A stretch of 64,000 nt of DNA from the NCBI GenBank assembly GCA_017513085.1, contig JAFWDK010000016.1, forward strand, positions 1 to 64,000, read 5' to 3'. Positions 1 through 64,000 of this stretch are shown in pieces. The number at the start of each line of letters is the position of its first letter. Positions within the stretch are counted from its first letter, which is position 1. Under the pieces are notes generated by a model. That model saw only the letters and a list, made by a program, of their open reading frames with translations, was not told the origin of the DNA and made no database searches. Source of the stretch: Clostridiales bacterium. Lineage in GTDB: Bacteria > Bacillota > Clostridia > Saccharofermentanales > Saccharofermentanaceae. The position numbers and the translations under genes are program-made.

Positions 1-2
1 CA

Positions 3-107
3 GCACCTGCCGCTGAGGAACCGCCCCACGGCAACCTCGTTGGCTGCGTTCATCACGGCGCAGGGGGTGCCGGGCCGCTTCGCCGTTTCCATGGCGAGGC
101 GCGGGAA
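3..107 (-). other. dxr: Fragment of the DXP reductoisomerase (Dxr) C-terminal domain, probably foreign or chimeric sequence at the window edge
   Basis: Minus strand translates FPRLAMETAKRPGTPCAVMNAANEVAVGRFLSGRC, containing the Dxr NAANEVAV motif. Bases 1-100 are 71% GC. It is out of frame with the acidic ORF upstream. Confidence 0.75.
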
Positions 108-118
108 TCTTCCGATCT

Positions 119-339
119 AGCGGTTCTTCCTCCTCTTCTTCCTCTTCTTCGTACTCGTCGTCTTCGTCGTCGGAATCCTCTTCATCCGAATCAGAATCAT
201 CCGATTCCTCGTCCGGGTTTTCCACTACTTCTTCCGGATCAGCGTCCGCTTCATCGAGCTTCTCACTGGCCTGCTCCGAAACTTCTTCAAGTTCCGCCGT
301 CTCTTCGTTCAGATCGTTTTTTAATTCGTCTTCGCTCAT
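119..339 (-). CDS. 5' part of a hypothetical protein with an extremely acidic N-terminus, truncated at the suspected chimeric junction
   Basis: ATG at 339 with a GGGGAAGAG RBS-like sequence. Translates MSEDELKNDLNEETAELEEVSE...DEDDEYEEEEEEEEEP. Not in the ORF track because it runs off the window. Confidence 0.65.
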
Positions 340-444
340 ATACTCTTCCCCGTATTCGTTTCTATTCTTCTACCATTTTATATGATTTGCGAAGATTTGG
401 AATAGTCTTATACATTTTCGGGAATTTATGGTATCATAGGGAAC

Positions 445-519
445 GGAAGCTTAGCTCAGCGGGAGAGCATTCCCTTCACAGGGGAGGGGTCATGGGTTCA
501 AACCCCATAGTTTCCACCA
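445..519 (+). tRNA. tRNA-Val (anticodon CAC)
   Basis: Cloverleaf: acceptor GGAAGCT/AGTTTCC, D-stem GCTC/GAGC, anticodon stem TTCCC/GGGAG with loop TTCACAG, T-arm ATGGG-TTCAAAC-CCCAT, encoded 3' CCA. Confidence 0.95.
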
Positions 520-528
520 GTTTATACG

Positions 529-566
529 AACACGGAGAACGGAAACACCATTCTCCGTGTTTTTTT
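529..566 (+). terminator. Rho-independent terminator after the tRNA
   Basis: AACACGGAGAA...TTCTCCGTGTT stem followed by a T-run. Confidence 0.85.
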
Positions 567-571
567 CATGC

Positions 572-605
572 TTGACACTTTATGTTGTATAAAATATAAT
601 TTTAT
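572..605 (+). promoter_or_regulatory. Consensus sigma-A promoter with an overlapping palindromic operator
   Basis: TTGACA(572-577)-N17-TATAAT(595-600). Inverted repeat ATAAAAT-ATA-ATTTTAT (589-605) covers the -10. Confidence 0.8.
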
Positions 606-630
606 CAAATAGTTATACGAGGTACGGATC

Positions 631-1074
631 ATGAAATACGATTACAAAGAAGCCATGAAGCTTTCCAACCAGCTCTGTTTTCCTCTTTACGCAGCGTCCA
701 GAAACGTGATCAATCTTTATACCCCTTATCTCAAAGCACTGGACCTAACCTACACGCAGTACATCGTGTTTCTGGTGCTTTGGGAGAAGGACGGGATCAC
801 GGTCGGAGAGATCTGCGACAAACTGATGCTGGATAACGGTACCGTTTCTCCTCTTCTCAAGAAGATGCAACAGGCCGGATACATCGATCGGAAGAGAAGC
901 ACGGACGATGATCGCGTAGTCGTGATCACGTTGACAGACGAGGGACGTGCTCTTCAAAAGAAAGCCAAAGACATCCCTCTTTTAGTTTCCGGCTGCATCA
1001 ATATCGATCCGGAAAAAGCCAAAATGCTTCATATGCTTTTATATGAATTACTGGGAAAACAAAAGTCCAATTGA
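631..1074 (+). CDS. MarR-family regulator, OhrR-like
   Basis: QLCFPLYAASR with the OhrR-type sensing Cys; winged helix LDNGTVSPLLKKM...DDRVVVITLT. Confidence 0.9.
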   Translation: MKYDYKEAMKLSNQLCFPLYAASRNVINLYTPYLKALDLTYTQYIVFLVLWEKDGITVGEICDKLMLDNGTVSPLLKKMQQAGYIDRKRSTDDDRVVVITLTDEGRALQKKAKDIPLLVSGCINIDPEKAKMLHMLLYELLGKQKSN

Positions 1075-1094
1075 TCAACAGTCGAGGTCACAAT

Positions 1095-2207
1095 ATGAAG
1101 AAAACAGAATCTGCATTTGATATTCAAGAATATATGACAGCCGGCGTAGAGCGGGTGGTAAAAGATGCGCTCCGGGCAACCCTCCGCGACCCGAAAGGAA
1201 GTGCTTTTATGGCAAGATTTGCCGCCGCGTCCCGATCTGCTTCCAGGAAGCGTCAGGAAGCAGAAAAGAAAGGCGAGCATGTTCCTCCTTTTCTGATCGC
1301 CAGCATCACTTCCAACTGTAATCTGCATTGTGCAGGATGTTATTCCCGAGCTAATCACGCCACAACCGACTGTGCCCCGAAGGACCAGCTGACTTGCCGG
1401 CAGTGGCAAAGGATCTTCGAAGAATCAGAGGAGCTGGGGATCAGTTTCATTCTTTTGGCCGGTGGCGAACCGATGCTGCGAAGAGACGTTATCGAAGCGG
1501 CCGGAAATGTTAAGAATATTCTCTTCCCGATCTTTACCAACGGCGTGCTGCTGGACGAGAAATACCTAGAACTGCTTGAGAAAAGAAGAAATCTGCTTCC
1601 GATCATCAGCATCGAAGGCGGTAGAACCTCGACCGATTCTCGCCGCGGCCAAGGCATTTACGACCGGCTTATCCGCAATATGGATACGCTTCATGGAAAA
1701 GGACTGCTGTACGGTTGTTCCGTAACCGTAACGACCGAAAACCTGGAGGATGTCCTGTCAGAGGAATTCATTTCATCGCTTTCCGAGAGAGGCGGCAAAG
1801 CTGTGATCTATGTCGAATATGTGCCGGTCACGGAGGAAAGCCGGCATCTGGCGATCGGCGACAAGGAAAGGGAGATCTTCTCCTCTGCCCTGTCCGCACT
1901 TCGAAAAAAGCACCCGGAGATCGTATTTGTTTCTTTCCCCGGAGACGAGAAATCATCCGGCGGATGCATCGCAGCCGGTCGCGGATTCTTCCATATCAAT
2001 TCACACGGCGGAGCAGAACCTTGCCCCTTCTCACCTTATTCGGATATCAACGTCCGGGATACATCCGTCAAAGAAGCGCTCTCCTCTCCGCTTTTTATGG
2101 CACTCTCCAACCGGAACATCCTTTCCGGGGATCACACCGGCGGCTGTGTGCTTTTTGAGAAGAAAGAACAAGTCGAAGAGTTATTGAAAAACAGTCTTAT
2201 TCCTTAA
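1095..2207 (+). CDS. Radical SAM protein with a C-terminal Twitch/SPASM-like region
   Basis: CNLHCAGC, GGEP, FTNG, GCIAAGRG...EPCPF. Start set at ATG 1095 after GAGG. Confidence 0.9.
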   Translation: MKKTESAFDIQEYMTAGVERVVKDALRATLRDPKGSAFMARFAAASRSASRKRQEAEKKGEHVPPFLIASITSNCNLHCAGCYSRANHATTDCAPKDQLTCRQWQRIFEESEELGISFILLAGGEPMLRRDVIEAAGNVKNILFPIFTNGVLLDEKYLELLEKRRNLLPIISIEGGRTSTDSRRGQGIYDRLIRNMDTLHGKGLLYGCSVTVTTENLEDVLSEEFISSLSERGGKAVIYVEYVPVTEESRHLAIGDKEREIFSSALSALRKKHPEIVFVSFPGDEKSSGGCIAAGRGFFHINSHGGAEPCPFSPYSDINVRDTSVKEALSSPLFMALSNRNILSGDHTGGCVLFEKKEQVEELLKNSLIP

Positions 2208-2859
2208 CCGGTGTCCGGCTGTATTCTGTCATCGCATTCGATGTGCGACGGAGCAGATGCAGCTGGACAAAACTTACGATAATTGATGCAATGGAAAATA
2301 CAAGCATACCCACCACCCATGCAAGCTGTGCCAAGTCAGTAAACACAGCTAAAACACTCAGGACCAAACCGACATTGACAACAATATATGCCTTCAGATA
2401 AGACTTCCACGAGTCACCGAGATACTCATCCACCGGGTCCAGGCAATCTTTCATTGCCGCACAAAGCTTGGCCGTATATGCCACACCCAAAAAAGCACCG
2501 AGTACAAAGAATGCGGCATTCACTTTATATTCAGACACCGATTTGAATACCTCGCACACTTGCGCCATGATTGCGATGCAGGCAGCTATCCTGTAGTCGT
2601 TGTGAAACTTTCCGACAGAAAACAAGATACCTAAAGAAATCAGATTGACCCCTACGCCTATCCAGCTCAGTACGATCAACAAAGTAGAGTTCGTAACGCT
2701 GCGGGAAACAACAAGCAAAGCGATCGTCAGCATGATTCCGATCACTGTAATCCAAAACATCCACATGAGGCGTTTGCCCAGAATCCCGCAACGTTTTTTA
2801 TGTTCGATCTTGATCTGACGTTCTTTCTCCGACAATTTCACTGGCTGCTTTTCAAACAT
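2197..2859 (-). CDS. Hypothetical integral membrane protein (~6 TM)
   Basis: 220-aa ORF with an AGGAG RBS and alternating hydrophobic segments. Confidence 0.8.
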   Translation of the reverse strand: MFEKQPVKLSEKERQIKIEHKKRCGILGKRLMWMFWITVIGIMLTIALLVVSRSVTNSTLLIVLSWIGVGVNLISLGILFSVGKFHNDYRIAACIAIMAQVCEVFKSVSEYKVNAAFFVLGAFLGVAYTAKLCAAMKDCLDPVDEYLGDSWKSYLKAYIVVNVGLVLSVLAVFTDLAQLAWVVGMLVFSIASIIVSFVQLHLLRRTSNAMTEYSRTPVKE

Positions 2860-2948
2860 TTTGGTTTTCTCCTTTACATTTCACAAGCAAATCATTTTCT
2901 ATGTCTTCAGTATAGAATGGGCATGTGTAATCTTTATGTACACCAGTA

Positions 2949-4964
2949 TTATTCTTTGTCGTATTTAGGATTCTGCAATCGTTCGCTCATCTTTTCTTTC
3001 GGAAGAGGACGGTCATAGTAATAGCCCTGGATCACATTCGCACCTAAGGCGCGCAGTGTCTCAACCTGGGAAGGCTGCTCCACGCCTTCCGCCACGATCT
3101 TTAAGCCGATATCGATGGCCAGCTTGATTATATGGTCCAATATAGTTAGGTCTTTGGAATGGTCACGATCGATAAAACCTTTATCGATCTTCATCGTATC
3201 AAAGTTGATCTCGCGAAGCACAGACATGGAGGAATTGCCACATCCGAAATCATCGATGGAAGCGCCATAACCCAGGTCGTGAAGTGCGTCAACAAAAGAC
3301 TTCAGCACGCTGAGCGGGAACTCATCGACCGTTTCCGTGATTTCGATCTCAATCAGATTTTTCGGAATACCGCTTTCTCTGACCACCGCATCGATCTTCT
3401 TCGCCAGATCCGGATCCGCAAGATTCCTTCTGGAAAAATTCACTGAGATCGGTGGGATCTCCACACCTTCTTTACGCCACGCAGCAATATCCGCGCATAT
3501 CTTCCGAAGCATATACATGTCCAGATCACAGATCGAATCATTTCTCTCCATGATCGGGATAAAGTCTCCCGGGTCTACGATCTGTCCGTTATGGATCCAT
3601 CTTGCCAACGCCTCAGCGCCGCACAAAGTATTTGTTTTGCTGTTGACCTTCGGCTGGTAGAATGGAATAAACTCATCGTGACTTAACGCATAGCGGATAT
3701 CCGAATCGAAACGCCTCCGGGTTTCGATCGCATCCATCAGTTCCTGCGTCATATATACTGTCTCCTTGCCCATGCTTCTGGCATGATTAAGCGCCGTTCT
3801 GGCGTATGTCACGACCTCTTCTCCCTTAATCTCCTCCCGCGAGATCTCATACACTCCTGCTCTCGCCGCGATGCTCTCAGTCAGCTCTGTGCCCGTATCG
3901 TCCTTAAACTGCACACGCACGCCTTTCAGTTTCTCAAGGATTTCTGGCAGATTCTTCTTCTTCACCAACACAATAAACTGATCTGCGTTCGGATGTCCCA
4001 TAAACTCATCCGGATCGAGTTCTGCTGCAAAAGCACTTGCATACGCACTCAGAATGTGGTTTCCCACATCGACTCCGTATTTGCGGTTGAGCAAGGTGAA
4101 TTTGGTAAGATCAAAATACACCGCCGCATAGTTCTTCATGTCGCTTTTTTTCGTATGGATCCACTCGATGCAGCCATGCTCGTTGGAAAGACCGGTTCGT
4201 ATATCCGTGCGCTCCGCGATGCGTATCTGCCGGTTCTGATAGATGATGTTCTCGATAAACATCACATGTACCGATGCGGCCACGCCGATATCCATATAAG
4301 CAAATCCATAGAAGAAATACTGGAACAGGAAACCCACCAGAGGGAATACGATATACGAGGTCAGCGCCAGGAAACGGCTGGTGGTCGTCTCTTTCCGATA
4401 CTGAAGAAGGATAGAGAAAATGATTGCCATACCTGTTACAGGAATAAGCACCGACAACGGGAAAAGATCTCCGCGATGGTAGAAATTCTCTGCATCGATC
4501 GTGTAATACAAGCCGGAGAAGTGTGAGATGACGACCATTCCCATGCCTACCACAGAAAGCATGCAGCAGGTCAGAAAACGGAAGCGGCATCGCTGTTCCC
4601 GTTTCAGATCAAAATGCCCGAAAAGAACTATGGATTCATAAATAATGATCGCAACAAGAAACAGATCGCATATCAGGAACACGGCCAGAGTGGACACCTG
4701 CATGACCAACGAGCTGAAAGGCGTGACTCTTCCCGGAAGAATGTACGTCAGATAATCGAAAAGGAGCATAAAGCCTGCCAGAACATTGAGAAATACCACG
4801 GCATGCTTCGCCTTGACATCCCGACTGTTTTTGACCGCAGAAAGCACAGCCGAAACAAAGCAGAAAATCGACTCAAAAAGAAGAAATGCTACTTGAACTG
4901 CAAAAAAGTCTACCAATCCTGATTTGCCCTCCTCCCCCGAAGAATTCGGGAGTACGACCCGCAT
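2949..4964 (-). CDS. Membrane-anchored c-di-GMP phosphodiesterase with degenerate GGDEF and intact EAL
   Basis: About 7 N-terminal TM segments; GGDEF position reads PNADQF; AEALARW, DDFG, KID and AEGVE intact. The true start may be the TTG near 4916. Confidence 0.9.
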   Translation of the reverse strand: MRVVLPNSSGEEGKSGLVDFFAVQVAFLLFESIFCFVSAVLSAVKNSRDVKAKHAVVFLNVLAGFMLLFDYLTYILPGRVTPFSSLVMQVSTLAVFLICDLFLVAIIIYESIVLFGHFDLKREQRCRFRFLTCCMLSVVGMGMVVISHFSGLYYTIDAENFYHRGDLFPLSVLIPVTGMAIIFSILLQYRKETTTSRFLALTSYIVFPLVGFLFQYFFYGFAYMDIGVAASVHVMFIENIIYQNRQIRIAERTDIRTGLSNEHGCIEWIHTKKSDMKNYAAVYFDLTKFTLLNRKYGVDVGNHILSAYASAFAAELDPDEFMGHPNADQFIVLVKKKNLPEILEKLKGVRVQFKDDTGTELTESIAARAGVYEISREEIKGEEVVTYARTALNHARSMGKETVYMTQELMDAIETRRRFDSDIRYALSHDEFIPFYQPKVNSKTNTLCGAEALARWIHNGQIVDPGDFIPIMERNDSICDLDMYMLRKICADIAAWRKEGVEIPPISVNFSRRNLADPDLAKKIDAVVRESGIPKNLIEIEITETVDEFPLSVLKSFVDALHDLGYGASIDDFGCGNSSMSVLREINFDTMKIDKGFIDRDHSKDLTILDHIIKLAIDIGLKIVAEGVEQPSQVETLRALGANVIQGYYYDRPLPKEKMSERLQNPKYDKE

Positions 4965-5079
4965 AACCTATATTTCCAATTATACTCGCGCGCATATGTA
5001 AAAGCAATTTGTGTATTTTAACGCTTGAAAAACTTTCTGTTACATAAGAAAATACTATGTGGTAGAAAGGCGGACGAAT

Positions 5080-6030
5080 ATGGAAGATTGTTTAGTTTAT
5101 TTTTTTACAGGCTTTCTCGACAGCGGCAAGACGTCGTTTATTCTTTCCTGGCTGTCTGACGGCAGTTTTCGGGATAAAAACGTCCTGATCCTTCTGACCG
5201 AAGAAGGCGAAGTGGAATTCCCTCCGGTCGAGGGCGCGCCTTGTAAGTCTTTGAACATCGTGACTTGCGAGACCGATGATGTGAATAAAGATTATACCTA
5301 CTCTCTGGAGCAGAAATATCATCCGGATGTCGTACTCATCGAGTGGAACGGATCGGTCAGCCCAAGTGCTTTTTTCGACGAAGTGGATGTTCCGGAACGC
5401 TGGGCGCTGGCTGCAGCCATTACGATCGTGGACGCCTCCACATACGGCGATTATTACAGAAACATGCAGACGCTTTTCGCGGATTACTATCGTTTCTGTG
5501 ATAACGTGATCTTCAACCGTGTGGATCCGAACACCAATAACATACCTAAATTACGTGGTTCGGTCAAATCACTGAACCCCGCCATGAATCTGTCATTCTT
5601 CGGAATGGACGGAAACATGATCGATATCGGAGAATATCTCCCCTACAATCTGGATGACGATCCGTGCGTGATCGCTCCGGATGATTTTGGTCTCTTTTAT
5701 ACCGATGCGCTCGACAACGTGAAGCGATACAACGGCAAGCGTATCACCGTGACCGGTCAGGCTACGCTTATGCGGGAACACAAGAAGGATGCTTTCGTGC
5801 TTCAGCGCAAGGCTTACACCTGTTGTGCCGCGGATATCGGCCTGATCAGTCTTCTGTGTCTGTTTAAAGTCCGTCCGGGATTCCCGGAAAACAAGTGGCT
5901 TCAGGTCACAGGTCGTATCGGCTTTTTCCGTGACGAGTCGCAGGGCACTCCGGTCGCAATCCCTTGTCTTCAGGTCGAGAATTATCGTCTGACCGACACG
6001 CCGGATAACGAGGTCATTTATTTCAGCTAA
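5080..6030 (+). CDS. CobW/COG0523-like GTPase domain fused to a TIGR03943/DUF1980-like C-terminal domain
   Basis: GFLDSGKT P-loop, EWNG, C-terminal TCCAADI. Confidence 0.8.
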   Translation: MEDCLVYFFTGFLDSGKTSFILSWLSDGSFRDKNVLILLTEEGEVEFPPVEGAPCKSLNIVTCETDDVNKDYTYSLEQKYHPDVVLIEWNGSVSPSAFFDEVDVPERWALAAAITIVDASTYGDYYRNMQTLFADYYRFCDNVIFNRVDPNTNNIPKLRGSVKSLNPAMNLSFFGMDGNMIDIGEYLPYNLDDDPCVIAPDDFGLFYTDALDNVKRYNGKRITVTGQATLMREHKKDAFVLQRKAYTCCAADIGLISLLCLFKVRPGFPENKWLQVTGRIGFFRDESQGTPVAIPCLQVENYRLTDTPDNEVIYFS

Positions 6031-6058
6031 CAGATTTAAAGGAAAGAAGGAATAAACA

Positions 6059-7207
6059 ATGGCAACCAAAGTAGACATTTTTTCAGGATTCTTAGGCGCA
6101 GGTAAAACTACGCTGATCAAGAAGCTCATCTCTGACGGGTATAACGGACAGAAGATCGTACTCATCGAGAACGAATTCGGACAGATCGGTATCGATGGTG
6201 GCTTTTTGAAGGAAGCAGGCATTGAGATCACCGAGATGAACTCGGGCTGCATCTGCTGCTCTCTCGTCGGCGATTTCGGCACCGCTTTAAAAGAAGTCAT
6301 CGATAAGTTCTCCCCTGACCGTATCCTCATCGAGCCATCCGGCGTCGGCAAGCTTTCCGATGTCGTTGCAGCTGTGGAAAAGGTCGAGGGAACCGAAGTG
6401 TGCGGAACCGTTACCGTCATCGATGCAAGCAAGTGCAAGATCTATCTCAAGAATTTCAAGGAGTTCTACGAGAACCAGATCAAGTACGCCGGCACGATCA
6501 TCCTGTCCCGTACAGGCAACATCGCGCAGGAGAAACTGGATACAGCCATCTCCCTGATCCGCGAGATCAACGATCACTCTCAGATCATCACAACACCTTG
6601 GGAGAAGCTCTCCGGCGCACAGATCCTGTCAGCGATCGAGAGCCCGCTCACCGCTTCAGATATGGCCGCTGCTCTTCTTGAAGCTGAGGAGCATGCGCAT
6701 CACCATCACCACCACGATGATGAGGACGAGCACGAGCACCATCACGACCACGATCACGAACATCACCACGAGCATGACGAAGATGACGAGCATGACCATG
6801 ATCATGAACACGAGCACCATCATCACGACCATGACCACGAACATGATGAGCACGAGCATCACCACGACCACGGTCCGGACTGCACCTGCGGTTGCCATGA
6901 CCATGATCACGATCACGAAGGTCATCATCATGCAGACGAAGTCTTCGACAGCATCGGGTTTGAAACATCCAAAGCCTTCTCGGAAGCTTCTATCCGTGCC
7001 GCGCTCGAAGAACTCGACAGTGGCGAATTCGGTATGATCCTCCGTGCCAAGGGAATCGTTGCCGGCGAAGATGGCAATTGGATCCACTTTGACTACGTGC
7101 CGGGTGAAGCCGACGTACGTACCGGAGCTGCCGACGTCACAGGAAAGCTCTGCGTAATCGGCGCAAACGTAAAGAAAGATGCGGTCAAAGTGCTTTTCGG
7201 ACTGTAA
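6059..7207 (+). CDS. COG0523/CobW-family metallochaperone GTPase with a long His-rich tract
   Basis: GFLGAGKTT, ENEFG, GCICC, EPSG, LRAKG; about 40 His residues plus CTCGC in the insert. Confidence 0.93.
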   Translation: MATKVDIFSGFLGAGKTTLIKKLISDGYNGQKIVLIENEFGQIGIDGGFLKEAGIEITEMNSGCICCSLVGDFGTALKEVIDKFSPDRILIEPSGVGKLSDVVAAVEKVEGTEVCGTVTVIDASKCKIYLKNFKEFYENQIKYAGTIILSRTGNIAQEKLDTAISLIREINDHSQIITTPWEKLSGAQILSAIESPLTASDMAAALLEAEEHAHHHHHHDDEDEHEHHHDHDHEHHHEHDEDDEHDHDHEHEHHHHDHDHEHDEHEHHHDHGPDCTCGCHDHDHDHEGHHHADEVFDSIGFETSKAFSEASIRAALEELDSGEFGMILRAKGIVAGEDGNWIHFDYVPGEADVRTGAADVTGKLCVIGANVKKDAVKVLFGL

Positions 7208-7231
7208 GATTTTCAGCTTAAACTTGAACGC

Positions 7232-7340
7232 AAAAGGGACTGTGCTTTCATACTGAAGGACAGCCTTTTTTGCTAGAGCATCCAATATCGTTTGGAAGAC
7301 AGAAAGACGAAGGGGAGCCTCTGTTTGGAGACTCCCCTTC
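7232..7340. terminator. Two hairpins terminating convergent genes
   Basis: 7232-7271 AAAAGG..CTGT..TTCA/TGAA..ACAG..CCTTTT followed by T-run; 7309-7340 GAAGGGGAG/CTCCCCTTC. Confidence 0.7.
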
Positions 7341-7366
7341 CCTTTACTTTAAATTATTCTCTGTGA

Positions 7367-8338
7367 TTACGGAATGTACTCGATTCTAATGTCGTCCAGC
7401 TTGCCCTTCAAGAACTGATACTCAAACTTGGAGTTTCCATAATACTTGGTAGCTTTCTTTGTCCATGTCAGTGTATCTGTGTAATAGTCCGGATCGCTAT
7501 CGCTCTGATAGTGTCTGTTCTCGGCCGGTTCACCGCATGCAGCGATCAGCTGTTCCATGGTGATATCAAACGGCATACCTGTTGTAACAACATTCTGCGG
7601 CTCCTTCTCTCTGCTGATGCTGGAATAATAGAGCTCGCTGAGGTAGCAATCCGTTGCAGGTTTTCCATCATCTGTATCGTTCAGGAAGTAAAGAGAAATA
7701 TAAGCCTTGTTCTCAAGTTTCAGTTTAAACTTTACCTGGCTGTTCTTCTTTACATTGTTACCTGCATCCGCGATGGATTCCTCATCAAAAGGAACGCCGT
7801 CGTCGATCATTTCCTTAAGAGTAGCTTTACCGAAAGAATACTTCTTTCCGTTAATGTAGATGCACATATCATCGAAGTTTGCATAGCTGCCGGACGGAGC
7901 ATCTCCGTTATCCGGCTTAGATGTTTCAGAAGTAGCATCTGTTGCGGAAGTTTCGTCAGAAGCACTTGTTTCAGTATCGGATTCTTTGCTTGTCTCCTCA
8001 GAAGAAGATTCTTCAGAAGAGGACTCTTCTGTAGAAGCCTCTGTGGATTCTTCTGTCGTTTCCTTAGTTGTAGCTTCTGTGGTTGTAGTAGCCTCTGTTG
8101 TGGTCTCTTCCGTGGTAGTCTCTTCCTCAGTGGTTGTCTCTTCCTCTGTCGTCTCCTCGGTCGTTTCCTTCGTTTTCTTCGTCTTCTTTGTTTCTTCTTC
8201 GGTTTCGTCGTCCGTTTCTTCTGTTGTCTCCTTGTTATTTCTGTTTGTTCTGGTCTCGTCAGAATCACTCTTGGAGCAAGCTGCCATAGAGAACACCATT
8301 CCTAAAGCAAGAAGAACTGCTGCAATTTTCTTTTTCAT
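7367..8338 (-). CDS. Lipoprotein with a long Thr/Glu/Ser-rich linker and a C-terminal globular domain
   Basis: MKKK...MAAC lipobox; EETTT and EESSS low-complexity repeats. Confidence 0.88.
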   Translation of the reverse strand: MKKKIAAVLLALGMVFSMAACSKSDSDETRTNRNNKETTEETDDETEEETKKTKKTKETTEETTEEETTTEEETTTEETTTEATTTTEATTKETTEESTEASTEESSSEESSSEETSKESDTETSASDETSATDATSETSKPDNGDAPSGSYANFDDMCIYINGKKYSFGKATLKEMIDDGVPFDEESIADAGNNVKKNSQVKFKLKLENKAYISLYFLNDTDDGKPATDCYLSELYYSSISREKEPQNVVTTGMPFDITMEQLIAACGEPAENRHYQSDSDPDYYTDTLTWTKKATKYYGNSKFEYQFLKGKLDDIRIEYIP

Positions 8339-8531
8339 TTCTTTTTCCTTCTTTCCAATTATATTTCCAAACCGAAAAACATTATATCACGAATTATCAA
8401 AAACCAATCCTATACAGATAGTACAAAAAACTGCACCTGACGCGTTCAAAATCGGTGCTTTAGTCTTTAAGGTTCGTTTTAACTAGCCTTGGTACACTAA
8501 AGCCAAGATACAAGAACAGGAGAACACGAAA

Positions 8532-9272
8532 ATGACGTACCAGAGTGTATTTCAAAGATACGAAATCAAATACATCCTGACCCGAGAGCAGTGCGCAGAG
8601 ATCAAAAACGCCATTTCCGGGAAAATGCAGATCGATGCCTATGGGCTTACCACGATCCGGAATATCTACCTCGATACCGAAGACTATCGCTTGATTCGAA
8701 CCTCCCTGGATCATCCGGTCTATAAAGAAAAGATCCGGATCCGCAGTTACCGCCACGTCGGACAGAACGATAACGTCTTCGTGGAACTCAAGAAAAAGTA
8801 CGAAGGGATCGTATACAAAAGACGGATCGAATCCGAAAACTATCTGGCCATGGATTGGCTCTGCGCCGGCGGGGACGCCCCGGACGAAAGCCAGATCGGC
8901 AGAGAGATCACTTATTTCCGCGATTTCTATCAGACTATTGCTCCAAAAGCACTGATCACTTACGAAAGAGAGGCCTACGCCCCGGTCGATCCGGAAAGAG
9001 ACGACCTTCGAATCACTTTTGATCGGAACATCCTGGGAAGAGATTACGATATTTCCCTTTCCGGCGGCATATACGGAAACAAGATCCTTCCTGAAGGCCA
9101 GGTGCTCATGGAGATAAAAGTTCCAGGCGTCTTTCCACTTTGGCTGACCAGATACCTAAGCGAACACAATATCCGGAAAAGTTCTTTTTCCAAATACGGC
9201 GAATACTACACAAACTACATTTTGAACAACGAATACGACAAGAATACGAAAGGAGGCCTCCTCTATGCTTAA
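8532..9272 (+). CDS. VTC-domain (polyphosphate polymerase, CYTH/TTM) protein
   Basis: RYEIKY (ExK), IYLDT, EKIRIRSY, VELKKK, KRR, YEREAY, LRITFD, MEIK, FSKY. Confidence 0.9.
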   Translation: MTYQSVFQRYEIKYILTREQCAEIKNAISGKMQIDAYGLTTIRNIYLDTEDYRLIRTSLDHPVYKEKIRIRSYRHVGQNDNVFVELKKKYEGIVYKRRIESENYLAMDWLCAGGDAPDESQIGREITYFRDFYQTIAPKALITYEREAYAPVDPERDDLRITFDRNILGRDYDISLSGGIYGNKILPEGQVLMEIKVPGVFPLWLTRYLSEHNIRKSSFSKYGEYYTNYILNNEYDKNTKGGLLYA

Positions 9273-9951
9273 TAACATTTTTGACACACTGATGGGCAAC
9301 ACCTCAATCTCCATTATTTCTTTCCTGCTGCCGGTCTTCTCTTCCATCCTCCTGGGCTTTCTCTTCGCTCTGGTATATAAATACAAATACCGCGCCAGCC
9401 GTTCGTTTGTCGGAACACTGGCGATCCTCCCGACGATCGTCTGCGTCGTGATCATGGCCGTAAACGGAAATATCGGCGCCGGAGTTGCCGTGGCAGGTGC
9501 TTTTAGCCTGGTAAGATTCCGCTCCGCGCCAGGGACCGCAAGCGAGATCGGCGCGCTCTTCATCGCCATGGCTTCCGGGCTTCTGACCGGCATGGGTTTT
9601 ATAATCTACGCGGCACTCTTTATCCTGATCATCGGACTGGTCATGTTCCTTTACAGCGCCATCGGCCTGGGAGAAGAAAAGAGTGATCTTCGCAAAAGCC
9701 TCCGCATCACCATCCCTGAAAACCTTGATTATACCGGTATATTCGATGACACTTTCGCGAAGCACACATCCTCCTACAAACTTCTCTCCACCAAGACCGC
9801 CGGCATGGGCTCAGTATTTAAGCTCAACTACGAGATCACTTTGAAACCGGATACGACAGAAAAAGCACTGATCGATGACATCCGCTGCAAAAACGGGAAT
9901 CTGGACATCAGCCTGTCGACCATACTGTCCAAAGAAGCAACCGAACTTTAA
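9265..9951 (+). CDS. DUF4956-family membrane protein
   Basis: VNGNIGAGVAVAGAFSLVRFRSAPG motif; overlaps the VTC gene by 8 nt. Confidence 0.9.
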   Translation: MLNNIFDTLMGNTSISIISFLLPVFSSILLGFLFALVYKYKYRASRSFVGTLAILPTIVCVVIMAVNGNIGAGVAVAGAFSLVRFRSAPGTASEIGALFIAMASGLLTGMGFIIYAALFILIIGLVMFLYSAIGLGEEKSDLRKSLRITIPENLDYTGIFDDTFAKHTSSYKLLSTKTAGMGSVFKLNYEITLKPDTTEKALIDDIRCKNGNLDISLSTILSKEATEL

Positions 9952-9995
9952 GTCTAAGAAAGAATACGAAACCTGAAAATGAAAGGAGAATACCT

Positions 9996-11348
9996 ATGAC
10001 AAACAAAAAAACCATCATGACAATTGCAATATGTGCCGCAATGGCTGCCGGCATCGGCGGAATTGCCTACTATGCCGGAACCAGGAATTCAACAGGCGGA
10101 AGCGGAAGTGTTTCCGGCTCATCCCAGAGTGCTTCCGGAGCATCCGCTGCGGAAAAGAACAACAACCCCTCCAACGCCGGGCAAGACTCAAACGCAACTG
10201 CTTCAGGCGCTACTGTCACCGATATGGCGCTTAAGATCACCGATAAAGATAATGAAACCACCTATGATGCGGAAAAGAGCAATCTGATCGATCTTTCCTC
10301 GACCTCCGGCGCAGTGAAGATCTCGGACGAAGGAACCTACATCGTAACCGGCTCCACCGACGAAGGCATGCTCGTGATCGACGCCGGCGAAGAAGGCGAC
10401 GTACACCTGGTACTCCGCGACGCCTCCATCCTCAGCCCCAGCTCAGCCGCCATTTATGTTGTCTCGGCAGATGAGGTCTATATCACGCTTGAAGGCAGCA
10501 ATACTCTTGCCAACGGAGGAACATACAAGGCTATCGATGAGAACGATATCGATGCCGTGATCTTCAGCAAAGATGATCTGACGATCAACGGAAGCGGTTC
10601 CCTTAAGATCGATACCGATGCCGAGCATGCCATTGTCTGCAAAGATGATATGGTCATCACCGGCGGCACTTACGATCTGACTGCCAAGACCGACGCCATC
10701 AACACCAATGATTCCTTAGCGATCACTTCCGGCAATTTTACGATCAATTGCGGAGATGATGCGATCCATACAGACGGCATTCTCCAGATTGACGGCGGCA
10801 GTTTTGAGATCAACGCTGCAGAAGGTCTGGAAGGCACCTACATCACGATCAACGATGGCACCTTCTCCATCAAGGCCAGTGACGACGGCATCAACGCCGC
10901 GCAGAAAGTATCTGATTACAGAGCGACTCTCGTGGTCAACGGCGGAGACATCAAGATCACTATGGGATCCGGAGACACAGATGGCATCGACTCCAACGGT
11001 GACATCTATATCAACGGCGGAACCATAGACGTATCCGGTCAAAGCACTATCGATTATGATGGCACTGCCGTTAAAAACGGTGGCACATTGATCCTCAACG
11101 GCATGGAAAGTGATACGATCCCGAATCAGCTTATGGGCGGTGGCCGAGGCGGTCGTGGCGGAATGGCCGGCAACCCTGGCGAAGGCGGCTTCCCTGCTGA
11201 TGGTGGAGCCCCCGCCGATGGAGGATTCCCCGGCAACGGCGGTTTTCCCGGTGAAAACGCTCAAGACGCTAACGGCCAAGGCGGAAAAGGAAACGGAAGA
11301 CGCCAAGGAACTTTTTCTGCAGACAATGCTCAGCAGAACACGCTCTGA
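9996..11348 (+). CDS. Cthe_2159/DUF4353-type beta-helix carbohydrate-binding surface protein
   Basis: N-terminal membrane anchor; repeats AVIFSKDDLTINGSG, DDAIH, DDGINA, GDTDGIDSNG; Gly-rich GGFP tail. Confidence 0.88.
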   Translation: MTNKKTIMTIAICAAMAAGIGGIAYYAGTRNSTGGSGSVSGSSQSASGASAAEKNNNPSNAGQDSNATASGATVTDMALKITDKDNETTYDAEKSNLIDLSSTSGAVKISDEGTYIVTGSTDEGMLVIDAGEEGDVHLVLRDASILSPSSAAIYVVSADEVYITLEGSNTLANGGTYKAIDENDIDAVIFSKDDLTINGSGSLKIDTDAEHAIVCKDDMVITGGTYDLTAKTDAINTNDSLAITSGNFTINCGDDAIHTDGILQIDGGSFEINAAEGLEGTYITINDGTFSIKASDDGINAAQKVSDYRATLVVNGGDIKITMGSGDTDGIDSNGDIYINGGTIDVSGQSTIDYDGTAVKNGGTLILNGMESDTIPNQLMGGGRGGRGGMAGNPGEGGFPADGGAPADGGFPGNGGFPGENAQDANGQGGKGNGRRQGTFSADNAQQNTL

Positions 11349-11415
11349 ACATGCCTTACATCTCAACCGGAATTATGTATAATGAAGTCAAGTTTAAAGA
11401 AAAGGAGACCCTTCC

Positions 11416-12090
11416 ATGCGAATACTTCTTGCAGAAGACGAAAAATCCATGTCACGTGCTTTGACGGCGATCCTTACCAAGAATAACTACTCCGTGGATG
11501 CCGTGTTCGATGGCGAGGACGCTCTCGAATATCTTCTTTCCGGTGATTACGATTGTGCGATCCTGGATGTCATGATGCCGAAGATGGACGGGTTCACAGT
11601 CCTTCGGAAAGCCCGGGAGAAAAACCTGACCTTGCCGGTCATGATGCTCACCGCTAAATCTCAGGTCGATGACAAAGTCGAGGGTCTTGATCTCGGTGCC
11701 AACGATTATCTTACGAAGCCTTTCGAGAGTCGCGAACTCCTCGCCAGGCTTCGTGCCATTACCCGTAGCATCACACCTGTTTCGGACAACATCCTCCATT
11801 ACGGGAACACTTCCTTGAACCGTGCAAGTTATGAACTGTCCACCACTGTCGGGCACGTCAAGTTGGCCGCGAAGGAATACCAGATGATGGAATACCTGAT
11901 GGCAAATCCCGGTGTACTGATCTCAACCGACCGTTTCATGGAGAAGGTCTGGGGACTGGATTCCGATGCAGACATCAATGTTGTATGGACGAACCTTTCC
12001 TACTTAAGAAAAAAACTCGCATCCATCAATGCCAACATTAAGATCAAAGCCACACGCAACGCCGGCTATTCTCTGGAGATCGAAGAATGA
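11416..12090 (+). CDS. OmpR/PhoB-family response regulator
   Basis: LLAEDE, LDVMMP, LTAK, GANDYLTKPF, winged helix. Confidence 0.95.
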   Translation: MRILLAEDEKSMSRALTAILTKNNYSVDAVFDGEDALEYLLSGDYDCAILDVMMPKMDGFTVLRKAREKNLTLPVMMLTAKSQVDDKVEGLDLGANDYLTKPFESRELLARLRAITRSITPVSDNILHYGNTSLNRASYELSTTVGHVKLAAKEYQMMEYLMANPGVLISTDRFMEKVWGLDSDADINVVWTNLSYLRKKLASINANIKIKATRNAGYSLEIEE

Positions 12091-13466
12091 TTAGAAAGCT
12101 TAGAATCAGATTGATCATCGTCACCATGGCTGCTGTCCTTCTGGTACTTCTCATCCTGATGGGCGGCATCAACCTGTCCAATTACCGTCAGATCGTAAAC
12201 GATGGCGATGCGACGCTCACCCGTCTTCTACGGAACGGCGGAACATTCGGCGAGAGAACACTGCCACCTAGAGATCACGATGAAGAGCACCCGGAGTTTG
12301 GCGCCATTATGATCACGAAAGACGATGGCAACGGTCAAACTACATCTTCCGGATTCTTCTGGGAGTCCGGGAAAAAACGTATGGATTCTCCGGAGTTCCC
12401 GTTCGAGACCCGCTACTTCAGCGTTCTTCTCACCCGGGACGGTGAGATCCTTCGCACCGATACCGGCAGGATCTCCGCCGTATCCGAAGAGGAAGCCGAA
12501 GAATATGCACTCTCCGTCCTTGGAAAGAAGAACAGATCCGGCTTTATCGGTGACTATCGTTATCTTTCCGGCCAAGTTGAGAATCCTGATGCGTATCTTA
12601 TTGTTTTCTGTGATTGCGGTGCAAGTCTCACGACCTTTCGAAACTTTCTGACCACGAGCATCGTCGTCTCACTCCTCTGTCTCGGTCTGGTCTTTATTCT
12701 GGTCTACTATGCCTCCGGCCGTGTGATCCGTCCGGTTGCCGAGAGTTACGAAAAACAGAAACGATTCATCACTGACGCCGGTCACGAGATCAAGACTCCT
12801 CTGGCCATCATCTCCGCAGACGCTGACGTACTGGAAATGGAACTGGATCAGGAGAACGAGTGGGTATCTGATATCAAAGCACAGACCAAACGTCTGGCCG
12901 AGCTGACTTCTGATCTGATTTTTCTTTCCAAGATGGAGGAATCCCACACACCACTTGAGATGCAAGAACTGGATCTGTCATTTCTCACCGGATCCTCCGT
13001 CAGTTCTTTTCGCGCCGTTGCGAACGCTTCTTCGCAAGAACTTCTCCCGCAAGTCGATCCGGATATTCATATCACCGGTGATAAGAAGTCTATCGAATCA
13101 CTGCTTTCCATCGTTATGGACAATGCAGTGAAGTATTGTCCGGAAGGTGGCCGGATCGATGTTAAGCTTTATAAAGACAAGCGCTATGCGCACCTGGAGG
13201 TCACGAACGATACAACCGATCTGATCTCTGAAGAATCCACCAAACATCTCTTTGACCGTTTTTACCGCACCGATACGTCCAGGAATTCCGAAACCGGAGG
13301 ATTCGGAATCGGTCTGTCTATGGCAGCCGCCATTGTGGAAAAACATAAGGGTAAGATCGTCGCAGAAAGCGGAAAAGAACGCGAAAAGACCTTAACACTA
13401 AGCATCTTACTACGTCTTAGCCAGGAAGATCCTTCCGGGTACAAAAAAGAAGGGAGTGCATCTTGA
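12087..13466 (+). CDS. Sensor histidine kinase
   Basis: Two TM segments, DAGHEIKTPL H-box, DNAVKY, FDRFYR, GGFGIGLS; ATGA overlap with the regulator. Confidence 0.95.
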   Translation: MIRKLRIRLIIVTMAAVLLVLLILMGGINLSNYRQIVNDGDATLTRLLRNGGTFGERTLPPRDHDEEHPEFGAIMITKDDGNGQTTSSGFFWESGKKRMDSPEFPFETRYFSVLLTRDGEILRTDTGRISAVSEEEAEEYALSVLGKKNRSGFIGDYRYLSGQVENPDAYLIVFCDCGASLTTFRNFLTTSIVVSLLCLGLVFILVYYASGRVIRPVAESYEKQKRFITDAGHEIKTPLAIISADADVLEMELDQENEWVSDIKAQTKRLAELTSDLIFLSKMEESHTPLEMQELDLSFLTGSSVSSFRAVANASSQELLPQVDPDIHITGDKKSIESLLSIVMDNAVKYCPEGGRIDVKLYKDKRYAHLEVTNDTTDLISEESTKHLFDRFYRTDTSRNSETGGFGIGLSMAAAIVEKHKGKIVAESGKEREKTLTLSILLRLSQEDPSGYKKEGSAS

Positions 13467-13481
13467 TATCTTGCACTCCCT
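13451..13481. terminator. Hairpin between convergent genes
   Basis: AGGGAGTGCA/TGCACTCCCT stem preceded by an A-run. Confidence 0.7.
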
Positions 13482-13497
13482 AGCCGATATTGAACTC

Positions 13498-15942
13498 TCA
13501 GTTTTCAGGCGTTTCTGACTCTGTTTGTTTGAACTGGTACCGGGAAAATAAAGCCTCATCTGTACCATCTCGTAAACTTACAATATGAGTCACGCTGTCT
13601 AATTTCATATCACTTCGTCTAAACCCGACAACTCTTCCATCTTTACAGAAATATAGAAATCTCTGTTTGTTTCCTCTATTTCCTACTTCCCATTCTTCAA
13701 CGATATACGGCTCGCCGTTGAGGGTCGCGTCGTATGCTTCGATCAAAAAGCTGTACTTAGTCTGAACAAACGCCTTGGGCAACTGGTCTGAGTAATTCTC
13801 CCAGAAACTATCGTTCTTACCTGGTTCACCAATACTTTCCGCATCCGGAATATCAGCAATACCATTTGTTTTCCATATCCTGTTACTTAACGGCTCAGAA
13901 TGATCCGCGCTTTCTGCAGTGATTTCAGCCACAAACTCGTAGCCTCGCGTGGTGATTTTGCTTCTCTCGGAAAAATATTCTTCCAGAGTATAATACTCAA
14001 GTGTGAAATCATCGTGTTTCGCAAGATTATCGAAGAAGCTTTGCACTACCGGAGAGTCTTGATACGTCTTTCCCTTAACCACCTGTGCAGTCAAATCAGG
14101 AAGGCCAAGTCTTTTTTGTTCATCCCGGATCTGGTCCGCTTTTGATTTTTGTGATCCGCTCTGATTCGGTCCGATTTGAGCCGGATTCTGTTTCGCCACT
14201 TCAAAATAGGAAGTTAAATCAGTATCTTCCTTCGTGGTTTGAATCGACTCGATGATAGCAAATCCTTCTCTAAAAATGTCATTTTCATTCTGAGTTTTTT
14301 CAAACCATTGCCAGCCGGCAAACGGCATACCATCCTGATCCAGGAAAACAGCAAGGCGGGAATCATTGGACTTATATATCTCTACAGCATAACTGTTTTC
14401 ATCATCGCCAACAGTAAAACCATACTCGAAAGTACAAGGATCCGTCGGGTCCAATAGCAGAAGATACTGATTTCCGTTTCCTTCAAAATGATCTGCTTCA
14501 CTATACTCATTTCCAGCCAGATTTACCCGGTAGTATTTTTCCGTCTCATTCTCGGCGTACTCATAGTGATCATCCCATATTTCAAACAGTGCACCTGTAT
14601 AGTTATTCATCAGTTTAAATACGGTATCCTCATTGTACTTGCGATTTGTTCCATCCAGCAAAACAGAGTACTTCCACGTCTCGTCATCCTCACCAAAACA
14701 GTAGCTTATCTCTTGCTTGTTTGCATTTTTATATTTCGGAGAAAGCCTGGAATCAGAATAACAATTAGAAAGATCACAAGTATAACTCTCTTTCAGACCA
14801 ATCTTCTTCCATTGCGTGGACAGACACAGATAAGTCAGCATCTCGTCTACGATCTTGTCGTTTTCCTGTTCCAAAGGCACTTCAAAACAGGATCGGATTC
14901 CATACAGACTGTTACTGTAAGCCCATTTCCCATCACCATAATAAAAATACTTATTATTTTCAGCATCCAGAAACTCGACAGAAAGTCTCCAATCGGAATC
15001 AAGCTCTGGTACCCTTTGTTCATTTGCGCCATGTTCCTTACGCAAAGACTCCAGTTTATCGAAAAAAGCATAGTTCAGATTAATATGCACGGGTTTATAG
15101 ATTTTGTCAGCATAATCTTTTTTGGCTTGCCAAGTAGTAATATAAGGAGGACCAAAGACCTCGTTTTCAACGTCCTTGCCCCATGCAATGGTCGTCTGGT
15201 ACAAGGTCGACTCTTGTGCATATGTGAGTAATTCAACATTCACCACAATATTATTCTCTTCGTCCAATGAATAGTTGATATTAACCTGTTGGATATCCTC
15301 ACCTGAAATATCGTCGGAAGAAACCGTATCCTGAAGTCTTGATTTGATCCTTTCATCCTTATACAAAAGTTCAATTCCCGCTTGAAGGCATTCCATTAAT
15401 TTGTCGTTTCCGCACTCTTTGAATACATATGTAGAAGGGAAAAAGATCATGATCCTTTCAGGAGGCAGTTTGTCTTTTAATTGAAATCTGTCATCAAGGA
15501 ACTTCAGATACTGTGGATAGTCTTCTTTCAGCCGATCACGATACTCTTCTAAAGATAGACCTGCATACTTCTTATCCTGTTCCTTCGCTTTTTGAAAAGC
15601 TTCTTCCGAAAAAAGATAGTAGAAAAACTGTGGCGTCTGGTTCGCATCCAAATTACTCATCAACGGATTAAATTTGAAACTTCCATCCGCACCGATAAAA
15701 AAGGCATCGCTTGAATCCAATCCCTGACCAAAGTTTTCTTTGATCTGCTCCATAAACCTCTCGGAAGGCTCCTGGATCTCCACCGGTATCGGATTTGTAT
15801 TCTCAGTCTGACCGCTTACCGACTCTTCTCGTTTTTCTAAAGTAGTCTCAGTCGTGGACTTTTTGCGGCAACCTGCTACACCCATGATCGTTGAGCCGGT
15901 CAACAATAGTGCCATTGCCTTATGCTTCCAACCAGATGTCAT
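13498..15942 (-). CDS. Large lipoprotein of unknown function, paralog of the next gene
   Basis: 814 aa, VAGC lipobox, colinear motifs shared with 16038-18530. Confidence 0.85.
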   Translation of the reverse strand: MTSGWKHKAMALLLTGSTIMGVAGCRKKSTTETTLEKREESVSGQTENTNPIPVEIQEPSERFMEQIKENFGQGLDSSDAFFIGADGSFKFNPLMSNLDANQTPQFFYYLFSEEAFQKAKEQDKKYAGLSLEEYRDRLKEDYPQYLKFLDDRFQLKDKLPPERIMIFFPSTYVFKECGNDKLMECLQAGIELLYKDERIKSRLQDTVSSDDISGEDIQQVNINYSLDEENNIVVNVELLTYAQESTLYQTTIAWGKDVENEVFGPPYITTWQAKKDYADKIYKPVHINLNYAFFDKLESLRKEHGANEQRVPELDSDWRLSVEFLDAENNKYFYYGDGKWAYSNSLYGIRSCFEVPLEQENDKIVDEMLTYLCLSTQWKKIGLKESYTCDLSNCYSDSRLSPKYKNANKQEISYCFGEDDETWKYSVLLDGTNRKYNEDTVFKLMNNYTGALFEIWDDHYEYAENETEKYYRVNLAGNEYSEADHFEGNGNQYLLLLDPTDPCTFEYGFTVGDDENSYAVEIYKSNDSRLAVFLDQDGMPFAGWQWFEKTQNENDIFREGFAIIESIQTTKEDTDLTSYFEVAKQNPAQIGPNQSGSQKSKADQIRDEQKRLGLPDLTAQVVKGKTYQDSPVVQSFFDNLAKHDDFTLEYYTLEEYFSERSKITTRGYEFVAEITAESADHSEPLSNRIWKTNGIADIPDAESIGEPGKNDSFWENYSDQLPKAFVQTKYSFLIEAYDATLNGEPYIVEEWEVGNRGNKQRFLYFCKDGRVVGFRRSDMKLDSVTHIVSLRDGTDEALFSRYQFKQTESETPEN

Positions 15943-16037
15943 AATAATCTCCTTCTTGCATAATTACACTTCAACTAATAGTAAATTATACTTTAATCAG
16001 GAGTACCCTAAATGACAGTTTTTTTATTTTTTTGATT

Positions 16038-18530
16038 TTAGTCTGGTTCCTTCAACAAAGATTCATCCGCCTTCTCCTCAAACCAAAGCAAATGGTAGAT
16101 CATGGTAAATCCATTCACATTCGCCCGGAACCCAATGATCGCGCCGTCCATGCAATAAAAGATCACCGTCTCTCCTTCGACAGACCATTCTTCGATAACA
16201 AAATCCGTGTTGTCGACCTTTGCCTCATACGCTCTAAGGAAAGTGTGTTCTTTGGCAGGCGAAAGCGCATCCGGAAGCTGCATTTGTACTTCGGCAATGG
16301 AAAATGAATCGCCTTTCGGGTATACTTGCGGATCCTCGATCGATCCCATGTATATGTTGTCTCCCAATGCAAGATACAGGAAATCCATGTCGCCGGCATT
16401 ATCATGGGACTGCATCTGTATGGTATGGTAAAAATCCATATCCCGAACTGTCAGCATATCGTGGTAAGACATAAAAGCTCCAAAATAACTGAGTATCATA
16501 GTATATGGCTTGCCTTGGGCTAAGTAATCCAGATAATGCTGTACTGCATCGGAATGATCGATACTGTCTCCTTTGACTATCTTATCGGTCAGATCCGGAA
16601 GGCCTTCCTGCTTCTGATCGTATCGGATCCAATCCGCCGCTGACTTATTGCTGTTGCCGTTTCCCGTGTTTCCTCGACCATTCGGTTCCTGATCTCCAGG
16701 GTAGATCATGTGATCTCTTGCATGCTCCAAATATTCATCGATAGCCGGATTCCAATCGTTCATCTGGATCGCCTCGATGATCCCCAGTCCTGAACAAAGA
16801 TTGAACTTGGTCTGCCCACGCTCCTGCACCACGCCCTCTTCTCTCCATGTCCATCCGCAAGTCGGGACACCATTCTGATCGAGGATCACCGCCAGACGCT
16901 TAACGGAATTCCGGTAGATATCACAGCGGAGTGTCTGTGTTCCATTTATCACATCCAGGCCATAACAGAACGTATACGGATCTTCTTTTTCCTTCAGAAT
17001 ATAATCAAGCGAGCCGAATCCTTCAAACTTCTCCGCCTGCATGAAAACATCTTTCATGTCTATCCGGTAGTACATCTCTCCGGGAACACCGGCGTACTCA
17101 TACTCATCCCAGTTCTCTGGAACATTCTGACCATCGTCTGCTTGATACGTCCGGCTCATTCTTTCCTGATAATATGTTGCATCATCTTCGATGCACCGCA
17201 TATAATACCAGTCTGTTTCCGGATTGACATAATACCAGACAAGCTGGGTATTTCCCTGTGGATAAGTATCCGCAAGTGCCGGCTGATCATATATCTTCGA
17301 AAAATCCGCATTCATGGTTCTACCGCCATTTTTCTCACTGAGTATCGGAAGACCGGCCTCCATGCAGAGTTCATCGAGAAGCCTTTCATTCTCTTTTTCG
17401 TCATCGATCCGGAAAAAATCATGCATCCGGAATGCACCCGACTGATAAAGCCAGATTCCGTTACCTTCATACGAATAACGGCTTTGGTATGTATCTTCAA
17501 AAACGATCGTAACAGCTTTGTTCCGGTCTTCGATTTCTTGCGAAGCATCATCGGATATCGACCCTTTCTCTCTCGCATCCTCTAACCGTTTAAGAAGTGC
17601 TTCTGCCGCACTGCCGGTCTTTTCCATCGTAAAACTTTCGCTTGAATATTGATTCAAAAAGACATTTTTGACCTCGATCTTTGCAGAACCTTGCAAAACG
17701 TTCTCGACCTTATCCAGATTACTCGGAACAATGACTTCTTTATAGATCTCTTTATTCGCATACGTATAAACACCCGCTCTGACACGGATATTCTGTTGTG
17801 AATCAAATTGCAGGACCAAGCTCATATTCTGAACCATCTTCCCATTGACCGGTTCTGAGCCAATGCTCAGATCAATCATTTCTTTTAATTCCGGATCCGA
17901 ACCGTATAATGCAAATCCCTTTTTCAAGCATTCCAGAAGAAGATCCTTATCTTTCACGAAATCTCCGAGAGCAGAATCAATCGTCACCATAACACGGGTT
18001 TCCGGTCTGTTTTTGAGATGATAGTCGTCGTCAAAATTCTTCTTGAATTCCGCATCGCTCATATATTCCTTCACTTTATCGCGATACTGATCAAGGGTCA
18101 GGCCTTTATATATATTGACATTCTCTTTTCTATACGCATAGCACTCCTCTGAAAACTCGTATTCCGAGCTTAGAGCAGCATATGTCATAAGGGCACTTAT
18201 TATGTTATCTACTTTATATTCTCCATTATCGCAGAGTACCATGATCTTATCGTTCGAAGTCAAAGACGTGTTGTTCATGAGATCACCAACTATGGTCTTG
18301 AGAATACTATCCTGCGGATTCGCATAATCCGGCATCATTGATCCGTCTGATGGATCTGAATTCTCGGAATCCGAAGAAGCTACTGTTTCTTCGCTATCCG
18401 TTGAAGTCATTGTGATCTGTTCCGAAGAAAGATCCTCCTCTTCCTTCGTTGTTTCCCTATTCTGGCATCCTGAAACCAAAACCGCCGCACAAAGAAATAC
18501 CGTCGCTATTCTTTTTCTTAACTGTGACAT
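16038..18530 (-). CDS. Large lipoprotein of unknown function, paralog of the previous gene
   Basis: 830 aa, VSGC lipobox, Ser/Thr/Glu linker. Confidence 0.85.
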   Translation of the reverse strand: MSQLRKRIATVFLCAAVLVSGCQNRETTKEEEDLSSEQITMTSTDSEETVASSDSENSDPSDGSMMPDYANPQDSILKTIVGDLMNNTSLTSNDKIMVLCDNGEYKVDNIISALMTYAALSSEYEFSEECYAYRKENVNIYKGLTLDQYRDKVKEYMSDAEFKKNFDDDYHLKNRPETRVMVTIDSALGDFVKDKDLLLECLKKGFALYGSDPELKEMIDLSIGSEPVNGKMVQNMSLVLQFDSQQNIRVRAGVYTYANKEIYKEVIVPSNLDKVENVLQGSAKIEVKNVFLNQYSSESFTMEKTGSAAEALLKRLEDAREKGSISDDASQEIEDRNKAVTIVFEDTYQSRYSYEGNGIWLYQSGAFRMHDFFRIDDEKENERLLDELCMEAGLPILSEKNGGRTMNADFSKIYDQPALADTYPQGNTQLVWYYVNPETDWYYMRCIEDDATYYQERMSRTYQADDGQNVPENWDEYEYAGVPGEMYYRIDMKDVFMQAEKFEGFGSLDYILKEKEDPYTFCYGLDVINGTQTLRCDIYRNSVKRLAVILDQNGVPTCGWTWREEGVVQERGQTKFNLCSGLGIIEAIQMNDWNPAIDEYLEHARDHMIYPGDQEPNGRGNTGNGNSNKSAADWIRYDQKQEGLPDLTDKIVKGDSIDHSDAVQHYLDYLAQGKPYTMILSYFGAFMSYHDMLTVRDMDFYHTIQMQSHDNAGDMDFLYLALGDNIYMGSIEDPQVYPKGDSFSIAEVQMQLPDALSPAKEHTFLRAYEAKVDNTDFVIEEWSVEGETVIFYCMDGAIIGFRANVNGFTMIYHLLWFEEKADESLLKEPD

Positions 18531-18598
18531 TTTTCCCTCTCCATTTTTCCATCTTAAGCCAACGACCGCATTATATCACAATCAAAAAAAGCAAAAAA

Positions 18599-18633
18599 CA
18601 GACCGTTCCGAAGGTTTTCTTCGAAACGGTCTG
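18599..18633 (-). terminator. Terminator of the decarboxylase operon
   Basis: CAGACCGTT..GAAG/CTTC..AACGGTCTG stem with an A-run on its left (U-tract on the minus strand). Confidence 0.8.
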
Positions 18634-18672
18634 ATATGATCTGATTTTGTCTCTTTAGTGGCTGCTACGGTG

Positions 18673-19851
18673 TTAGCCGAACAGTGCGAGAAGTGTACCT
18701 GCTGCTACGGCAGAACCGATAACACCGGCAACATTCGGGCCCATGGCGTGCATGAGAAGGAAGTTGCTGGGATCTGCTTTCTGACCCTCGACATTGGATA
18801 CACGGGCCGCCATCGGAACAGCAGATACGCCGGCAGAACCGATGAGCGGGTTGATCTTACCCTTGGTAAGGAAGCACATGATGCGTCCGATCAGGAGACC
18901 ACCAAATGTGGAGAAGGCAAATGCGATGAGACCAAGAATGATAATCTTGATCGTATCCAGTGCCAGGAAGTTCTCGCCCATTGCAGTCGCACCTACGGTA
19001 ACACCGAGGAAGATCGTAACGATATTGCACAGTGCATTTTGCGCGGTATCGGAAAGACGATCAGTAACACCGGACTCCTTAAAGAGGTTACCCAGCATCA
19101 GCATACCGAGAAGAGGTCCTACAGACGGCAGGATCAATGTGCAGATAACGGTAACGATGATCGGGAAGCAGACTTTCTCGACCTTGGATACCGGACGGGT
19201 CTGCTTCATCTTGATCTTTCGAAGTTTCTTCGGAACCATCGCCTTCATGATCGGCGGCTGGATGATCGGGATCAATGCCATGTAGGAATATGCGGCAATC
19301 GCGATCGCCGAGAGGAGATGCGGAGCAAGTTTAGTTGTAAGGTAGATTGCTGTCGGGCCGTCTGCACCACCGATGATGGCGATGGAGGAAGCCTCAGCCG
19401 CGGTGAATCCGAGAAGAGATGCCATAACGAAGGCAAAGGAAATACCGAACTGCGCGCCTGCGCCCATGAACAGGGACGAAGGACGGGAGATCAGCGGTCC
19501 GAAGTCTGTCATCGCACCAACAGCCATAAAGATCAGACATGGGAAGATACCAAGCTTAACGCCGAGGTAGATATAATCCAAAAGACCCGGAGCGATCGCC
19601 GCATCACTACCGCCAAGCAGTTCCCAGTGCACATGTCCGCCTGCGAAGATCTCGCTGTGATAGAGACCTGCGATTGGAAGATTACTCAATAACATACCAA
19701 AAGCAATCGGGAGAAGAAGAAGCGGTTCACACTTTTTACCGATAGCCATGTAGATCAGCACACCGGCAATCACAAGCATGACGCCCTGCTGCCAGGTGAT
19801 CGCATAGATACCACTTGACTCCCATATATTCTTTAATGCATCAATAAACAC
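18673..19851 (-). CDS. oadB: Na+-translocating decarboxylase beta subunit
   Basis: EPLLLLPIAFG, GAMTDFGPL, IIGGADGPT, AYSYMA, GVSAVPMAARV, HAMGPNVAGVIGSA. Confidence 0.95.
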   Translation of the reverse strand: MFIDALKNIWESSGIYAITWQQGVMLVIAGVLIYMAIGKKCEPLLLLPIAFGMLLSNLPIAGLYHSEIFAGGHVHWELLGGSDAAIAPGLLDYIYLGVKLGIFPCLIFMAVGAMTDFGPLISRPSSLFMGAGAQFGISFAFVMASLLGFTAAEASSIAIIGGADGPTAIYLTTKLAPHLLSAIAIAAYSYMALIPIIQPPIMKAMVPKKLRKIKMKQTRPVSKVEKVCFPIIVTVICTLILPSVGPLLGMLMLGNLFKESGVTDRLSDTAQNALCNIVTIFLGVTVGATAMGENFLALDTIKIIILGLIAFAFSTFGGLLIGRIMCFLTKGKINPLIGSAGVSAVPMAARVSNVEGQKADPSNFLLMHAMGPNVAGVIGSAVAAGTLLALFG

Positions 19852-19868
19852 GATTGCGACCTCCTAAC

Positions 19869-20261
19869 TTAAGAAATCGTTAAGAGAACGTCGCCGGTTG
19901 CAACCGTCGCGCCCTTGGAAGTGAGGATCTGTCCTACTGTACCGGCACAAGGAGCATAGATCTCGTTTTCCATCTTCATGGCTTCAAGAACGACTACCAG
20001 ATCGCCTTCCTTGACAGCCTGACCAGCTGTAACGTTGATCTTTAAGATCGTACCCGGAAGCGGAGCCGGAACCGGAGTACCGGAAACAGGACCTGCGGCC
20101 GGAGCCGGAGCAGCAGCTGCAGGAGCCGCGGCCGGTGCAGCGGCGGTAGCGGCAGCCGGAGCCGGAGCCGCAACAACATCTGTTGTTCTGACAAGGTTTG
20201 CTTTACCCTTCTCTACTTCTACTTCATATACTTTATCGTTGATAGTTACGTTATAAATCAT
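19869..20261 (-). CDS. Biotin carboxyl carrier protein
   Basis: Ala/Pro linker; EAMKM biotinylation motif. Confidence 0.95.
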   Translation of the reverse strand: MIYNVTINDKVYEVEVEKGKANLVRTTDVVAAPAPAAATAAAPAAAPAAAAPAPAAGPVSGTPVPAPLPGTILKINVTAGQAVKEGDLVVVLEAMKMENEIYAPCAGTVGQILTSKGATVATGDVLLTIS

Positions 20262-20275
20262 TTGCCGACTCTCCT

Positions 20276-20662
20276 TTACTTTTCTTCCACCAGCGTGATG
20301 GACTTAAAGATAAGTTCATTAAGCGGGATTTTGGTGTTATCACTGACGATCGCCATGATCATGGCTGCCGTCTTCTCATCACAGCCCTTAAGTTTCAGAG
20401 CACCGGAAGAGAACTCTTCACCGGAATCTTCAGAAACTACTGGTGCAGCGGGAGCATTTGCCGCCGGTGCAGCAACAGGGGCAGGTGTTTTCGCCTTAGT
20501 TGCGGATCCAACGACCGCTCCGAAGAGACGGATGCAGATAAAGATCAGGAAGAGAACTGCAAATACGATCGCCCAGGTAAAAAGGGCAACGCCAAGAGCT
20601 TCTCCGAAGCCATACTTTCTTAAGCCGTCTTCAACAGAAAGCAAAACTATTGTAGGATTCAT
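20276..20662 (-). CDS. oadG: Decarboxylase gamma/delta subunit (OadG family)
   Basis: Single TM segment, Ala/Pro linker, AAMIMAIVS; operon context. Confidence 0.8.
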   Translation of the reverse strand: MNPTIVLLSVEDGLRKYGFGEALGVALFTWAIVFAVLFLIFICIRLFGAVVGSATKAKTPAPVAAPAANAPAAPVVSEDSGEEFSSGALKLKGCDEKTAAMIMAIVSDNTKIPLNELIFKSITLVEEK

Positions 20663-20666
20663 GGAA

Positions 20667-22052
20667 TCAATCCTCCTTCTTCTCGATCGTGTAGTTCACG
20701 GTATTGCTCTCCTGCTCTTCACGATAATCGAAATACTTCTCAGCTACCTGAGGGAAAGCAATGTAAGAGAGAACATCCTCGTCAGAACGGGCACGCTTAC
20801 CGAGTTCTGCCTTAGTCTTCTCGAAAACAGGTTCGAGAGAATCTGCAAATCTGCCTTTAACGAGTTCTTCTGGCTTCCAGCATCTGTCGATGAGCTCCTG
20901 GTTAACTTCCCCCGGTGCTCTACCGTATTCACCACGGAGATACGCCTTGATCTCCTTGGAAATATTCTTGTAACGCTGACCAAGGAGTACGTTCTGAACT
21001 GCCTGGTTACCAACCATCTGCGAAAGAGGTGTAACGAGCGGCGGATATCCCATATCCTTACGTACTGCCGGGATCTCAGCCAAAGCTTCGTCGAACTTAT
21101 CAAGAGCGTTCATATCCTTGAGGTTTGCGATCATGTTGGAGAGCATGCCGCCCGGAACCTGATACTTAAGGATATCAGCCTTGATGCCCATAACGGTAGG
21201 ATTGAGTGTACCATTGTCAAGGAACTTCTTTCTTACCGGAACGAAGAAATCAGCAATCTCCTTAAGTATGTTTGTATCAAGACCGGACTCATAGCCGAAC
21301 TGACCCATCGTATAAGCCATTGTCTCTGTGCAAGGCTGTGAAGTACCGCCGGCAAAAGAGGAGATCGCGCAGTCAATACCATCCACACCGGCCTCGATCG
21401 CCTTCATAAGAGTCATCGGACCCATGCCTGTTGTATGGTGTGTGTGGAAGAAGAGAGGAACGGAAATCTTTGCATCCTTGATCGCCTTTACGAGATCGTA
21501 AGCTTCCTTAGGAGAGCAGATACCTGCCATATCCTTGATCGCGATGGAATCAACACCCATCTTCTCGAGTTCTTTACACATTTCGACGTACTTCTCAAGT
21601 GTATGTACAGGAGAGGTCGTGTAGCAGATGCAACCCTGTGCATGCTTGCCGCACTTCTTCACTTCGTCAATGCACACTTCAATATTTCTGAAGTCGTTCA
21701 GCGCATCGAAGATACGGAAGATGTCCATGCCGTTCTCGGCAGACTTTCTAATAAAGAGACGAACCACGTCATCCGGATAATGCTTATAGCCAAGGATGTT
21801 CTGTCCTCGAAGGAGCATCTGCAGAGGAGTCTTCTTAACCTTCGCCTTGATCTTGCGAAGTCTCTCCCATGGATCCTCATTCAAATAGCGGAGGCAGGAA
21901 TCGAAGGTAGCGCCTCCCCAGCACTCCAGCGAATAATAGCCCGCTTCATCGAGTTTTTCAAGAATGTCTTCGAAATCCGAAAACGGCATTCTTGTTGCGA
22001 TAAGCGACTGATTCGCATCACGCAATACTGTCTCTGTAATGTTCACTTTCAT
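20667..22052 (-). CDS. oadA: Oxaloacetate decarboxylase alpha / pyruvate carboxyltransferase subunit
   Basis: LRDANQSLIATR, WGGATFD, IKDMAG, HTH, VPGGMLSN, PLVTPLSQMVG. Confidence 0.93.
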   Translation of the reverse strand: MKVNITETVLRDANQSLIATRMPFSDFEDILEKLDEAGYYSLECWGGATFDSCLRYLNEDPWERLRKIKAKVKKTPLQMLLRGQNILGYKHYPDDVVRLFIRKSAENGMDIFRIFDALNDFRNIEVCIDEVKKCGKHAQGCICYTTSPVHTLEKYVEMCKELEKMGVDSIAIKDMAGICSPKEAYDLVKAIKDAKISVPLFFHTHHTTGMGPMTLMKAIEAGVDGIDCAISSFAGGTSQPCTETMAYTMGQFGYESGLDTNILKEIADFFVPVRKKFLDNGTLNPTVMGIKADILKYQVPGGMLSNMIANLKDMNALDKFDEALAEIPAVRKDMGYPPLVTPLSQMVGNQAVQNVLLGQRYKNISKEIKAYLRGEYGRAPGEVNQELIDRCWKPEELVKGRFADSLEPVFEKTKAELGKRARSDEDVLSYIAFPQVAEKYFDYREEQESNTVNYTIEKKED

Positions 22053-22338
22053 ACGATGCGTCTCTCCTTATGTGTTAATTTTTTGAAACATATCAAAGGG
22101 AAAAATGAGAATAGAAAACCCAACTTTTTCCGAATACAGTATAGCCGAAATAGATTGGCAACACAAGGAAAAAAGTTGGGTTTTCGAGTCAAAATTATCT
22201 GTTCTTTCTCTGATGCGGATCAGATCGTTCCGCGCTCGATTCCGTAGGAATTACAGATGTACGCATACTCCGCATTTGTGTCCGGCACACTTCCACCAAA
22301 CCTGCTTCTCTTCTTATCAGAGAAAGACACCGGTTTGA

Positions 22339-24114
22339 TCATATGGTATCGCCGTTGGGTTTTAAATTTGTTGATTTGGCAGCAGATGGCGCCGGAGCAC
22401 CGAGTTTGATCACCTGATCAGCGCCGGCGATCGTAGACAAACGATGGGCGATAATAAAGCCGGTCCTTCCCTTGGTCATATTCTCAAAAGCTTCAACGAT
22501 ACGCTTTTCCGTTAATGTGTCGACAGCAGATGTCGCCTCGTCCAGGATCAGAAGCGAAGGATCCATCAGAAGTACGCGCGCGATGCAAAGAAGCTGTTTC
22601 TGGCCTTCTGACAGAGAAAGCTCCTGTCCCAGGACCGTATCATAACCATTCGGAAGACGCATGATGAACCCGTGCGCTCTTGCCGCCTGTGCCGCCCTGA
22701 CGATCTCCTCTTCCGTCGCATCCGGTTTTCCATACGCGATATTATCACGGATCGACGCTTCGAGCAGCCACGTCTCCTGAAGCACCATACCGAACATTCT
22801 GCGCAACTTCGCACGTGGGATATCACGGATATCTTTTCCATCGATCACGATCCGCCCGGAATCCTGCTCATAAAACCGCATCAGAAGATTCATGAGCGTC
22901 GTCTTTCCACATCCTGTCGGTCCGATGATCGCGACTTTCTGTCCCGGTTCCACTTTGAGCGAAAAATCGTCGAAGATCTTCTTCTCTTTGGTATACCCGA
23001 AATTCACATGCTCAAAAAGCACTTCTCCTTTTCCACCCGGTTCTTGTTCCACAGTATCTTCGCAAGCCTTCTCTTCACTCTCTTCCGGAAGATCCAGGAT
23101 CGTGAACACGCGTGTAAGAGAAGCAAATGCTGCCATGATCTGTGTCGTGATATTCGTCAGATCGTTGATCGGCTTACTGAAGTTTTTCCAGAAAAGGAAA
23201 AATGTTGCAATGTTTCCGACGGTAAGCCCACCGAACCAGACACCCAGCGCACCGATCAGGATATACGTCGTGCTGTCGACAAAGCGGGTCACCGGATTCG
23301 GAAGTGACGAAGCAAATTGCGCCGTAACGGAGGATGCATTCAGCTCCTCGTTCTTCTCACGGAAAGATCCCAGGAATTTCTCTTCACAGCCAAAGGCTTT
23401 GATCTCTTTTCTCCCGTAAAGATTCTCTTCCACATCGCCGGAGATCTCAGCAACCAGGTTCTGCTGTTTCTTGAAATACTTAGTCGTCTTCTTCGCGATC
23501 GTCGTTGCCGACCAGATCATGAGGACCGCCATCGGCAGAATGATCAGCGTCATTTTCCAGCTGATGAATACCATAAATCCCACCGTACCCATGATCGTAA
23601 CCAGCACAGTGAAGAAATTCAGAAGTCCCTGAAGCATACCTTCGGAAATCGCATCGGCATCGTTGATAAAATACGCAGACGTCTCGCCTTGCGGATGCGT
23701 ATCGTAAAAAGAGATCGGCAAACGAGTCAGCTTGAGAGAAAGTGCTTTTCGGACCTCCAAAGCCGTCTTGGCCGCAACGATATTGGCAAAGAAACTGACG
23801 ACCCAGGTGAACAGCGCTGCCACCAGGTACATGCCGAGAAGGATCACGGCGCGGGTACCAAGGAACGAAAGATCCACCGCTCCTACATCGCCCATATTGT
23901 CGATCGTATCACCGAGGAGTGCAGGGGCAACGACCTGCAAGCCTCCGCTGACGATGGCCGCGAAGATCAGAAGAAGGAGGGAAAATTTCGACGTGCCGGT
24001 AAAACGAAGCAGCGCGCCCAGATCTTTGAGAGAGATACGGTTTTTTCCGGAAGACATCTTCGCCGCATCCGGATTCAGATTACCCATACCGCTAAGCATT
24101 GAGTCTTTGGCCAT
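22339..24114 (-). CDS. Heterodimeric ABC exporter subunit (TMD+NBD)
   Basis: GPTGCGKT, LSEGQKQ, LILDEATS, AHRL. Start at ATG 24114 (TAATG coupling). The C-terminus is somewhat short. Confidence 0.92.
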   Translation of the reverse strand: MAKDSMLSGMGNLNPDAAKMSSGKNRISLKDLGALLRFTGTSKFSLLLLIFAAIVSGGLQVVAPALLGDTIDNMGDVGAVDLSFLGTRAVILLGMYLVAALFTWVVSFFANIVAAKTALEVRKALSLKLTRLPISFYDTHPQGETSAYFINDADAISEGMLQGLLNFFTVLVTIMGTVGFMVFISWKMTLIILPMAVLMIWSATTIAKKTTKYFKKQQNLVAEISGDVEENLYGRKEIKAFGCEEKFLGSFREKNEELNASSVTAQFASSLPNPVTRFVDSTTYILIGALGVWFGGLTVGNIATFFLFWKNFSKPINDLTNITTQIMAAFASLTRVFTILDLPEESEEKACEDTVEQEPGGKGEVLFEHVNFGYTKEKKIFDDFSLKVEPGQKVAIIGPTGCGKTTLMNLLMRFYEQDSGRIVIDGKDIRDIPRAKLRRMFGMVLQETWLLEASIRDNIAYGKPDATEEEIVRAAQAARAHGFIMRLPNGYDTVLGQELSLSEGQKQLLCIARVLLMDPSLLILDEATSAVDTLTEKRIVEAFENMTKGRTGFIIAHRLSTIAGADQVIKLGAPAPSAAKSTNLKPNGDTI

Positions 24115-25877
24115 TATTCCACACCTCCCATCTCTTGAGAGCGGGCAATACGCGAATACGCCTCGCACTCCGTCAGCAACGATTCGTGTTTTCCTTGTCC
24201 GACCACGCTGCCGTTATCCAAAACAATGATCCAATCCGAATCAAGGATCTCGGAGATCTTCGAGGAGATCTCCACCACCGTACGGTGATGCTCTTTTACA
24301 TGCTCGGCAAGAGCCGCCGAGAACCTCTCGGAAGTATCCTTATCGAGCGCAGCCGTGCAATCGTCAAACAACAGGATCTCACTGTCCGTACACAGTGCTC
24401 GGGCTATAGAAAGCCTCTGCCTCTGTCCTCCGGAGAAATTCTTGCCTTTCGGTTCGACGCGCGCGTCCAGACCTCCCTTTTCACAGATAAAGTCCCACGC
24501 CTGCGCAACCTGACACCTTTTCTGAAGCTCCTCATCAGAAAGCGCAGTACTTCTTCCGAGATTCAGGTTTTCACGGATCGTCCCTTCAAAAAGCACTGTC
24601 GTCTGGAACACCGGTGCCATTTTTTCGCGAAGAGTCTTGTCGTCGATTGTTTTAATGGATCTGCCGTTTACATAGATATGCCCTTTGTCGGTCTCATAGA
24701 GCCGCAGCAGCAGAGAAATGATCGTCGACTTACCGGAACCTGTCGTACCGATGATGCCTAGTTTTTCTCCTTTTCTGAGTTCGAAGGAAACGTTTTTGAG
24801 TGCGTAGTATTCCTCTTTATCGTCTTTTCCGCTCAAGTAAGAGAAAGATACATCTTTCCACTTCACAATAGCTTTTTCATCGTGGTCCTCAGCCAAATCA
24901 CCTTTCTCCGGCTCGCTTCGTCCGGGTTCCATTTCCAGGATCTGCTCGATCCTCTCCGCCGAAACAAAAGAACGGGAAAAAATCACGACAAGATTTCCAA
25001 GCTTATTCAGTTCATCGAATATAGTAAAAATGTACGTCGTGAACGTAAGAAGAAGGCCACTGCTGATGACGCCGTCCTGTATGCGGTAACCGCCGACCCA
25101 AAGCACAAAAACAACAGCCGAATTCATGATCAGGATCGTCACCGGCCGAAGCAGTGCCGAAAAGCGCGAAACCGAGATTGCCTCCCGCGCATATTTCGAA
25201 CTGGCCAGATCCGTACTGTCCTGATGGTCCTTTTCACGTGAAAAAGCCCGGATGACACGGATACCGGAAAGTCTCTCGTTCACATTTTTCCCGATTCCGT
25301 CCAGCATTTTCTGCACGATACGGTAGCGGACGAATGTCACCCGTATGATAGAAAGAAGAGTGACCAGGAACAAGAGCGAGCCCGCAGCGATCACGACGGA
25401 CATCGGTGCGTCGAGGATGATCGTCGCAATGATGAATCCCAACGTGATAAAAGGGATACGGAAAACCAGCCGGATAAACATCGATACACCGGTCGACACC
25501 TGATTCACATCGGAAGTCATGGCAACATTCAAAAATGATACGCCGCACTTTTCCTGTTGCGCCACACTCAACGAGTTTACTTTCGTCAGAAGCCGGTCGC
25601 GAAGTCCCGCCCCGACTCCGGCACTTGCTTTTGCCGCACAATACTGGCAGACTGCCGCGGAAGCGAGTCCCAGCGCCGCCATGCCAAACATCAGAAGCGC
25701 GGTACGGATGATAAAACCTCGACTGTCGGAAGAAAAACCCGTATCCACGATCTTGCCCATCAGGATCGGAAGGAATATCTCCAGGACCGCCTCGACAAGC
25801 TTCGCCGAGGGACCGACGATGAACTCCCTCTTATACTTCCTCATTTCATAAAACAAATGCCTGTACTTCTTTTTCAT
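24114..25877 (-). CDS. Heterodimeric ABC exporter subunit (TMD+NBD, degenerate Walker B and H-switch)
   Basis: GTTGSGKS, FSGGQRQ, LLFDDCT. Confidence 0.92.
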   Translation of the reverse strand: MKKKYRHLFYEMRKYKREFIVGPSAKLVEAVLEIFLPILMGKIVDTGFSSDSRGFIIRTALLMFGMAALGLASAAVCQYCAAKASAGVGAGLRDRLLTKVNSLSVAQQEKCGVSFLNVAMTSDVNQVSTGVSMFIRLVFRIPFITLGFIIATIILDAPMSVVIAAGSLLFLVTLLSIIRVTFVRYRIVQKMLDGIGKNVNERLSGIRVIRAFSREKDHQDSTDLASSKYAREAISVSRFSALLRPVTILIMNSAVVFVLWVGGYRIQDGVISSGLLLTFTTYIFTIFDELNKLGNLVVIFSRSFVSAERIEQILEMEPGRSEPEKGDLAEDHDEKAIVKWKDVSFSYLSGKDDKEEYYALKNVSFELRKGEKLGIIGTTGSGKSTIISLLLRLYETDKGHIYVNGRSIKTIDDKTLREKMAPVFQTTVLFEGTIRENLNLGRSTALSDEELQKRCQVAQAWDFICEKGGLDARVEPKGKNFSGGQRQRLSIARALCTDSEILLFDDCTAALDKDTSERFSAALAEHVKEHHRTVVEISSKISEILDSDWIIVLDNGSVVGQGKHESLLTECEAYSRIARSQEMGGVE

Positions 25878-25954
25878 AACCCTCTACTATCTGTCTTTCC
25901 CTTTGCTGTCCATTATCTGTTCAGTATTCCCGATCTTTAGGATCCGGCTCTTCA

Positions 25955-26128
25955 TCAGATCTGTTTTCTTACTGTCTTATACTCCCCGTCTTCGATATAG
26001 TAAGCACACGTCTGCTTCGGTCCGGACATCATGCGCTCCCACGCATCCTGGTCGATCGGCGCCTCGCAGAAATACTCCCCGCTTTCATCATCGAAAACAT
26101 AATTGGAACATCTTTCACAATCGCTCAT
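25955..26128 (-). CDS. Small Cys-rich protein (57 aa), resembles the DUF6472 family
   Basis: AGGTGA RBS; MSDCERCSNYVFDDESGEYFCEAPIDQDAWERMMSGPKQTCAYYIEDGEYKTVRKQI; below the ORF-track cutoff. Confidence 0.8.
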   Translation of the reverse strand: MSDCERCSNYVFDDESGEYFCEAPIDQDAWERMMSGPKQTCAYYIEDGEYKTVRKQI

Positions 26129-26153
26129 ATTCTATCACCTTTTCCCCATCGTT

Positions 26154-27041
26154 TTATCGACGGTCCTCACTTACCCGCCTGTGCTTCTTTCTATATTCAC
26201 TCGGCATTTCACCCATATGTTTCTTAAATGCTTCGGCAAAATAACTCGCGCCGGAAAAACCTACCTCATATGCGATATCCACCACCGGCATATCCGTATT
26301 CGTCAGAAGCTCCGCGCCTTTTCTCAGGCGGAACATCATCAGGTACATGATCGGCGTCTGGTTAAGGTATTTCTGGAACAGCTGGCAACAATTCGTCTTC
26401 CCGATATTTCCCACTTGACGGATATCGTCCAGCGTCACCTTGCCACGGTAATTCGCCGCGATATACGAGATCATGTCCTTCAACTGCGAAAGCTGCGGCG
26501 AACTGGCACGAACCTTGGCCGGCACTTTTCCCGAGTGAAGGAAAAGCTGCTCCCAGATCAGAAAAAACTGTCCCTGCGCACCCAGCTCCAGCGTGATCTC
26601 ATGTCTCATATAGTATACACGGTTTATGGCATCGAGAACATTTCTTTGCCACTCCATATCCGGTTTCAGCATCTGATAAGAATAATTCGTATTCTCGATG
26701 ACCGGAAGAACAAATCGGTTCTCGATCTCCTTCGTCGCACAAAGGAGCATCGGGTGAAAACGCACCGTAATAAACTCGCACTCAAAACGTCCACCGGACG
26801 ATATATCGTGCACCTGCCTCGAATTGATGAAGATCCCTTCCTCCTCTTCCAGAAGCACACTCTCACCGTTGACCGTGCAACGCATATGCCCGCGAAGGAT
26901 CACCAAAAACTCCACTTCATCGTGCCAATGGCTGTCCACCTCAAATTTCGGATAATTAGAAAGCCACTCTCTCCTGATCACCGCCGGGAACTCGACTTCA
27001 TCATAATTGACACCAATCGAATTTTCTATTTCCTTTTCCAT
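26154..27041 (-). CDS. AraC-family regulator with an N-terminal cupin domain
   Basis: HWHDEVEF cupin; IAYEVGFSGASYFAEAFKKHMGEMPSEYR. The start could be the GTG at 27071. Confidence 0.92.
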   Translation of the reverse strand: MEKEIENSIGVNYDEVEFPAVIRREWLSNYPKFEVDSHWHDEVEFLVILRGHMRCTVNGESVLLEEEEGIFINSRQVHDISSGGRFECEFITVRFHPMLLCATKEIENRFVLPVIENTNYSYQMLKPDMEWQRNVLDAINRVYYMRHEITLELGAQGQFFLIWEQLFLHSGKVPAKVRASSPQLSQLKDMISYIAANYRGKVTLDDIRQVGNIGKTNCCQLFQKYLNQTPIMYLMMFRLRKGAELLTNTDMPVVDIAYEVGFSGASYFAEAFKKHMGEMPSEYRKKHRRVSEDRR

Positions 27042-27135
27042 TCCACTCTGTCCTTTGTCCTTCAAAAGCACTGAAGTTTCAGGCTCATCCCCTCATCCGA
27101 AGCTTAGTTCTTTCTTTGATAATATCAGATACTAC

Positions 27136-27197
27136 GAAATATTGTTATAGTATCAGGAACTATTCTAATTGAAACTGAGCGATTTGTACACTACAAT
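27136..27197 (+). promoter_or_regulatory. Sigma-A promoter with 21-bp-period direct repeats (candidate AraC sites)
   Basis: GAAATATTGTTATAG (27136) and GAACTATTCTAATTG (27157); TTGAAA(27169)-N17-TACAAT(27192). Confidence 0.6.
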
Positions 27198-27203
27198 AAA
27201 AAA

Positions 27204-27306
27204 CGTCAACAGACATCTCCCGTTTGTATGACTAAAATATTATCCTCTTCCTCACGGTTTGACCATCTCATCCCCAATGGTTGCTCTAACAGTGAGGAAT
27301 TTTTTT
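27204..27306 (+). ncRNA. Candidate ~100-nt small RNA
   Basis: Promoter upstream; no RBS-led ORF; CU-rich motifs; TTCCTCAC/GTGAGGAA stem followed by T7. Confidence 0.5.
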
Positions 27307-27371
27307 GTCTCAAAAACCGATCTCAAAAATACAGTTTTTTCATGCTTTCTTCACTACAAGGGAGATGAAAC

Positions 27372-27854
27372 TCAGTGCTTTTGCTTCTCCTGTACACGGC
27401 GCAACGCCTGATTCATCTCCTGATTTTTCGTCTTCTCCGCCTTGACACCCAAGAAGATCGAGACGATCAGACAGGCTCCGAATCCCACAGCAAAACCAAG
27501 AACACTCTCAAGGTTCTTCGGACGGAACCATCCGAAGAGCCATACGGCCAGACAGATCATGATGATCTCGACCGTGAACATGGCCACCAGGCGGACGCTG
27601 GGTTTGGCATTTTTAATGATCAGTTCCGACATGAATATAAGCCTGTTGATCCCCGTCAGCACGGAAACAATACCGAACTGAAGAAGTGTCTCTTTTGAAA
27701 GACCGCCACCGAAAGAATAGATGGTGGAGAGCTCACTCTGCTTATCTGCCAGACCGGAGGGCGAGATCCAAAGCACGATCAGCGCTACCGTGATCTGCAT
27801 CGTCATCGCCACACATATACAGTAAAAGAATTCACTTATCGATTTCTTATCCAT
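27372..27854 (-). CDS. DUF3021-like membrane protein
   Basis: Four TM segments, WLFGWF, C-terminal KNQEMNQAL; adjacent to LytTR. Confidence 0.75.
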   Translation of the reverse strand: MDKKSISEFFYCICVAMTMQITVALIVLWISPSGLADKQSELSTIYSFGGGLSKETLLQFGIVSVLTGINRLIFMSELIIKNAKPSVRLVAMFTVEIIMICLAVWLFGWFRPKNLESVLGFAVGFGACLIVSIFLGVKAEKTKNQEMNQALRRVQEKQKH

Positions 27855-27867
27855 ATTCCAACCTCTC

Positions 27868-28308
27868 CTACTTCAGTCCCAGACGTTCCCGCAATTCGTC
27901 CGCATAGAACCGGGAAGCGATCAGTTTCTCTCCGTTGTCCATCGTGATCCGGATCCGATGGTTGATATCCGTCCGCAAAGACTGAATATGTTTCAGAGAA
28001 AGTAAGGTCGACTTACTGACACGGAAAAAGCCCGAGGCAGCCAACTGCTGCTCGAGCTCGTACATCTTCGAATCCGACTCATATACCGCTTTCTCTGTAT
28101 AGACAAAGCATTTTCGTTCCACCGCTTCCAGATACAGGATATCTTCCAGATTCAGAAGGAAAACTTCCCCGTCCTTCTTTACGGTCAATTTTCTATCCAA
28201 CACTCGAAGCATAGACATGATCTTCTCCACCTCCGGTGTCACCGAAGGGCAAGTTACACTGATCTCTGTCTCCGGATGTTCCGGATCAATATTGAACGAT
28301 ATCTTCAT
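27868..28308 (-). CDS. Stand-alone LytTR DNA-binding protein
   Basis: ILYLEA, FFRVSKSTLL, NGEKLIASRFY; no receiver domain. Confidence 0.92.
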   Translation of the reverse strand: MKISFNIDPEHPETEISVTCPSVTPEVEKIMSMLRVLDRKLTVKKDGEVFLLNLEDILYLEAVERKCFVYTEKAVYESDSKMYELEQQLAASGFFRVSKSTLLSLKHIQSLRTDINHRIRITMDNGEKLIASRFYADELRERLGLK

Positions 28309-29003
28309 TCTCGGTTAAGGCCTCTCTTCTTATATGCCAGTATAAAAACGCCCAGGACGATAATAGCATTGCACGCCAGGATCACCATGCTTTCTGTACT
28401 CATCTTACCATGAATTCCATTATTGAGGAGTTGGTAAAACTGTTCCGTATAGAAATATTTCGCCACTTTGGCCACAGTATCGTTGAACTGGCCGATCATG
28501 GGCAGGAAGGAAAGGATACACATCGCCGGCACCTGCAGGCTGGTCGCCGCCATCTGATTCTTGGCCAGAACTCCGATCGCCGCGCCCAGGAAGATCGAGA
28601 TCAGAAACCCGATCGCCATTAACGCAAGGTAATATCTCCACTCCTCCCCGTTCATGCCGCAGATCCGGCTCATCAGCGTCGCGCCAAGCATGCAGGCGGC
28701 AAGATCGTAGATCCCCACACCCAGAAGATACGAGACCGGACTGACATTACTCATCATGAGCGCACGGAGCGTTCCCTTCTCCTTCTCCTCCGAAATGATC
28801 GCACTCATCGAGGAGATCGGCGCCATCGCCAGATACATCACACTGAAAAGCTTCAGATAGAAATGTTCCGGCATATCCTGAATATTGACTGCATTACTCA
28901 TGACGATCGTGATAAGCGGGAAAAGGATGAACTGGATCAGCACCGCTCTGTTTTTCCTCGTATCGATCATCTGCTTTTGTAAAATTGCCTTTGCTTCTCT
29001 CAT
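28305..29003 (-). CDS. ABC-2 type permease
   Basis: EEKEKGTLRALM; six TM segments. Confidence 0.9.
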   Translation of the reverse strand: MREAKAILQKQMIDTRKNRAVLIQFILFPLITIVMSNAVNIQDMPEHFYLKLFSVMYLAMAPISSMSAIISEEKEKGTLRALMMSNVSPVSYLLGVGIYDLAACMLGATLMSRICGMNGEEWRYYLALMAIGFLISIFLGAAIGVLAKNQMAATSLQVPAMCILSFLPMIGQFNDTVAKVAKYFYTEQFYQLLNNGIHGKMSTESMVILACNAIIVLGVFILAYKKRGLNRE

Positions 29004-29004
29004 C

Positions 29005-29847
29005 TTATGCCTCCAGTTTTCTTCCCGTCAGTTCCATAAAAACCGTCTCCAGATTCGGTTCCTGCGAATGGATCGTCAACAGCCGTCCCTCTTTCAGGAC
29101 CTGCTCGATCCGCTCCACGGCTCCGCCGGCAAAAGGCAGTTGCTCCTTTTCACCATCCGTCGTCGTGATCTCGATCCGTTTCTGATGATCGTAACGAAGA
29201 CATAATTCCCTGGGCGATCCGGACTCCACGATTTTTCCCTCATTTAGCAGTACCAGATGGTCGCAAAGCTTCTCCGCCTCCGTCATATTATGCGTCGTCA
29301 GGAAAATGATGCATCCCGCTTCCTTACGGTTTCTGATGATCTCGTGGATCTCTTTGGCCGTCTGCGGATCCAGCCCGCTTGTCGGCTCATCCAGAAAAAG
29401 CACTTTCGGATGTGTGACCAGTGCACGTGCCAGTCGCAAGCGTTCCTTCATGCCCTTCGAAAACTTGGATACCTCTTTTTTCGCATCCTGATCCAGTTTC
29501 ACTTCCGCCAGCACCTTCCCGATCGCATCCACGGAAACACCATAGATATCGGTGAATACCTTCAGATTCTGATATGCGGTAAGCCTCTCATAAAGCCCTA
29601 AATCATCCATCATGATACCGAACTGCTTCTTATCTTCTCCACTGAGCTTGCGGACATCCGCCCCCATAACCGACGCCTCGCCGGATTCGAACTTCAACTG
29701 CCCGGTCAACACCCGGATCAACGTCGTCTTTCCCGCGCCTGAAGGACCAAGGAGTCCAAATATCTCCCCGTCCCTCACTGTCATGGAAATCCCGTCCAAC
29801 ACCTTCTTCGTTCCAAAACTCTTCGAAAGATTCGTAACCTCAATCAT
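29005..29847 (-). CDS. ABC transporter ATP-binding protein
   Basis: GPSGAGKT, FSKGM, FLDEPTSGLDP, TTH. Confidence 0.95.
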   Translation of the reverse strand: MIEVTNLSKSFGTKKVLDGISMTVRDGEIFGLLGPSGAGKTTLIRVLTGQLKFESGEASVMGADVRKLSGEDKKQFGIMMDDLGLYERLTAYQNLKVFTDIYGVSVDAIGKVLAEVKLDQDAKKEVSKFSKGMKERLRLARALVTHPKVLFLDEPTSGLDPQTAKEIHEIIRNRKEAGCIIFLTTHNMTEAEKLCDHLVLLNEGKIVESGSPRELCLRYDHQKRIEITTTDGEKEQLPFAGGAVERIEQVLKEGRLLTIHSQEPNLETVFMELTGRKLEA

Positions 29848-30120
29848 GTCATTCTCCTATCTGACGGCCCCGGCAAGCTGACTGTCCCCATCAGGGCATC
29901 TCACCGCACCGCCTCTCTTCAGAACGAATGATACCAACCACCCCTCCCCCCCTTCAACCACCCAAGACACCAGTTGCCAGCAGACATGCACAAGATGCCC
30001 AAGAGAGCTGATGAAGAACGAGACAGCCTGAAAAAAGGTAACAAAAAACACTCTGCGACAACTCCCCAAAGGTTTCGAAGATCAGGCAGCCTGATAGCAA
30101 AAAGAAAAAAAGAAAAGAAA

Positions 30121-30184
30121 AAAACTCTCCGCCGACGAGTTATTTTGCGAAAGCAAAATACTGTCCGAGTCGGAGAGAGTTTTT
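30121..30184. terminator. Long nested hairpin, probably a bidirectional terminator
   Basis: AAAACTCTC...GAGAGTTTT outer stem; inner TATTTTGC-GAAA-GCAAAATA; flanked by A and T runs. Confidence 0.7.
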
Positions 30185-30207
30185 TCTTTTCCTTAAGCTG
30201 TTTTATA

Positions 30208-32820
30208 TCAGGCTGTCTCGATCTTCGAAGCCTTCTCTAAGCCCAACATCTTCACCGCATCTTCTCTCATCTTGAACTTGAGGATCTTTCCTGCGGCGTT
30301 CATCGGGAAGGAATCTACGAATGCAACATAACGTGGCGTCTTGTGCTTGGCCATGTGATCCTTCACGTACTTCTTTACATCCTCTTCGGTCAGCGTAGAG
30401 CCTTCCTTCTTGATGATGCAAGCCATGATCTCTTCACCATACTGCTCGTCCGGTACACCGATGACCTGTACATCGGAAACGTCCGGATGGGTATAGATGA
30501 ACTCTTCGATCTCCTTCGGGTAGATATTCTCACCACCACGGATGATCATGTCCTTAATACGGCCGGTGATCTTATAGTAGCCTTCCGGAGTACGACGGGC
30601 CAGGTCACCTGTATGGAGCCAGCCATCTTCGTCGATCGCAGCCTTTGTCGCTTCCGGCATCTTATAGTAGCCCTTCATGATGTTATAACCACGGGCGCAG
30701 AACTCACCGTCAACGTTGTCCGGCAATACTTCATTCGTGGCAGGATCCACGATACGGCACTCGACACCCGGGAGTTCCTTACCAACAGTCTGTACACGGA
30801 CTTCGATGGAATCATCAACACGGCTCTGCGTGCATCCCGGAGCGGCCTCGGTCTGGCCGTATACGATCGTGATCTCTTTCATATTCATCTTATTGACAAC
30901 ATCTTCCATGACCGGGATCGGGCACGGGGAACCGGCCATAATACCGGTTCTCATGTAAGAGAAATCCGTCTTCTCGAAATCAGGATTCTCAAGGAGTGCG
31001 ATGAACATCGTCGGAACACCATGCATCGCGGTTACACGGCGGGCAGTAATGGAAGCCAGTACTTTTCTCGGAGAGAAGTAATCCAGCGGAACCATCGTTA
31101 CACCGTGGGTCACGGACGCGGTCATAGCCAGAACCATACCGAAGCAATGGAACATCGGAACCTGGATCAGGAGTCTGTCCTCGGTAGACAGGTTCATGCA
31201 GTCACCGATGCACTTTCCGTTGTTAAGAACGTTTCTGTGTGTGAGCATAACGCCCTTCGGGAAACCGGTCGTACCGGATGTGTACTGCATGTTGCAGACT
31301 TCGTCCGGTTTTGTCGCATCGATCATGGCACGCAGATCCGCGTCACTCACTTTACTGTCAGCAGCCTCGAACTCATCGTCCCAGAAGAAGCATCCGTCGT
31401 AACGGTTGTCGATCGTGATCACGTTCTTCAGATAAGGAAGTCTCTCGGAAACCATCTCGCCCGGCTTGGACTTGGCAAGTTCAGGGCAGATCTCGTTGAC
31501 GATATCTACATAGTTAATGTCCTTGTAGCCGTCCATCATGACGAGCGTGTCGGAATCGGACTGACGGAGCAGGTACTCGATCTCATGGATCTTATAAGCT
31601 GTATTGACTGTAACAAGAACCGCACCGATACGTACGCAGGCCCAGAATGTCAGGAACCACTGCGGACGGTTCGTCGCCCAAAGTGCAACGTGGGAATCTT
31701 TCTTTACGCCCATTGCCATGAGCATCTTGGAAACACGGTCCACGTCATCTCTGAACTCGCTATATGTTCTTGTGTAATCACGCATGGTGTAAGCGAAAGC
31801 AGTCTGATCCGGGAATTCGGTCGCCACTTTATCGAGCATCTGACCGAATGTCATCTCGACGAGCACGTCCTTCTCGAACATTCTCTGGCCTTTGCCTTTC
31901 TCAACATACTTGATGTTGGAAGGAACGACCTCGATCGGCGCCTCCGGACGGACTTCTGTCTTGCTTTCTTTCTTCGAGGGCTCGATCACTTTCTTCGTGC
32001 CCTTGGTCTTCTCCCAGGTTCTTACGAAGTTGATGAACTGCGGGAATACGATCGCCGCGCTCTCGATCTCTTTCGCCCATCTCTTGACCCACTCGAGAGA
32101 TACGAATCCATCGTATCCATTCTTATCCAGAAGCTCGAAAAGCTCTTCCAGCGGAAGATCTCCATGACCCGGCAGACGATAAGCCACCGTGCCGTCTTCT
32201 TCCTTGATGGAGTCCTTGACATGAATGTAGCGGACAAGGTCACCGACATTTGCCCATGTGGTCTCGACGGACTCACCGAAATAACGGAACGGGTGATGTA
32301 CGTCCCAGAGTACTTTTACATAAGGAGAATCGACTGCATCGATGAGTTTTCTCAGACGCGCGGTATCGGCATAGACACCATTGGTCTCAACAAGGAGAGT
32401 GACATTCTTGCCTTCGCACAGAGGAGCCAGATTCTTAAGAGCAGCAACGATTTTCTCATCATCGACTTCTCCTTCCGGAGCCGGATGCGCATCCGCAAGG
32501 ATACGTACATAGGAAGCACCGCACTTGTTGGCAAGTGCAACATATTCACCGATTTCTGTAGGCGCGATCTTCGCACCATCTTCATATGCCAGAACACAGT
32601 TACTGGAGAAGCATGGAATCTCCAAACCAAGCTTTCTAAGGTTTTCCATCGTGCGGTCCACTTCCGACGGAAGGAACGGCTTCGCATGGGATGCTGTGAT
32701 CTCCTCACCCAATCCTCTGATCTCGATTCCTGCATATCCCAGGTCATGGGCCATCGGATAAATGTCTTTCCACGACCACTCAGGGCATGCTAATGTGGAA
32801 AACGCAAGTTTCATAGCCAT
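30208..32820 (-). CDS. Fusion of a xylose-isomerase-like (AP endonuclease 2) TIM barrel and an acyl-CoA synthetase (AMP-binding) domain
   Basis: N-terminal LVET, LWDVHH, IHVKD, SLEW; C-terminal YTSGTTGFPKG, YGQTE, LHTGD, GRIKD, GKI. ATG 32820 follows GGAGG. Confidence 0.9.
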   Translation of the reverse strand: MAMKLAFSTLACPEWSWKDIYPMAHDLGYAGIEIRGLGEEITASHAKPFLPSEVDRTMENLRKLGLEIPCFSSNCVLAYEDGAKIAPTEIGEYVALANKCGASYVRILADAHPAPEGEVDDEKIVAALKNLAPLCEGKNVTLLVETNGVYADTARLRKLIDAVDSPYVKVLWDVHHPFRYFGESVETTWANVGDLVRYIHVKDSIKEEDGTVAYRLPGHGDLPLEELFELLDKNGYDGFVSLEWVKRWAKEIESAAIVFPQFINFVRTWEKTKGTKKVIEPSKKESKTEVRPEAPIEVVPSNIKYVEKGKGQRMFEKDVLVEMTFGQMLDKVATEFPDQTAFAYTMRDYTRTYSEFRDDVDRVSKMLMAMGVKKDSHVALWATNRPQWFLTFWACVRIGAVLVTVNTAYKIHEIEYLLRQSDSDTLVMMDGYKDINYVDIVNEICPELAKSKPGEMVSERLPYLKNVITIDNRYDGCFFWDDEFEAADSKVSDADLRAMIDATKPDEVCNMQYTSGTTGFPKGVMLTHRNVLNNGKCIGDCMNLSTEDRLLIQVPMFHCFGMVLAMTASVTHGVTMVPLDYFSPRKVLASITARRVTAMHGVPTMFIALLENPDFEKTDFSYMRTGIMAGSPCPIPVMEDVVNKMNMKEITIVYGQTEAAPGCTQSRVDDSIEVRVQTVGKELPGVECRIVDPATNEVLPDNVDGEFCARGYNIMKGYYKMPEATKAAIDEDGWLHTGDLARRTPEGYYKITGRIKDMIIRGGENIYPKEIEEFIYTHPDVSDVQVIGVPDEQYGEEIMACIIKKEGSTLTEEDVKKYVKDHMAKHKTPRYVAFVDSFPMNAAGKILKFKMREDAVKMLGLEKASKIETA

Positions 32821-33042
32821 AAAGAAAACCTCCGGTTTAAGGTCGTCTGCTCCGGGAATCTGCCTGAAAGAATCATTTCTACGAAAAATCACGCCATTCC
32901 TACAGCATACAACTAATTAGAATGGCTCTAGAATACACCCAAAAAAACGAAAATGAAAAGAGGAAAAGTGCTTTTGCAGAAAGAAAGGCAAAAAAGCGAA
33001 AGAAAATGCAAAGTCCTATGACCTAACTCCAATCTTAAACTC

Positions 33043-34917
33043 TCAGATATTCTTGGCAAACAAAGCATCAAGATCCGTTTCCGGAACCGGGCGGCCCCAG
33101 ATATATCCCTGAATAAAATCGCAATCATACTTGACCAGAAGTGCAAGTTTTCTCTCCTCGTCCACACCTTCGGCGACCGTTACCATCTTCATCTGGTGCA
33201 CCAGACTGATGATCGAACCGACCATGAGACGCTGTGTGTCTTTCGCGGGTAATTCATCAATGAAAGACTTATCGATCTTCAACACACTGATCGGCAACTG
33301 ACGGAGATAATTCATGGAAGAATAACCGGTACCAAAGTCATCGAGCGCGATGGAAATACGTAAAGAGGAAACATCCTTCAGAATCGAGATCGCATGATCA
33401 AGATTGGAAACCAGAACAGATTCCGTGATCTCAAATTCAAGTTTCTTCGGATCGACCTGCGTTTTGCTGAGGATACTCTTGACGGACTGCAAAAACTGCG
33501 GCGACATCAACTGTACGGCAGAAATATTGACCGACATCGTACCATCCCAGTGGTACTTCTCACTATACTCTTTCAATGTCCGGCACGCAGTCTCCAGGAC
33601 CCATTCGCCAAGAGGCACGATGAAGCCGACCGTCTCGGCCACCGGGATAAACTCCATCGGGCTGACCTCGCCGAGTTTAGTGTTCTTCCATCTGCAAAGT
33701 GCCTCAAAGCCGCGCAGGTTCTTTGTCTTCGTATCGAACTGCGGCTGATAACAAAGATACAGTTCATTGTTGTTGATTGCAGACAACAACTGTCCTTCAT
33801 ACTTGATCCTCCGCACGATCTCGTCCTTCATTTCCCTTCTGTAGAACTGGACCATGTTCTTACCGTACTCTTTCGCCTTATACATAGCGGTTTCCGCGCA
33901 TTTGATCAATTCCGCCGAGGTTTCACCGTCCTGCGGAAAAAGCGCTATACCGAAACTGGCGCTCATCTTGTAATCGGAGTCTTCGAGTGTAAACATCTGT
34001 TTAAAAGAATCCCTGACGGATTCCACATAGGAAAGGATGTCTCCCTCATCCAGAGGTCTTTGGATCAAAATGGCGAATTCATCACCGCCCCATCTTCCCA
34101 GCATATCTTCTTCCGATATGATAGTTGTCAGTCGGGTGCTGACTGCCTGAAGCATCAGATCTCCAACACGATGGCCGATAGTATCGTTGATTTTTTTAAA
34201 GTTATCCAGGTCGATATACACCAGGGCAAACGACATATTCTTATTTGCCAGCAGACTGATCAGAAGATCCATGCGGGCGGATATTTTGACACGATTCGGA
34301 AGTCCCGTCAGTGCATCAAAGTGGTTCATCTGATAGAGCCGCTCTTCGTTTTCCTTCATTGCACGGTTGTACTCGGTAAGAAGAGAATTCTGCCGCTCGG
34401 TCTCTTCCTCGCGTGCCTGGATTTCAATATTGGCTTTTTCCAGATCTGCTGTCTTCTTCTTGGATTTTTCTATCTCCTGCGCGATACGTCGGTTATAGGC
34501 CATAACGACAGAAACGATAAGAAGACTCAATGCCGTGGTCGCTAAACCGTTCACTGCATACTGGTCATCAAAGCGGATGAGGTTAAATACAGTCATTGCC
34601 ATCTGCAGGCACGTTACTACGAGGACTGCCCGAAAGCCTTTACGGTTCAGCCATTGAACGATCAGGACAGAAAGAAGGAGCTGGATCAGAGACAAGAATC
34701 CACGCACAGCATGGAGGAATCCCAATTGAGGGATCATCGCCACAATAGGATTGATTACCGCAAAGATCGAAAAAGCAATTATATAAATTACGATCCATAA
34801 TACCGAATGCCGGATCTGTCTTTCCGGATGCAAACTGGTATCGATGAATCGCTCGATAAAACTACTGGAACTTCCGTATTCCTTATTATTTGAATTTTCA
34901 GGTTCGCCTGACATCAT
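33043..34917 (-). CDS. Membrane-anchored GGDEF-EAL protein with both motifs intact
   Basis: DALTGLPNR, WGGDEF, FEALCRW, DDFGTGYSS. Confidence 0.95.
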   Translation of the reverse strand: MMSGEPENSNNKEYGSSSSFIERFIDTSLHPERQIRHSVLWIVIYIIAFSIFAVINPIVAMIPQLGFLHAVRGFLSLIQLLLSVLIVQWLNRKGFRAVLVVTCLQMAMTVFNLIRFDDQYAVNGLATTALSLLIVSVVMAYNRRIAQEIEKSKKKTADLEKANIEIQAREEETERQNSLLTEYNRAMKENEERLYQMNHFDALTGLPNRVKISARMDLLISLLANKNMSFALVYIDLDNFKKINDTIGHRVGDLMLQAVSTRLTTIISEEDMLGRWGGDEFAILIQRPLDEGDILSYVESVRDSFKQMFTLEDSDYKMSASFGIALFPQDGETSAELIKCAETAMYKAKEYGKNMVQFYRREMKDEIVRRIKYEGQLLSAINNNELYLCYQPQFDTKTKNLRGFEALCRWKNTKLGEVSPMEFIPVAETVGFIVPLGEWVLETACRTLKEYSEKYHWDGTMSVNISAVQLMSPQFLQSVKSILSKTQVDPKKLEFEITESVLVSNLDHAISILKDVSSLRISIALDDFGTGYSSMNYLRQLPISVLKIDKSFIDELPAKDTQRLMVGSIISLVHQMKMVTVAEGVDEERKLALLVKYDCDFIQGYIWGRPVPETDLDALFAKNI

Positions 34918-35100
34918 ACCCTTTTCTCCCCAAGCGCCATTTTATTCATTGTCGTATCTGAATCCAAGCACAGTATATCCGATTCGTGAACGTTTTGTAA
35001 AATCGCATCTTTTCGGAATCCTTGGGTGTTCCGGAGAATGCTTCAGATGCACGTTTTCCGTTTTCAAGAAAATGCTATAATGTTCCGAAGGAGGTCTACC

Positions 35101-35745
35101 ATGTTTATTCCCAAAGCAGCCATTTTTGATCTGGATGGTACTCTCCTGGATTCGATGTGGATCTGGAGATTACTGGATGAAGAATTTCTCCGCCGGCGCG
35201 GAATCACTTGTACGCAGGATTACACCGATGCCATCAAAGGCATGGGGTGGCTCGAAGGCGCCGAATATACCGTCTCGCGTTATCATCTTTCCGAAACACC
35301 GGAAGAAGTCATGAATACATGGTTCGCGATGTCTGCAGATTTCTATACGCATCGCGTGAAGATGAAACCATACGCCAAAGAGTATCTTCAGCTACTTGAA
35401 GAAAAGCACGTTCCCATGGCAATCGCCACCTCCATGGAGCCTCAGGCAAATATCGGCCTGGTCCTTTCCGCTCATGGGATCACTTCTCTTTTTCAAAACA
35501 TAACCCTCTCCACAGAAGTATCCCGTGGAAAGGGTTTTCCGGATATTTACGAACTTGCGGCTTCCCGTCTGGGCATACCGCCGTCGGATTGCACCGTCTT
35601 CGAAGACATACTTGTCGCCATACGCGGGGCCTCTTCCGGCGGATTTCAGACTGTAGGCATTTTTGACTCCGTATCGGAAAATGACTGGTCTCAGATTCAA
35701 AAAGAAGCGACCCACACGGCCCGTTCCTGGCAGGAACTGCTCTGA
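35101..35745 (+). CDS. HAD-family phosphatase
   Basis: DLDGTLLDS, GK.FPD, FEDI; GGAGG RBS. Confidence 0.92.
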   Translation: MFIPKAAIFDLDGTLLDSMWIWRLLDEEFLRRRGITCTQDYTDAIKGMGWLEGAEYTVSRYHLSETPEEVMNTWFAMSADFYTHRVKMKPYAKEYLQLLEEKHVPMAIATSMEPQANIGLVLSAHGITSLFQNITLSTEVSRGKGFPDIYELAASRLGIPPSDCTVFEDILVAIRGASSGGFQTVGIFDSVSENDWSQIQKEATHTARSWQELL

Positions 35746-35751
35746 TCCGCG

Positions 35752-36984
35752 TTATACCCGTCGGATCTCCATCGCCTCTTCCTCACTGTCCACATAGATG
35801 ATTTCATGTTTGGACTTCCTGCCGTGGATAGCACCATACACACCGCAAAGCCCGGTGATCAGCGCCACACCGCTTACGATCAGCATCTCAGCCCAGAAAA
35901 CGACATATTGCTCGGCAAGTCTGGCCGACCGTTCATGGAACGGGATCATCGCGCCATTGAGTTTACTCACGGATGCTTTGAGCGGAAAATACTTATCATA
36001 AAGCCGGAGCGCCTGAAAACGTCCTGTATTGTTGACGATCTCCAATACTGCACTTTCCTCCTGATATCCGACCGCATCACTCATCGCTTTCACAAGATCA
36101 TTATATGCAATATTCTTGATCGGATCGGTCAGAAGCACTTCATAGCAGGTGACCGCCAGATCTGTTTCTTTTACCGTACTGCTTGCTGATTCGCTGGTAT
36201 CGGGATTGGATGATCCATTGATCAGCCGGGCCAGCTGTCCAAAAGAAACATAGGCCCTTGGTTTCGTCACGCCGGTCGCCTCCGCGATGGAATCGTCACC
36301 TTCACATACTACTCCGATCACTTCGTACATATTTTGCCCAATCTGCACGTTCGCTCCGAGAACGTTATAAGAATGGAAAAGATTCCATGCCATTTGGGTA
36401 TTCAGGACGATCGAATACCGGTCTGCTTCTTCTGCCAGGAAACCACCGCTTTCATAGCGGAACGGATGGACTGTGGCATAATTACCGCCTACACCGACAA
36501 TTTCGGCGGATGTTACCGCACCACGTTCCTGCTTTTCCAAGAATCCCTTAGCCGGGTAATAAGCGGACGAGGAATAACAATCCTCCCATAGGTTTTCCAG
36601 AGAATTCAGCAATGCCTGCGATCTTTGATTGGTCGAATTGTTCGAGCGTTCTGCTATATCCAGAGCGTCATGGAGCTGCTGAACATTTTCCAGATCCAAA
36701 CCTCCGGAATACTTCAGCGGCGCAGAACCATCGTCGGATTCTTTTCCTTTTGAGATGACCGTCAGCTTACGATAGGGCATTTTCGACGAACCGAAAACCT
36801 CTGCGCCATATTGCAGGAACTGGCCATCGAGGACATGTCGGATCCGGATCACGGAAGCAACAGAAAGCGTGAGACTTGCCGCAACCACAACAAACGGGAT
36901 CGAGATCGCGACATAGTGCCACGTCCGGCATATGGCTGACCAACGGTTATGGAAGAATCTCTTAAGCTTGGACTTTAATTCCAT
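35752..36984 (-). CDS. MacB-like extracytoplasmic-core membrane protein
   Basis: N- and C-terminal TM segments; IVLNTQMAWNLF...VLG...IG...YEVIGVV MacB-type core. Confidence 0.75.
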   Translation of the reverse strand: MELKSKLKRFFHNRWSAICRTWHYVAISIPFVVVAASLTLSVASVIRIRHVLDGQFLQYGAEVFGSSKMPYRKLTVISKGKESDDGSAPLKYSGGLDLENVQQLHDALDIAERSNNSTNQRSQALLNSLENLWEDCYSSSAYYPAKGFLEKQERGAVTSAEIVGVGGNYATVHPFRYESGGFLAEEADRYSIVLNTQMAWNLFHSYNVLGANVQIGQNMYEVIGVVCEGDDSIAEATGVTKPRAYVSFGQLARLINGSSNPDTSESASSTVKETDLAVTCYEVLLTDPIKNIAYNDLVKAMSDAVGYQEESAVLEIVNNTGRFQALRLYDKYFPLKASVSKLNGAMIPFHERSARLAEQYVVFWAEMLIVSGVALITGLCGVYGAIHGRKSKHEIIYVDSEEEAMEIRRV

Positions 36985-38666
36985 TACATACTCTCCCCTT
37001 GGGCCAGACGGACCTGTTCACCATTCTTGATCGGTTTCTCCGTTCGTACGATACAGTACGCAAAACTGATGCCGGCACCTTCGATCGCGCAGGATGTCGC
37101 GTCTTCCGCTACGACTTTAACAGGGACTTTTCTGGCAATATAGCGCTCACCCAAAGGCGAATTCTTTGTCACCAGAATGTAGATAAAATCACCTTCCGAA
37201 TCCTGCTGAACAGCCCCCTTCGGTACTACACACTCATACTGACGGTTCGATGTGGAGATCGTACAAGTTACGGTGGTCGTTCCCGGCATCAGCCAGCTAC
37301 CGGTAACATTGATCTTTACGATACAGGATTTCATCGGGTCGGCAGGATCAGGGCGGATCGAGTCAACAACCGCTGAATCACAGTAATCCGTACGGACTTC
37401 CATACCCGGATTCATGCCCATTGCCAATTCTCTTTCCACCGGGCACTCGATATAAAAACCGGATTCCATATCTGCGATCTCGAACATGACCTCATCTTTC
37501 ATGACATCTTGTCCACGAGAGACATTGCAAGCAATCAGGCATCCGGAGATCGGCGCCTTGATTTCGGTCAACGCATAGAAGTCTTCGAGCTCCTTGATTT
37601 CTTTTTCCATATCCTCCAGTTCTTTTTGCGTCTGGAGTTCATGATCTTTGGCCTTGTCGCTGTTGATGGAATCGTTCGCCTGTGCATCGGAAAGCGTATT
37701 CTGGCTCGTCGTCAAGGCATGCTCGGCATCGCGCACTGCCTTCTCCGCATCTTCCGCTTTCGGCAACTGCTCAAGAATACCAAGCTGGGTCTGCGCTTCC
37801 TCCAGATCAGACTGAAGTCTTGTCGACTCGGTTTCTTTTGCCGTGATCTGGTTTGCGTAATCGATGACCTGATTCGAAGCCGCCTGATATGCCGCATTCA
37901 TATTATTCACCGCTTGCTGGGCATCTTCTACCGCTTTCGTGCAGGCGGTAAGTCTGTCCGCATCGAACATCGGATCATCCGGATCGGTGATGCACTGACG
38001 AAGAGCGATCTGAGCCTGCAGAAGTTTATCGTTCAATTCCGGAAGCGCCGCATAGGCTTCATCTCTTCTTCCTTCCGCTTCCTGCTTTTTTGACTCCAGG
38101 CTGCCCTTATCCGTCTCGGCCTTATTGATAAGATTATTGATATTGGCAATGTTATTCTTCTCCTGCTGGATCAAAGTTTCTTTGTTTCTCACCTGTTCCA
38201 GAGTCTTTCTGGCTTCGTCAAGCTGCTTCTTTGCCATTTCAATAGAAGAATTGTAGTCATAGTAATCCGTCGGACGCTTCGGCTCGCGTTTTTCATACTC
38301 GATCTCTTTCTTTCTGTCCTCGAGTGCTTTTTTCTTTTCTTCGAGGTCCTTCATGTTTTCCGGAGTCTTCAATGTAGCGATCACATCTCCTTTTTCCACG
38401 TCGGAATAAAGATATGCATCCACGGAATCAATGGAAATGTTACCGGGCGCCTTGATCTCCTGGGTGACAGCTGCTTTGACCATGCCTTCCGTCTTTTTGA
38501 TGGAACTCAGAGTCGAACCATAGATCTGCATGGTACTGACCTGCGTCAACGTCATGTTCATGATCGTGTTCGAAAAAAACGTAAGTAAACCCATCACGAC
38601 GAGAAAGATTATAAATCCTCGAATGATCCACTTTCTGCTTTTCTTTTTCGTTCTAACTTCAGACAT
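36984..38666 (-). CDS. Membrane fusion protein (RND/HlyD-type adaptor)
   Basis: N-terminal TM, long coiled coil, IKAPISG lipoyl half, VPKGAV, GEQVRL. Confidence 0.85.
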   Translation of the reverse strand: MSEVRTKKKSRKWIIRGFIIFLVVMGLLTFFSNTIMNMTLTQVSTMQIYGSTLSSIKKTEGMVKAAVTQEIKAPGNISIDSVDAYLYSDVEKGDVIATLKTPENMKDLEEKKKALEDRKKEIEYEKREPKRPTDYYDYNSSIEMAKKQLDEARKTLEQVRNKETLIQQEKNNIANINNLINKAETDKGSLESKKQEAEGRRDEAYAALPELNDKLLQAQIALRQCITDPDDPMFDADRLTACTKAVEDAQQAVNNMNAAYQAASNQVIDYANQITAKETESTRLQSDLEEAQTQLGILEQLPKAEDAEKAVRDAEHALTTSQNTLSDAQANDSINSDKAKDHELQTQKELEDMEKEIKELEDFYALTEIKAPISGCLIACNVSRGQDVMKDEVMFEIADMESGFYIECPVERELAMGMNPGMEVRTDYCDSAVVDSIRPDPADPMKSCIVKINVTGSWLMPGTTTVTCTISTSNRQYECVVPKGAVQQDSEGDFIYILVTKNSPLGERYIARKVPVKVVAEDATSCAIEGAGISFAYCIVRTEKPIKNGEQVRLAQGESM

Positions 38667-38698
38667 TGCTGTACCTCCTGGCAACTCTCACCAAATCC

Positions 38699-39769
38699 TT
38701 ATTTGATTCCCGAACGGGATATACCTTCCACCAGATACTGCTCTCCGTACAGGAAGATCAGAAGCGGCGGAACCATGAATATAAACGAAGCGGCAAAGGC
38801 CACACCGACCTCGGACGCATTGATCTGCGAAAGAAAGACCGACAACGGCTGCTTACCGGCATCCTCTAGAAGGATCAACGGTTGCTCGACCATATTCCAG
38901 TAGTCGATAAAAAGCAGGATCGCCATCGCATAGATCGCACTCTTACACATCGGCAGACATATCTTCGTAAAGATATTCCACTCATTCGCGCCATCCAGCT
39001 TGGCCGCCTCAATGTAGGAAGACGGGATCTGGCGCATATATTTACTAAGAAGGAAAATACTGAACGTCGAGAAAATACCCGGCAGTATGATCGACCACCA
39101 AGTGTTATAGATCCCCAGTTTATTGGCGATCAGATAATTCGGAACCAGAGTGACCTGAAAAGGCATGAGCATCAGGATCACGTACGAAAAGAAGAGCACT
39201 TCTCTTCTCTTTTTACGGTAGCGGGCAAAGCTATAGGAAGCCAGGCATCCGATCATGATCTGGCCCAGCACGATCGGCACGACCAGAGCAACAGAGTTCC
39301 AGAATTTCAAAAGGTATGTCGGGCTCAGGAAAAGCAGCGTCTTATACTGACTGAAGGAAACAGAGTCCGGAATCATTTTCAATTTCGGTGTCGTGGAAAG
39401 ATAGGTCTTTGTCTCGGCCGAAGCGGAGGAAAGACTGTTATAGACTGCGCTGTAATTGGTCTTGATCTCATCTGTCGACATGAACGAATCCAGGATCGTC
39501 AGAACGATCGGCATCAGTGCGAAGATCGCAACAAGAGTTGCCAGCAAAAGTCCGAGACATGTCCAGACTCTTCCGGTCGCCTTTCGGATCTTGGCCTGAC
39601 GCTTCGCTACGGCTCTTCCCTTCTCGTGCCGTCTCTCCAATTCCTCTTCGGAAAGGCGGACGATCTCAACATCTTTCAGCTCGCGGATCGACGCATGCTC
39701 ATGTTCCATTTCTTCGTGAGAAGCACCATCATTACGTATCTGCAGTGGAGTAATCGCATTCTTCTTCAT
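38699..39769 (-). CDS. Carbohydrate ABC transporter permease (MalG-like)
   Basis: EAAKLDGA EAA loop; MPFQVTLVPNY. Confidence 0.92.
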   Translation of the reverse strand: MKKNAITPLQIRNDGASHEEMEHEHASIRELKDVEIVRLSEEELERRHEKGRAVAKRQAKIRKATGRVWTCLGLLLATLVAIFALMPIVLTILDSFMSTDEIKTNYSAVYNSLSSASAETKTYLSTTPKLKMIPDSVSFSQYKTLLFLSPTYLLKFWNSVALVVPIVLGQIMIGCLASYSFARYRKKRREVLFFSYVILMLMPFQVTLVPNYLIANKLGIYNTWWSIILPGIFSTFSIFLLSKYMRQIPSSYIEAAKLDGANEWNIFTKICLPMCKSAIYAMAILLFIDYWNMVEQPLILLEDAGKQPLSVFLSQINASEVGVAFAASFIFMVPPLLIFLYGEQYLVEGISRSGIK

Positions 39770-39772
39770 ACC

Positions 39773-40702
39773 TTACTCCTCCGTATCCCGTCCGAGTCTG
39801 TTCTCTGCAATAAACAGCACACCGACGATGATGATCATGGCAATACACATAATGATCGCTGCAGCGGTAAGCTTCGCGTTGTCCAGATGGGAGAACATAT
39901 TATTCATGAAATTCTGAAGCATATAGAGAGCATCTACAGGATAATCACCGGTAAGAAGATATACTTCACGGAAGATCTTAAATGAGTTGATCAGGGACAT
40001 GATCCCGACAAAGAAGATCGTCGGCCACAGGTATGGAAGTTTAATACTGAAAAAGCGCTTGACGGCATTCGCTCCGTCCATCTTGGCAGATTCCAGCTGT
40101 TCCTGCGGCACTGCCGAAATCGCGGAGATAAAAAGCACCATATTATAGCCGAGGTTCTTCCACAGGAACAAGATCAGGATCACAAGCCTGGACCAGTCAG
40201 ACTTCATCCAGTCGATCTTATCGATTCCGAACCAGCCCATGTATGTATTCAAAGCACCGTTATAACTGAACATGACCTGCCAGATCAATACGATCGAAGC
40301 AACCGGTACCATCATCGGGTTCAGCATGATGCTTCGGAATACACTTTTTCCCGGAAGTTTGGAACTCAGAAGCAAAGCAAGAAGCAGCGCCAGAAGCACG
40401 GCCAGCGGTACAGCCAGTCCGGCAAAGATCAGAGTGTTTTTTGCTGCGCTTTGGAACGCCTGGTTGTTCCAGACATTGACATAATTCTCAACACCTACGA
40501 ATTCTGTATTCGTTGCGCTTCTCTGAAAAGATTGGACCAGAACGATAAGCATCGGTCCGAAGAAAAAAAGCAGGACACCGAGAAGGCTTGGCGTCAGATA
40601 ACCTGTAAAAATGACCCACTCACGGAAGTTTCTCTTTCTTCTTCCTCTAATCCGTCTTTTTCGTACTTCATCTGGATTATATTCGTGAGTAGCCATTGGC
40701 AT
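39773..40702 (-). CDS. Carbohydrate ABC transporter permease (MalF-like)
   Basis: WKNLGYNMV, ESAKMDGA, SFKIFRE. Confidence 0.92.
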   Translation of the reverse strand: MPMATHEYNPDEVRKRRIRGRRKRNFREWVIFTGYLTPSLLGVLLFFFGPMLIVLVQSFQRSATNTEFVGVENYVNVWNNQAFQSAAKNTLIFAGLAVPLAVLLALLLALLLSSKLPGKSVFRSIMLNPMMVPVASIVLIWQVMFSYNGALNTYMGWFGIDKIDWMKSDWSRLVILILFLWKNLGYNMVLFISAISAVPQEQLESAKMDGANAVKRFFSIKLPYLWPTIFFVGIMSLINSFKIFREVYLLTGDYPVDALYMLQNFMNNMFSHLDNAKLTAAAIIMCIAMIIIVGVLFIAENRLGRDTEE

Positions 40703-40785
40703 TGTCCTTTGAGATTAATATTTTTTGAGACGAAACAATATGCTAATGACATTCTATCATAAGCTACTATGTTTGTATCTATTTC

Positions 40786-40917
40786 AAAATGAGGAGGGGG
40801 TGGGAGCGAGGGGGGTGATCCTCGCTCCCGGGGTATGAAAGTAAATAGAAGATAGTAAAGGTTCTCATTCTATTTGATCGATGGGAGAATGGGTTTGGAG
40901 GATGCTCTCCCTTCGAC
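40786..40917 (-). ncRNA. Candidate ~130-nt small RNA with three hairpins and anti-SD loops
   Basis: Lies downstream of 11-bp-period GTCAC repeats; contains CATCCTCC and CCCTCCTC; GGGAGCGAGG/CCTCGCTCCC stem. Confidence 0.5.
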
Positions 40918-40923
40918 AATTTT

Positions 40924-40979
40924 ATTCTCGCATTCGGGAATGACTATCAAGTGACCTTTAAGTGACAGATTTGTCACTT
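40924..40979 (-). promoter_or_regulatory. OmpR/PhoB-type triple direct repeat with a -10 element
   Basis: Minus strand CTGTCACTTAA-AGGTCACTTGA-TAGTCATT (period 11), then TGC-GAGAAT; also palindrome AAGTGACAGATTTGTCACTT. Confidence 0.55.
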
Positions 40980-41006
40980 TCCCGAAAGCTGCTGAAATCA
41001 CTACGT

Positions 41007-43427
41007 TTATCGTTCATTCACGATTGTATTCACCTTGTTCTGGATGATATTGCTGACATCCTCAGCCGAACGTTGGCCGGAGAAGAAAGCAGGCATCTCT
41101 TCTGCAATGATGTTCAAAATGACCTCGTCTTCTCCAGAGCTTCGAGTCACCTGTTCAAGGAATTTTTCAAAACCGTCAATATCTTTCTCCGTCATGTCCA
41201 GCGGATACGGATCATTTCCATCAACATCGTAAAATTCCTCCGGGTGTTCCTTAAATCTTGCCTTATCTTCATTGTAGGTCTTGATCTCATTCTGCGCCAT
41301 GGAACGAAGAGCTTTACGGTAGATCGGGAATCCGTAATAGCTATTGGCCATTTCCGTCTGCATTTCTTCCTCAAAAAGGAAACGGATAAAATCCCAGGCA
41401 TCTTCCTTATACTCCGAGCCTGCCGCGATAGCGAATGAAGACGTCGCATCCGCGCTCAGACCTTTCTTGACATCCGACGGGACACCGATAAACGATACCT
41501 TGCCTTTTCTACGTATGCTATTGAACATATAACTCTCAAATGATCCTAGAGATATCTGCTCTAACGCAATCATGTCATTGTCGAATTTACCTTCATCAAT
41601 ACCATCAACACCCATTCCTATCGGTTTACTTGATTCGAACACGATAGGATCGTCCGGCATGGATTCGTTTCCGTACTTTTTACAGATCTCCATCAGTTTT
41701 TTAAATGATTCACTGTTGAATGAGACTTTTTTCTGATCAAAATCCACAAATTCATCAAGACTTTTACTCAGCATATCTCTCAGTAAGGTAAGCTTGTCAG
41801 CATATAATTCAAACACTGTCATTTTATCGGGAAGATTTGCAAACACCGAGTCAAATTCATCGTAAGTCCATCCGTCACGATCACCGATCACATCCTTGTT
41901 GGCAAGGAATCCGTCAACAGAAAAAGTCAACGGGATCTGGAAAAGCTTTCCATTGGTCTCAAACGCCCGGAAAATATTGTCGAAGTACTGGTCTCTCTGT
42001 AATCCGCTCGCGCCATCAATAAACGTATTCAGATCCACAAGGACCTTCTCATTATTGAACTGACTGCAATCGGCAAAATCCAGAAGGATATCCGGTCCGG
42101 AATGACTCAACATATCCAGATAAAGCGTATTGTAATAGTTCTCTGTTGTCTTTTCCGGCGCCTTCAAATACTGTTGTGCCATTTCTCCCGAATAGTCGTG
42201 GATAACGATTCTGGACTTTCTGTTCGGGTCTTTATTGTAATCGATAATATATTTCTGGATTCGAAGATCCGGCATATAGTTGCATCCCAGTTCGATGATC
42301 TGTTTACCGGCATTCGGGTTTTTTGCCGCACGTGTCAGCTTTGTAAAATAGATCTTTGTCTGTGTACCGCTCTTGGTCTTCGCGTCAACGATCTCCTCAC
42401 GCAAGAGACAGATCTCATTTTCGGACACAACATGAATACCTTGCTGGTTCAGATCACTATGCAGGATATCGGTTTCGTTCCAATCGATTATTGTTTCCGG
42501 ATCCTTCTTTCCCAGAAGATCGACTTTTTTGACGGAATTCGCGTCAAAAATATAATTTCCGTTTTTCTCCGGAATGACCGACATGGCAATATAAGAATCC
42601 GCTTCCACAGGATTTGAAATCTTCAGATTATCTATATCCAATTCATAAAGCTTTGTCGTACAGTTTGTGTAGTCTGCGTTCCAGATCTGAGAATAAACAT
42701 AATTCTTGCCATCCTGCTGATACACATTTCCGCTGAAACCTTCGATCTTGATCTCGCCGATTTCTTTTCCATTCGGGTCAAATACCGTCACTCCATCATA
42801 TGTGGTGGAAACATACTTTCCGTCATTCATAACGGATACTCTTCCATCCCATATAAAATCTGCGCTTCCGTCGAGCTTGGTCTCTTTTATTTTTTCTCCT
42901 TTAGGTGAAAACTCGCAAAGCGACAGGTTGTCCTGTGTTTTGACTTTAGTGTACGAGGTCACGAGGGCCAGGATCTCTCCGTTCGGGCCTTCGAACATAC
43001 GGCTTAAACTTTCCTGTTCGTTCGCGCGGATACGGCCGGTTTCTTCCAGATTCATGTTGAAAAAAACCGTACCGTTTTCATAGTACTGATTATATAATTT
43101 CATCCATTCGTTATATTCGGCTTCTTTCTCGAAATCGAGTTTTTCCATTTTCTTTTCGACGTCTTTCGGCATCTTATAGGAAAGGTAGTATGAAACCGCA
43201 ATGGTATCACCCAGGATCTGGTAATTATACAGATTAGATTCTGAAATCTCCTTGGAATCATCGTAGTTGAGCTTCACTTCTTTTTCCACGGCCTCAAAAT
43301 AAGCATCATCTTCCGAGACAACTTTCTTTTTTGTTTTTTTGTTGTTTTTGGAATTACAAGCCGCTGAAGACAACGCAAAAGATGCAGTCAGAATCAGCGC
43401 CAGAGCGCTTCTGATCGTTTTTTTCAT
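41007..43427 (-). CDS. Large lipoprotein: beta-propeller-like N-terminus plus a sugar-binding (SBP_bac_1-type) C-terminal domain
   Basis: AACN lipobox; GPDILL, LVDLNTFID, NGKLFQIP, GWTYDEF, AWDFIRFL, IIAEE..AFFSGQRSAEDV. Confidence 0.88.
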   Translation of the reverse strand: MKKTIRSALALILTASFALSSAACNSKNNKKTKKKVVSEDDAYFEAVEKEVKLNYDDSKEISESNLYNYQILGDTIAVSYYLSYKMPKDVEKKMEKLDFEKEAEYNEWMKLYNQYYENGTVFFNMNLEETGRIRANEQESLSRMFEGPNGEILALVTSYTKVKTQDNLSLCEFSPKGEKIKETKLDGSADFIWDGRVSVMNDGKYVSTTYDGVTVFDPNGKEIGEIKIEGFSGNVYQQDGKNYVYSQIWNADYTNCTTKLYELDIDNLKISNPVEADSYIAMSVIPEKNGNYIFDANSVKKVDLLGKKDPETIIDWNETDILHSDLNQQGIHVVSENEICLLREEIVDAKTKSGTQTKIYFTKLTRAAKNPNAGKQIIELGCNYMPDLRIQKYIIDYNKDPNRKSRIVIHDYSGEMAQQYLKAPEKTTENYYNTLYLDMLSHSGPDILLDFADCSQFNNEKVLVDLNTFIDGASGLQRDQYFDNIFRAFETNGKLFQIPLTFSVDGFLANKDVIGDRDGWTYDEFDSVFANLPDKMTVFELYADKLTLLRDMLSKSLDEFVDFDQKKVSFNSESFKKLMEICKKYGNESMPDDPIVFESSKPIGMGVDGIDEGKFDNDMIALEQISLGSFESYMFNSIRRKGKVSFIGVPSDVKKGLSADATSSFAIAAGSEYKEDAWDFIRFLFEEEMQTEMANSYYGFPIYRKALRSMAQNEIKTYNEDKARFKEHPEEFYDVDGNDPYPLDMTEKDIDGFEKFLEQVTRSSGEDEVILNIIAEEMPAFFSGQRSAEDVSNIIQNKVNTIVNER

Positions 43428-43559
43428 AAATACTAACCTCCGTTTATGTGCATAACGTTACCCTGAATTCATTTAACATTATAGGCACGAAAACAGCATT
43501 CCACATAACTTTTTCGTCACAAACCCTGCTTTGGAAAACCTTGTAATGAAAATGAAAAA

Positions 43560-45158
43560 TCAGTCGTAATTCTCCAGCATACCTTTGGCACAGTTAAAGA
43601 AGATCAATGCCGCAATCAGGTTGATGCCGGACAGGATCAGAAAGGTCAGCGGGAAGTACGAAGAAGACATCGCATTCAACGATCTTCCGACATCCATGCC
43701 GACAGAGAATTCGAAAATGAATACGGCAGTAATGATCAGGAGCGTCAGTACCATGCGGCTGTTCTTGGTGGCCGAAAGTGTCAGCAAGCGCGCAGAGGTC
43801 AAATAAACAGCAGCGAAGAACAATGCCGCGGATGCATAAAACAAAGTGGCGCAAGGCACATAAGCCAGATGAAGTCTTGCGAAACAGGCAACGACGGAAA
43901 AGCAGATCAGCCCCTCAATGCAAGCTTTCCAGACAATGGCGAGGGAAGTATAAAACAGTTTTTTCACAGAGCCGCCCGGCATAATGTATATATATGGTTT
44001 TCTAAGTTCATCCACAAGACGCCCGGTGGCCACGGAAAAGAACAACACATAGCACATGATCAGAACACCGAAAATGCTCATGACCTGCGGATACATTCCC
44101 TTTTTCATCAAGCTATGAAGTGTCGCGCCAAGAAGGATCGATATACCCAGGACCAGTAATGACGATTGGTCAAACAGAGGGAAAAGACTTCTTCTCTGCT
44201 CGGTCAGCTGCCTCTGAAAAAGCACTGCCGTTCCGCTCCTTTTTCCGAAAAGTTTGGATCGTCCGACTCGTGCGGAGCTGCTTTCCGAGCGAAGGAGCAG
44301 ACTCGTCTTTTCATCGATTCCGGAGTATGCATAAAGGTTTCCGGTAGAGGTCAGAACATCTTCATAGTAATCTGACTTGGTCCTTGAAACCAGGAAGATC
44401 CCCAGCAATGGTAAAAACATCGTCAGCGAAGCATACATGAGAGCATCAGCATATTCTCCGGCCATGGCATGGATCAGGAAACCGGCTGTCCATCCACCGA
44501 TAGGAAGCTGGTGAAGGAACGGTTTGTTAAAGAAAGCGAATGCCGCTTCCACGGCGTTGCCGCTTCGCCAGATATTGAATGAAAGACCTAATATGACGCC
44601 ACCCGCCAGAATGTACGGGATCACAAGCACGATCTTTCGAAGGATCGGATGCGTCGCGGTAAGAGAATACAGAGCTATGGAAAGGATCGAGCAGGAAAGC
44701 GAGATCATGAGCCAGGCGATCATAAGTATGAGCATCTCCTTGATCCAAAGACCAAAATACATACGAAGATTGATCAACTGCATCAGAAGGAATAATGTTG
44801 CGATCAGACTGATCGAAAATTGTCGTAATATGCCATACATCAGGATCCGGTTCGGAGAGATCGGTGATACGAACATATTGCTGATATCGGCCGGACTGAA
44901 GAATGAACTTCCCCGCTTGACGCCTATGATCAAGGCCAGGAAGGTAAATCCCATAAACACAAAAGTCGCTCCGCTCTGAAAACGTGGTACGGCATTGGCG
45001 ATGATGTGTGTCTCACCGATGTTGGTAGTTACTTCCCAGAAATAGAACGCGAAATACAGGATCACCACAGCCGCCGCAACCCAGAACTGCACCGAGTGCA
45101 TCCGCTTTTTCATGCGGTTTTTGAACTGCGTATATAAAACATAGATACAAGCACTCAT
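43560..45158 (-). CDS. Putative ABC exporter membrane subunit
   Basis: Many TM segments; FSPADISNMFVSPISP, DYYEDV, ELRKPYIYIMP; ATGA-coupled to the ATPase gene. Confidence 0.85.
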   Translation of the reverse strand: MSACIYVLYTQFKNRMKKRMHSVQFWVAAAVVILYFAFYFWEVTTNIGETHIIANAVPRFQSGATFVFMGFTFLALIIGVKRGSSFFSPADISNMFVSPISPNRILMYGILRQFSISLIATLFLLMQLINLRMYFGLWIKEMLILMIAWLMISLSCSILSIALYSLTATHPILRKIVLVIPYILAGGVILGLSFNIWRSGNAVEAAFAFFNKPFLHQLPIGGWTAGFLIHAMAGEYADALMYASLTMFLPLLGIFLVSRTKSDYYEDVLTSTGNLYAYSGIDEKTSLLLRSESSSARVGRSKLFGKRSGTAVLFQRQLTEQRRSLFPLFDQSSLLVLGISILLGATLHSLMKKGMYPQVMSIFGVLIMCYVLFFSVATGRLVDELRKPYIYIMPGGSVKKLFYTSLAIVWKACIEGLICFSVVACFARLHLAYVPCATLFYASAALFFAAVYLTSARLLTLSATKNSRMVLTLLIITAVFIFEFSVGMDVGRSLNAMSSSYFPLTFLILSGINLIAALIFFNCAKGMLENYD

Positions 45159-46117
45159 TGATGATCCTTCTTCTTACTCTTTGCCTTCTTTTCTTTCTTC
45201 TCCTTTTTAGTCGGAGGTGGTGAAGGACGGTGTTTCTCCCGAATGTGTTCGGTTACCGGAGCGAGATCCGGATCATCGGCTTCTTCTATTGGAACAGTTT
45301 CTGCCAGTGTCTTGGGTTTCTCCTGTGTTTCTTCGATCTTAACGGGAACCTCTTTCTTCTTTTTCTGTTTGGATGCCGGCTTCGCCTCTTCGTTTTTCGG
45401 CGCTACGATTTCCGGCTTCTCGGTTTCTTCGAAGAAGATCGTCTCCAGTGATGCGGCCTCGAGATCTTTGACCTCATCTTTGGTATGGCAGGACAATACA
45501 CGTCCGCGCGAAAGGATATAGGCTTTATCCCAGATCCCTTCCACAGAAGCAATCATGTGCGTGGATACAACGATCGCCACACCCTTCTTCTTCAGGTTCA
45601 AGACCAGGGTTTTGAGTTCTTTTATCGCATGCGGATCCAGACCGATCATCGGCTCATCCAGAAGGAGAAGTTTCGGATGCGGAAGCAGTGCGCAGATAAT
45701 AGAAACCTTCTGCTGCATACCCTTGGACAGATCCTTGCAAAGATTTTTACGTCTTTCGGTCAGGCGGAACCGTGTGATCAGATCTTCAAGGTCAGCCGAG
45801 GCCTGCGCACGGTCCAGTTTATATGCACGTATGATGAACTCGAATTGTTCTTCCATGGTGAGCATATCGTAAAGGCACGGATATTCCGGGACATACCCGA
45901 AAAGGCGCTTGGCTTCATCGGACTGGGCAGGGAAACCGTCGACAGTGATCTCGCCGTCATGCCGAAGAAGCCCCAGTATGCACTTGATGGCCGTGGATTT
46001 ACCTGCGCCGTTCGGACCTAGAAGGATGCTGATCTCACCTTCTTTACAATCCAGAGAAATATCCCGGTTTACAACTTGTTTGCCGAATTTCTTGGTAAGC
46101 CCCCGCACCTTAAGCAT
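45155..46117 (-). CDS. ABC transporter ATP-binding protein
   Basis: GPNGAGKS, LSKGMQQK, LLDEPMIGLDP, STH; Lys/Glu/Pro-rich tail. Confidence 0.93.
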   Translation of the reverse strand: MLKVRGLTKKFGKQVVNRDISLDCKEGEISILLGPNGAGKSTAIKCILGLLRHDGEITVDGFPAQSDEAKRLFGYVPEYPCLYDMLTMEEQFEFIIRAYKLDRAQASADLEDLITRFRLTERRKNLCKDLSKGMQQKVSIICALLPHPKLLLLDEPMIGLDPHAIKELKTLVLNLKKKGVAIVVSTHMIASVEGIWDKAYILSRGRVLSCHTKDEVKDLEAASLETIFFEETEKPEIVAPKNEEAKPASKQKKKKEVPVKIEETQEKPKTLAETVPIEEADDPDLAPVTEHIREKHRPSPPPTKKEKKEKKAKSKKKDHQ

Positions 46118-46361
46118 AATATTCACCTTCAACCCAAAATAATAAGCAGTTTTAGTCTAGCATTTTTTCGATTTTTCGACCATTCTTTTCACAAAATATT
46201 GATTTTCATTTTATTGTAGTCTTTAATATGAGATATGATTTTCATTTTTACAGAAGCACGTCTAGCGCGTAATGCGGCGTCTGTCGTTCAAAATGGCGTC
46301 TACGCCCCGGAACAAGACGAAAATCAATAAAGATAAGTGCTTCTGGAAAGGATGGGGGAGT

Positions 46362-47234
46362 ATGTTTAAGATCGTAACCAAGCGTCAACTTAACGAAGCT
46401 GTCACACTCATGGAGGTCGAGGCACCGTACATTGCGGCAAAGGCCAAGGCAGGCCAGTTCATCATCTTTCGTATCGACCAGTTCGGCGAGCGTGTGCCGC
46501 TGACGATTGCGGATCACGATGCCGACAAGGGCACCGTCACGATCATTTTCCAGGCTGTCGGCAGCTCGACAAAAGCACTTGCGCAGTTGAACGAGGGTGA
46601 TTACATCCTTGATTTCGTCGGTCCTCTTGGCAATGCGACCGAGATCGAAGGTTATAAAAATGTATGCGTTGTCGGAGGCGGTGTCGGTTGCGCGATCGCT
46701 TATCCTTCTGCAAAAGCACTGCATGAGGCCGGTGCACATGTCGATATGATCGCCGGTTTCCGTAATAAGGACATCGTTATTCTTGAAGACGAGATGCGTG
46801 CGGTCAGCGACAACCTTTACGTGACCACCGACGATGGTTCTTATGGTGAGAAAGGTTTTGTCACCAATAAACTCCAGTCTTTGATCGATGCCGGGAATAA
46901 CTATGATCTGGTCATCGCGATCGGACCGATCCCGATGATGAAGTTCCTGTCTGAAGTGACCCGTCCATATGGGATCAAGACTCTCGTCAGTCTGAACCCG
47001 ATCATGATCGACGGTACCGGAATGTGCGGTGGTTGCCGTGTTACCGTTGGCGGTAAGATCCGTTTCGCTTGCGTAGACGGACCGGATTTTGACGGACACG
47101 AGGTCGACTTCGACGAACTTATGAGAAGAAATACTTACTACAAAACACAGGAACGTGAGCGCGCCGATCATGAGTGCCGCATCCTGAAGATGGGCGAACA
47201 GGCCGAAACTTCCGAGCAGAAGGAGGGAAAGTAA
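46362..47234 (+). CDS. nfnA: Electron-bifurcating transhydrogenase small subunit NfnA
   Basis: GERVPLTIAD, GPLG, VGGGVG, MIDGTGMCGGCRV..FACVDGPDF. Confidence 0.9.
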   Translation: MFKIVTKRQLNEAVTLMEVEAPYIAAKAKAGQFIIFRIDQFGERVPLTIADHDADKGTVTIIFQAVGSSTKALAQLNEGDYILDFVGPLGNATEIEGYKNVCVVGGGVGCAIAYPSAKALHEAGAHVDMIAGFRNKDIVILEDEMRAVSDNLYVTTDDGSYGEKGFVTNKLQSLIDAGNNYDLVIAIGPIPMMKFLSEVTRPYGIKTLVSLNPIMIDGTGMCGGCRVTVGGKIRFACVDGPDFDGHEVDFDELMRRNTYYKTQERERADHECRILKMGEQAETSEQKEGK

Positions 47235-47235
47235 T

Positions 47236-48624
47236 ATGGCGAATACATCAAAGACCAAAGTTCCTATGCCGGAGCAGAAGCCGGATGTACGAAATACGAA
47301 TTTTGATGAGGTTGCTCTCGGCTATACCGAAGAAATGGCAAAAGAGGAAGCGACCCGGTGCCTGAACTGCCCGACTCATCCCTGTGTCAGCGGTTGTCCG
47401 GTAAATGTACGCATTCCTGACTTTATTGCTAAAGTCGTAGCAGGCGATTTTGAAGCAGCATATCAGATCATCACGGCGACGAACTGTCTGCCGGCCGTCT
47501 GCGGACGTGTCTGCACACAGGAGAGCCAGTGCGAGAGTAAATGTGTGCGCGGGAAAGCCGGCGAGAGCGTCGGTATCGGACGTCTGGAGCGTTTTGTCGC
47601 AGATTATCACATGGCTCATGTAAAAGAGTCTGTTCCCGAGATCAAGACAAATGGTCATCGAGTAGCCGTTATCGGTTCCGGTCCGTCCGGCCTGACATGC
47701 GCAGGTGACCTGGCACGTCTCGGTTATAAAGTCACGATCTTTGAAGCTTTTCATAAGGCCGGCGGTGTGCTTGTCTATGGTATTCCAGAGTTCCGTCTTC
47801 CTAAAGCGATCGTGCAAAAAGAAGTCGATCGTCTGGAAACTCTCGGCGTAGAAGTACGCACGAATTTCGTCATCGGTAAGACTCTGACCGTAGATGAGCT
47901 TTTCTCGGAAGGTTATGAGGCGATCTTTATCGGATCCGGCGCAGGTCTTCCTTCTTTCATGGGTATCGAGGGCGAGTCCCTCATCGGTGTATATTCTGCA
48001 AATGAATATCTTACCCGAGTAAATCTCATGAAGGCATACAGTGATAAATATGACACACCGATCCGCAAGAGCCGTTCCGTAGCCGTTGTCGGTGGTGGTA
48101 ACGTGGCTATGGATGCTGCCCGCACCGCCAAGCGTCTTGGCGCAGAGAAGGTCTATATCGTATACCGCCGTTCCGAAGCGGAGATGCCGGCCCGTGCCGA
48201 AGAAGTGCATCATGCTAAGGAAGAGGGCATCGAGTTTATGTGCCTGAATAATCCTGTCAAGATCCTCGGAAGTGAAAACGGCGAAGTCCGTGCCATCGAG
48301 GTCATCTCCATGGAACTTGGCGAGCCGGATGCTTCCGGAAGAAGAAAACCGGTTGCCGTAGCAGGTTCCGAACACGAGATCGAGGTCGATACCGTGATCA
48401 TGTCCATCGGTACCTCTCCGAACCCTCTGATCCGCAGTACCACAGAAGGCCTGGATGCCACTTCCCGCGGATGTCTCGTCACAGATGAAAACATGGCTAC
48501 TTCCCGTCCGGGTGTCTACGCCGGCGGAGATGCCGTCACCGGTGCAGCCACCGTCATTCTGGCAATGGGTGCCGGAAAGAAAGCCGCAGCCGCTATCGAC
48601 AAATACATTCAGGAAAAAGGCTGA
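47236..48624 (+). CDS. nfnB: NfnB (GltD-like) large subunit
   Basis: RCLNC...CVSGCP, CGRVC..E.QCE..C, GSGPSG, VGGGNVAMD; paired with nfnA, and no gltB nearby. Confidence 0.88.
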   Translation: MANTSKTKVPMPEQKPDVRNTNFDEVALGYTEEMAKEEATRCLNCPTHPCVSGCPVNVRIPDFIAKVVAGDFEAAYQIITATNCLPAVCGRVCTQESQCESKCVRGKAGESVGIGRLERFVADYHMAHVKESVPEIKTNGHRVAVIGSGPSGLTCAGDLARLGYKVTIFEAFHKAGGVLVYGIPEFRLPKAIVQKEVDRLETLGVEVRTNFVIGKTLTVDELFSEGYEAIFIGSGAGLPSFMGIEGESLIGVYSANEYLTRVNLMKAYSDKYDTPIRKSRSVAVVGGGNVAMDAARTAKRLGAEKVYIVYRRSEAEMPARAEEVHHAKEEGIEFMCLNNPVKILGSENGEVRAIEVISMELGEPDASGRRKPVAVAGSEHEIEVDTVIMSIGTSPNPLIRSTTEGLDATSRGCLVTDENMATSRPGVYAGGDAVTGAATVILAMGAGKKAAAAIDKYIQEKG

Positions 48625-48662
48625 GTTCTTTTAACACCGGATCTGAATAAAGATATTTATTG

Positions 48663-48691
48663 AAAGAGTCATGTTTATGCATGACTCTTTT
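48663..48691 (+). terminator. Terminator after nfnAB
   Basis: AAAGAGTCATG/CATGACTCTTT stem. Confidence 0.75.
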
Positions 48692-48791
48692 GTCATGCAA
48701 AATTGATATATTTTTGCTAGTATAGATTGGGAATGGGGACGAGATGCGCGATAGGGTCGTGCAGATCGAAATACTGATTTGGCGAGGTCCT

Positions 48792-50438
48792 ATGAAAAAA
48801 TCACTTTCAATCTGCAAGTGCGGTATTCCGCTTCTTGTCACACTTTTATTTCTTTCATCCTGTCATAAGGCAATAACAGCGCCGGAAACACAGTTGACTT
48901 CTACGGAACAGACTTCTTCCATATCTTCAAGTGAAAGCTCTCTCTCTTCCGCAGATGCAGAAGAAAGTACTTCTTCTTCGGATCAGGATCCTATTTCCCC
49001 TGGTTTTTCAAGTGCATCTTTTATCTCCGCGGACGATGATCTCGCTTTGGAGTTCAAGAAACTTCCGGGCGTGACCAAGGTGGAGCGAAGATCAGCTTTT
49101 AACCAGAATCAGTACATTCTTTCCTTCGATATGCCGATCGACCATAACGATCCCGGGAAAGGAACGTTTACCCAGAGAATGTATGTGTACTATAAAGACA
49201 AAGATGCGCCCAACATGTTCAATGTCGGAGGATATGATCTTTACTACGGTAGTTATGACGGTGATTTCTATGATGAGATGGAGCCTCTTTTTTCCAAAAC
49301 ATATAACTGCAACTTTTTCGAAGCAGAATACCGGTTTGACGGACTGTCCAAACCACAAGGATTTCAAAACGAGAAAACGGACTATTGGGAATATCTGACA
49401 TGTGCCCAGGCCAGTGAAGATTTCCATACCATGATTGAAAGCATGAAGACGCTTTTTTCTGGGAAATGGTGCTTCGAGGGAATGAGTAAAGGCGGGGAGT
49501 TTACTGCATACCACCTTTCCCGCTATCCGGACGATGCCGATCTTTTTCTCGCGGAATGCGCCATGCTTGATCTGGGACAGAATACTCCCGGACTCTGCGA
49601 GTATGTGTATTCCACTGCCGGAGACGATCGCTATGGCAAGGAAAAAGCACAGGAATACAGAGACCTTCTCCTGGAGTTCCAGGTGGAAATGATCAAGCAC
49701 AGAGACGATCTAGAGGACAAATACTATGATCTGGCTACCAACTACTATAGTGTGGTATTTGCTCCCGCTTTCACGAAAGAGATCCTATTCGACTGTACGG
49801 TCCTGGATGCAAGATATGTTTACCAGTACGATAGCACCGACACGCCTGAAGGTGACTATTTCAAACGAATGAGGGAAGTACTGGATCTGAAAGACGCTAA
49901 CGGTGCATCCGAGAGAGCCATGTTTGTAGATAAAGCCTGCGATCTGCTTACGGATCTATACGGCCCGTGGCAGTATGCCTATTCCGAACACGATACGATC
50001 TCTGATCCGGAGAGCGGGAACCTCTATGGTTTTCTGTTCCAATGTTTCTTCGAAGACGGGTATTACAACTACGATTTTTCCTATTTGCGTCAAGCACTGG
50101 AAAAGGACGGCAGCGGAGCATCCCTGTACATCACGGAAGAAATGGAACCGGATGTGTACGGATACCGGATCCCCGAGCACCACAAGAATCTATTCTCCTA
50201 CTCGCCGGATGTCAGAAACGCCAGGCGCCGTGCCGTGGAAAACACCACAACACCTCTGATCCTGGTCAACGGCCTGAGTGATATCTATCAGGCTGCGGAA
50301 ATAAAAGAATCCAAAAACCCCAACACGCACATCTTCAACATACCAAGTTCTTTTCACGACGAATGCACACTCGACTACTTAAGCGAGGAGCAGTTCAAAG
50401 AATACGACGCGATCGTACGTGAGGCATTAGGGATCTGA
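48792..50438 (+). CDS. Lipoprotein serine aminopeptidase (S28/S37 family)
   Basis: LSSC lipobox; PIDHNDP..GTFTQR, EYRF, YLT..QA..D.H, GMSKGG nucleophile elbow. Confidence 0.8.
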   Translation: MKKSLSICKCGIPLLVTLLFLSSCHKAITAPETQLTSTEQTSSISSSESSLSSADAEESTSSSDQDPISPGFSSASFISADDDLALEFKKLPGVTKVERRSAFNQNQYILSFDMPIDHNDPGKGTFTQRMYVYYKDKDAPNMFNVGGYDLYYGSYDGDFYDEMEPLFSKTYNCNFFEAEYRFDGLSKPQGFQNEKTDYWEYLTCAQASEDFHTMIESMKTLFSGKWCFEGMSKGGEFTAYHLSRYPDDADLFLAECAMLDLGQNTPGLCEYVYSTAGDDRYGKEKAQEYRDLLLEFQVEMIKHRDDLEDKYYDLATNYYSVVFAPAFTKEILFDCTVLDARYVYQYDSTDTPEGDYFKRMREVLDLKDANGASERAMFVDKACDLLTDLYGPWQYAYSEHDTISDPESGNLYGFLFQCFFEDGYYNYDFSYLRQALEKDGSGASLYITEEMEPDVYGYRIPEHHKNLFSYSPDVRNARRRAVENTTTPLILVNGLSDIYQAAEIKESKNPNTHIFNIPSSFHDECTLDYLSEEQFKEYDAIVREALGI

Positions 50439-50508
50439 GACATCTTACCGGCCGGTATCTATTCACTTGAATATGAAGTTGCTATAATACTTGCCGAGGT
50501 GAATCATT

Positions 50509-51474
50509 ATGAAGATCGTAGTACTTGACGGATATACCCTGAATCCGGGAGATATTTCCTGGGAACCATTTGAAAAGCTCGGCGAACTGGTAGTCTATGA
50601 CTACACGGCGCCTTCCGAGGTCTTCGAGCGACTTTCCGGCGTTTCGGTCTGCCTGACCAACAAAACCTGTTTCCCGAAAGAAGTGCTGGAAAAGCTTCCG
50701 GACCTTCGCTACATCGGCTGTCTTTCCACCGGCTTTAACGTCGTGGACATTGAGTACGCCCACGAGCACGGCATTATCGTGACGAATATTCCGGAGTACG
50801 CCACCTTCGCCACCGCGCAGATGACGATTGCCCTGATCCTGGAGATTGCGGATAAGGTTGGTCATCACAGTGACCTCGTGCATGAGGGCGTCTGGACGAA
50901 GAATCGCGATTTCTGTTTCTGGGACGGCTCCCTGACTGAGCTCTGGGGCAAGACCCTCGGGCTTTTCGGTTTTGGAAAGATCGCTTCCCGTGTGTCGAAG
51001 ATCGCGTCCGCACTGGGCATGCGTGTTCTCGCCTGCCGCCGTTCCGAAGTGACCGAAGAGATGCGTCAGGCCGATCCGCAGGTCACCTTTGTTGATGCAG
51101 ACACCCTTTGGAAAGAGTCGGACATCCTCTCCTTCCACTGCCCGTTGACCGCAGCGACCACCGGCCTCGTCAATGACGAGATCATCGCGAAAATGAAAGA
51201 CGGCGTAGTCCTGATCAACACTTCCCGTGGCCCCGTTCTGGACGAATCTTCCGTAGCACGGGCACTTGCTTCTGGAAAGATCGCAGCGCTCGGTGCCGAT
51301 GTCGTCAGTGTCGAACCGATCCGGGAAGACAATCCTCTTCTCTCTGCACCGAACACGTATCTCACCCCACATATCGCCTGGGCGCCTTTTGAAACCAGAA
51401 AACGCCTGATGGGCGTCGCGTCCGAAAACCTCGCGGCCTATTTGTCGGGCACACCTGTCAACGTGGTTTCCTAA
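50509..51474 (+). CDS. D-2-hydroxyacid dehydrogenase (glycerate dehydrogenase-like)
   Basis: LDGYTLNPGD, GFGKIA, HCPLT, INTSRG, DV..EP, TPHIAW. Confidence 0.93.
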   Translation: MKIVVLDGYTLNPGDISWEPFEKLGELVVYDYTAPSEVFERLSGVSVCLTNKTCFPKEVLEKLPDLRYIGCLSTGFNVVDIEYAHEHGIIVTNIPEYATFATAQMTIALILEIADKVGHHSDLVHEGVWTKNRDFCFWDGSLTELWGKTLGLFGFGKIASRVSKIASALGMRVLACRRSEVTEEMRQADPQVTFVDADTLWKESDILSFHCPLTAATTGLVNDEIIAKMKDGVVLINTSRGPVLDESSVARALASGKIAALGADVVSVEPIREDNPLLSAPNTYLTPHIAWAPFETRKRLMGVASENLAAYLSGTPVNVVS

Positions 51475-51551
51475 AAGTTTGGCAAGTACCGCCGTTTGTG
51501 GTATTCTTAATCAAGTTTGTCAGATTATTCGAATAAAAAAGGAGTCTAGAA

Positions 51552-52016
51552 ATGTTCACAGATGCACTTTATGTGTTCCTTATATCCATGATCCCGATCG
51601 TCGAGCTGCGTGCCAGTATCCCTGCAGGCGCGGCACTTGGTCTTCCGTGGTATATCACGATCTCGGTCGCGATCATCGGTAACCTGCTTCCGGTCCCGTT
51701 CATCCTTCTCTTTGTTAAGAAGGTTTTTGACTGGATGAGAAAGTATCCGAAACTCAAGAAGATCGTTGATTTCTGTGAAAATAAATTCGCCAAAAAGGTC
51801 GCCAAAGCCGGTAATACAGCATTCTGGACACTGGTCGGTTTCATCGCGATTCCGTTGCCCGGCACCGGTGCATGGACCGGAAGCGGCATTGCCGCAATCT
51901 GCGAAGTTCCTTTTAAGAAAGGCGTCCTCGCAGCCATCATCGGAGTTGTCATTGCCGCTGTCGTCGTCACTTTGATCGCATATGGTGCGCTGGCCGGACT
52001 GAGCTTCCTGCTGTAA
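51552..52016 (+). CDS. COG2426 small multidrug export-like membrane protein
   Basis: PIVELRASIP, IPLPGTGAWTG. Confidence 0.88.
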   Translation: MFTDALYVFLISMIPIVELRASIPAGAALGLPWYITISVAIIGNLLPVPFILLFVKKVFDWMRKYPKLKKIVDFCENKFAKKVAKAGNTAFWTLVGFIAIPLPGTGAWTGSGIAAICEVPFKKGVLAAIIGVVIAAVVVTLIAYGALAGLSFLL

Positions 52017-52043
52017 TCATTTCTTCAAACCTTAAATCTGTAT

Positions 52044-52084
52044 AAACCTCGATGATGCTTTGTTTTCTGCATCTTCGAGGTTTT
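52044..52084 (+). terminator. Terminator
   Basis: AAACCTCGA.GATGC/GCATC.TCGAGGTTT stem. Confidence 0.7.
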
Positions 52085-52140
52085 AATCATTTTGGATGTG
52101 GTAAAATATTACTGTACATATGCAATAAGTGGAGATTATT

Positions 52141-53400
52141 ATGATGCAAAAAAGTCGAAGCTGTTCAATTTTACTTACATCGATACTACTGGTTTCTCTG
52201 GTGGGTTGTAATAATCAAACCAGTTCTACCAACCGCAGTTTTGAAAGTAGTGTTATCGTGTCTGGCGATAGCACTACTATTTCTGTATCAGGAACATCAA
52301 CACAAACTACAAAACAAACATTTGAAAATACTGACCTGAACTTATCTGTCAGTGACAACCTTCTGGTCGTTGATCATGGAAAAGACAAGGCAAGTGCTTA
52401 TAAAGTGAATTGCTACTTTCGTCCGGAAAGATGGGAAGGCAATGACACTTGGAAGAAAAGCTGGATAAGTACAAGCTGGTGTTATGGACACACTTTCAGT
52501 TCTAAACTGGAAGAAATACCCAAAGACGCATCAGAATTAGACGGCTGGGTCAATTCGTGTAATACGATATCCTTTTATCAGGCTTCAAAAAATATCTTGA
52601 ACATCGGATCGACTCCTGTTGGAGAGATTCCAGGGATTTCGGATATTCCTTCCGACGTTGTTGATCTTCCTACTAAAAGCGAACTGATCGTCTATAGGCT
52701 AAACCTCGAAACGTATCCTTGGGAACTTGAGTTAAGTGCGAATAAATCCTTCAAAACCTCTCACGCTGATATGTATCATATCTGTTCTTTTGTAGATGAA
52801 ATTCCTTGTGGGATTACGGCTTTCTCTTCTTCGGGCGCTATGGGGCTTGGGGTCACCTCATCTGAATTTCCAACCTATGAATGGCCGGGTGTGATGAAAC
52901 CAGCATCTTGTATGTGGCCGGATGGTCAACAGCAGTATACTAATGGCGATACAATTATTGAAGTAGATGATATTCGGTACAAGATCAAGGAAACTATTGT
53001 GGATCAAGGTGATATTCTCTCTGCTCAGGACTGTCTGAAAGAAGTTTCCAATGCAATCCAATATGACATGACATACTTTACCGATAAGAATATTGAAGTC
53101 TATTCAGCAGAACTACGCTATATGCTTCTTCGTGAGCATCCAAGGGTTGAGACGACCTTTAATGGAAAGCGCTGGGTCTGGAACGACGAGGAAGAGTTCT
53201 TCCTGATTCCTGTTTGGGAATATTCCATGATTGTCTGGGGAAACGATTCGATTCAGCAAAACACGAATCAATTGCTCGAACAGAAGTCATATCGTTATAC
53301 AGTCTATATTAATGCATTAACCGGTAAATCCATGTATTCTGACACACATGGTCCTGCAGATCCGGAATACCATCCTTTCCTGTATGACCACGAGATATAA
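52141..53400 (+). CDS. Hypothetical lipoprotein
   Basis: LVGC lipobox; C-terminal AELRY...LIPVWEY...INALTG (PepSY/DUF6034-like ending). Confidence 0.8.
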   Translation: MMQKSRSCSILLTSILLVSLVGCNNQTSSTNRSFESSVIVSGDSTTISVSGTSTQTTKQTFENTDLNLSVSDNLLVVDHGKDKASAYKVNCYFRPERWEGNDTWKKSWISTSWCYGHTFSSKLEEIPKDASELDGWVNSCNTISFYQASKNILNIGSTPVGEIPGISDIPSDVVDLPTKSELIVYRLNLETYPWELELSANKSFKTSHADMYHICSFVDEIPCGITAFSSSGAMGLGVTSSEFPTYEWPGVMKPASCMWPDGQQQYTNGDTIIEVDDIRYKIKETIVDQGDILSAQDCLKEVSNAIQYDMTYFTDKNIEVYSAELRYMLLREHPRVETTFNGKRWVWNDEEEFFLIPVWEYSMIVWGNDSIQQNTNQLLEQKSYRYTVYINALTGKSMYSDTHGPADPEYHPFLYDHEI

Positions 53401-53412
53401 GAGAGATCGTTT

Positions 53413-55650
53413 ATGAAGAAGATTTGGAAATCAATATTACTCTTTCTTTTATCAATGACAATGATTCTTCCGATGTGTACTTCTTGTAAGAAAGAACAGT
53501 CGCAGTCTGTGGAGAGCAAGGGCGGCTACAACAATGCTTTTTTTGAAATCCCGGTAAAAGACGGCTTCGAGACAAAACTCGAGACAGTTCTTTTTGATGA
53601 TGGGGCTTTCTCTATCGTCACTCTATATACAAGTCTGGATAGAGAGAATAAAACCCCGGAACAGTACACGGATATATACAGAGTAGACGAGAAGGGGAAG
53701 TTACTCTCAACACTAGAAATTACCGGTGCTCAAGTTCCATCTGCCATAATCGGGAACACTTTTGCATTCATAGGGTATAAATTGGACGATTCTGGAGCAA
53801 CCGGCGGCGTTGCTAATCATTCTTCCCGTCAACAGGCGATAGTTTTTTTAGACAAGAACAGTGGCGACTTCGTTCGGGATATTCCTTTGGATTATCAGGC
53901 AGACAGAATTGCAAGCATTTCAGATGGCTTTATTGTGGTTGGCGGAGGAAAACTGAATCGTTATACGACAGATGGTACATTACTAAACACAGTAGAAATT
54001 TCTTTTTCTTGTTGTTTGGATGGCGTTCCGGTCTTTGAGGAAAATGGAAAATACTTTGTTGTGGAGGAAACAGCCGATTTGGAATATAACTACTACGAAG
54101 TGGACTTTTCTACTGGCTCTGTCAGAAAAGTGATTTCCGGAAATGATGCAGGATTGAATAATGCGCGAACCATCTCTGGCAACAGGTATTTTACATCCAA
54201 TGGAGAATATCGTGTAGATTGCACTAATCGTCAGGTATTGAGACTTGCCGACTGGAATAAAGTAGATATCCGGCCGGAAAAGAGAATGCTCTATATGCAG
54301 CCTGTGTATTATGCGATAGATGATGATCATTTTGCCAGACGGTATATGTATGGTGATGGAACCATAGAATTACTTCTTTTCTCTTATGATCCCGAGAGAA
54401 AAATCTATGCCCGAGAAAAAATAGTATTGGGCGGTTTTGGAATCTATGATGATCTGCCGCTCGGGTGGGCTATCTATGAGTTTAATACGAACAACAAAAA
54501 ATACAAAATTGATATAGATGATTATACCGGGCGTTTTATGAATGATTCCGGAATGGATGTCAGACAGGAACTGCTTCGTCTCATGAAATACTTTCAAGAA
54601 GGACATACCCCGGATATTTTCTATGGAAACAGTTTTGATTACGAGTATTGGGGACGCAATGGCATGGTGCTCGACTTGATTCCTTTCATTGAGAAAGATT
54701 CTTCATTCTCCCTGGATATCCTTTCAGAAGCAGGAAAACGCTTATTTCTCGATCAGGATGGTCATTGTTATCAGGTTTTTTCCTCTTACCGTTTGGATGG
54801 GTATTTCGGGTTAAAAAGTGTTTTTGATACCATGGAAGATATGAGTTTCGCTGGCTTGGTTCAGTATTCGCAGGATCACGAGATGCTCTTTAATGGAACA
54901 GATGACGCAATCGATCTGGTATCAGGCGTTATTGGACGTAATTACATCGACTTGTTCCCTCCGGTTGAAAATTCAACAGCAATTACGTTGAGTGAACTTG
55001 CCACAGTAATTCGTTGTGCAACTACGATCGGTTCATATCCATATAGATTCGAACCATCTATGGCGGCCGATGTAAAAAACCGGACTGCGCTTCTTTACGG
55101 TACCAATATAGGTGAATTCGAAACATTTGAAAGTATGGAAAAAACTGTAGGAGAGAGAATGGTGTATGTCGGAATTCCTTCGGTAAAGGATTCTCTACGG
55201 GTTGCAGAAGCAGGAGGAATTGTTGCTGTTTCCTCTTCTTCTAAGAACCCGGATATATGTTGGGATTTTATCAAGTATATGTTTTCCGAAGACGTTCAGA
55301 AGACAGTAGCTTTGAACCAGTCCATTCCTGTCCGTCAGGACGTGATCGACACCCTTACCGAGGCATTTCTGCATCCTGAAAAAATAAGCGACAGTTCCGT
55401 GAAGAGTTTGGTGAAAGGATTCTACCGGACAGAAAAAGCAGGCGGTACAGTTTCTGCTGAACAATGGATCGTAGACGATTATCTGGCAGCAATCAATTCT
55501 CCAAACAGGCTGAAAACTTACGACTGGGGTCTATACTCCATAATACGGGACGAAGTGAATTCCTACTATTCTCAGAACAGAAGCCCAGAGCAGATCGCGG
55601 ACACCTTGTTTAGCAGGATCAAGTTATATGTTGAAGAAAACTACGGTTGA
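53413..55650 (+). CDS. Large lipoprotein with a C-terminal solute-binding domain, paralogous architecture to 41007-43427
   Basis: CTSC lipobox; TPDIF, VLDLIPFIE, CWDFIKYMF, IIRDEV..YY....SPEQIA. Confidence 0.85.
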   Translation: MKKIWKSILLFLLSMTMILPMCTSCKKEQSQSVESKGGYNNAFFEIPVKDGFETKLETVLFDDGAFSIVTLYTSLDRENKTPEQYTDIYRVDEKGKLLSTLEITGAQVPSAIIGNTFAFIGYKLDDSGATGGVANHSSRQQAIVFLDKNSGDFVRDIPLDYQADRIASISDGFIVVGGGKLNRYTTDGTLLNTVEISFSCCLDGVPVFEENGKYFVVEETADLEYNYYEVDFSTGSVRKVISGNDAGLNNARTISGNRYFTSNGEYRVDCTNRQVLRLADWNKVDIRPEKRMLYMQPVYYAIDDDHFARRYMYGDGTIELLLFSYDPERKIYAREKIVLGGFGIYDDLPLGWAIYEFNTNNKKYKIDIDDYTGRFMNDSGMDVRQELLRLMKYFQEGHTPDIFYGNSFDYEYWGRNGMVLDLIPFIEKDSSFSLDILSEAGKRLFLDQDGHCYQVFSSYRLDGYFGLKSVFDTMEDMSFAGLVQYSQDHEMLFNGTDDAIDLVSGVIGRNYIDLFPPVENSTAITLSELATVIRCATTIGSYPYRFEPSMAADVKNRTALLYGTNIGEFETFESMEKTVGERMVYVGIPSVKDSLRVAEAGGIVAVSSSSKNPDICWDFIKYMFSEDVQKTVALNQSIPVRQDVIDTLTEAFLHPEKISDSSVKSLVKGFYRTEKAGGTVSAEQWIVDDYLAAINSPNRLKTYDWGLYSIIRDEVNSYYSQNRSPEQIADTLFSRIKLYVEENYG

Positions 55651-55768
55651 TCCTCACTAGTTCTTCCAGTAAAGCCACTCTTTTTCACCAAGATCCGCAT
55701 AAAAAAACAAGTCTTTCTGATATCTTTCAGGACCTGTTTCAAAAGTACACAACAAAACCATTTTCAGT

Positions 55769-55801
55769 CACTGGAAAATCGTTGTTTTTCCAGTGCTTTT
55801 T
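55769..55801 (+). terminator. Terminator
   Basis: CACTGGAAAA/TTTTCCAGTG stem followed by a T-run. Confidence 0.75.
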
Positions 55802-55959
55802 GATGCGTCATCGCGATTCGTTGGTGATATAATGCGAAACTGTGCGAAAAGAACTCAATTAAGTTTCTTCTGCACAGAAATGACAGATATAAACACCGCC
55901 GCTTTTGCAAAGGCGCTAATTGCGGCAAAGAGATGGACTTTTGGGGGAGATGACGAATT

Positions 55960-57216
55960 ATGAATAACATGCTCATGAGCCTGGCTTTAGTACTTCTTAT
56001 CGGATTCTGCATCAGCGGGATCTTTAAGAAGCTGCATATTCCGTCCCTTTTGGGACTTATCATTACAGGTATCGTGCTCGGTCCGTCCGTCCTGAATCTT
56101 CTCGATCCGAAGATCCTGTCGATCTCTTCCGAGCTTCGTGAGATCGCTCTGATCGTTATTCTTTTCCGCGCAGGTCTGAGTCTGGATATCAGTGACATGA
56201 AGAAGATCGGACGTCCGGCGATCATGCTGTGCTTCGTGCCGGCTACATTTGAAATCATCGGTGCTATCGTCCTTGGTCCTGCATGTCTCGGTCTTTCCCG
56301 TGTGGATTCTGCCATTGTTGGCGCCATGCTGGCTGCTGCTTCCCCGGCGATCATTGTGCCGAAGATGCTGTGGCTCATGGAAGAGGGCTATGGTACGGAC
56401 AAGCATATCCCTCAACTCATCATGGCCGGCGCTTCCGCCGACGATATCTACGCCATCGTACTCTTCACCGCCTTCATCGGCATGAGCAAGGGTGACGGCA
56501 TCTCCGCCTGGACCATCGTATCGATCCCGATCTCCATCGTGACCGGTCTTGCTGTCGGTATCGTGTTCGGCATCATCATCTCACAGATCTTCAAGATGAT
56601 CCATCTTCGTGACACAGTAAAGATCCTCCTTCTCTTCGGTCTGTCTTTCCTGTTTGTCGGATGCGAATCCTTTATTTCGAAATACGTCCCCTTCTCAGGA
56701 CTTCTGGCCGTCATGGCTCTGGGCGGAGCGATCCTGAACCGCCGTGCGACCGTGGCCAAGCGTCTCTCCGTCAAGATTTCCAAGATCTGGGTCGGTGCCG
56801 AACTTTTGCTGTTCGTCATGCTGGGGTCTGCCGTTGAGATCAAGGCTCTGCTCTCTGCAGGTCTGGGTTCTGTCCTTCTGATCTTAGGCGCGCTTTTGTT
56901 CCGTTCGGTCGGCGTCATCGTCAGTCTTCTTGGTTCCGGTCTCACCTGGAAAGAGATCCTCTATTGTGACGTCGCCTATTTCCCGAAAGCAACCGTTCAG
57001 GCAGCCGTTGGTGCGATTCCTCTGGCGCAGGGTCTTCTCTGCGGTATGATGGTCCTGACCACCGCTGTTTTGTCCATTCTCATTACCGCACCGCTCGGCG
57101 CGATCCTTATGGATCTGACCGTCAAAAAATGTCTCAAGCGGAGCAAGAACCCACGAGAGCTTTCGAGCCGGAATCCCGGACTCAATCTCCCCCCGGAAGA
57201 AAAAAGTTCAATGTGA
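55960..57216 (+). CDS. Cation:proton antiporter (CPA1/NhaP-NHA type)
   Basis: IILFRAGL-like motif, AASPAIIVP, ASADD, PKATVQAA, ILITAPLGA. Confidence 0.92.
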   Translation: MNNMLMSLALVLLIGFCISGIFKKLHIPSLLGLIITGIVLGPSVLNLLDPKILSISSELREIALIVILFRAGLSLDISDMKKIGRPAIMLCFVPATFEIIGAIVLGPACLGLSRVDSAIVGAMLAAASPAIIVPKMLWLMEEGYGTDKHIPQLIMAGASADDIYAIVLFTAFIGMSKGDGISAWTIVSIPISIVTGLAVGIVFGIIISQIFKMIHLRDTVKILLLFGLSFLFVGCESFISKYVPFSGLLAVMALGGAILNRRATVAKRLSVKISKIWVGAELLLFVMLGSAVEIKALLSAGLGSVLLILGALLFRSVGVIVSLLGSGLTWKEILYCDVAYFPKATVQAAVGAIPLAQGLLCGMMVLTTAVLSILITAPLGAILMDLTVKKCLKRSKNPRELSSRNPGLNLPPEEKSSM

Positions 57217-57241
57217 TAATTCTTGGCTAATGTAAAAACTG

Positions 57242-57275
57242 ATGGGGAGACACGAAAAATGTTGTGTCTCCCCAT
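57242..57275. terminator. Bidirectional hairpin at the left boundary of the island
   Basis: ATGGGGAGACAC/GTGTCTCCCCAT 12-bp perfect stem. Confidence 0.8.
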
Positions 57276-57283
57276 TTACATTC

Positions 57284-57619
57284 TTAGTCTTCAATTACAC
57301 CCTCAGCTGATTCTATAAACGACCAAATGTTATATTTCTCTGTCTCCTCCGGGTATTTTTCTGCAAGCCTTTTGATCGCATCTATGAAAGCAGGACTCTG
57401 AGATATTTTTGCAATATCATCAAAAACTTCGCTTAGCCATGAGAACTGATCGGCAGTACAATCATTATCAAGAAACTCAACAGACTGGTTAATGTCTTCA
57501 GTAAACAACGCAATCAGTTTCTTATGGTTCTGGTCTATTCCCTCTTCCCACTCATCTTGTCCTTCAATCCAAAGGTGTTCACGTTCTTCAATTATAGGTA
57601 TTATCTTTTCTTTAATCAT
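57284..57619 (-). CDS. Probable immunity/antitoxin protein
   Basis: 111-aa acidic helical protein, ATGA-coupled directly downstream of a basic nuclease toxin. Confidence 0.65.
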   Translation of the reverse strand: MIKEKIIPIIEEREHLWIEGQDEWEEGIDQNHKKLIALFTEDINQSVEFLDNDCTADQFSWLSEVFDDIAKISQSPAFIDAIKRLAEKYPEETEKYNIWSFIESAEGVIED

Positions 57620-58122
57620 TTTTTCTTCCTCCGTAAAACCGAACTCTGGTCACTGTCTGGAAAGACAGTGGCTATTTTTCCATGTGTTTTTATAACGCCA
57701 ACTCGAACTCCTTTATATACACCCCACATTGTTACTCCATCAGGGGATCGTCGATTCTGTCGTAACCCTGCAACATGTTCGCCGGCACGTCGAATATCCC
57801 TATTGGTCCATTCCTTTGGAAACCAAGCTTGTCCTATGCCAGAACGTTTCTGCTTATTGGCATGATCTGGAATATAGCCGACTCGGACACCATTAGTATA
57901 TGTCTTAACTATATGGTATTCAATTTTGTATTTGTCAAGTAATTCCATGCCATACTGACTATGTCCTCCGCTAGCCAGTCGAATTTTCTTGCTCGTTTTG
58001 CCGTCCTTCTTAATCATTCTCCATTTGAAAGTTCCCTCACTGGAATGTACTAAAGCAAAATCACTTACGCTTCTACCTGAACCTTTTGTGTTCAAGTATC
58101 TGCCACTTTTACTCGTCCCCAT
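57616..58122 (-). CDS. Bacterial EndoU-type RNase toxin (168 aa) with a short N-terminal tail MGTSKSGRY
   Basis: GAGGTG RBS and ATG at 58122; GGHSQ, NGVRVG..P.H, QAWFPKEW, IATVFP motifs. Confidence 0.8.
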   Translation of the reverse strand: MGTSKSGRYLNTKGSGRSVSDFALVHSSEGTFKWRMIKKDGKTSKKIRLASGGHSQYGMELLDKYKIEYHIVKTYTNGVRVGYIPDHANKQKRSGIGQAWFPKEWTNRDIRRAGEHVAGLRQNRRSPDGVTMWGVYKGVRVGVIKTHGKIATVFPDSDQSSVLRRKKK

Positions 58123-58786
58123 GTTTATCACCTCGCTTATATGAAATCCAGTCCGGCAAAACATGAAAATTCGTGTATTTTCCGTATTCCTGAATATACT
58201 TTTTGTTAAAAGCTCCATACACCACAACATCCGTTGGTGACAGATAATCAAACATGGCTTCAAGAAATGCAGATAGATGATACTTATCCTCTTTCTTCTG
58301 ACAACAGCCATACGTTCCGATAGAAACATTACTTTTCTTCGGAATCCCTGCAAAAGATGGTGGAATATCAAAAAACATATTGGTATAAGTTCGTTCATCA
58401 CCCCAGCGAACGTTGGGAATCACATATTTCCCTTGTTGTTGCTCATAGTAACCAACAGAACGGCTAACTCCTATATTGGCCAATTGCTCCCATAACGGCA
58501 TATCACGATAAAGTGAACAGTCAGGAGTTGACATCATTTTGACCTTTGAAAGAAGTGAGTCATAGCTTTGAGGAACAGATACAAAATTCCTAAATATTGG
58601 ATCCTGTTCATAAAAAACAAGCATATCCAACGGATCAGAGATCTGCTCGATTTTCGAAAAAGGTACTGCCCTCTTTGGAATGATTATCTCTTTTGGAGCC
58701 TCTAAGACAGGAATCTCAAGAAGAGATTCAAAATACGCTGTTTCAATGAGTTTTGAATTAAACCCATCATAAAATAGACTATTCAT
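58109..58786 (-). CDS. DUF4417-domain protein
   Basis: FYEQD..F, TPDCSLYRDMP...Q..N, VIPNVRWG, FAGIP, IGTYG, L.P..VVVYG; AAGGAGG RBS. Confidence 0.85.
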   Translation of the reverse strand: MNSLFYDGFNSKLIETAYFESLLEIPVLEAPKEIIIPKRAVPFSKIEQISDPLDMLVFYEQDPIFRNFVSVPQSYDSLLSKVKMMSTPDCSLYRDMPLWEQLANIGVSRSVGYYEQQQGKYVIPNVRWGDERTYTNMFFDIPPSFAGIPKKSNVSIGTYGCCQKKEDKYHLSAFLEAMFDYLSPTDVVVYGAFNKKYIQEYGKYTNFHVLPDWISYKRGDKHGDE

Positions 58787-58995
58787 AAATAGCCCTCCTT
58801 TCTCCGATGCTTAATCGGAATGTTTATTTATTTCGAAAAACAACAAAGAAAGGCAAATATGATGTATAATTGTTCTGTAGGTATGTGTTATACATGCATA
58901 TTTGCTAAACACATTGATTGTTGTTGCCGCAACAAATCAGTGTGTTTTTCTTTGTGATGTCAACACGATCAATTTGACCACCTCCCGATAATCGT

Positions 58996-59568
58996 TTATT
59001 GAGCACGTTGATAAACGTGATACTCTTCTGGTGCCAGAAGTTTGATAAGTGGTAGTTCATAATCAAACAACTTCGAACCATACCACTTCATCCTGTTTTT
59101 AATATTCGAAGATGCATAAGAAGCCGCAGCAGGACTGACTTTGCAGTGGATAGCAATATCGTTTGGCTCCACTATACCTTTGACAATTAAATAGGGTACA
59201 GGACACAAAAAGTATCTTGCAAAATAGTCCGCGAGATCATCCGAGTCTAAATCCTCTTCATTTTCGTTATCGACATAATGCTTTAATTCATGTGCAATCG
59301 TAAAACGCATCTCTTCTTTCGTAATTCCAAGATCGTTATAGTAAATCCTAGCTTCGCGTTCACAAGTGCCTCTAACAAAGAAACCTTTGCTTGATCTTTT
59401 GTTCAAAAGATCTACCTCATCATCTGTATATTTAGAATATGGAACAAGAGATACACCTAATTTGATACAAATCTTTTTCAACTTCAAAGGAAAAGATATA
59501 ATATCGTAGTCTATATATATTTGGATAATCTCTTTTGCTACCTCATCATATTCTGGTCCACTTCTCAT
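58996..59568 (-). CDS. ImmA/IrrE-family Zn metallopeptidase
   Basis: IYYND....RFTIAHELKH, ADYFARYFLCP. Confidence 0.9.
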   Translation of the reverse strand: MRSGPEYDEVAKEIIQIYIDYDIISFPLKLKKICIKLGVSLVPYSKYTDDEVDLLNKRSSKGFFVRGTCEREARIYYNDLGITKEEMRFTIAHELKHYVDNENEEDLDSDDLADYFARYFLCPVPYLIVKGIVEPNDIAIHCKVSPAAASYASSNIKNRMKWYGSKLFDYELPLIKLLAPEEYHVYQRAQ

Positions 59569-59882
59569 TTATTTTCTCCTTTCCCAAGAAGAAGCCGAAT
59601 AAGTTCATTCTTTTCCTCTGGAGACAATTCATTTCCTTTTCTTGCAATTGCAGTCGCAATCGCTTCAAAAGGAGTTTCACTTTTCTGATCATCTTCAAGA
59701 AAGAAATCTGGAGAAACATCAAGTGCCTTAGCAATATTAACGATAATATCCATGCGAGGGCTCTTATCTCCTGCCAGATAACGAGAAATAGAACTCTCAG
59801 TTATTCTGCTAAGAGATGCTAATTGTTTCTGATTAATTCCTTTAGATTTCATTAATGCTTTCACCTTTTCGTTCCATTCCAT
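59565..59882 (-). CDS. XRE-family HTH repressor
   Basis: INQKQLA...ITESSISRYLAG...P....IAKALDVSPDFFL; ATGA-coupled to ImmA. Confidence 0.92.
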   Translation of the reverse strand: MEWNEKVKALMKSKGINQKQLASLSRITESSISRYLAGDKSPRMDIIVNIAKALDVSPDFFLEDDQKSETPFEAIATAIARKGNELSPEEKNELIRLLLGKGENK

Positions 59883-59927
59883 ACAATCCCTCCGTTGCAC
59901 AACTCATAGTTCTTCTAGGTCAACATC

Positions 59928-59970
59928 ATTATAATTGCAAATTTGCAATTATGTAATTGCTTTTGCAATT
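59928..59970 (-). promoter_or_regulatory. Palindromic operator array over the XRE promoter
   Basis: Perfect 22-bp palindrome ATAATTGCAAATTTGCAATTAT (59931-59952) and AATTGC-TTTT-GCAATT (59955-59970); minus-strand TATAAT at 59933-59928. Confidence 0.7.
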
Positions 59971-60050
59971 TCTTTTTTGTTGACGTATTTCAATAATCCG
60001 CCTAAACTATGTATGCATTATTGAAAAACACTTGTAAGTGGAGGCTTCTC

Positions 60051-61301
60051 ATGGAGATTGCATTAGGTTTTGGTAAAGAAAAGATACCGGTAAATGTTCC
60101 GGATAATCAGGTTATGGCCGTACTCACGCCGAATGAAGCCGAGATCGGGCTGACAGGCAGTGACGAAGTCTACCGTTCCATGCGTGAGCCGATCGGCCTT
60201 CCGCCTCTTCGCGAAGTCGTAAAGAAAGGCGAGACCGTCGCGATCATCACCTCGGACATTACCCGTCCGATCCCGAGTTATAAAGTTCTTCCGGCTGTGC
60301 TCGACGAGCTGACTGCTGCCGGTATCGAAGACAAAGATATCACCATCGTATTCGCACTCGGTTCCCATGGCGGACACACCGAAGAGCGTATGCGTTACAT
60401 GGTCGGCGACGCCGTATATGACCGCGTCCGCTGCATCGATTCCGATGTCAATGACGCCGTACATGTCGGCACCACTTCCCGCGGCACCCCGGTCGACATC
60501 TTCCGCCCTGTCGTAGAAGCAGACCGCCGCATCTGTCTCGGCAACATCGAATATCACTACTTCGCCGGATACAGCGGAGGCTACAAGGCCATCATGCCAG
60601 GCGTCTCCACCTGGGATGCCATCCAGCACAACCACAGCGCCATGGTAGAAGAAGCGGCCTGCGCTGGCCGTCTCGAAGGCAATCCGGTCCGTGAAGATAT
60701 TGAAGAAAGCGGACGCATCCTGGGCGTCGACTATATCGTCAACGTCGTGCTCGATGCCAAGAAAGAAATCATCCGTAGCTTCGCCGGCGACCCGATCCTG
60801 GCGCACCGCGAAGGCTGCAAGTTCCTGGATTCTTTCTACAAAGTCAGCATCCCGGAAAAGGCCGACATCGTTGTCGTTTCCGCGGGCGGTTTCCCGAAGG
60901 ATATCAATATGTATCAGGCGCAAAAAGCACTGGACAATGCGAAGCATGCGGTCAAGGAGGGCGGTATCATCGTCTGGATCGCGTCCTGTAAGGAAGGTCT
61001 GGGCGAGCATCACTTTGAGCAGTGGCTCACCGGTCACGAGAAGAGTTCCGATATGATCACGCATATCAAGACTGACTTCGTCCTCGGCGGACACAAGGCT
61101 GCAGCTATCGCGATGGTACTGGAAAAGGCCCGTATCTTCTTTGTTTCCGACCTCGAACACGACTTCGTCAAGCGAGTCTTCTTAGAGCCGTATTCCGACA
61201 TTCAGACCGCAATCGATGCCGCGATTGAAGCTAAAGGAAAAGATGCCAAGATCGTCGTAATGCCTTATGGCGGATCGACACTTCCGAAGGTTGCCGAGTA
61301 A
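60051..61301 (+). CDS. larA: Nickel-pincer lactate racemase (LarA) family protein
   Basis: SDITRP, ALGSH, HYFAGYSGGYK, GG.PKD.N.YQ..K, VMPYG. Confidence 0.88.
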   Translation: MEIALGFGKEKIPVNVPDNQVMAVLTPNEAEIGLTGSDEVYRSMREPIGLPPLREVVKKGETVAIITSDITRPIPSYKVLPAVLDELTAAGIEDKDITIVFALGSHGGHTEERMRYMVGDAVYDRVRCIDSDVNDAVHVGTTSRGTPVDIFRPVVEADRRICLGNIEYHYFAGYSGGYKAIMPGVSTWDAIQHNHSAMVEEAACAGRLEGNPVREDIEESGRILGVDYIVNVVLDAKKEIIRSFAGDPILAHREGCKFLDSFYKVSIPEKADIVVVSAGGFPKDINMYQAQKALDNAKHAVKEGGIIVWIASCKEGLGEHHFEQWLTGHEKSSDMITHIKTDFVLGGHKAAAIAMVLEKARIFFVSDLEHDFVKRVFLEPYSDIQTAIDAAIEAKGKDAKIVVMPYGGSTLPKVAE

Positions 61302-61340
61302 AATACCGCATCCATTGATCAGGTAAAACAACAATTAACG

Positions 61341-61374
61341 AAAGAGGACGTCTGTTAGAAGGCGTCCTCTTTTT
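61341..61374. terminator. Bidirectional terminator
   Basis: AAAGAGGACG/CGTCCTCTTT stem. Confidence 0.8.
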
Positions 61375-61376
61375 CT

Positions 61377-61865
61377 TTATACTAGTTTCAGTTTTACGTC
61401 TACCGACTCGTCATCGCCGATGGTCAATATCGCGTAGCCGCCGCGCCTCAGTGCGCCTCCGTTAATAAACCGGATCCCCTCTTCCGTCTCGTCCACGGCA
61501 CAGTGAGTATGCCCGTACACCACGATGTCGCAGTGCTTTTCGCGCGCGGTAACGGCAAGGAGCGAATAGCTCGGGCCATGAAAAAGATGCCCATGCGTAA
61601 GGAATACCCGATGTGTTTCCGAGATCGGGAAAGCCAGGACCGGTGGCAATTGCGAAGCGGTATGAGTATAAATATCGCAGTTTCCGCAAACCATATACAA
61701 TTCAAATTTATGGTTTTCTTTGCGTATCACATCCTCGACCTCATGCGTCTCCATCTGAAGATCGCCGGCAATGATAACGCCATCCAGCGGAGATTCCTGC
61801 ATGACCACATAGCGTAGGTTTTCTTCCCGTCCGTGTATATCCGAACAAATCAGATATTTCTTCAT
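61377..61865 (-). CDS. Metallophosphoesterase (YfcE/MJ0936 family)
   Basis: SDIHG, AGD, GNCD, THG, GHTH, ING; GAGGTG RBS. Confidence 0.9.
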   Translation of the reverse strand: MKKYLICSDIHGREENLRYVVMQESPLDGVIIAGDLQMETHEVEDVIRKENHKFELYMVCGNCDIYTHTASQLPPVLAFPISETHRVFLTHGHLFHGPSYSLLAVTAREKHCDIVVYGHTHCAVDETEEGIRFINGGALRRGGYAILTIGDDESVDVKLKLV

Positions 61866-61875
61866 AGGATACACC

Positions 61876-62970
61876 TCACTCCTTATACATACGCTCCATA
61901 AATCGCGGATTCTCAGCTGAAAGAAGGTTTTGAGCCGCCTGATCCGCAAGTTCGATAGTCAACTTCTCATATTCACACTGCAACGCGGAAACCAAAGACA
62001 TTGAACCTGTATGTCCATGATTCGCGCAGGCACACATATGGCGGCAACGCGGGCGAAGCACGCACTCCGAGCAGTTTTTTTCTTCGATACGCTGCGATTC
62101 CAAAGAAGAAAGCTTCTTCTCATCAATGCCTGTTTCCAGGTCACCGACCAGGAAATCATCCCTACCGATAAAATGCGTGCACGGATAAAACTTTCCGTCC
62201 ACATCCACCATCATCTTATGTCCGCCGAAATGGCAAAGGCGGTTATCCGCGTCTCTTCCACGGATATAATTTCTGATCTTGTTTTCGAAAGGAAGAAACC
62301 GGAAAATATCATCTCCCCGATTCCATTTCTCATATAGTTTCTCCACTTTTTCCAGTTCCCGCCTAAGGACAGAAAACCTCTCCTCGGTCCAATCAACACG
62401 TTCTCCATGAGCCGGAACCAGGCTTACCGAGCGCACACCCTTTTCCCTGAAGAAGCAAATAGAATCCGCAATCTTATCCGCATGATCCGGATGCACCGTC
62501 ATCATAATGATCGTTTCCGGGAAAACACGGAGCAACATCTCCAGTTTTCTGTCGACCACTTCGGAAGTAGTCCTTCCGCCACGGTCAACACGAGAAAGAT
62601 CCTGCGCCAATCCATCGTGTGAAAGTGCCAGCAGGATATGATTCTTCTTGGCAAAAGCAAGAAACTCTTCGTCCAGCAAGAGTCCATTGGTCGTGATCTC
62701 GAAGGTGACTTTCATACCGGAGATCGTTCGTGTTTTCTGCTGTGCGTACTGAACCAGAAACTCGATCTCTTTCCGGGCCAGAAGCGGTTCTCCTCCATAA
62801 AAGGATATCTGCGCGCTTCCTGTCAACAAGTTATCGATGGCCCGCATCGCTGTTTCTATTGGCATATACTTGTCCTCATGTTTCTGAAGACAATACCTGC
62901 AATCAAAATTACACTGGTGAGTCATCACCAGTGTAAGTCTTTGCATCTTCATAGATCCTTGATCCTTCAT
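61876..62970 (-). CDS. Radical SAM/SPASM protein, peptide-maturase-like
   Basis: CNFDCRYC, FYGGEPLL, TTNG, SHDG; SPASM CHFG..G..YPC...CSEC.....C...CAC.N...C. The start could also be 62952 or 63030. Confidence 0.9.
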   Translation of the reverse strand: MKDQGSMKMQRLTLVMTHQCNFDCRYCLQKHEDKYMPIETAMRAIDNLLTGSAQISFYGGEPLLARKEIEFLVQYAQQKTRTISGMKVTFEITTNGLLLDEEFLAFAKKNHILLALSHDGLAQDLSRVDRGGRTTSEVVDRKLEMLLRVFPETIIMMTVHPDHADKIADSICFFREKGVRSVSLVPAHGERVDWTEERFSVLRRELEKVEKLYEKWNRGDDIFRFLPFENKIRNYIRGRDADNRLCHFGGHKMMVDVDGKFYPCTHFIGRDDFLVGDLETGIDEKKLSSLESQRIEEKNCSECVLRPRCRHMCACANHGHTGSMSLVSALQCEYEKLTIELADQAAQNLLSAENPRFMERMYKE

Positions 62971-63001
62971 TCGTATTTCCTTTTCCGTACCTGCAGACAG
63001 C

Positions 63002-63403
63002 TTATGAATCTGTCGTATCGTCTGACTCACATGTCTCGCAAGGAATTTCGCCTTCGATCATGCAATCGTCTGACGGTTCGGTCTCGATCGTTTCTTCGCC
63101 CATCAAGACTTCTGTTTCATCTGTCGGCTCAGTCGTAATTTGAACAACATCGCCATCAATCACCATTTCTGTTGTTTCAAAACCGCCGAAATCCAATCCG
63201 TTCGCCATTCCACCCAAAAATCCCTTTGTTCTGCCGTTTCCTTCCGAAGTTTTGTCACCACATCCCGTAGCCAGTGACATGGTCGCTGCCAGAGCAGTAA
63301 CGGCAGCAATCTTTGTTACCGCTGACACCTTGGAAAAATGCTTGACCTGTTCCAATGTCGGATATCCGGGATTCACATTGTTTTTGATCGGCGACTGTTT
63401 CAT
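63002..63403 (-). CDS. Lipoprotein, candidate radical-SAM substrate (RiPP-like precursor)
   Basis: AGGAGG RBS; N-terminal extension containing PGYP; lipobox LATGC (Cys48); acidic tail with repeats VIDGDVV, VLMGEET, MIEGEIP. Confidence 0.75.
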   Translation of the reverse strand: MKQSPIKNNVNPGYPTLEQVKHFSKVSAVTKIAAVTALAATMSLATGCGDKTSEGNGRTKGFLGGMANGLDFGGFETTEMVIDGDVVQITTEPTDETEVLMGEETIETEPSDDCMIEGEIPCETCESDDTTDS

Positions 63404-63435
63404 ATTCTTGTCCTCCTGATTTCTCTTTCATATAT

Positions 63436-63464
63436 TAGACGAGAAAAAAGAGTGTTTTGTTGCA
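63436..63464 (-). promoter_or_regulatory. ECF sigma-type promoter
   Basis: TGCAAC-N17-CGTCTA preceded by a T-tract, ~33 nt upstream of the ATG at 63403. Confidence 0.65.
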
Positions 63465-63572
63465 AAAAAAGTAAAAAGGATCCAAACTTTTCTTTTGTAA
63501 TATTATAACGCCAAAGCACTTCAGAATAAACTGCCTGTTCTTTTCAGGGAAAGGCCGGAAGGATACCCGGGC

Positions 63573-64000
63573 TCAGTGTTTCGATTTTATCTGTATCGCC
63601 GTACCGGCGCCGATCAGTGCCGCCCATATGAAAAAGGACACCCAGACATTTTCGCACCCTTGCTTCACAACCGGATCCAGGAAGGACGGGAGTTTCTCCC
63701 ACGAATACAGAAGTCCTGCCGTCGTCACGAAAGCATCGCGGATAATGTCCGCGCCGATTACGGCAGTGATCACTTTAATGGCCGGCTCCTGAAGTATGCA
63801 GATCAGAATGCCCACCAGGATACCGATCACCGCAGCGATCAGGCAGATCGCTAAGAATTTCTCCCACTCGGTATTGCCCGGAATATAGGACATCAAAGAC
63901 GAGATCTGTTTATCCGAGATCAGACTCTGACTGGCTTCCGAAGCCTCTGTCAGTTTCGCCACGGAGTTCGGGGAAAAGGTAATGAAAAGATTCAAGTTTG
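63573..64000 (-). CDS. 3' part of a membrane protein whose start lies beyond the window
   Basis: Open frame to the window edge; hydrophobic segments; ends GAGTAIQIKSKH (DUF4203-like). Confidence 0.7.
   Translation of the reverse strand, partial: NLNLFITFSPNSVAKLTEASEASQSLISDKQISSLMSYIPGNTEWEKFLAICLIAAVIGILVGILICILQEPAIKVITAVIGADIIRDAFVTTAGLLYSWEKLPSFLDPVVKQGCENVWVSFFIWAALIGAGTAIQIKSKH

Follow-up and report, generated by a model that had tools for sequence, protein, structure and literature searches.

A leader-bearing lipoprotein precursor and a radical SAM/SPASM enzyme as a candidate substrate-enzyme pair in a rumen clostridial genus

The DNA analysed here, referred to as the window, comprises 64,000 nucleotides of contig JAFWDK010000016.1 from a Clostridiales bacterium of the Saccharofermentanaceae (assembly GCA_017513085.1). 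Close to its end, on the minus strand, a gene for a lipoprotein-type protein is followed by the genes for a radical SAM/SPASM enzyme and a phosphoesterase, and a membrane protein and a LarA-type racemase are also among the neighbours identified with Pfam and NCBIfam. The features of the locus are listed below, and the residues of the enzyme are numbered with M27 as residue 1.

63002..63403, minus strand: precursor gene, 133 residues plus stop, with leader, lipoprotein signal peptide and acidic repeat tail (from the open reading frame list)
63412..63417, minus strand: ribosome-binding site AGGAGG, 8 nt ahead of the precursor ATG
63344..63403, minus strand: leader, residues 1-20, MKQSPIKNNVNPGYPTLEQV (from conservation, hhalign and the predicted interface)
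63260..63343, minus strand: residues 21-48, with basic n-region, uncharged h-region I32-G47 and lipobox L-A-T-G-C48
63005..63259, minus strand: predicted mature tail, residues 49-133, 85 residues (from composition and low model confidence)
63143..63166, minus strand: Gly-centred motif 1, MVIDGDVV, with G84 invariant in alignment A2
63089..63109, minus strand: Gly-centred motif 2, VLMGEET, with G102 at least 90% conserved in alignment A2
63029..63064, minus strand: Gly-centred motif 3 within a Cys patch, CMIEGEIPCETC (C114, G118, C122, C125)
61876..62970, minus strand: radical SAM/SPASM enzyme gene, starting probably at M21 (62970) or alternatively at M27 (62952)
62909..62936, minus strand: terminator-like hairpin site, a 12-bp stem and then TTTTGATT, within enzyme codons LTLVMTHQCNFD
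62890..62913, minus strand: CX3CX2C radical SAM cluster motif (C14, C18, C21), invariant in 22/22 sequences
61975..62235, minus strand: SPASM region with eight invariant Cys (C240, C258, C294, C297, C303, C307, C309, C326)
61879..61965, minus strand: C-terminal helical region of the enzyme, residues 330-358, predicted leader docking site
61377..61865, minus strand: phosphoesterase gene (Metallophos_2 / YfcE subfamily), starting 10 nt past the enzyme stop

The first-pass annotation of this DNA had described a 133-residue lipoprotein with an N-terminal extension, and the reading frame and the quoted sequence are both as it gave them; the protein contains each of the motifs FLGGMA, DFGGFE, VIDGDVV, VLMGEET and MIEGEIP, as well as the linkers TEPTD and TEPSD. 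An AGGAGG sits 8 nt before the ATG, which shows the long N-terminus to be genuine rather than the product of a wrong start call. Judged by pattern only ([LVI][ASTVI][GAS]C after a basic n-region and an uncharged h-region), the precursor conforms to a bacterial lipoprotein: K21, K25 and K31 are basic, I32 to G47 are uncharged, and L-A-T-G-C48 completes the signal, at which lipidation of Cys48 and cleavage before it would be expected. Because the leader precedes the signal peptide, this Cys comes later in the chain than is usual for lipoproteins. No variation is seen at P12, Y14, P15 or C48 among 27 relatives, and over the alignments as a whole the three leader positions vary little or not at all. 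The 85-residue tail contains 24 Asp/Glu, three Lys/Arg and three Cys, and the precursor has no match in Pfam or NCBIfam.

The enzyme frame as listed, with a GTG start, covers 61876..63030 and overlaps the precursor gene, an overlap that is probably not real because homologues start at M21 or M27. The protein matches Pfam Radical_SAM (PF04055, E 1.3e-17), and its match to Pfam SPASM (E 0.012, 16.4 bits) lies under the cut-off of 21.5. Three plus eight invariant Cys are conserved across 22 homologues, comprising both the CX3CX2C motif and the seven Cys expected of a SPASM domain. The closest solved relative is CteB (5wgg, E 8.1e-58), to which the enzyme aligns over CteB residues 98-445 only. It lacks the N-terminal RRE part of CteB, beginning 13 residues ahead of the first cluster Cys, and the profile match stops at position 338 of 360, placing the last ~20 residues beyond CteB homology; D337, A340, L343, N348, F351 and Y356 are conserved in this C-terminal helical region. 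The nearest named families in NCBIfam are peptide and protein maturases, namely PapB, nif11, SCIFF and QhpD. PapB (NF047865) is the best match at 181.3 bits against a cut-off of 340 (225.8 bits for a Hungatella relative), and the enzyme scores 133.9 bits against 425 for the SCIFF maturase (TIGR03974) and 126.5 bits against 453 for QhpD (TIGR03906). Neither precursor nor enzyme rises above the cut-off of any curated family, and in the source annotations the enzyme homologues are named 'radical SAM protein' and their partners 'hypothetical protein', with no Pfam domain.

As for the remainder of the locus, the metallophosphoesterase, which the first-pass annotation had listed after the enzyme gene, was found in only two of the 104 loci searched, both of them the window's own, and was rejected as a third member. 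No MNIO (DUF692) gene lies in the locus. The hairpin site within the enzyme gene could be located in 19 relatives, and 14 of these retain the stem, where ATG/ACT changes to GTG/ACC in a paired manner; it is possible, if speculative, that the hairpin serves as an attenuator between precursor and enzyme. A promoter scan gave three promoter-like sites against 3.3 in shuffles, and thus no excess. Metatranscriptome contigs at least 99% alike span most of the precursor gene in three runs from two studies (X2; X4 with X5, both from a single sample), and likewise parts of the enzyme gene, contigs from RNA libraries being of a kind that does not show transcription, its levels or its ends; breaks in these contigs close to the hairpin are accordingly given no weight.

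The association of the two genes extends well beyond the window. Of 23 genomes of the genus, 22 carry the enzyme gene next to the precursor gene on a single contig, and the remaining genome (G008, 94% complete) has neither. For the wider family, 362 enzyme relatives were collected among species-representative genomes, and the loci of the best 80 of the 362, which come from several phyla, were fetched. A leader HMM, trained on 68 of those same locus sequences, matches in 73 of the 80 loci, in which the match lies directly upstream of the enzyme on the same strand (67 loci), upstream and non-adjacent (four) or downstream (two). The seven loci without a match are three contig-end cases (L050, L102 and L092), the first two of which retain the C-terminal part of the partner, and four in which divergent 'AGYS' leaders were recognized by eye. 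In an independent sample of Clostridia genomes, 299 scored for the enzyme and 300 for the leader profile, the enzyme family is present in nine (at a threshold of at least 346 bits, set after the fact at a gap that reaches down to 215 bits). The leader profile matches six of the 300 genomes, all six among the nine with the enzyme and each with its best match on the enzyme contig, and it finds no match outside these nine. The other three enzyme genomes have partners too, one of them cut by a contig end and two with tandem short-leader acidic lipoproteins. The proposal of a lipoprotein and a SPASM enzyme belonging together, made from the one locus, is therefore borne out as a conserved pair. The neighbourhood analysis suggested with it likewise shows the tagged lipoprotein accompanying homologous enzymes in most of the loci.

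The partner proteins share an N-terminal tag with the consensus K-x-Y-x-x-P-x-Y-P, followed by a signal peptide. Leader and signal peptide are the only part common to the short acidic partners and to those of ~270 residues (hhalign probability 97%, E 1.2e-10, 60 columns). A search with the leader profile yields 1289 cluster representatives at E <= 0.001; among the 150 listed, nearly every match begins at residue 1. In the window's own genome the sole match is the precursor gene itself, with no further tag-bearing protein.

Beyond the signal peptide, the mature parts take a different form in each subfamily, including the 85-residue acidic tail, an alpha/beta domain of ~200 residues and an 83-residue form (P0219) with neither domain nor repeats; as they differ so greatly, a common target site is only a proposal. 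The AlphaFold2 model of a long partner from Hungatella (pLDDT 84.7, pTM 0.74) had no Foldseek match in the PDB at E <= 0.001, and in a VIA-align comparison with 48,161 chains the top match was a Bax1 nuclease domain (Z 6.3, rmsd 3.2, 98 aligned), with VRR-NUC-like entries next at Z 5-6. These values lie below the Z of 7-8 that is typical of models lacking a clear match, and no fold was assigned. In the ESM Atlas the nearest clusters are named 'hypothetical protein', apart from one automatically named 'Metalloprotease'.

Modelling of the precursor with the enzyme, a check that the first-pass annotation had suggested, gave complex scores of 0.85, 0.85 and 0.83, against 0.00 for the best of three controls. 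The mark applied is reached by 58 of 80 solved complexes and by 2 of 110 mismatched pairs, a calibration that holds only roughly here (own alignments, ligands included). The runs share at least 45% of their contacts, and the pLDDT of the precursor is 46-48. In the predicted interface, precursor residues 1-20 (and 31-43) face enzyme residues 188-193, 229-232, 291-299 and 320-358. Leader residues 1-10, 12-18 and 20 form the confident part, and residues 330, 333, 337, 340-341, 344-346, 349, 352, 356 and 358 are contacted in the C-terminal region of the enzyme; in the model Y14 touches the invariant D337 as well as A340. Confident placement is limited to leader and signal peptide, and the model puts none of the core residues at the active site. 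The pass may in part reflect the model's memory of solved enzyme-peptide complexes of the CteB type. Being both the sole part that the partners share and the part predicted to lie on the SPASM and C-terminal helix region, the PxYP extension is, by prediction, the recognition leader it had been taken for.

On balance, we lean towards the view that the precursor and the SPASM protein are a substrate-enzyme pair of an undescribed and widespread family, in which the substrate is modified and then exported; that this enzyme acts on the window's own precursor is probable. The modification itself, its site and its chemistry, together with lipidation and cleavage, are what we infer beyond the pairing. 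The process would begin with the precursor's N-terminal ~20 residues (K-x-x-x-x-P-x-Y-P-T-L), which precede the signal peptide, acting as a leader that docks on the SPASM domain and on the family-specific C-terminal helix of the enzyme, the two together substituting for the absent RRE domain. The enzyme would then modify the mature part in the cytoplasm while the chain is still unfolded, the likeliest target being the repeated hairpin-like motif, aromatic/aliphatic-x-[LI]-[DE]-G-[DE]. Export and lipidation at Cys48 would follow, and signal peptidase II would take off leader and signal peptide in a single cut, leaving a modified, strongly acidic lipopeptide of 85 residues at the cell surface.

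The Gly-centred repeats, which had been noticed in the one tail, are a real feature of the family. The strict motif [LIVM]-x-G-[DEGA] is present three times in the tail of the window's precursor, where 0.97 would be expected (P = 0.059, 5000 shuffles), a count that by itself is not significant. Taken over 29 related tails, there are 119 occurrences against 21.6 +/- 4.4 expected (1000 shuffles, maximum 39). The long partners have a counterpart in L-x-L-D-G-Y-D, in which D is found in 40, G in 32 and L in 34 of 41 sequences. That the motif is the site of modification is a tentative suggestion, with the odds somewhat against it; it could have just a structural role, such as forming a beta-hairpin or a metal-binding turn.

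The target might instead be the Cys of the tail, in a thioether system of the ranthipeptide or QhpC-like kind, where C114, C122 and C125 would be linked to neighbouring Asp/Glu in DDCMIEGEIPCETCESDD and the Gly repeats would serve as spacer. The three Cys do lie in an Asp/Glu-rich patch, the best NCBIfam matches of the enzyme (PapB, SCIFF and QhpD) are thioether-forming maturases, and CteB is its closest solved relative, although all of these named families score far under their cut-offs. By reading and without statistics, the tail Cys of relatives often stand 4-5 residues past the motif Gly, and the long partners retain a Cys in G-R-G-S-F-G-C (36/41). Against this, Cys is missing entirely from 10 of the 29 related short tails and a further 15 contain a single one, the Cys-less tails include those of L027 and L031, whose enzymes are 64-70% identical, and the window's three Cys do not align with those of relatives. 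As 10 of 29 tails are devoid of Cys, a thioether reaction cannot be the general chemistry of the family, and we regard this account as unlikely. The earlier remark that the Cys signature of sactipeptides and ranthipeptides is missing thus holds for the family.

Somewhat less likely still is that the partner is no substrate at all, its N-terminus forming a cytoplasmic tail on an uncleaved signal anchor that tethers or regulates the enzyme at the membrane, and that the enzyme's target lies elsewhere, for instance in a lipid, a cell-envelope precursor or another protein. Such a role would suit the facts that the tag and the hydrophobic segment alone are common to all partners and alone are placed on the enzyme in the complex model, and that the extracytoplasmic parts vary freely. 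The lipobox Cys is, however, at least 90% conserved in 65 partners, which argues for cleavage, and an all-against-all clustering of open reading frames from the 80 loci revealed no third gene family, common to close and distant loci, that could supply another substrate. The nearest named relatives of the enzyme being peptide and protein maturases also speaks for a substrate, and tandem arrays of two or three partner genes (in G155, G318, G108 and G195) fit substrates better than anchors. Arrays of precursor genes are also seen in many RiPP loci.

An unremarkable acidic lipoprotein beside a functionally unlinked orphan SPASM enzyme, perhaps one akin to a sulfatase maturase, would accord with the lack of a curated family for either gene and with the anaerobic sulfatase maturase among the weaker matches (TIGR03942, 103 bits against a cut-off of 349; 4k37, E 2.1e-33), but is very improbable given that the genes co-occur across phyla and are lost together, that the modelled complex clears the mark whereas every control scores 0.00, and that a C/S-x-P-x-R sulfatase motif is absent from the precursor by reading.

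Returning to the precursor as substrate of its neighbouring enzyme, a more far-reaching reading can be formulated, which as a whole we hold to be doubtful: a new class of enzyme-modified lipoproteins, which would comprise more than 1000 protein clusters in Bacillota, Planctomycetota, Armatimonadota, Verrucomicrobiota and Acidobacteriota. Its members would carry the leader fused before a Sec/signal peptidase II signal, making the housekeeping lipoprotein pathway both leader peptidase and exporter, and an RRE-less SPASM enzyme would read this leader through its own C-terminal helix. The modification would be Cys-independent and would fall on Gly-centred acidic hairpins, examples being an epimerised aliphatic residue and, at Asp/Glu, a carbon-based cross-link or functionalisation. 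In the rumen Clostridia, the outcome would be a protease-hardened, lipid-anchored, polyanionic peptide at the surface.

Radical SAM/SPASM enzymes are a main source of new peptide chemistry, and the family considered here, with its 1289 leader-profile cluster representatives and 362 enzyme relatives, is large and unnamed. If the pairing is true, it would show how an enzyme without an RRE can recognize its substrate. The short, multi-motif and Cys-poor substrates of the rumen genus would be a handy probe for chemistry beyond the known Cys-, Trp- or Tyr-based classes. Cultured members exist in Hungatella hathewayi DSM 13479, Pseudobacteroides cellulosolvens and Candidatus Formimonas warabiya, and with workable strains at hand the question is directly testable. 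In the Hungatella hathewayi locus (L101) the partner gene spans 3183-4004 and the enzyme gene 4001-5077.

Among known systems, the SCIFF thioether maturase CteB with its peptide CteA (PDB 5wgg/5why) and the PapB-family ranthipeptide maturases likewise combine a radical SAM core and a full SPASM domain with two auxiliary clusters, and the leader-bearing peptide is likewise encoded directly upstream. CteB binds its leader through the RRE, whereas the window's enzyme is RRE-less and the leader is predicted on its SPASM and C-terminal helix region. PapB links Cys to Asp, and its family is defined by a substrate Cys linked to Asp/Glu; the window's substrate differs in being a lipoprotein precursor without a conserved Cys of this kind. 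QhpD, which belongs to quinohemoprotein amine dehydrogenase maturation, is a SPASM enzyme whose target, a protein subunit with an N-terminal leader as guide, is modified in the cytoplasm prior to export. The chemistry on QhpC needs Cys, and leader removal and export involve a dedicated protease and transporter, in contrast to the lipoprotein pathway proposed for the window's pair. By their model names, TIGR04133 (rSAM_w_lipo) and TIGR04134 (lipo_with_rSAM) of Bacteroides likewise join a radical SAM protein to a putative lipoprotein, and such pairs of the Bacteroidota had been cited as known cases in the first-pass annotation. They are a different family: the window's enzyme reaches 24.7 bits with TIGR04133, for which the cut-off is 425, and TIGR04134 (cut-off 39.8 bits) has no match in the window's genome at E <= 1. 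A search of main texts in open-access PMC and bioRxiv found no paper on a radical SAM/SPASM enzyme with a lipoprotein whose leader lies ahead of the signal peptide.

A precedent for SPASM enzymes acting on proteins, as the partners of ~270 residues would need, is provided by CrpC, which installs ranthionine on the Cys-rich protein CrpA and has a predicted RRE, as given in the available text of PMC13692751; the window's pair has neither an RRE nor a Cys-rich substrate. The nearest parallel in export is found in the DAG-RiPPs, RiPP-lipoprotein hybrids made by MNIO (DUF692) enzymes. According to the available text of PMC13056109, lipoprotein-pathway RiPPs were first described in 2026, for MNIO enzymes only, and the word 'radical' is absent from the main text of that paper. 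As proposed for the window's pair, DAG-RiPPs involve a cytoplasmic enzyme and a signal peptidase II signal, the Cys is lipidated and the signal peptide removed, and they occur in many phyla; their recognition relies on a C-terminal motif, with no leader required, in the part of the source available (PMC13056109). The window's pair differs from what that text describes in its radical SAM/SPASM enzyme and in the conserved leader ahead of the signal peptide, and, if true, would carry the logic of lipoprotein RiPPs to radical SAM enzymes in a new layout of leader, signal peptide and core.

Comparative and modelling evidence gives good support to a predicted leader-guided pair of a radical SAM maturase and a lipoprotein-type precursor. 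Both genes lie on the minus strand, in head-to-tail order with a third gene:

63002-63403, minus strand: precursor, ORF of 133 aa (ORF listing)
61876-63030, minus strand: radical SAM gene, mechanical ORF (ORF listing)
61377-61865, minus strand: phosphoesterase, 162 aa, Metallophos_2/YfcE-type (ORF and family matches)

A strong AGGAGG site lies 8 nt 5' of the precursor ATG, homologues place the start of the radical SAM gene at the residues matching M21 (62970) or M27 (62952), and 10 nt separate the enzyme stop from the phosphoesterase start. The precursor begins with a 20-residue extension (MKQSPIKNNVNPGYPTLEQV), followed by a basic region, the uncharged segment I32-G47 and the lipobox L-A-T-G-C48. 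Its tail of 85 residues holds 24 D/E versus 3 K/R and carries the motifs VIDGD, LMGEE and IEGEI, the linkers TEPTD and TEPSD, and three late Cys; no match was found in Pfam or NCBIfam. The ORF sequence bears out the extension, lipobox, linkers and acidic tail with Gly motifs described in the first-pass annotation, whose observation of the locus is real.

A hairpin is located at 62909-62936 (minus strand), ~70 nt 3' of the precursor stop, with a perfect 12-bp stem, then TTTTGATT, within the enzyme codons LTLVMTHQCNFD. The stem is retained in 14 of the 19 relatives in which the site was located, and a Met-to-Val change (ATG to GTG) is accompanied by a change of the Thr codon from ACT to ACC, which preserves pairing. 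The hairpin may be an attenuator that adjusts how much precursor is made relative to enzyme, or it may arise incidentally from complementary codons (CTG/CAG, GTG/CAC).

The enzyme matches Pfam Radical_SAM (E 1.3e-17), and the Pfam SPASM model stays under its cut-off (16.4 bits). In an alignment of 22 homologues, C14, C18 and C21 and eight further Cys at residues 240-326 are invariant, a full SPASM complement. The top NCBIfam matches are all peptide or protein maturases, every one far under cut-off: PapB (181 bits, cut-off 340), nif11-type (163, 519), SCIFF (134, 425) and QhpD (127, 453). Homologues are annotated in the source databases merely as 'radical SAM protein'. By sequence, the nearest solved structure is that of CteB (5wgg, E 8.1e-58). 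Since the match spans only residues 98-445 of that chain, its N-terminal peptide-recognition (RRE) domain has no counterpart in the window enzyme. The window's genome (G000) encodes further radical SAM genes at G000:C5:7610-8596 (+) and at 1254-1829 (+) of the window, which score 269.6 (cut-off 425) and 33.4 bits, respectively, with TIGR04133 (rSAM_w_lipo), and a SCIFF-type paralogue of ~508 aa at G000:C26:159102-160190.

The first-pass annotation had proposed neighbourhood analysis, and an adjoining tagged lipoprotein is widespread beside enzyme homologues. In 22 of the 23 genomes of the genus, enzyme (56-72% identity) and precursor adjoin on the same contig, and the remaining genome (G008, 94% complete) lacks both. 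A scan of species-representative genomes gave 362 enzyme relatives, and the loci of the best 80 were retrieved. Close relatives (44-70% identity) belong, going by record titles, to rumen and gut Clostridia MAGs and accompany short acidic lipoproteins like that of the window, while among these best 80 the distant ones (~35% identity), which include Hungatella, Pseudobacteroides and Formimonas as well as Planctomycetota, Armatimonadota, Verrucomicrobiota and Acidobacteriota, follow a ~270-aa protein beginning with the same tag. A leader HMM of the first ~62 residues, trained on 68 proteins from these same 80 loci, matches 73 of them (67 directly upstream, four upstream and non-adjacent, two downstream); the seven misses comprise three contig-end cases, in two of which the partner's C-terminus is still visible, and four loci whose tag diverges ('AGYS'). 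Clustering of all ORFs in the 80 loci revealed no third gene family common to close and distant loci. In other genomes a single enzyme gene is accompanied by two or three partner genes in tandem (genomes G155:C4:22018-23605 and G318:C37:53124-54067; fetched loci L106 1727-2459, L107 1-935 and L072 76-1505).

In an independent Clostridia sample, the enzyme family was found in 9 of 299 scored genomes (ORFs of 358-402 aa), with the threshold placed post hoc in the gap between their scores of at least 346 bits and next-best matches of at most 215 bits (ORFs of ~450-500 aa), which are probably common SCIFF-type enzymes. At E <= 1e-4 the leader profile matches 6 of 300 genomes, all among the nine enzyme carriers and with the best match on the enzyme's contig, and none outside them. 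Inspection by eye of the other three carriers showed one partner truncated by the contig start and, in two genomes, a tandem array of two or three acidic lipoproteins whose tag is shorter, M-K-I-x-P-x-K-x-Y-K-K-P-L-Y-A. In G195 and G108 the tag is shortened and its second Pro replaced by Ala (K-K-P-L-Y-A). From 1.84 billion cluster representatives, the profile retrieved 1289 proteins at E <= 0.001, of which 279 reach E <= 1e-10; nearly all of the 150 matches listed start at residue 1, with lengths of 59-515 residues. The minimal representatives P0219 (83 aa) and P0205 (167 aa) comprise a leader, a lipobox and scarcely more than a C-terminal helix motif, L-R-E-Q-V-x-D-F-x-x-W-L-K-x-Q-G-[IV]-[IL], which also terminates the long partners; this helix may constitute a further functional element, or both proteins may be assembly fragments.

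In profile-profile comparison, the leader and signal peptide are the only part common to short and long partners (probability 97%, E 1.2e-10, 60 columns). A complex prediction, of the kind suggested in the first-pass annotation, combined enzyme and precursor with SAM and three 4Fe-4S clusters, using a separate alignment per protein, and predicts a leader-enzyme interface: scores were 0.85, 0.85 and 0.83 versus 0.00 for all three controls. In calibration, 58 of 80 solved complexes attain this mark, as do 2 of 110 mismatched pairs, figures that apply only roughly here. The runs share at least 45% of contacts, with a partner pLDDT of 46-48. The confident predicted interface joins precursor residues 1-20 (some contacts from 31-43) to enzyme residues 188-193, 229-232, 291-299 and 320-358, and the modelled Y14 contacts Y229, I230, D337, A340, A341 and L344. 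Across the family D337 and A340 do not vary, and L343, N348, F351 and Y356 hardly do. The homology to 5wgg stops short of the final ~20 residues of the enzyme's C-terminal helix. The model fits a leader docking site in the SPASM/C-terminal region that substitutes for an RRE, a reading of model confidence in which resemblance to solved enzyme-peptide complexes of the superfamily may have aided the pass. No core residue is placed at the active site in this model.

The regularly spaced Gly-centred motifs noted at first pass are a family feature: [LIVM]-x-G-[DEGA] occurs 119 times in 29 short tails versus 21.6 +/- 4.4 after shuffling, and a stricter five-position form 90 versus 6.8 +/- 2.6 times, with the rough consensus T-[ED]-[YW]-x-[LI]-[DE]-G-[ED]-[VEM]-x-[VT]-x-T. 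The window tail by itself is not significant (3 versus 0.97 expected, P = 0.059). In an unbiased alignment all sequences have G84 and nearly all have G102. Long partners carry a similar L-x-L-D-G-Y-D within a folded domain (D 40/41, G 32/41, L 34/41), and some have additional copies in the linker that follows the lipobox. The repeat is a plausible candidate target of modification. The thioether option raised for the late Cys is possible at the window's own C-terminal Cys patch, but cannot be the family's general reaction, since tail Cys are absent from 10 of the 29 proteins and single in 15.

The surroundings of the pair comprise the following features:

55960-57216: Na+/H+ exchanger
57284-57619: small acidic ORF after the EndoU ORF, possibly an immunity gene
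57616-58401: ORF with a bacterial EndoU nuclease domain
58109-58786: DUF4417 protein
58996-59900: IrrE/M78-like peptidase with an XRE-type HTH regulator
60009-61301, plus strand: LarA-type gene
63573-64000, running off the window end, minus strand: multi-pass membrane protein gene upstream of the precursor (weak Pfam match, TM7S3/TM198-like)

The phosphoesterase, listed at first pass after the radical SAM gene, was rejected as a member because it is present solely in the window's own two of 104 loci searched, and is a bystander. In relatives its place after the enzyme is taken by the exchanger and the LarA-type gene, which adjoin each other in 19 related loci; the LarA homologue matches the NCBIfam 'nickel-dependent malate racemase, LarAH6 family' (571.8 bits, above the cut-off of 500). 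These two genes lie 3' of the enzyme on its strand in relatives and on the opposite strand in the window, where the YfcE-type phosphoesterase, absent from all other loci, sits immediately 3' of the enzyme, which suggests a local inversion or rearrangement of 55960-61865. The segment between them (57284-59900) resembles a mobile or toxin-immunity cassette that has been inserted here. The upstream membrane protein gene is syntenic in 22 close loci and absent in distant ones, and probably reflects inherited gene order, not system membership.

Among known systems, the Bacteroidota radical SAM-lipoprotein pairs invoked at first pass are a different family: the Bacteroides models were rejected, with the enzyme at 24.7 bits versus a cut-off of 425 and the lipoprotein model giving no match. 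The main texts of the open-access literature yielded no report of a leader-tagged lipoprotein partnered by a radical SAM enzyme. RiPP-lipoprotein hybrids termed 'DAG-RiPPs' (2026) are reported to be made by MNIO enzymes, which recognize them via a C-terminal motif, and matured via the lipoprotein pathway (PMC13056109). A SPASM enzyme that cross-links a whole protein is described in another 2026 paper (PMC13692751).
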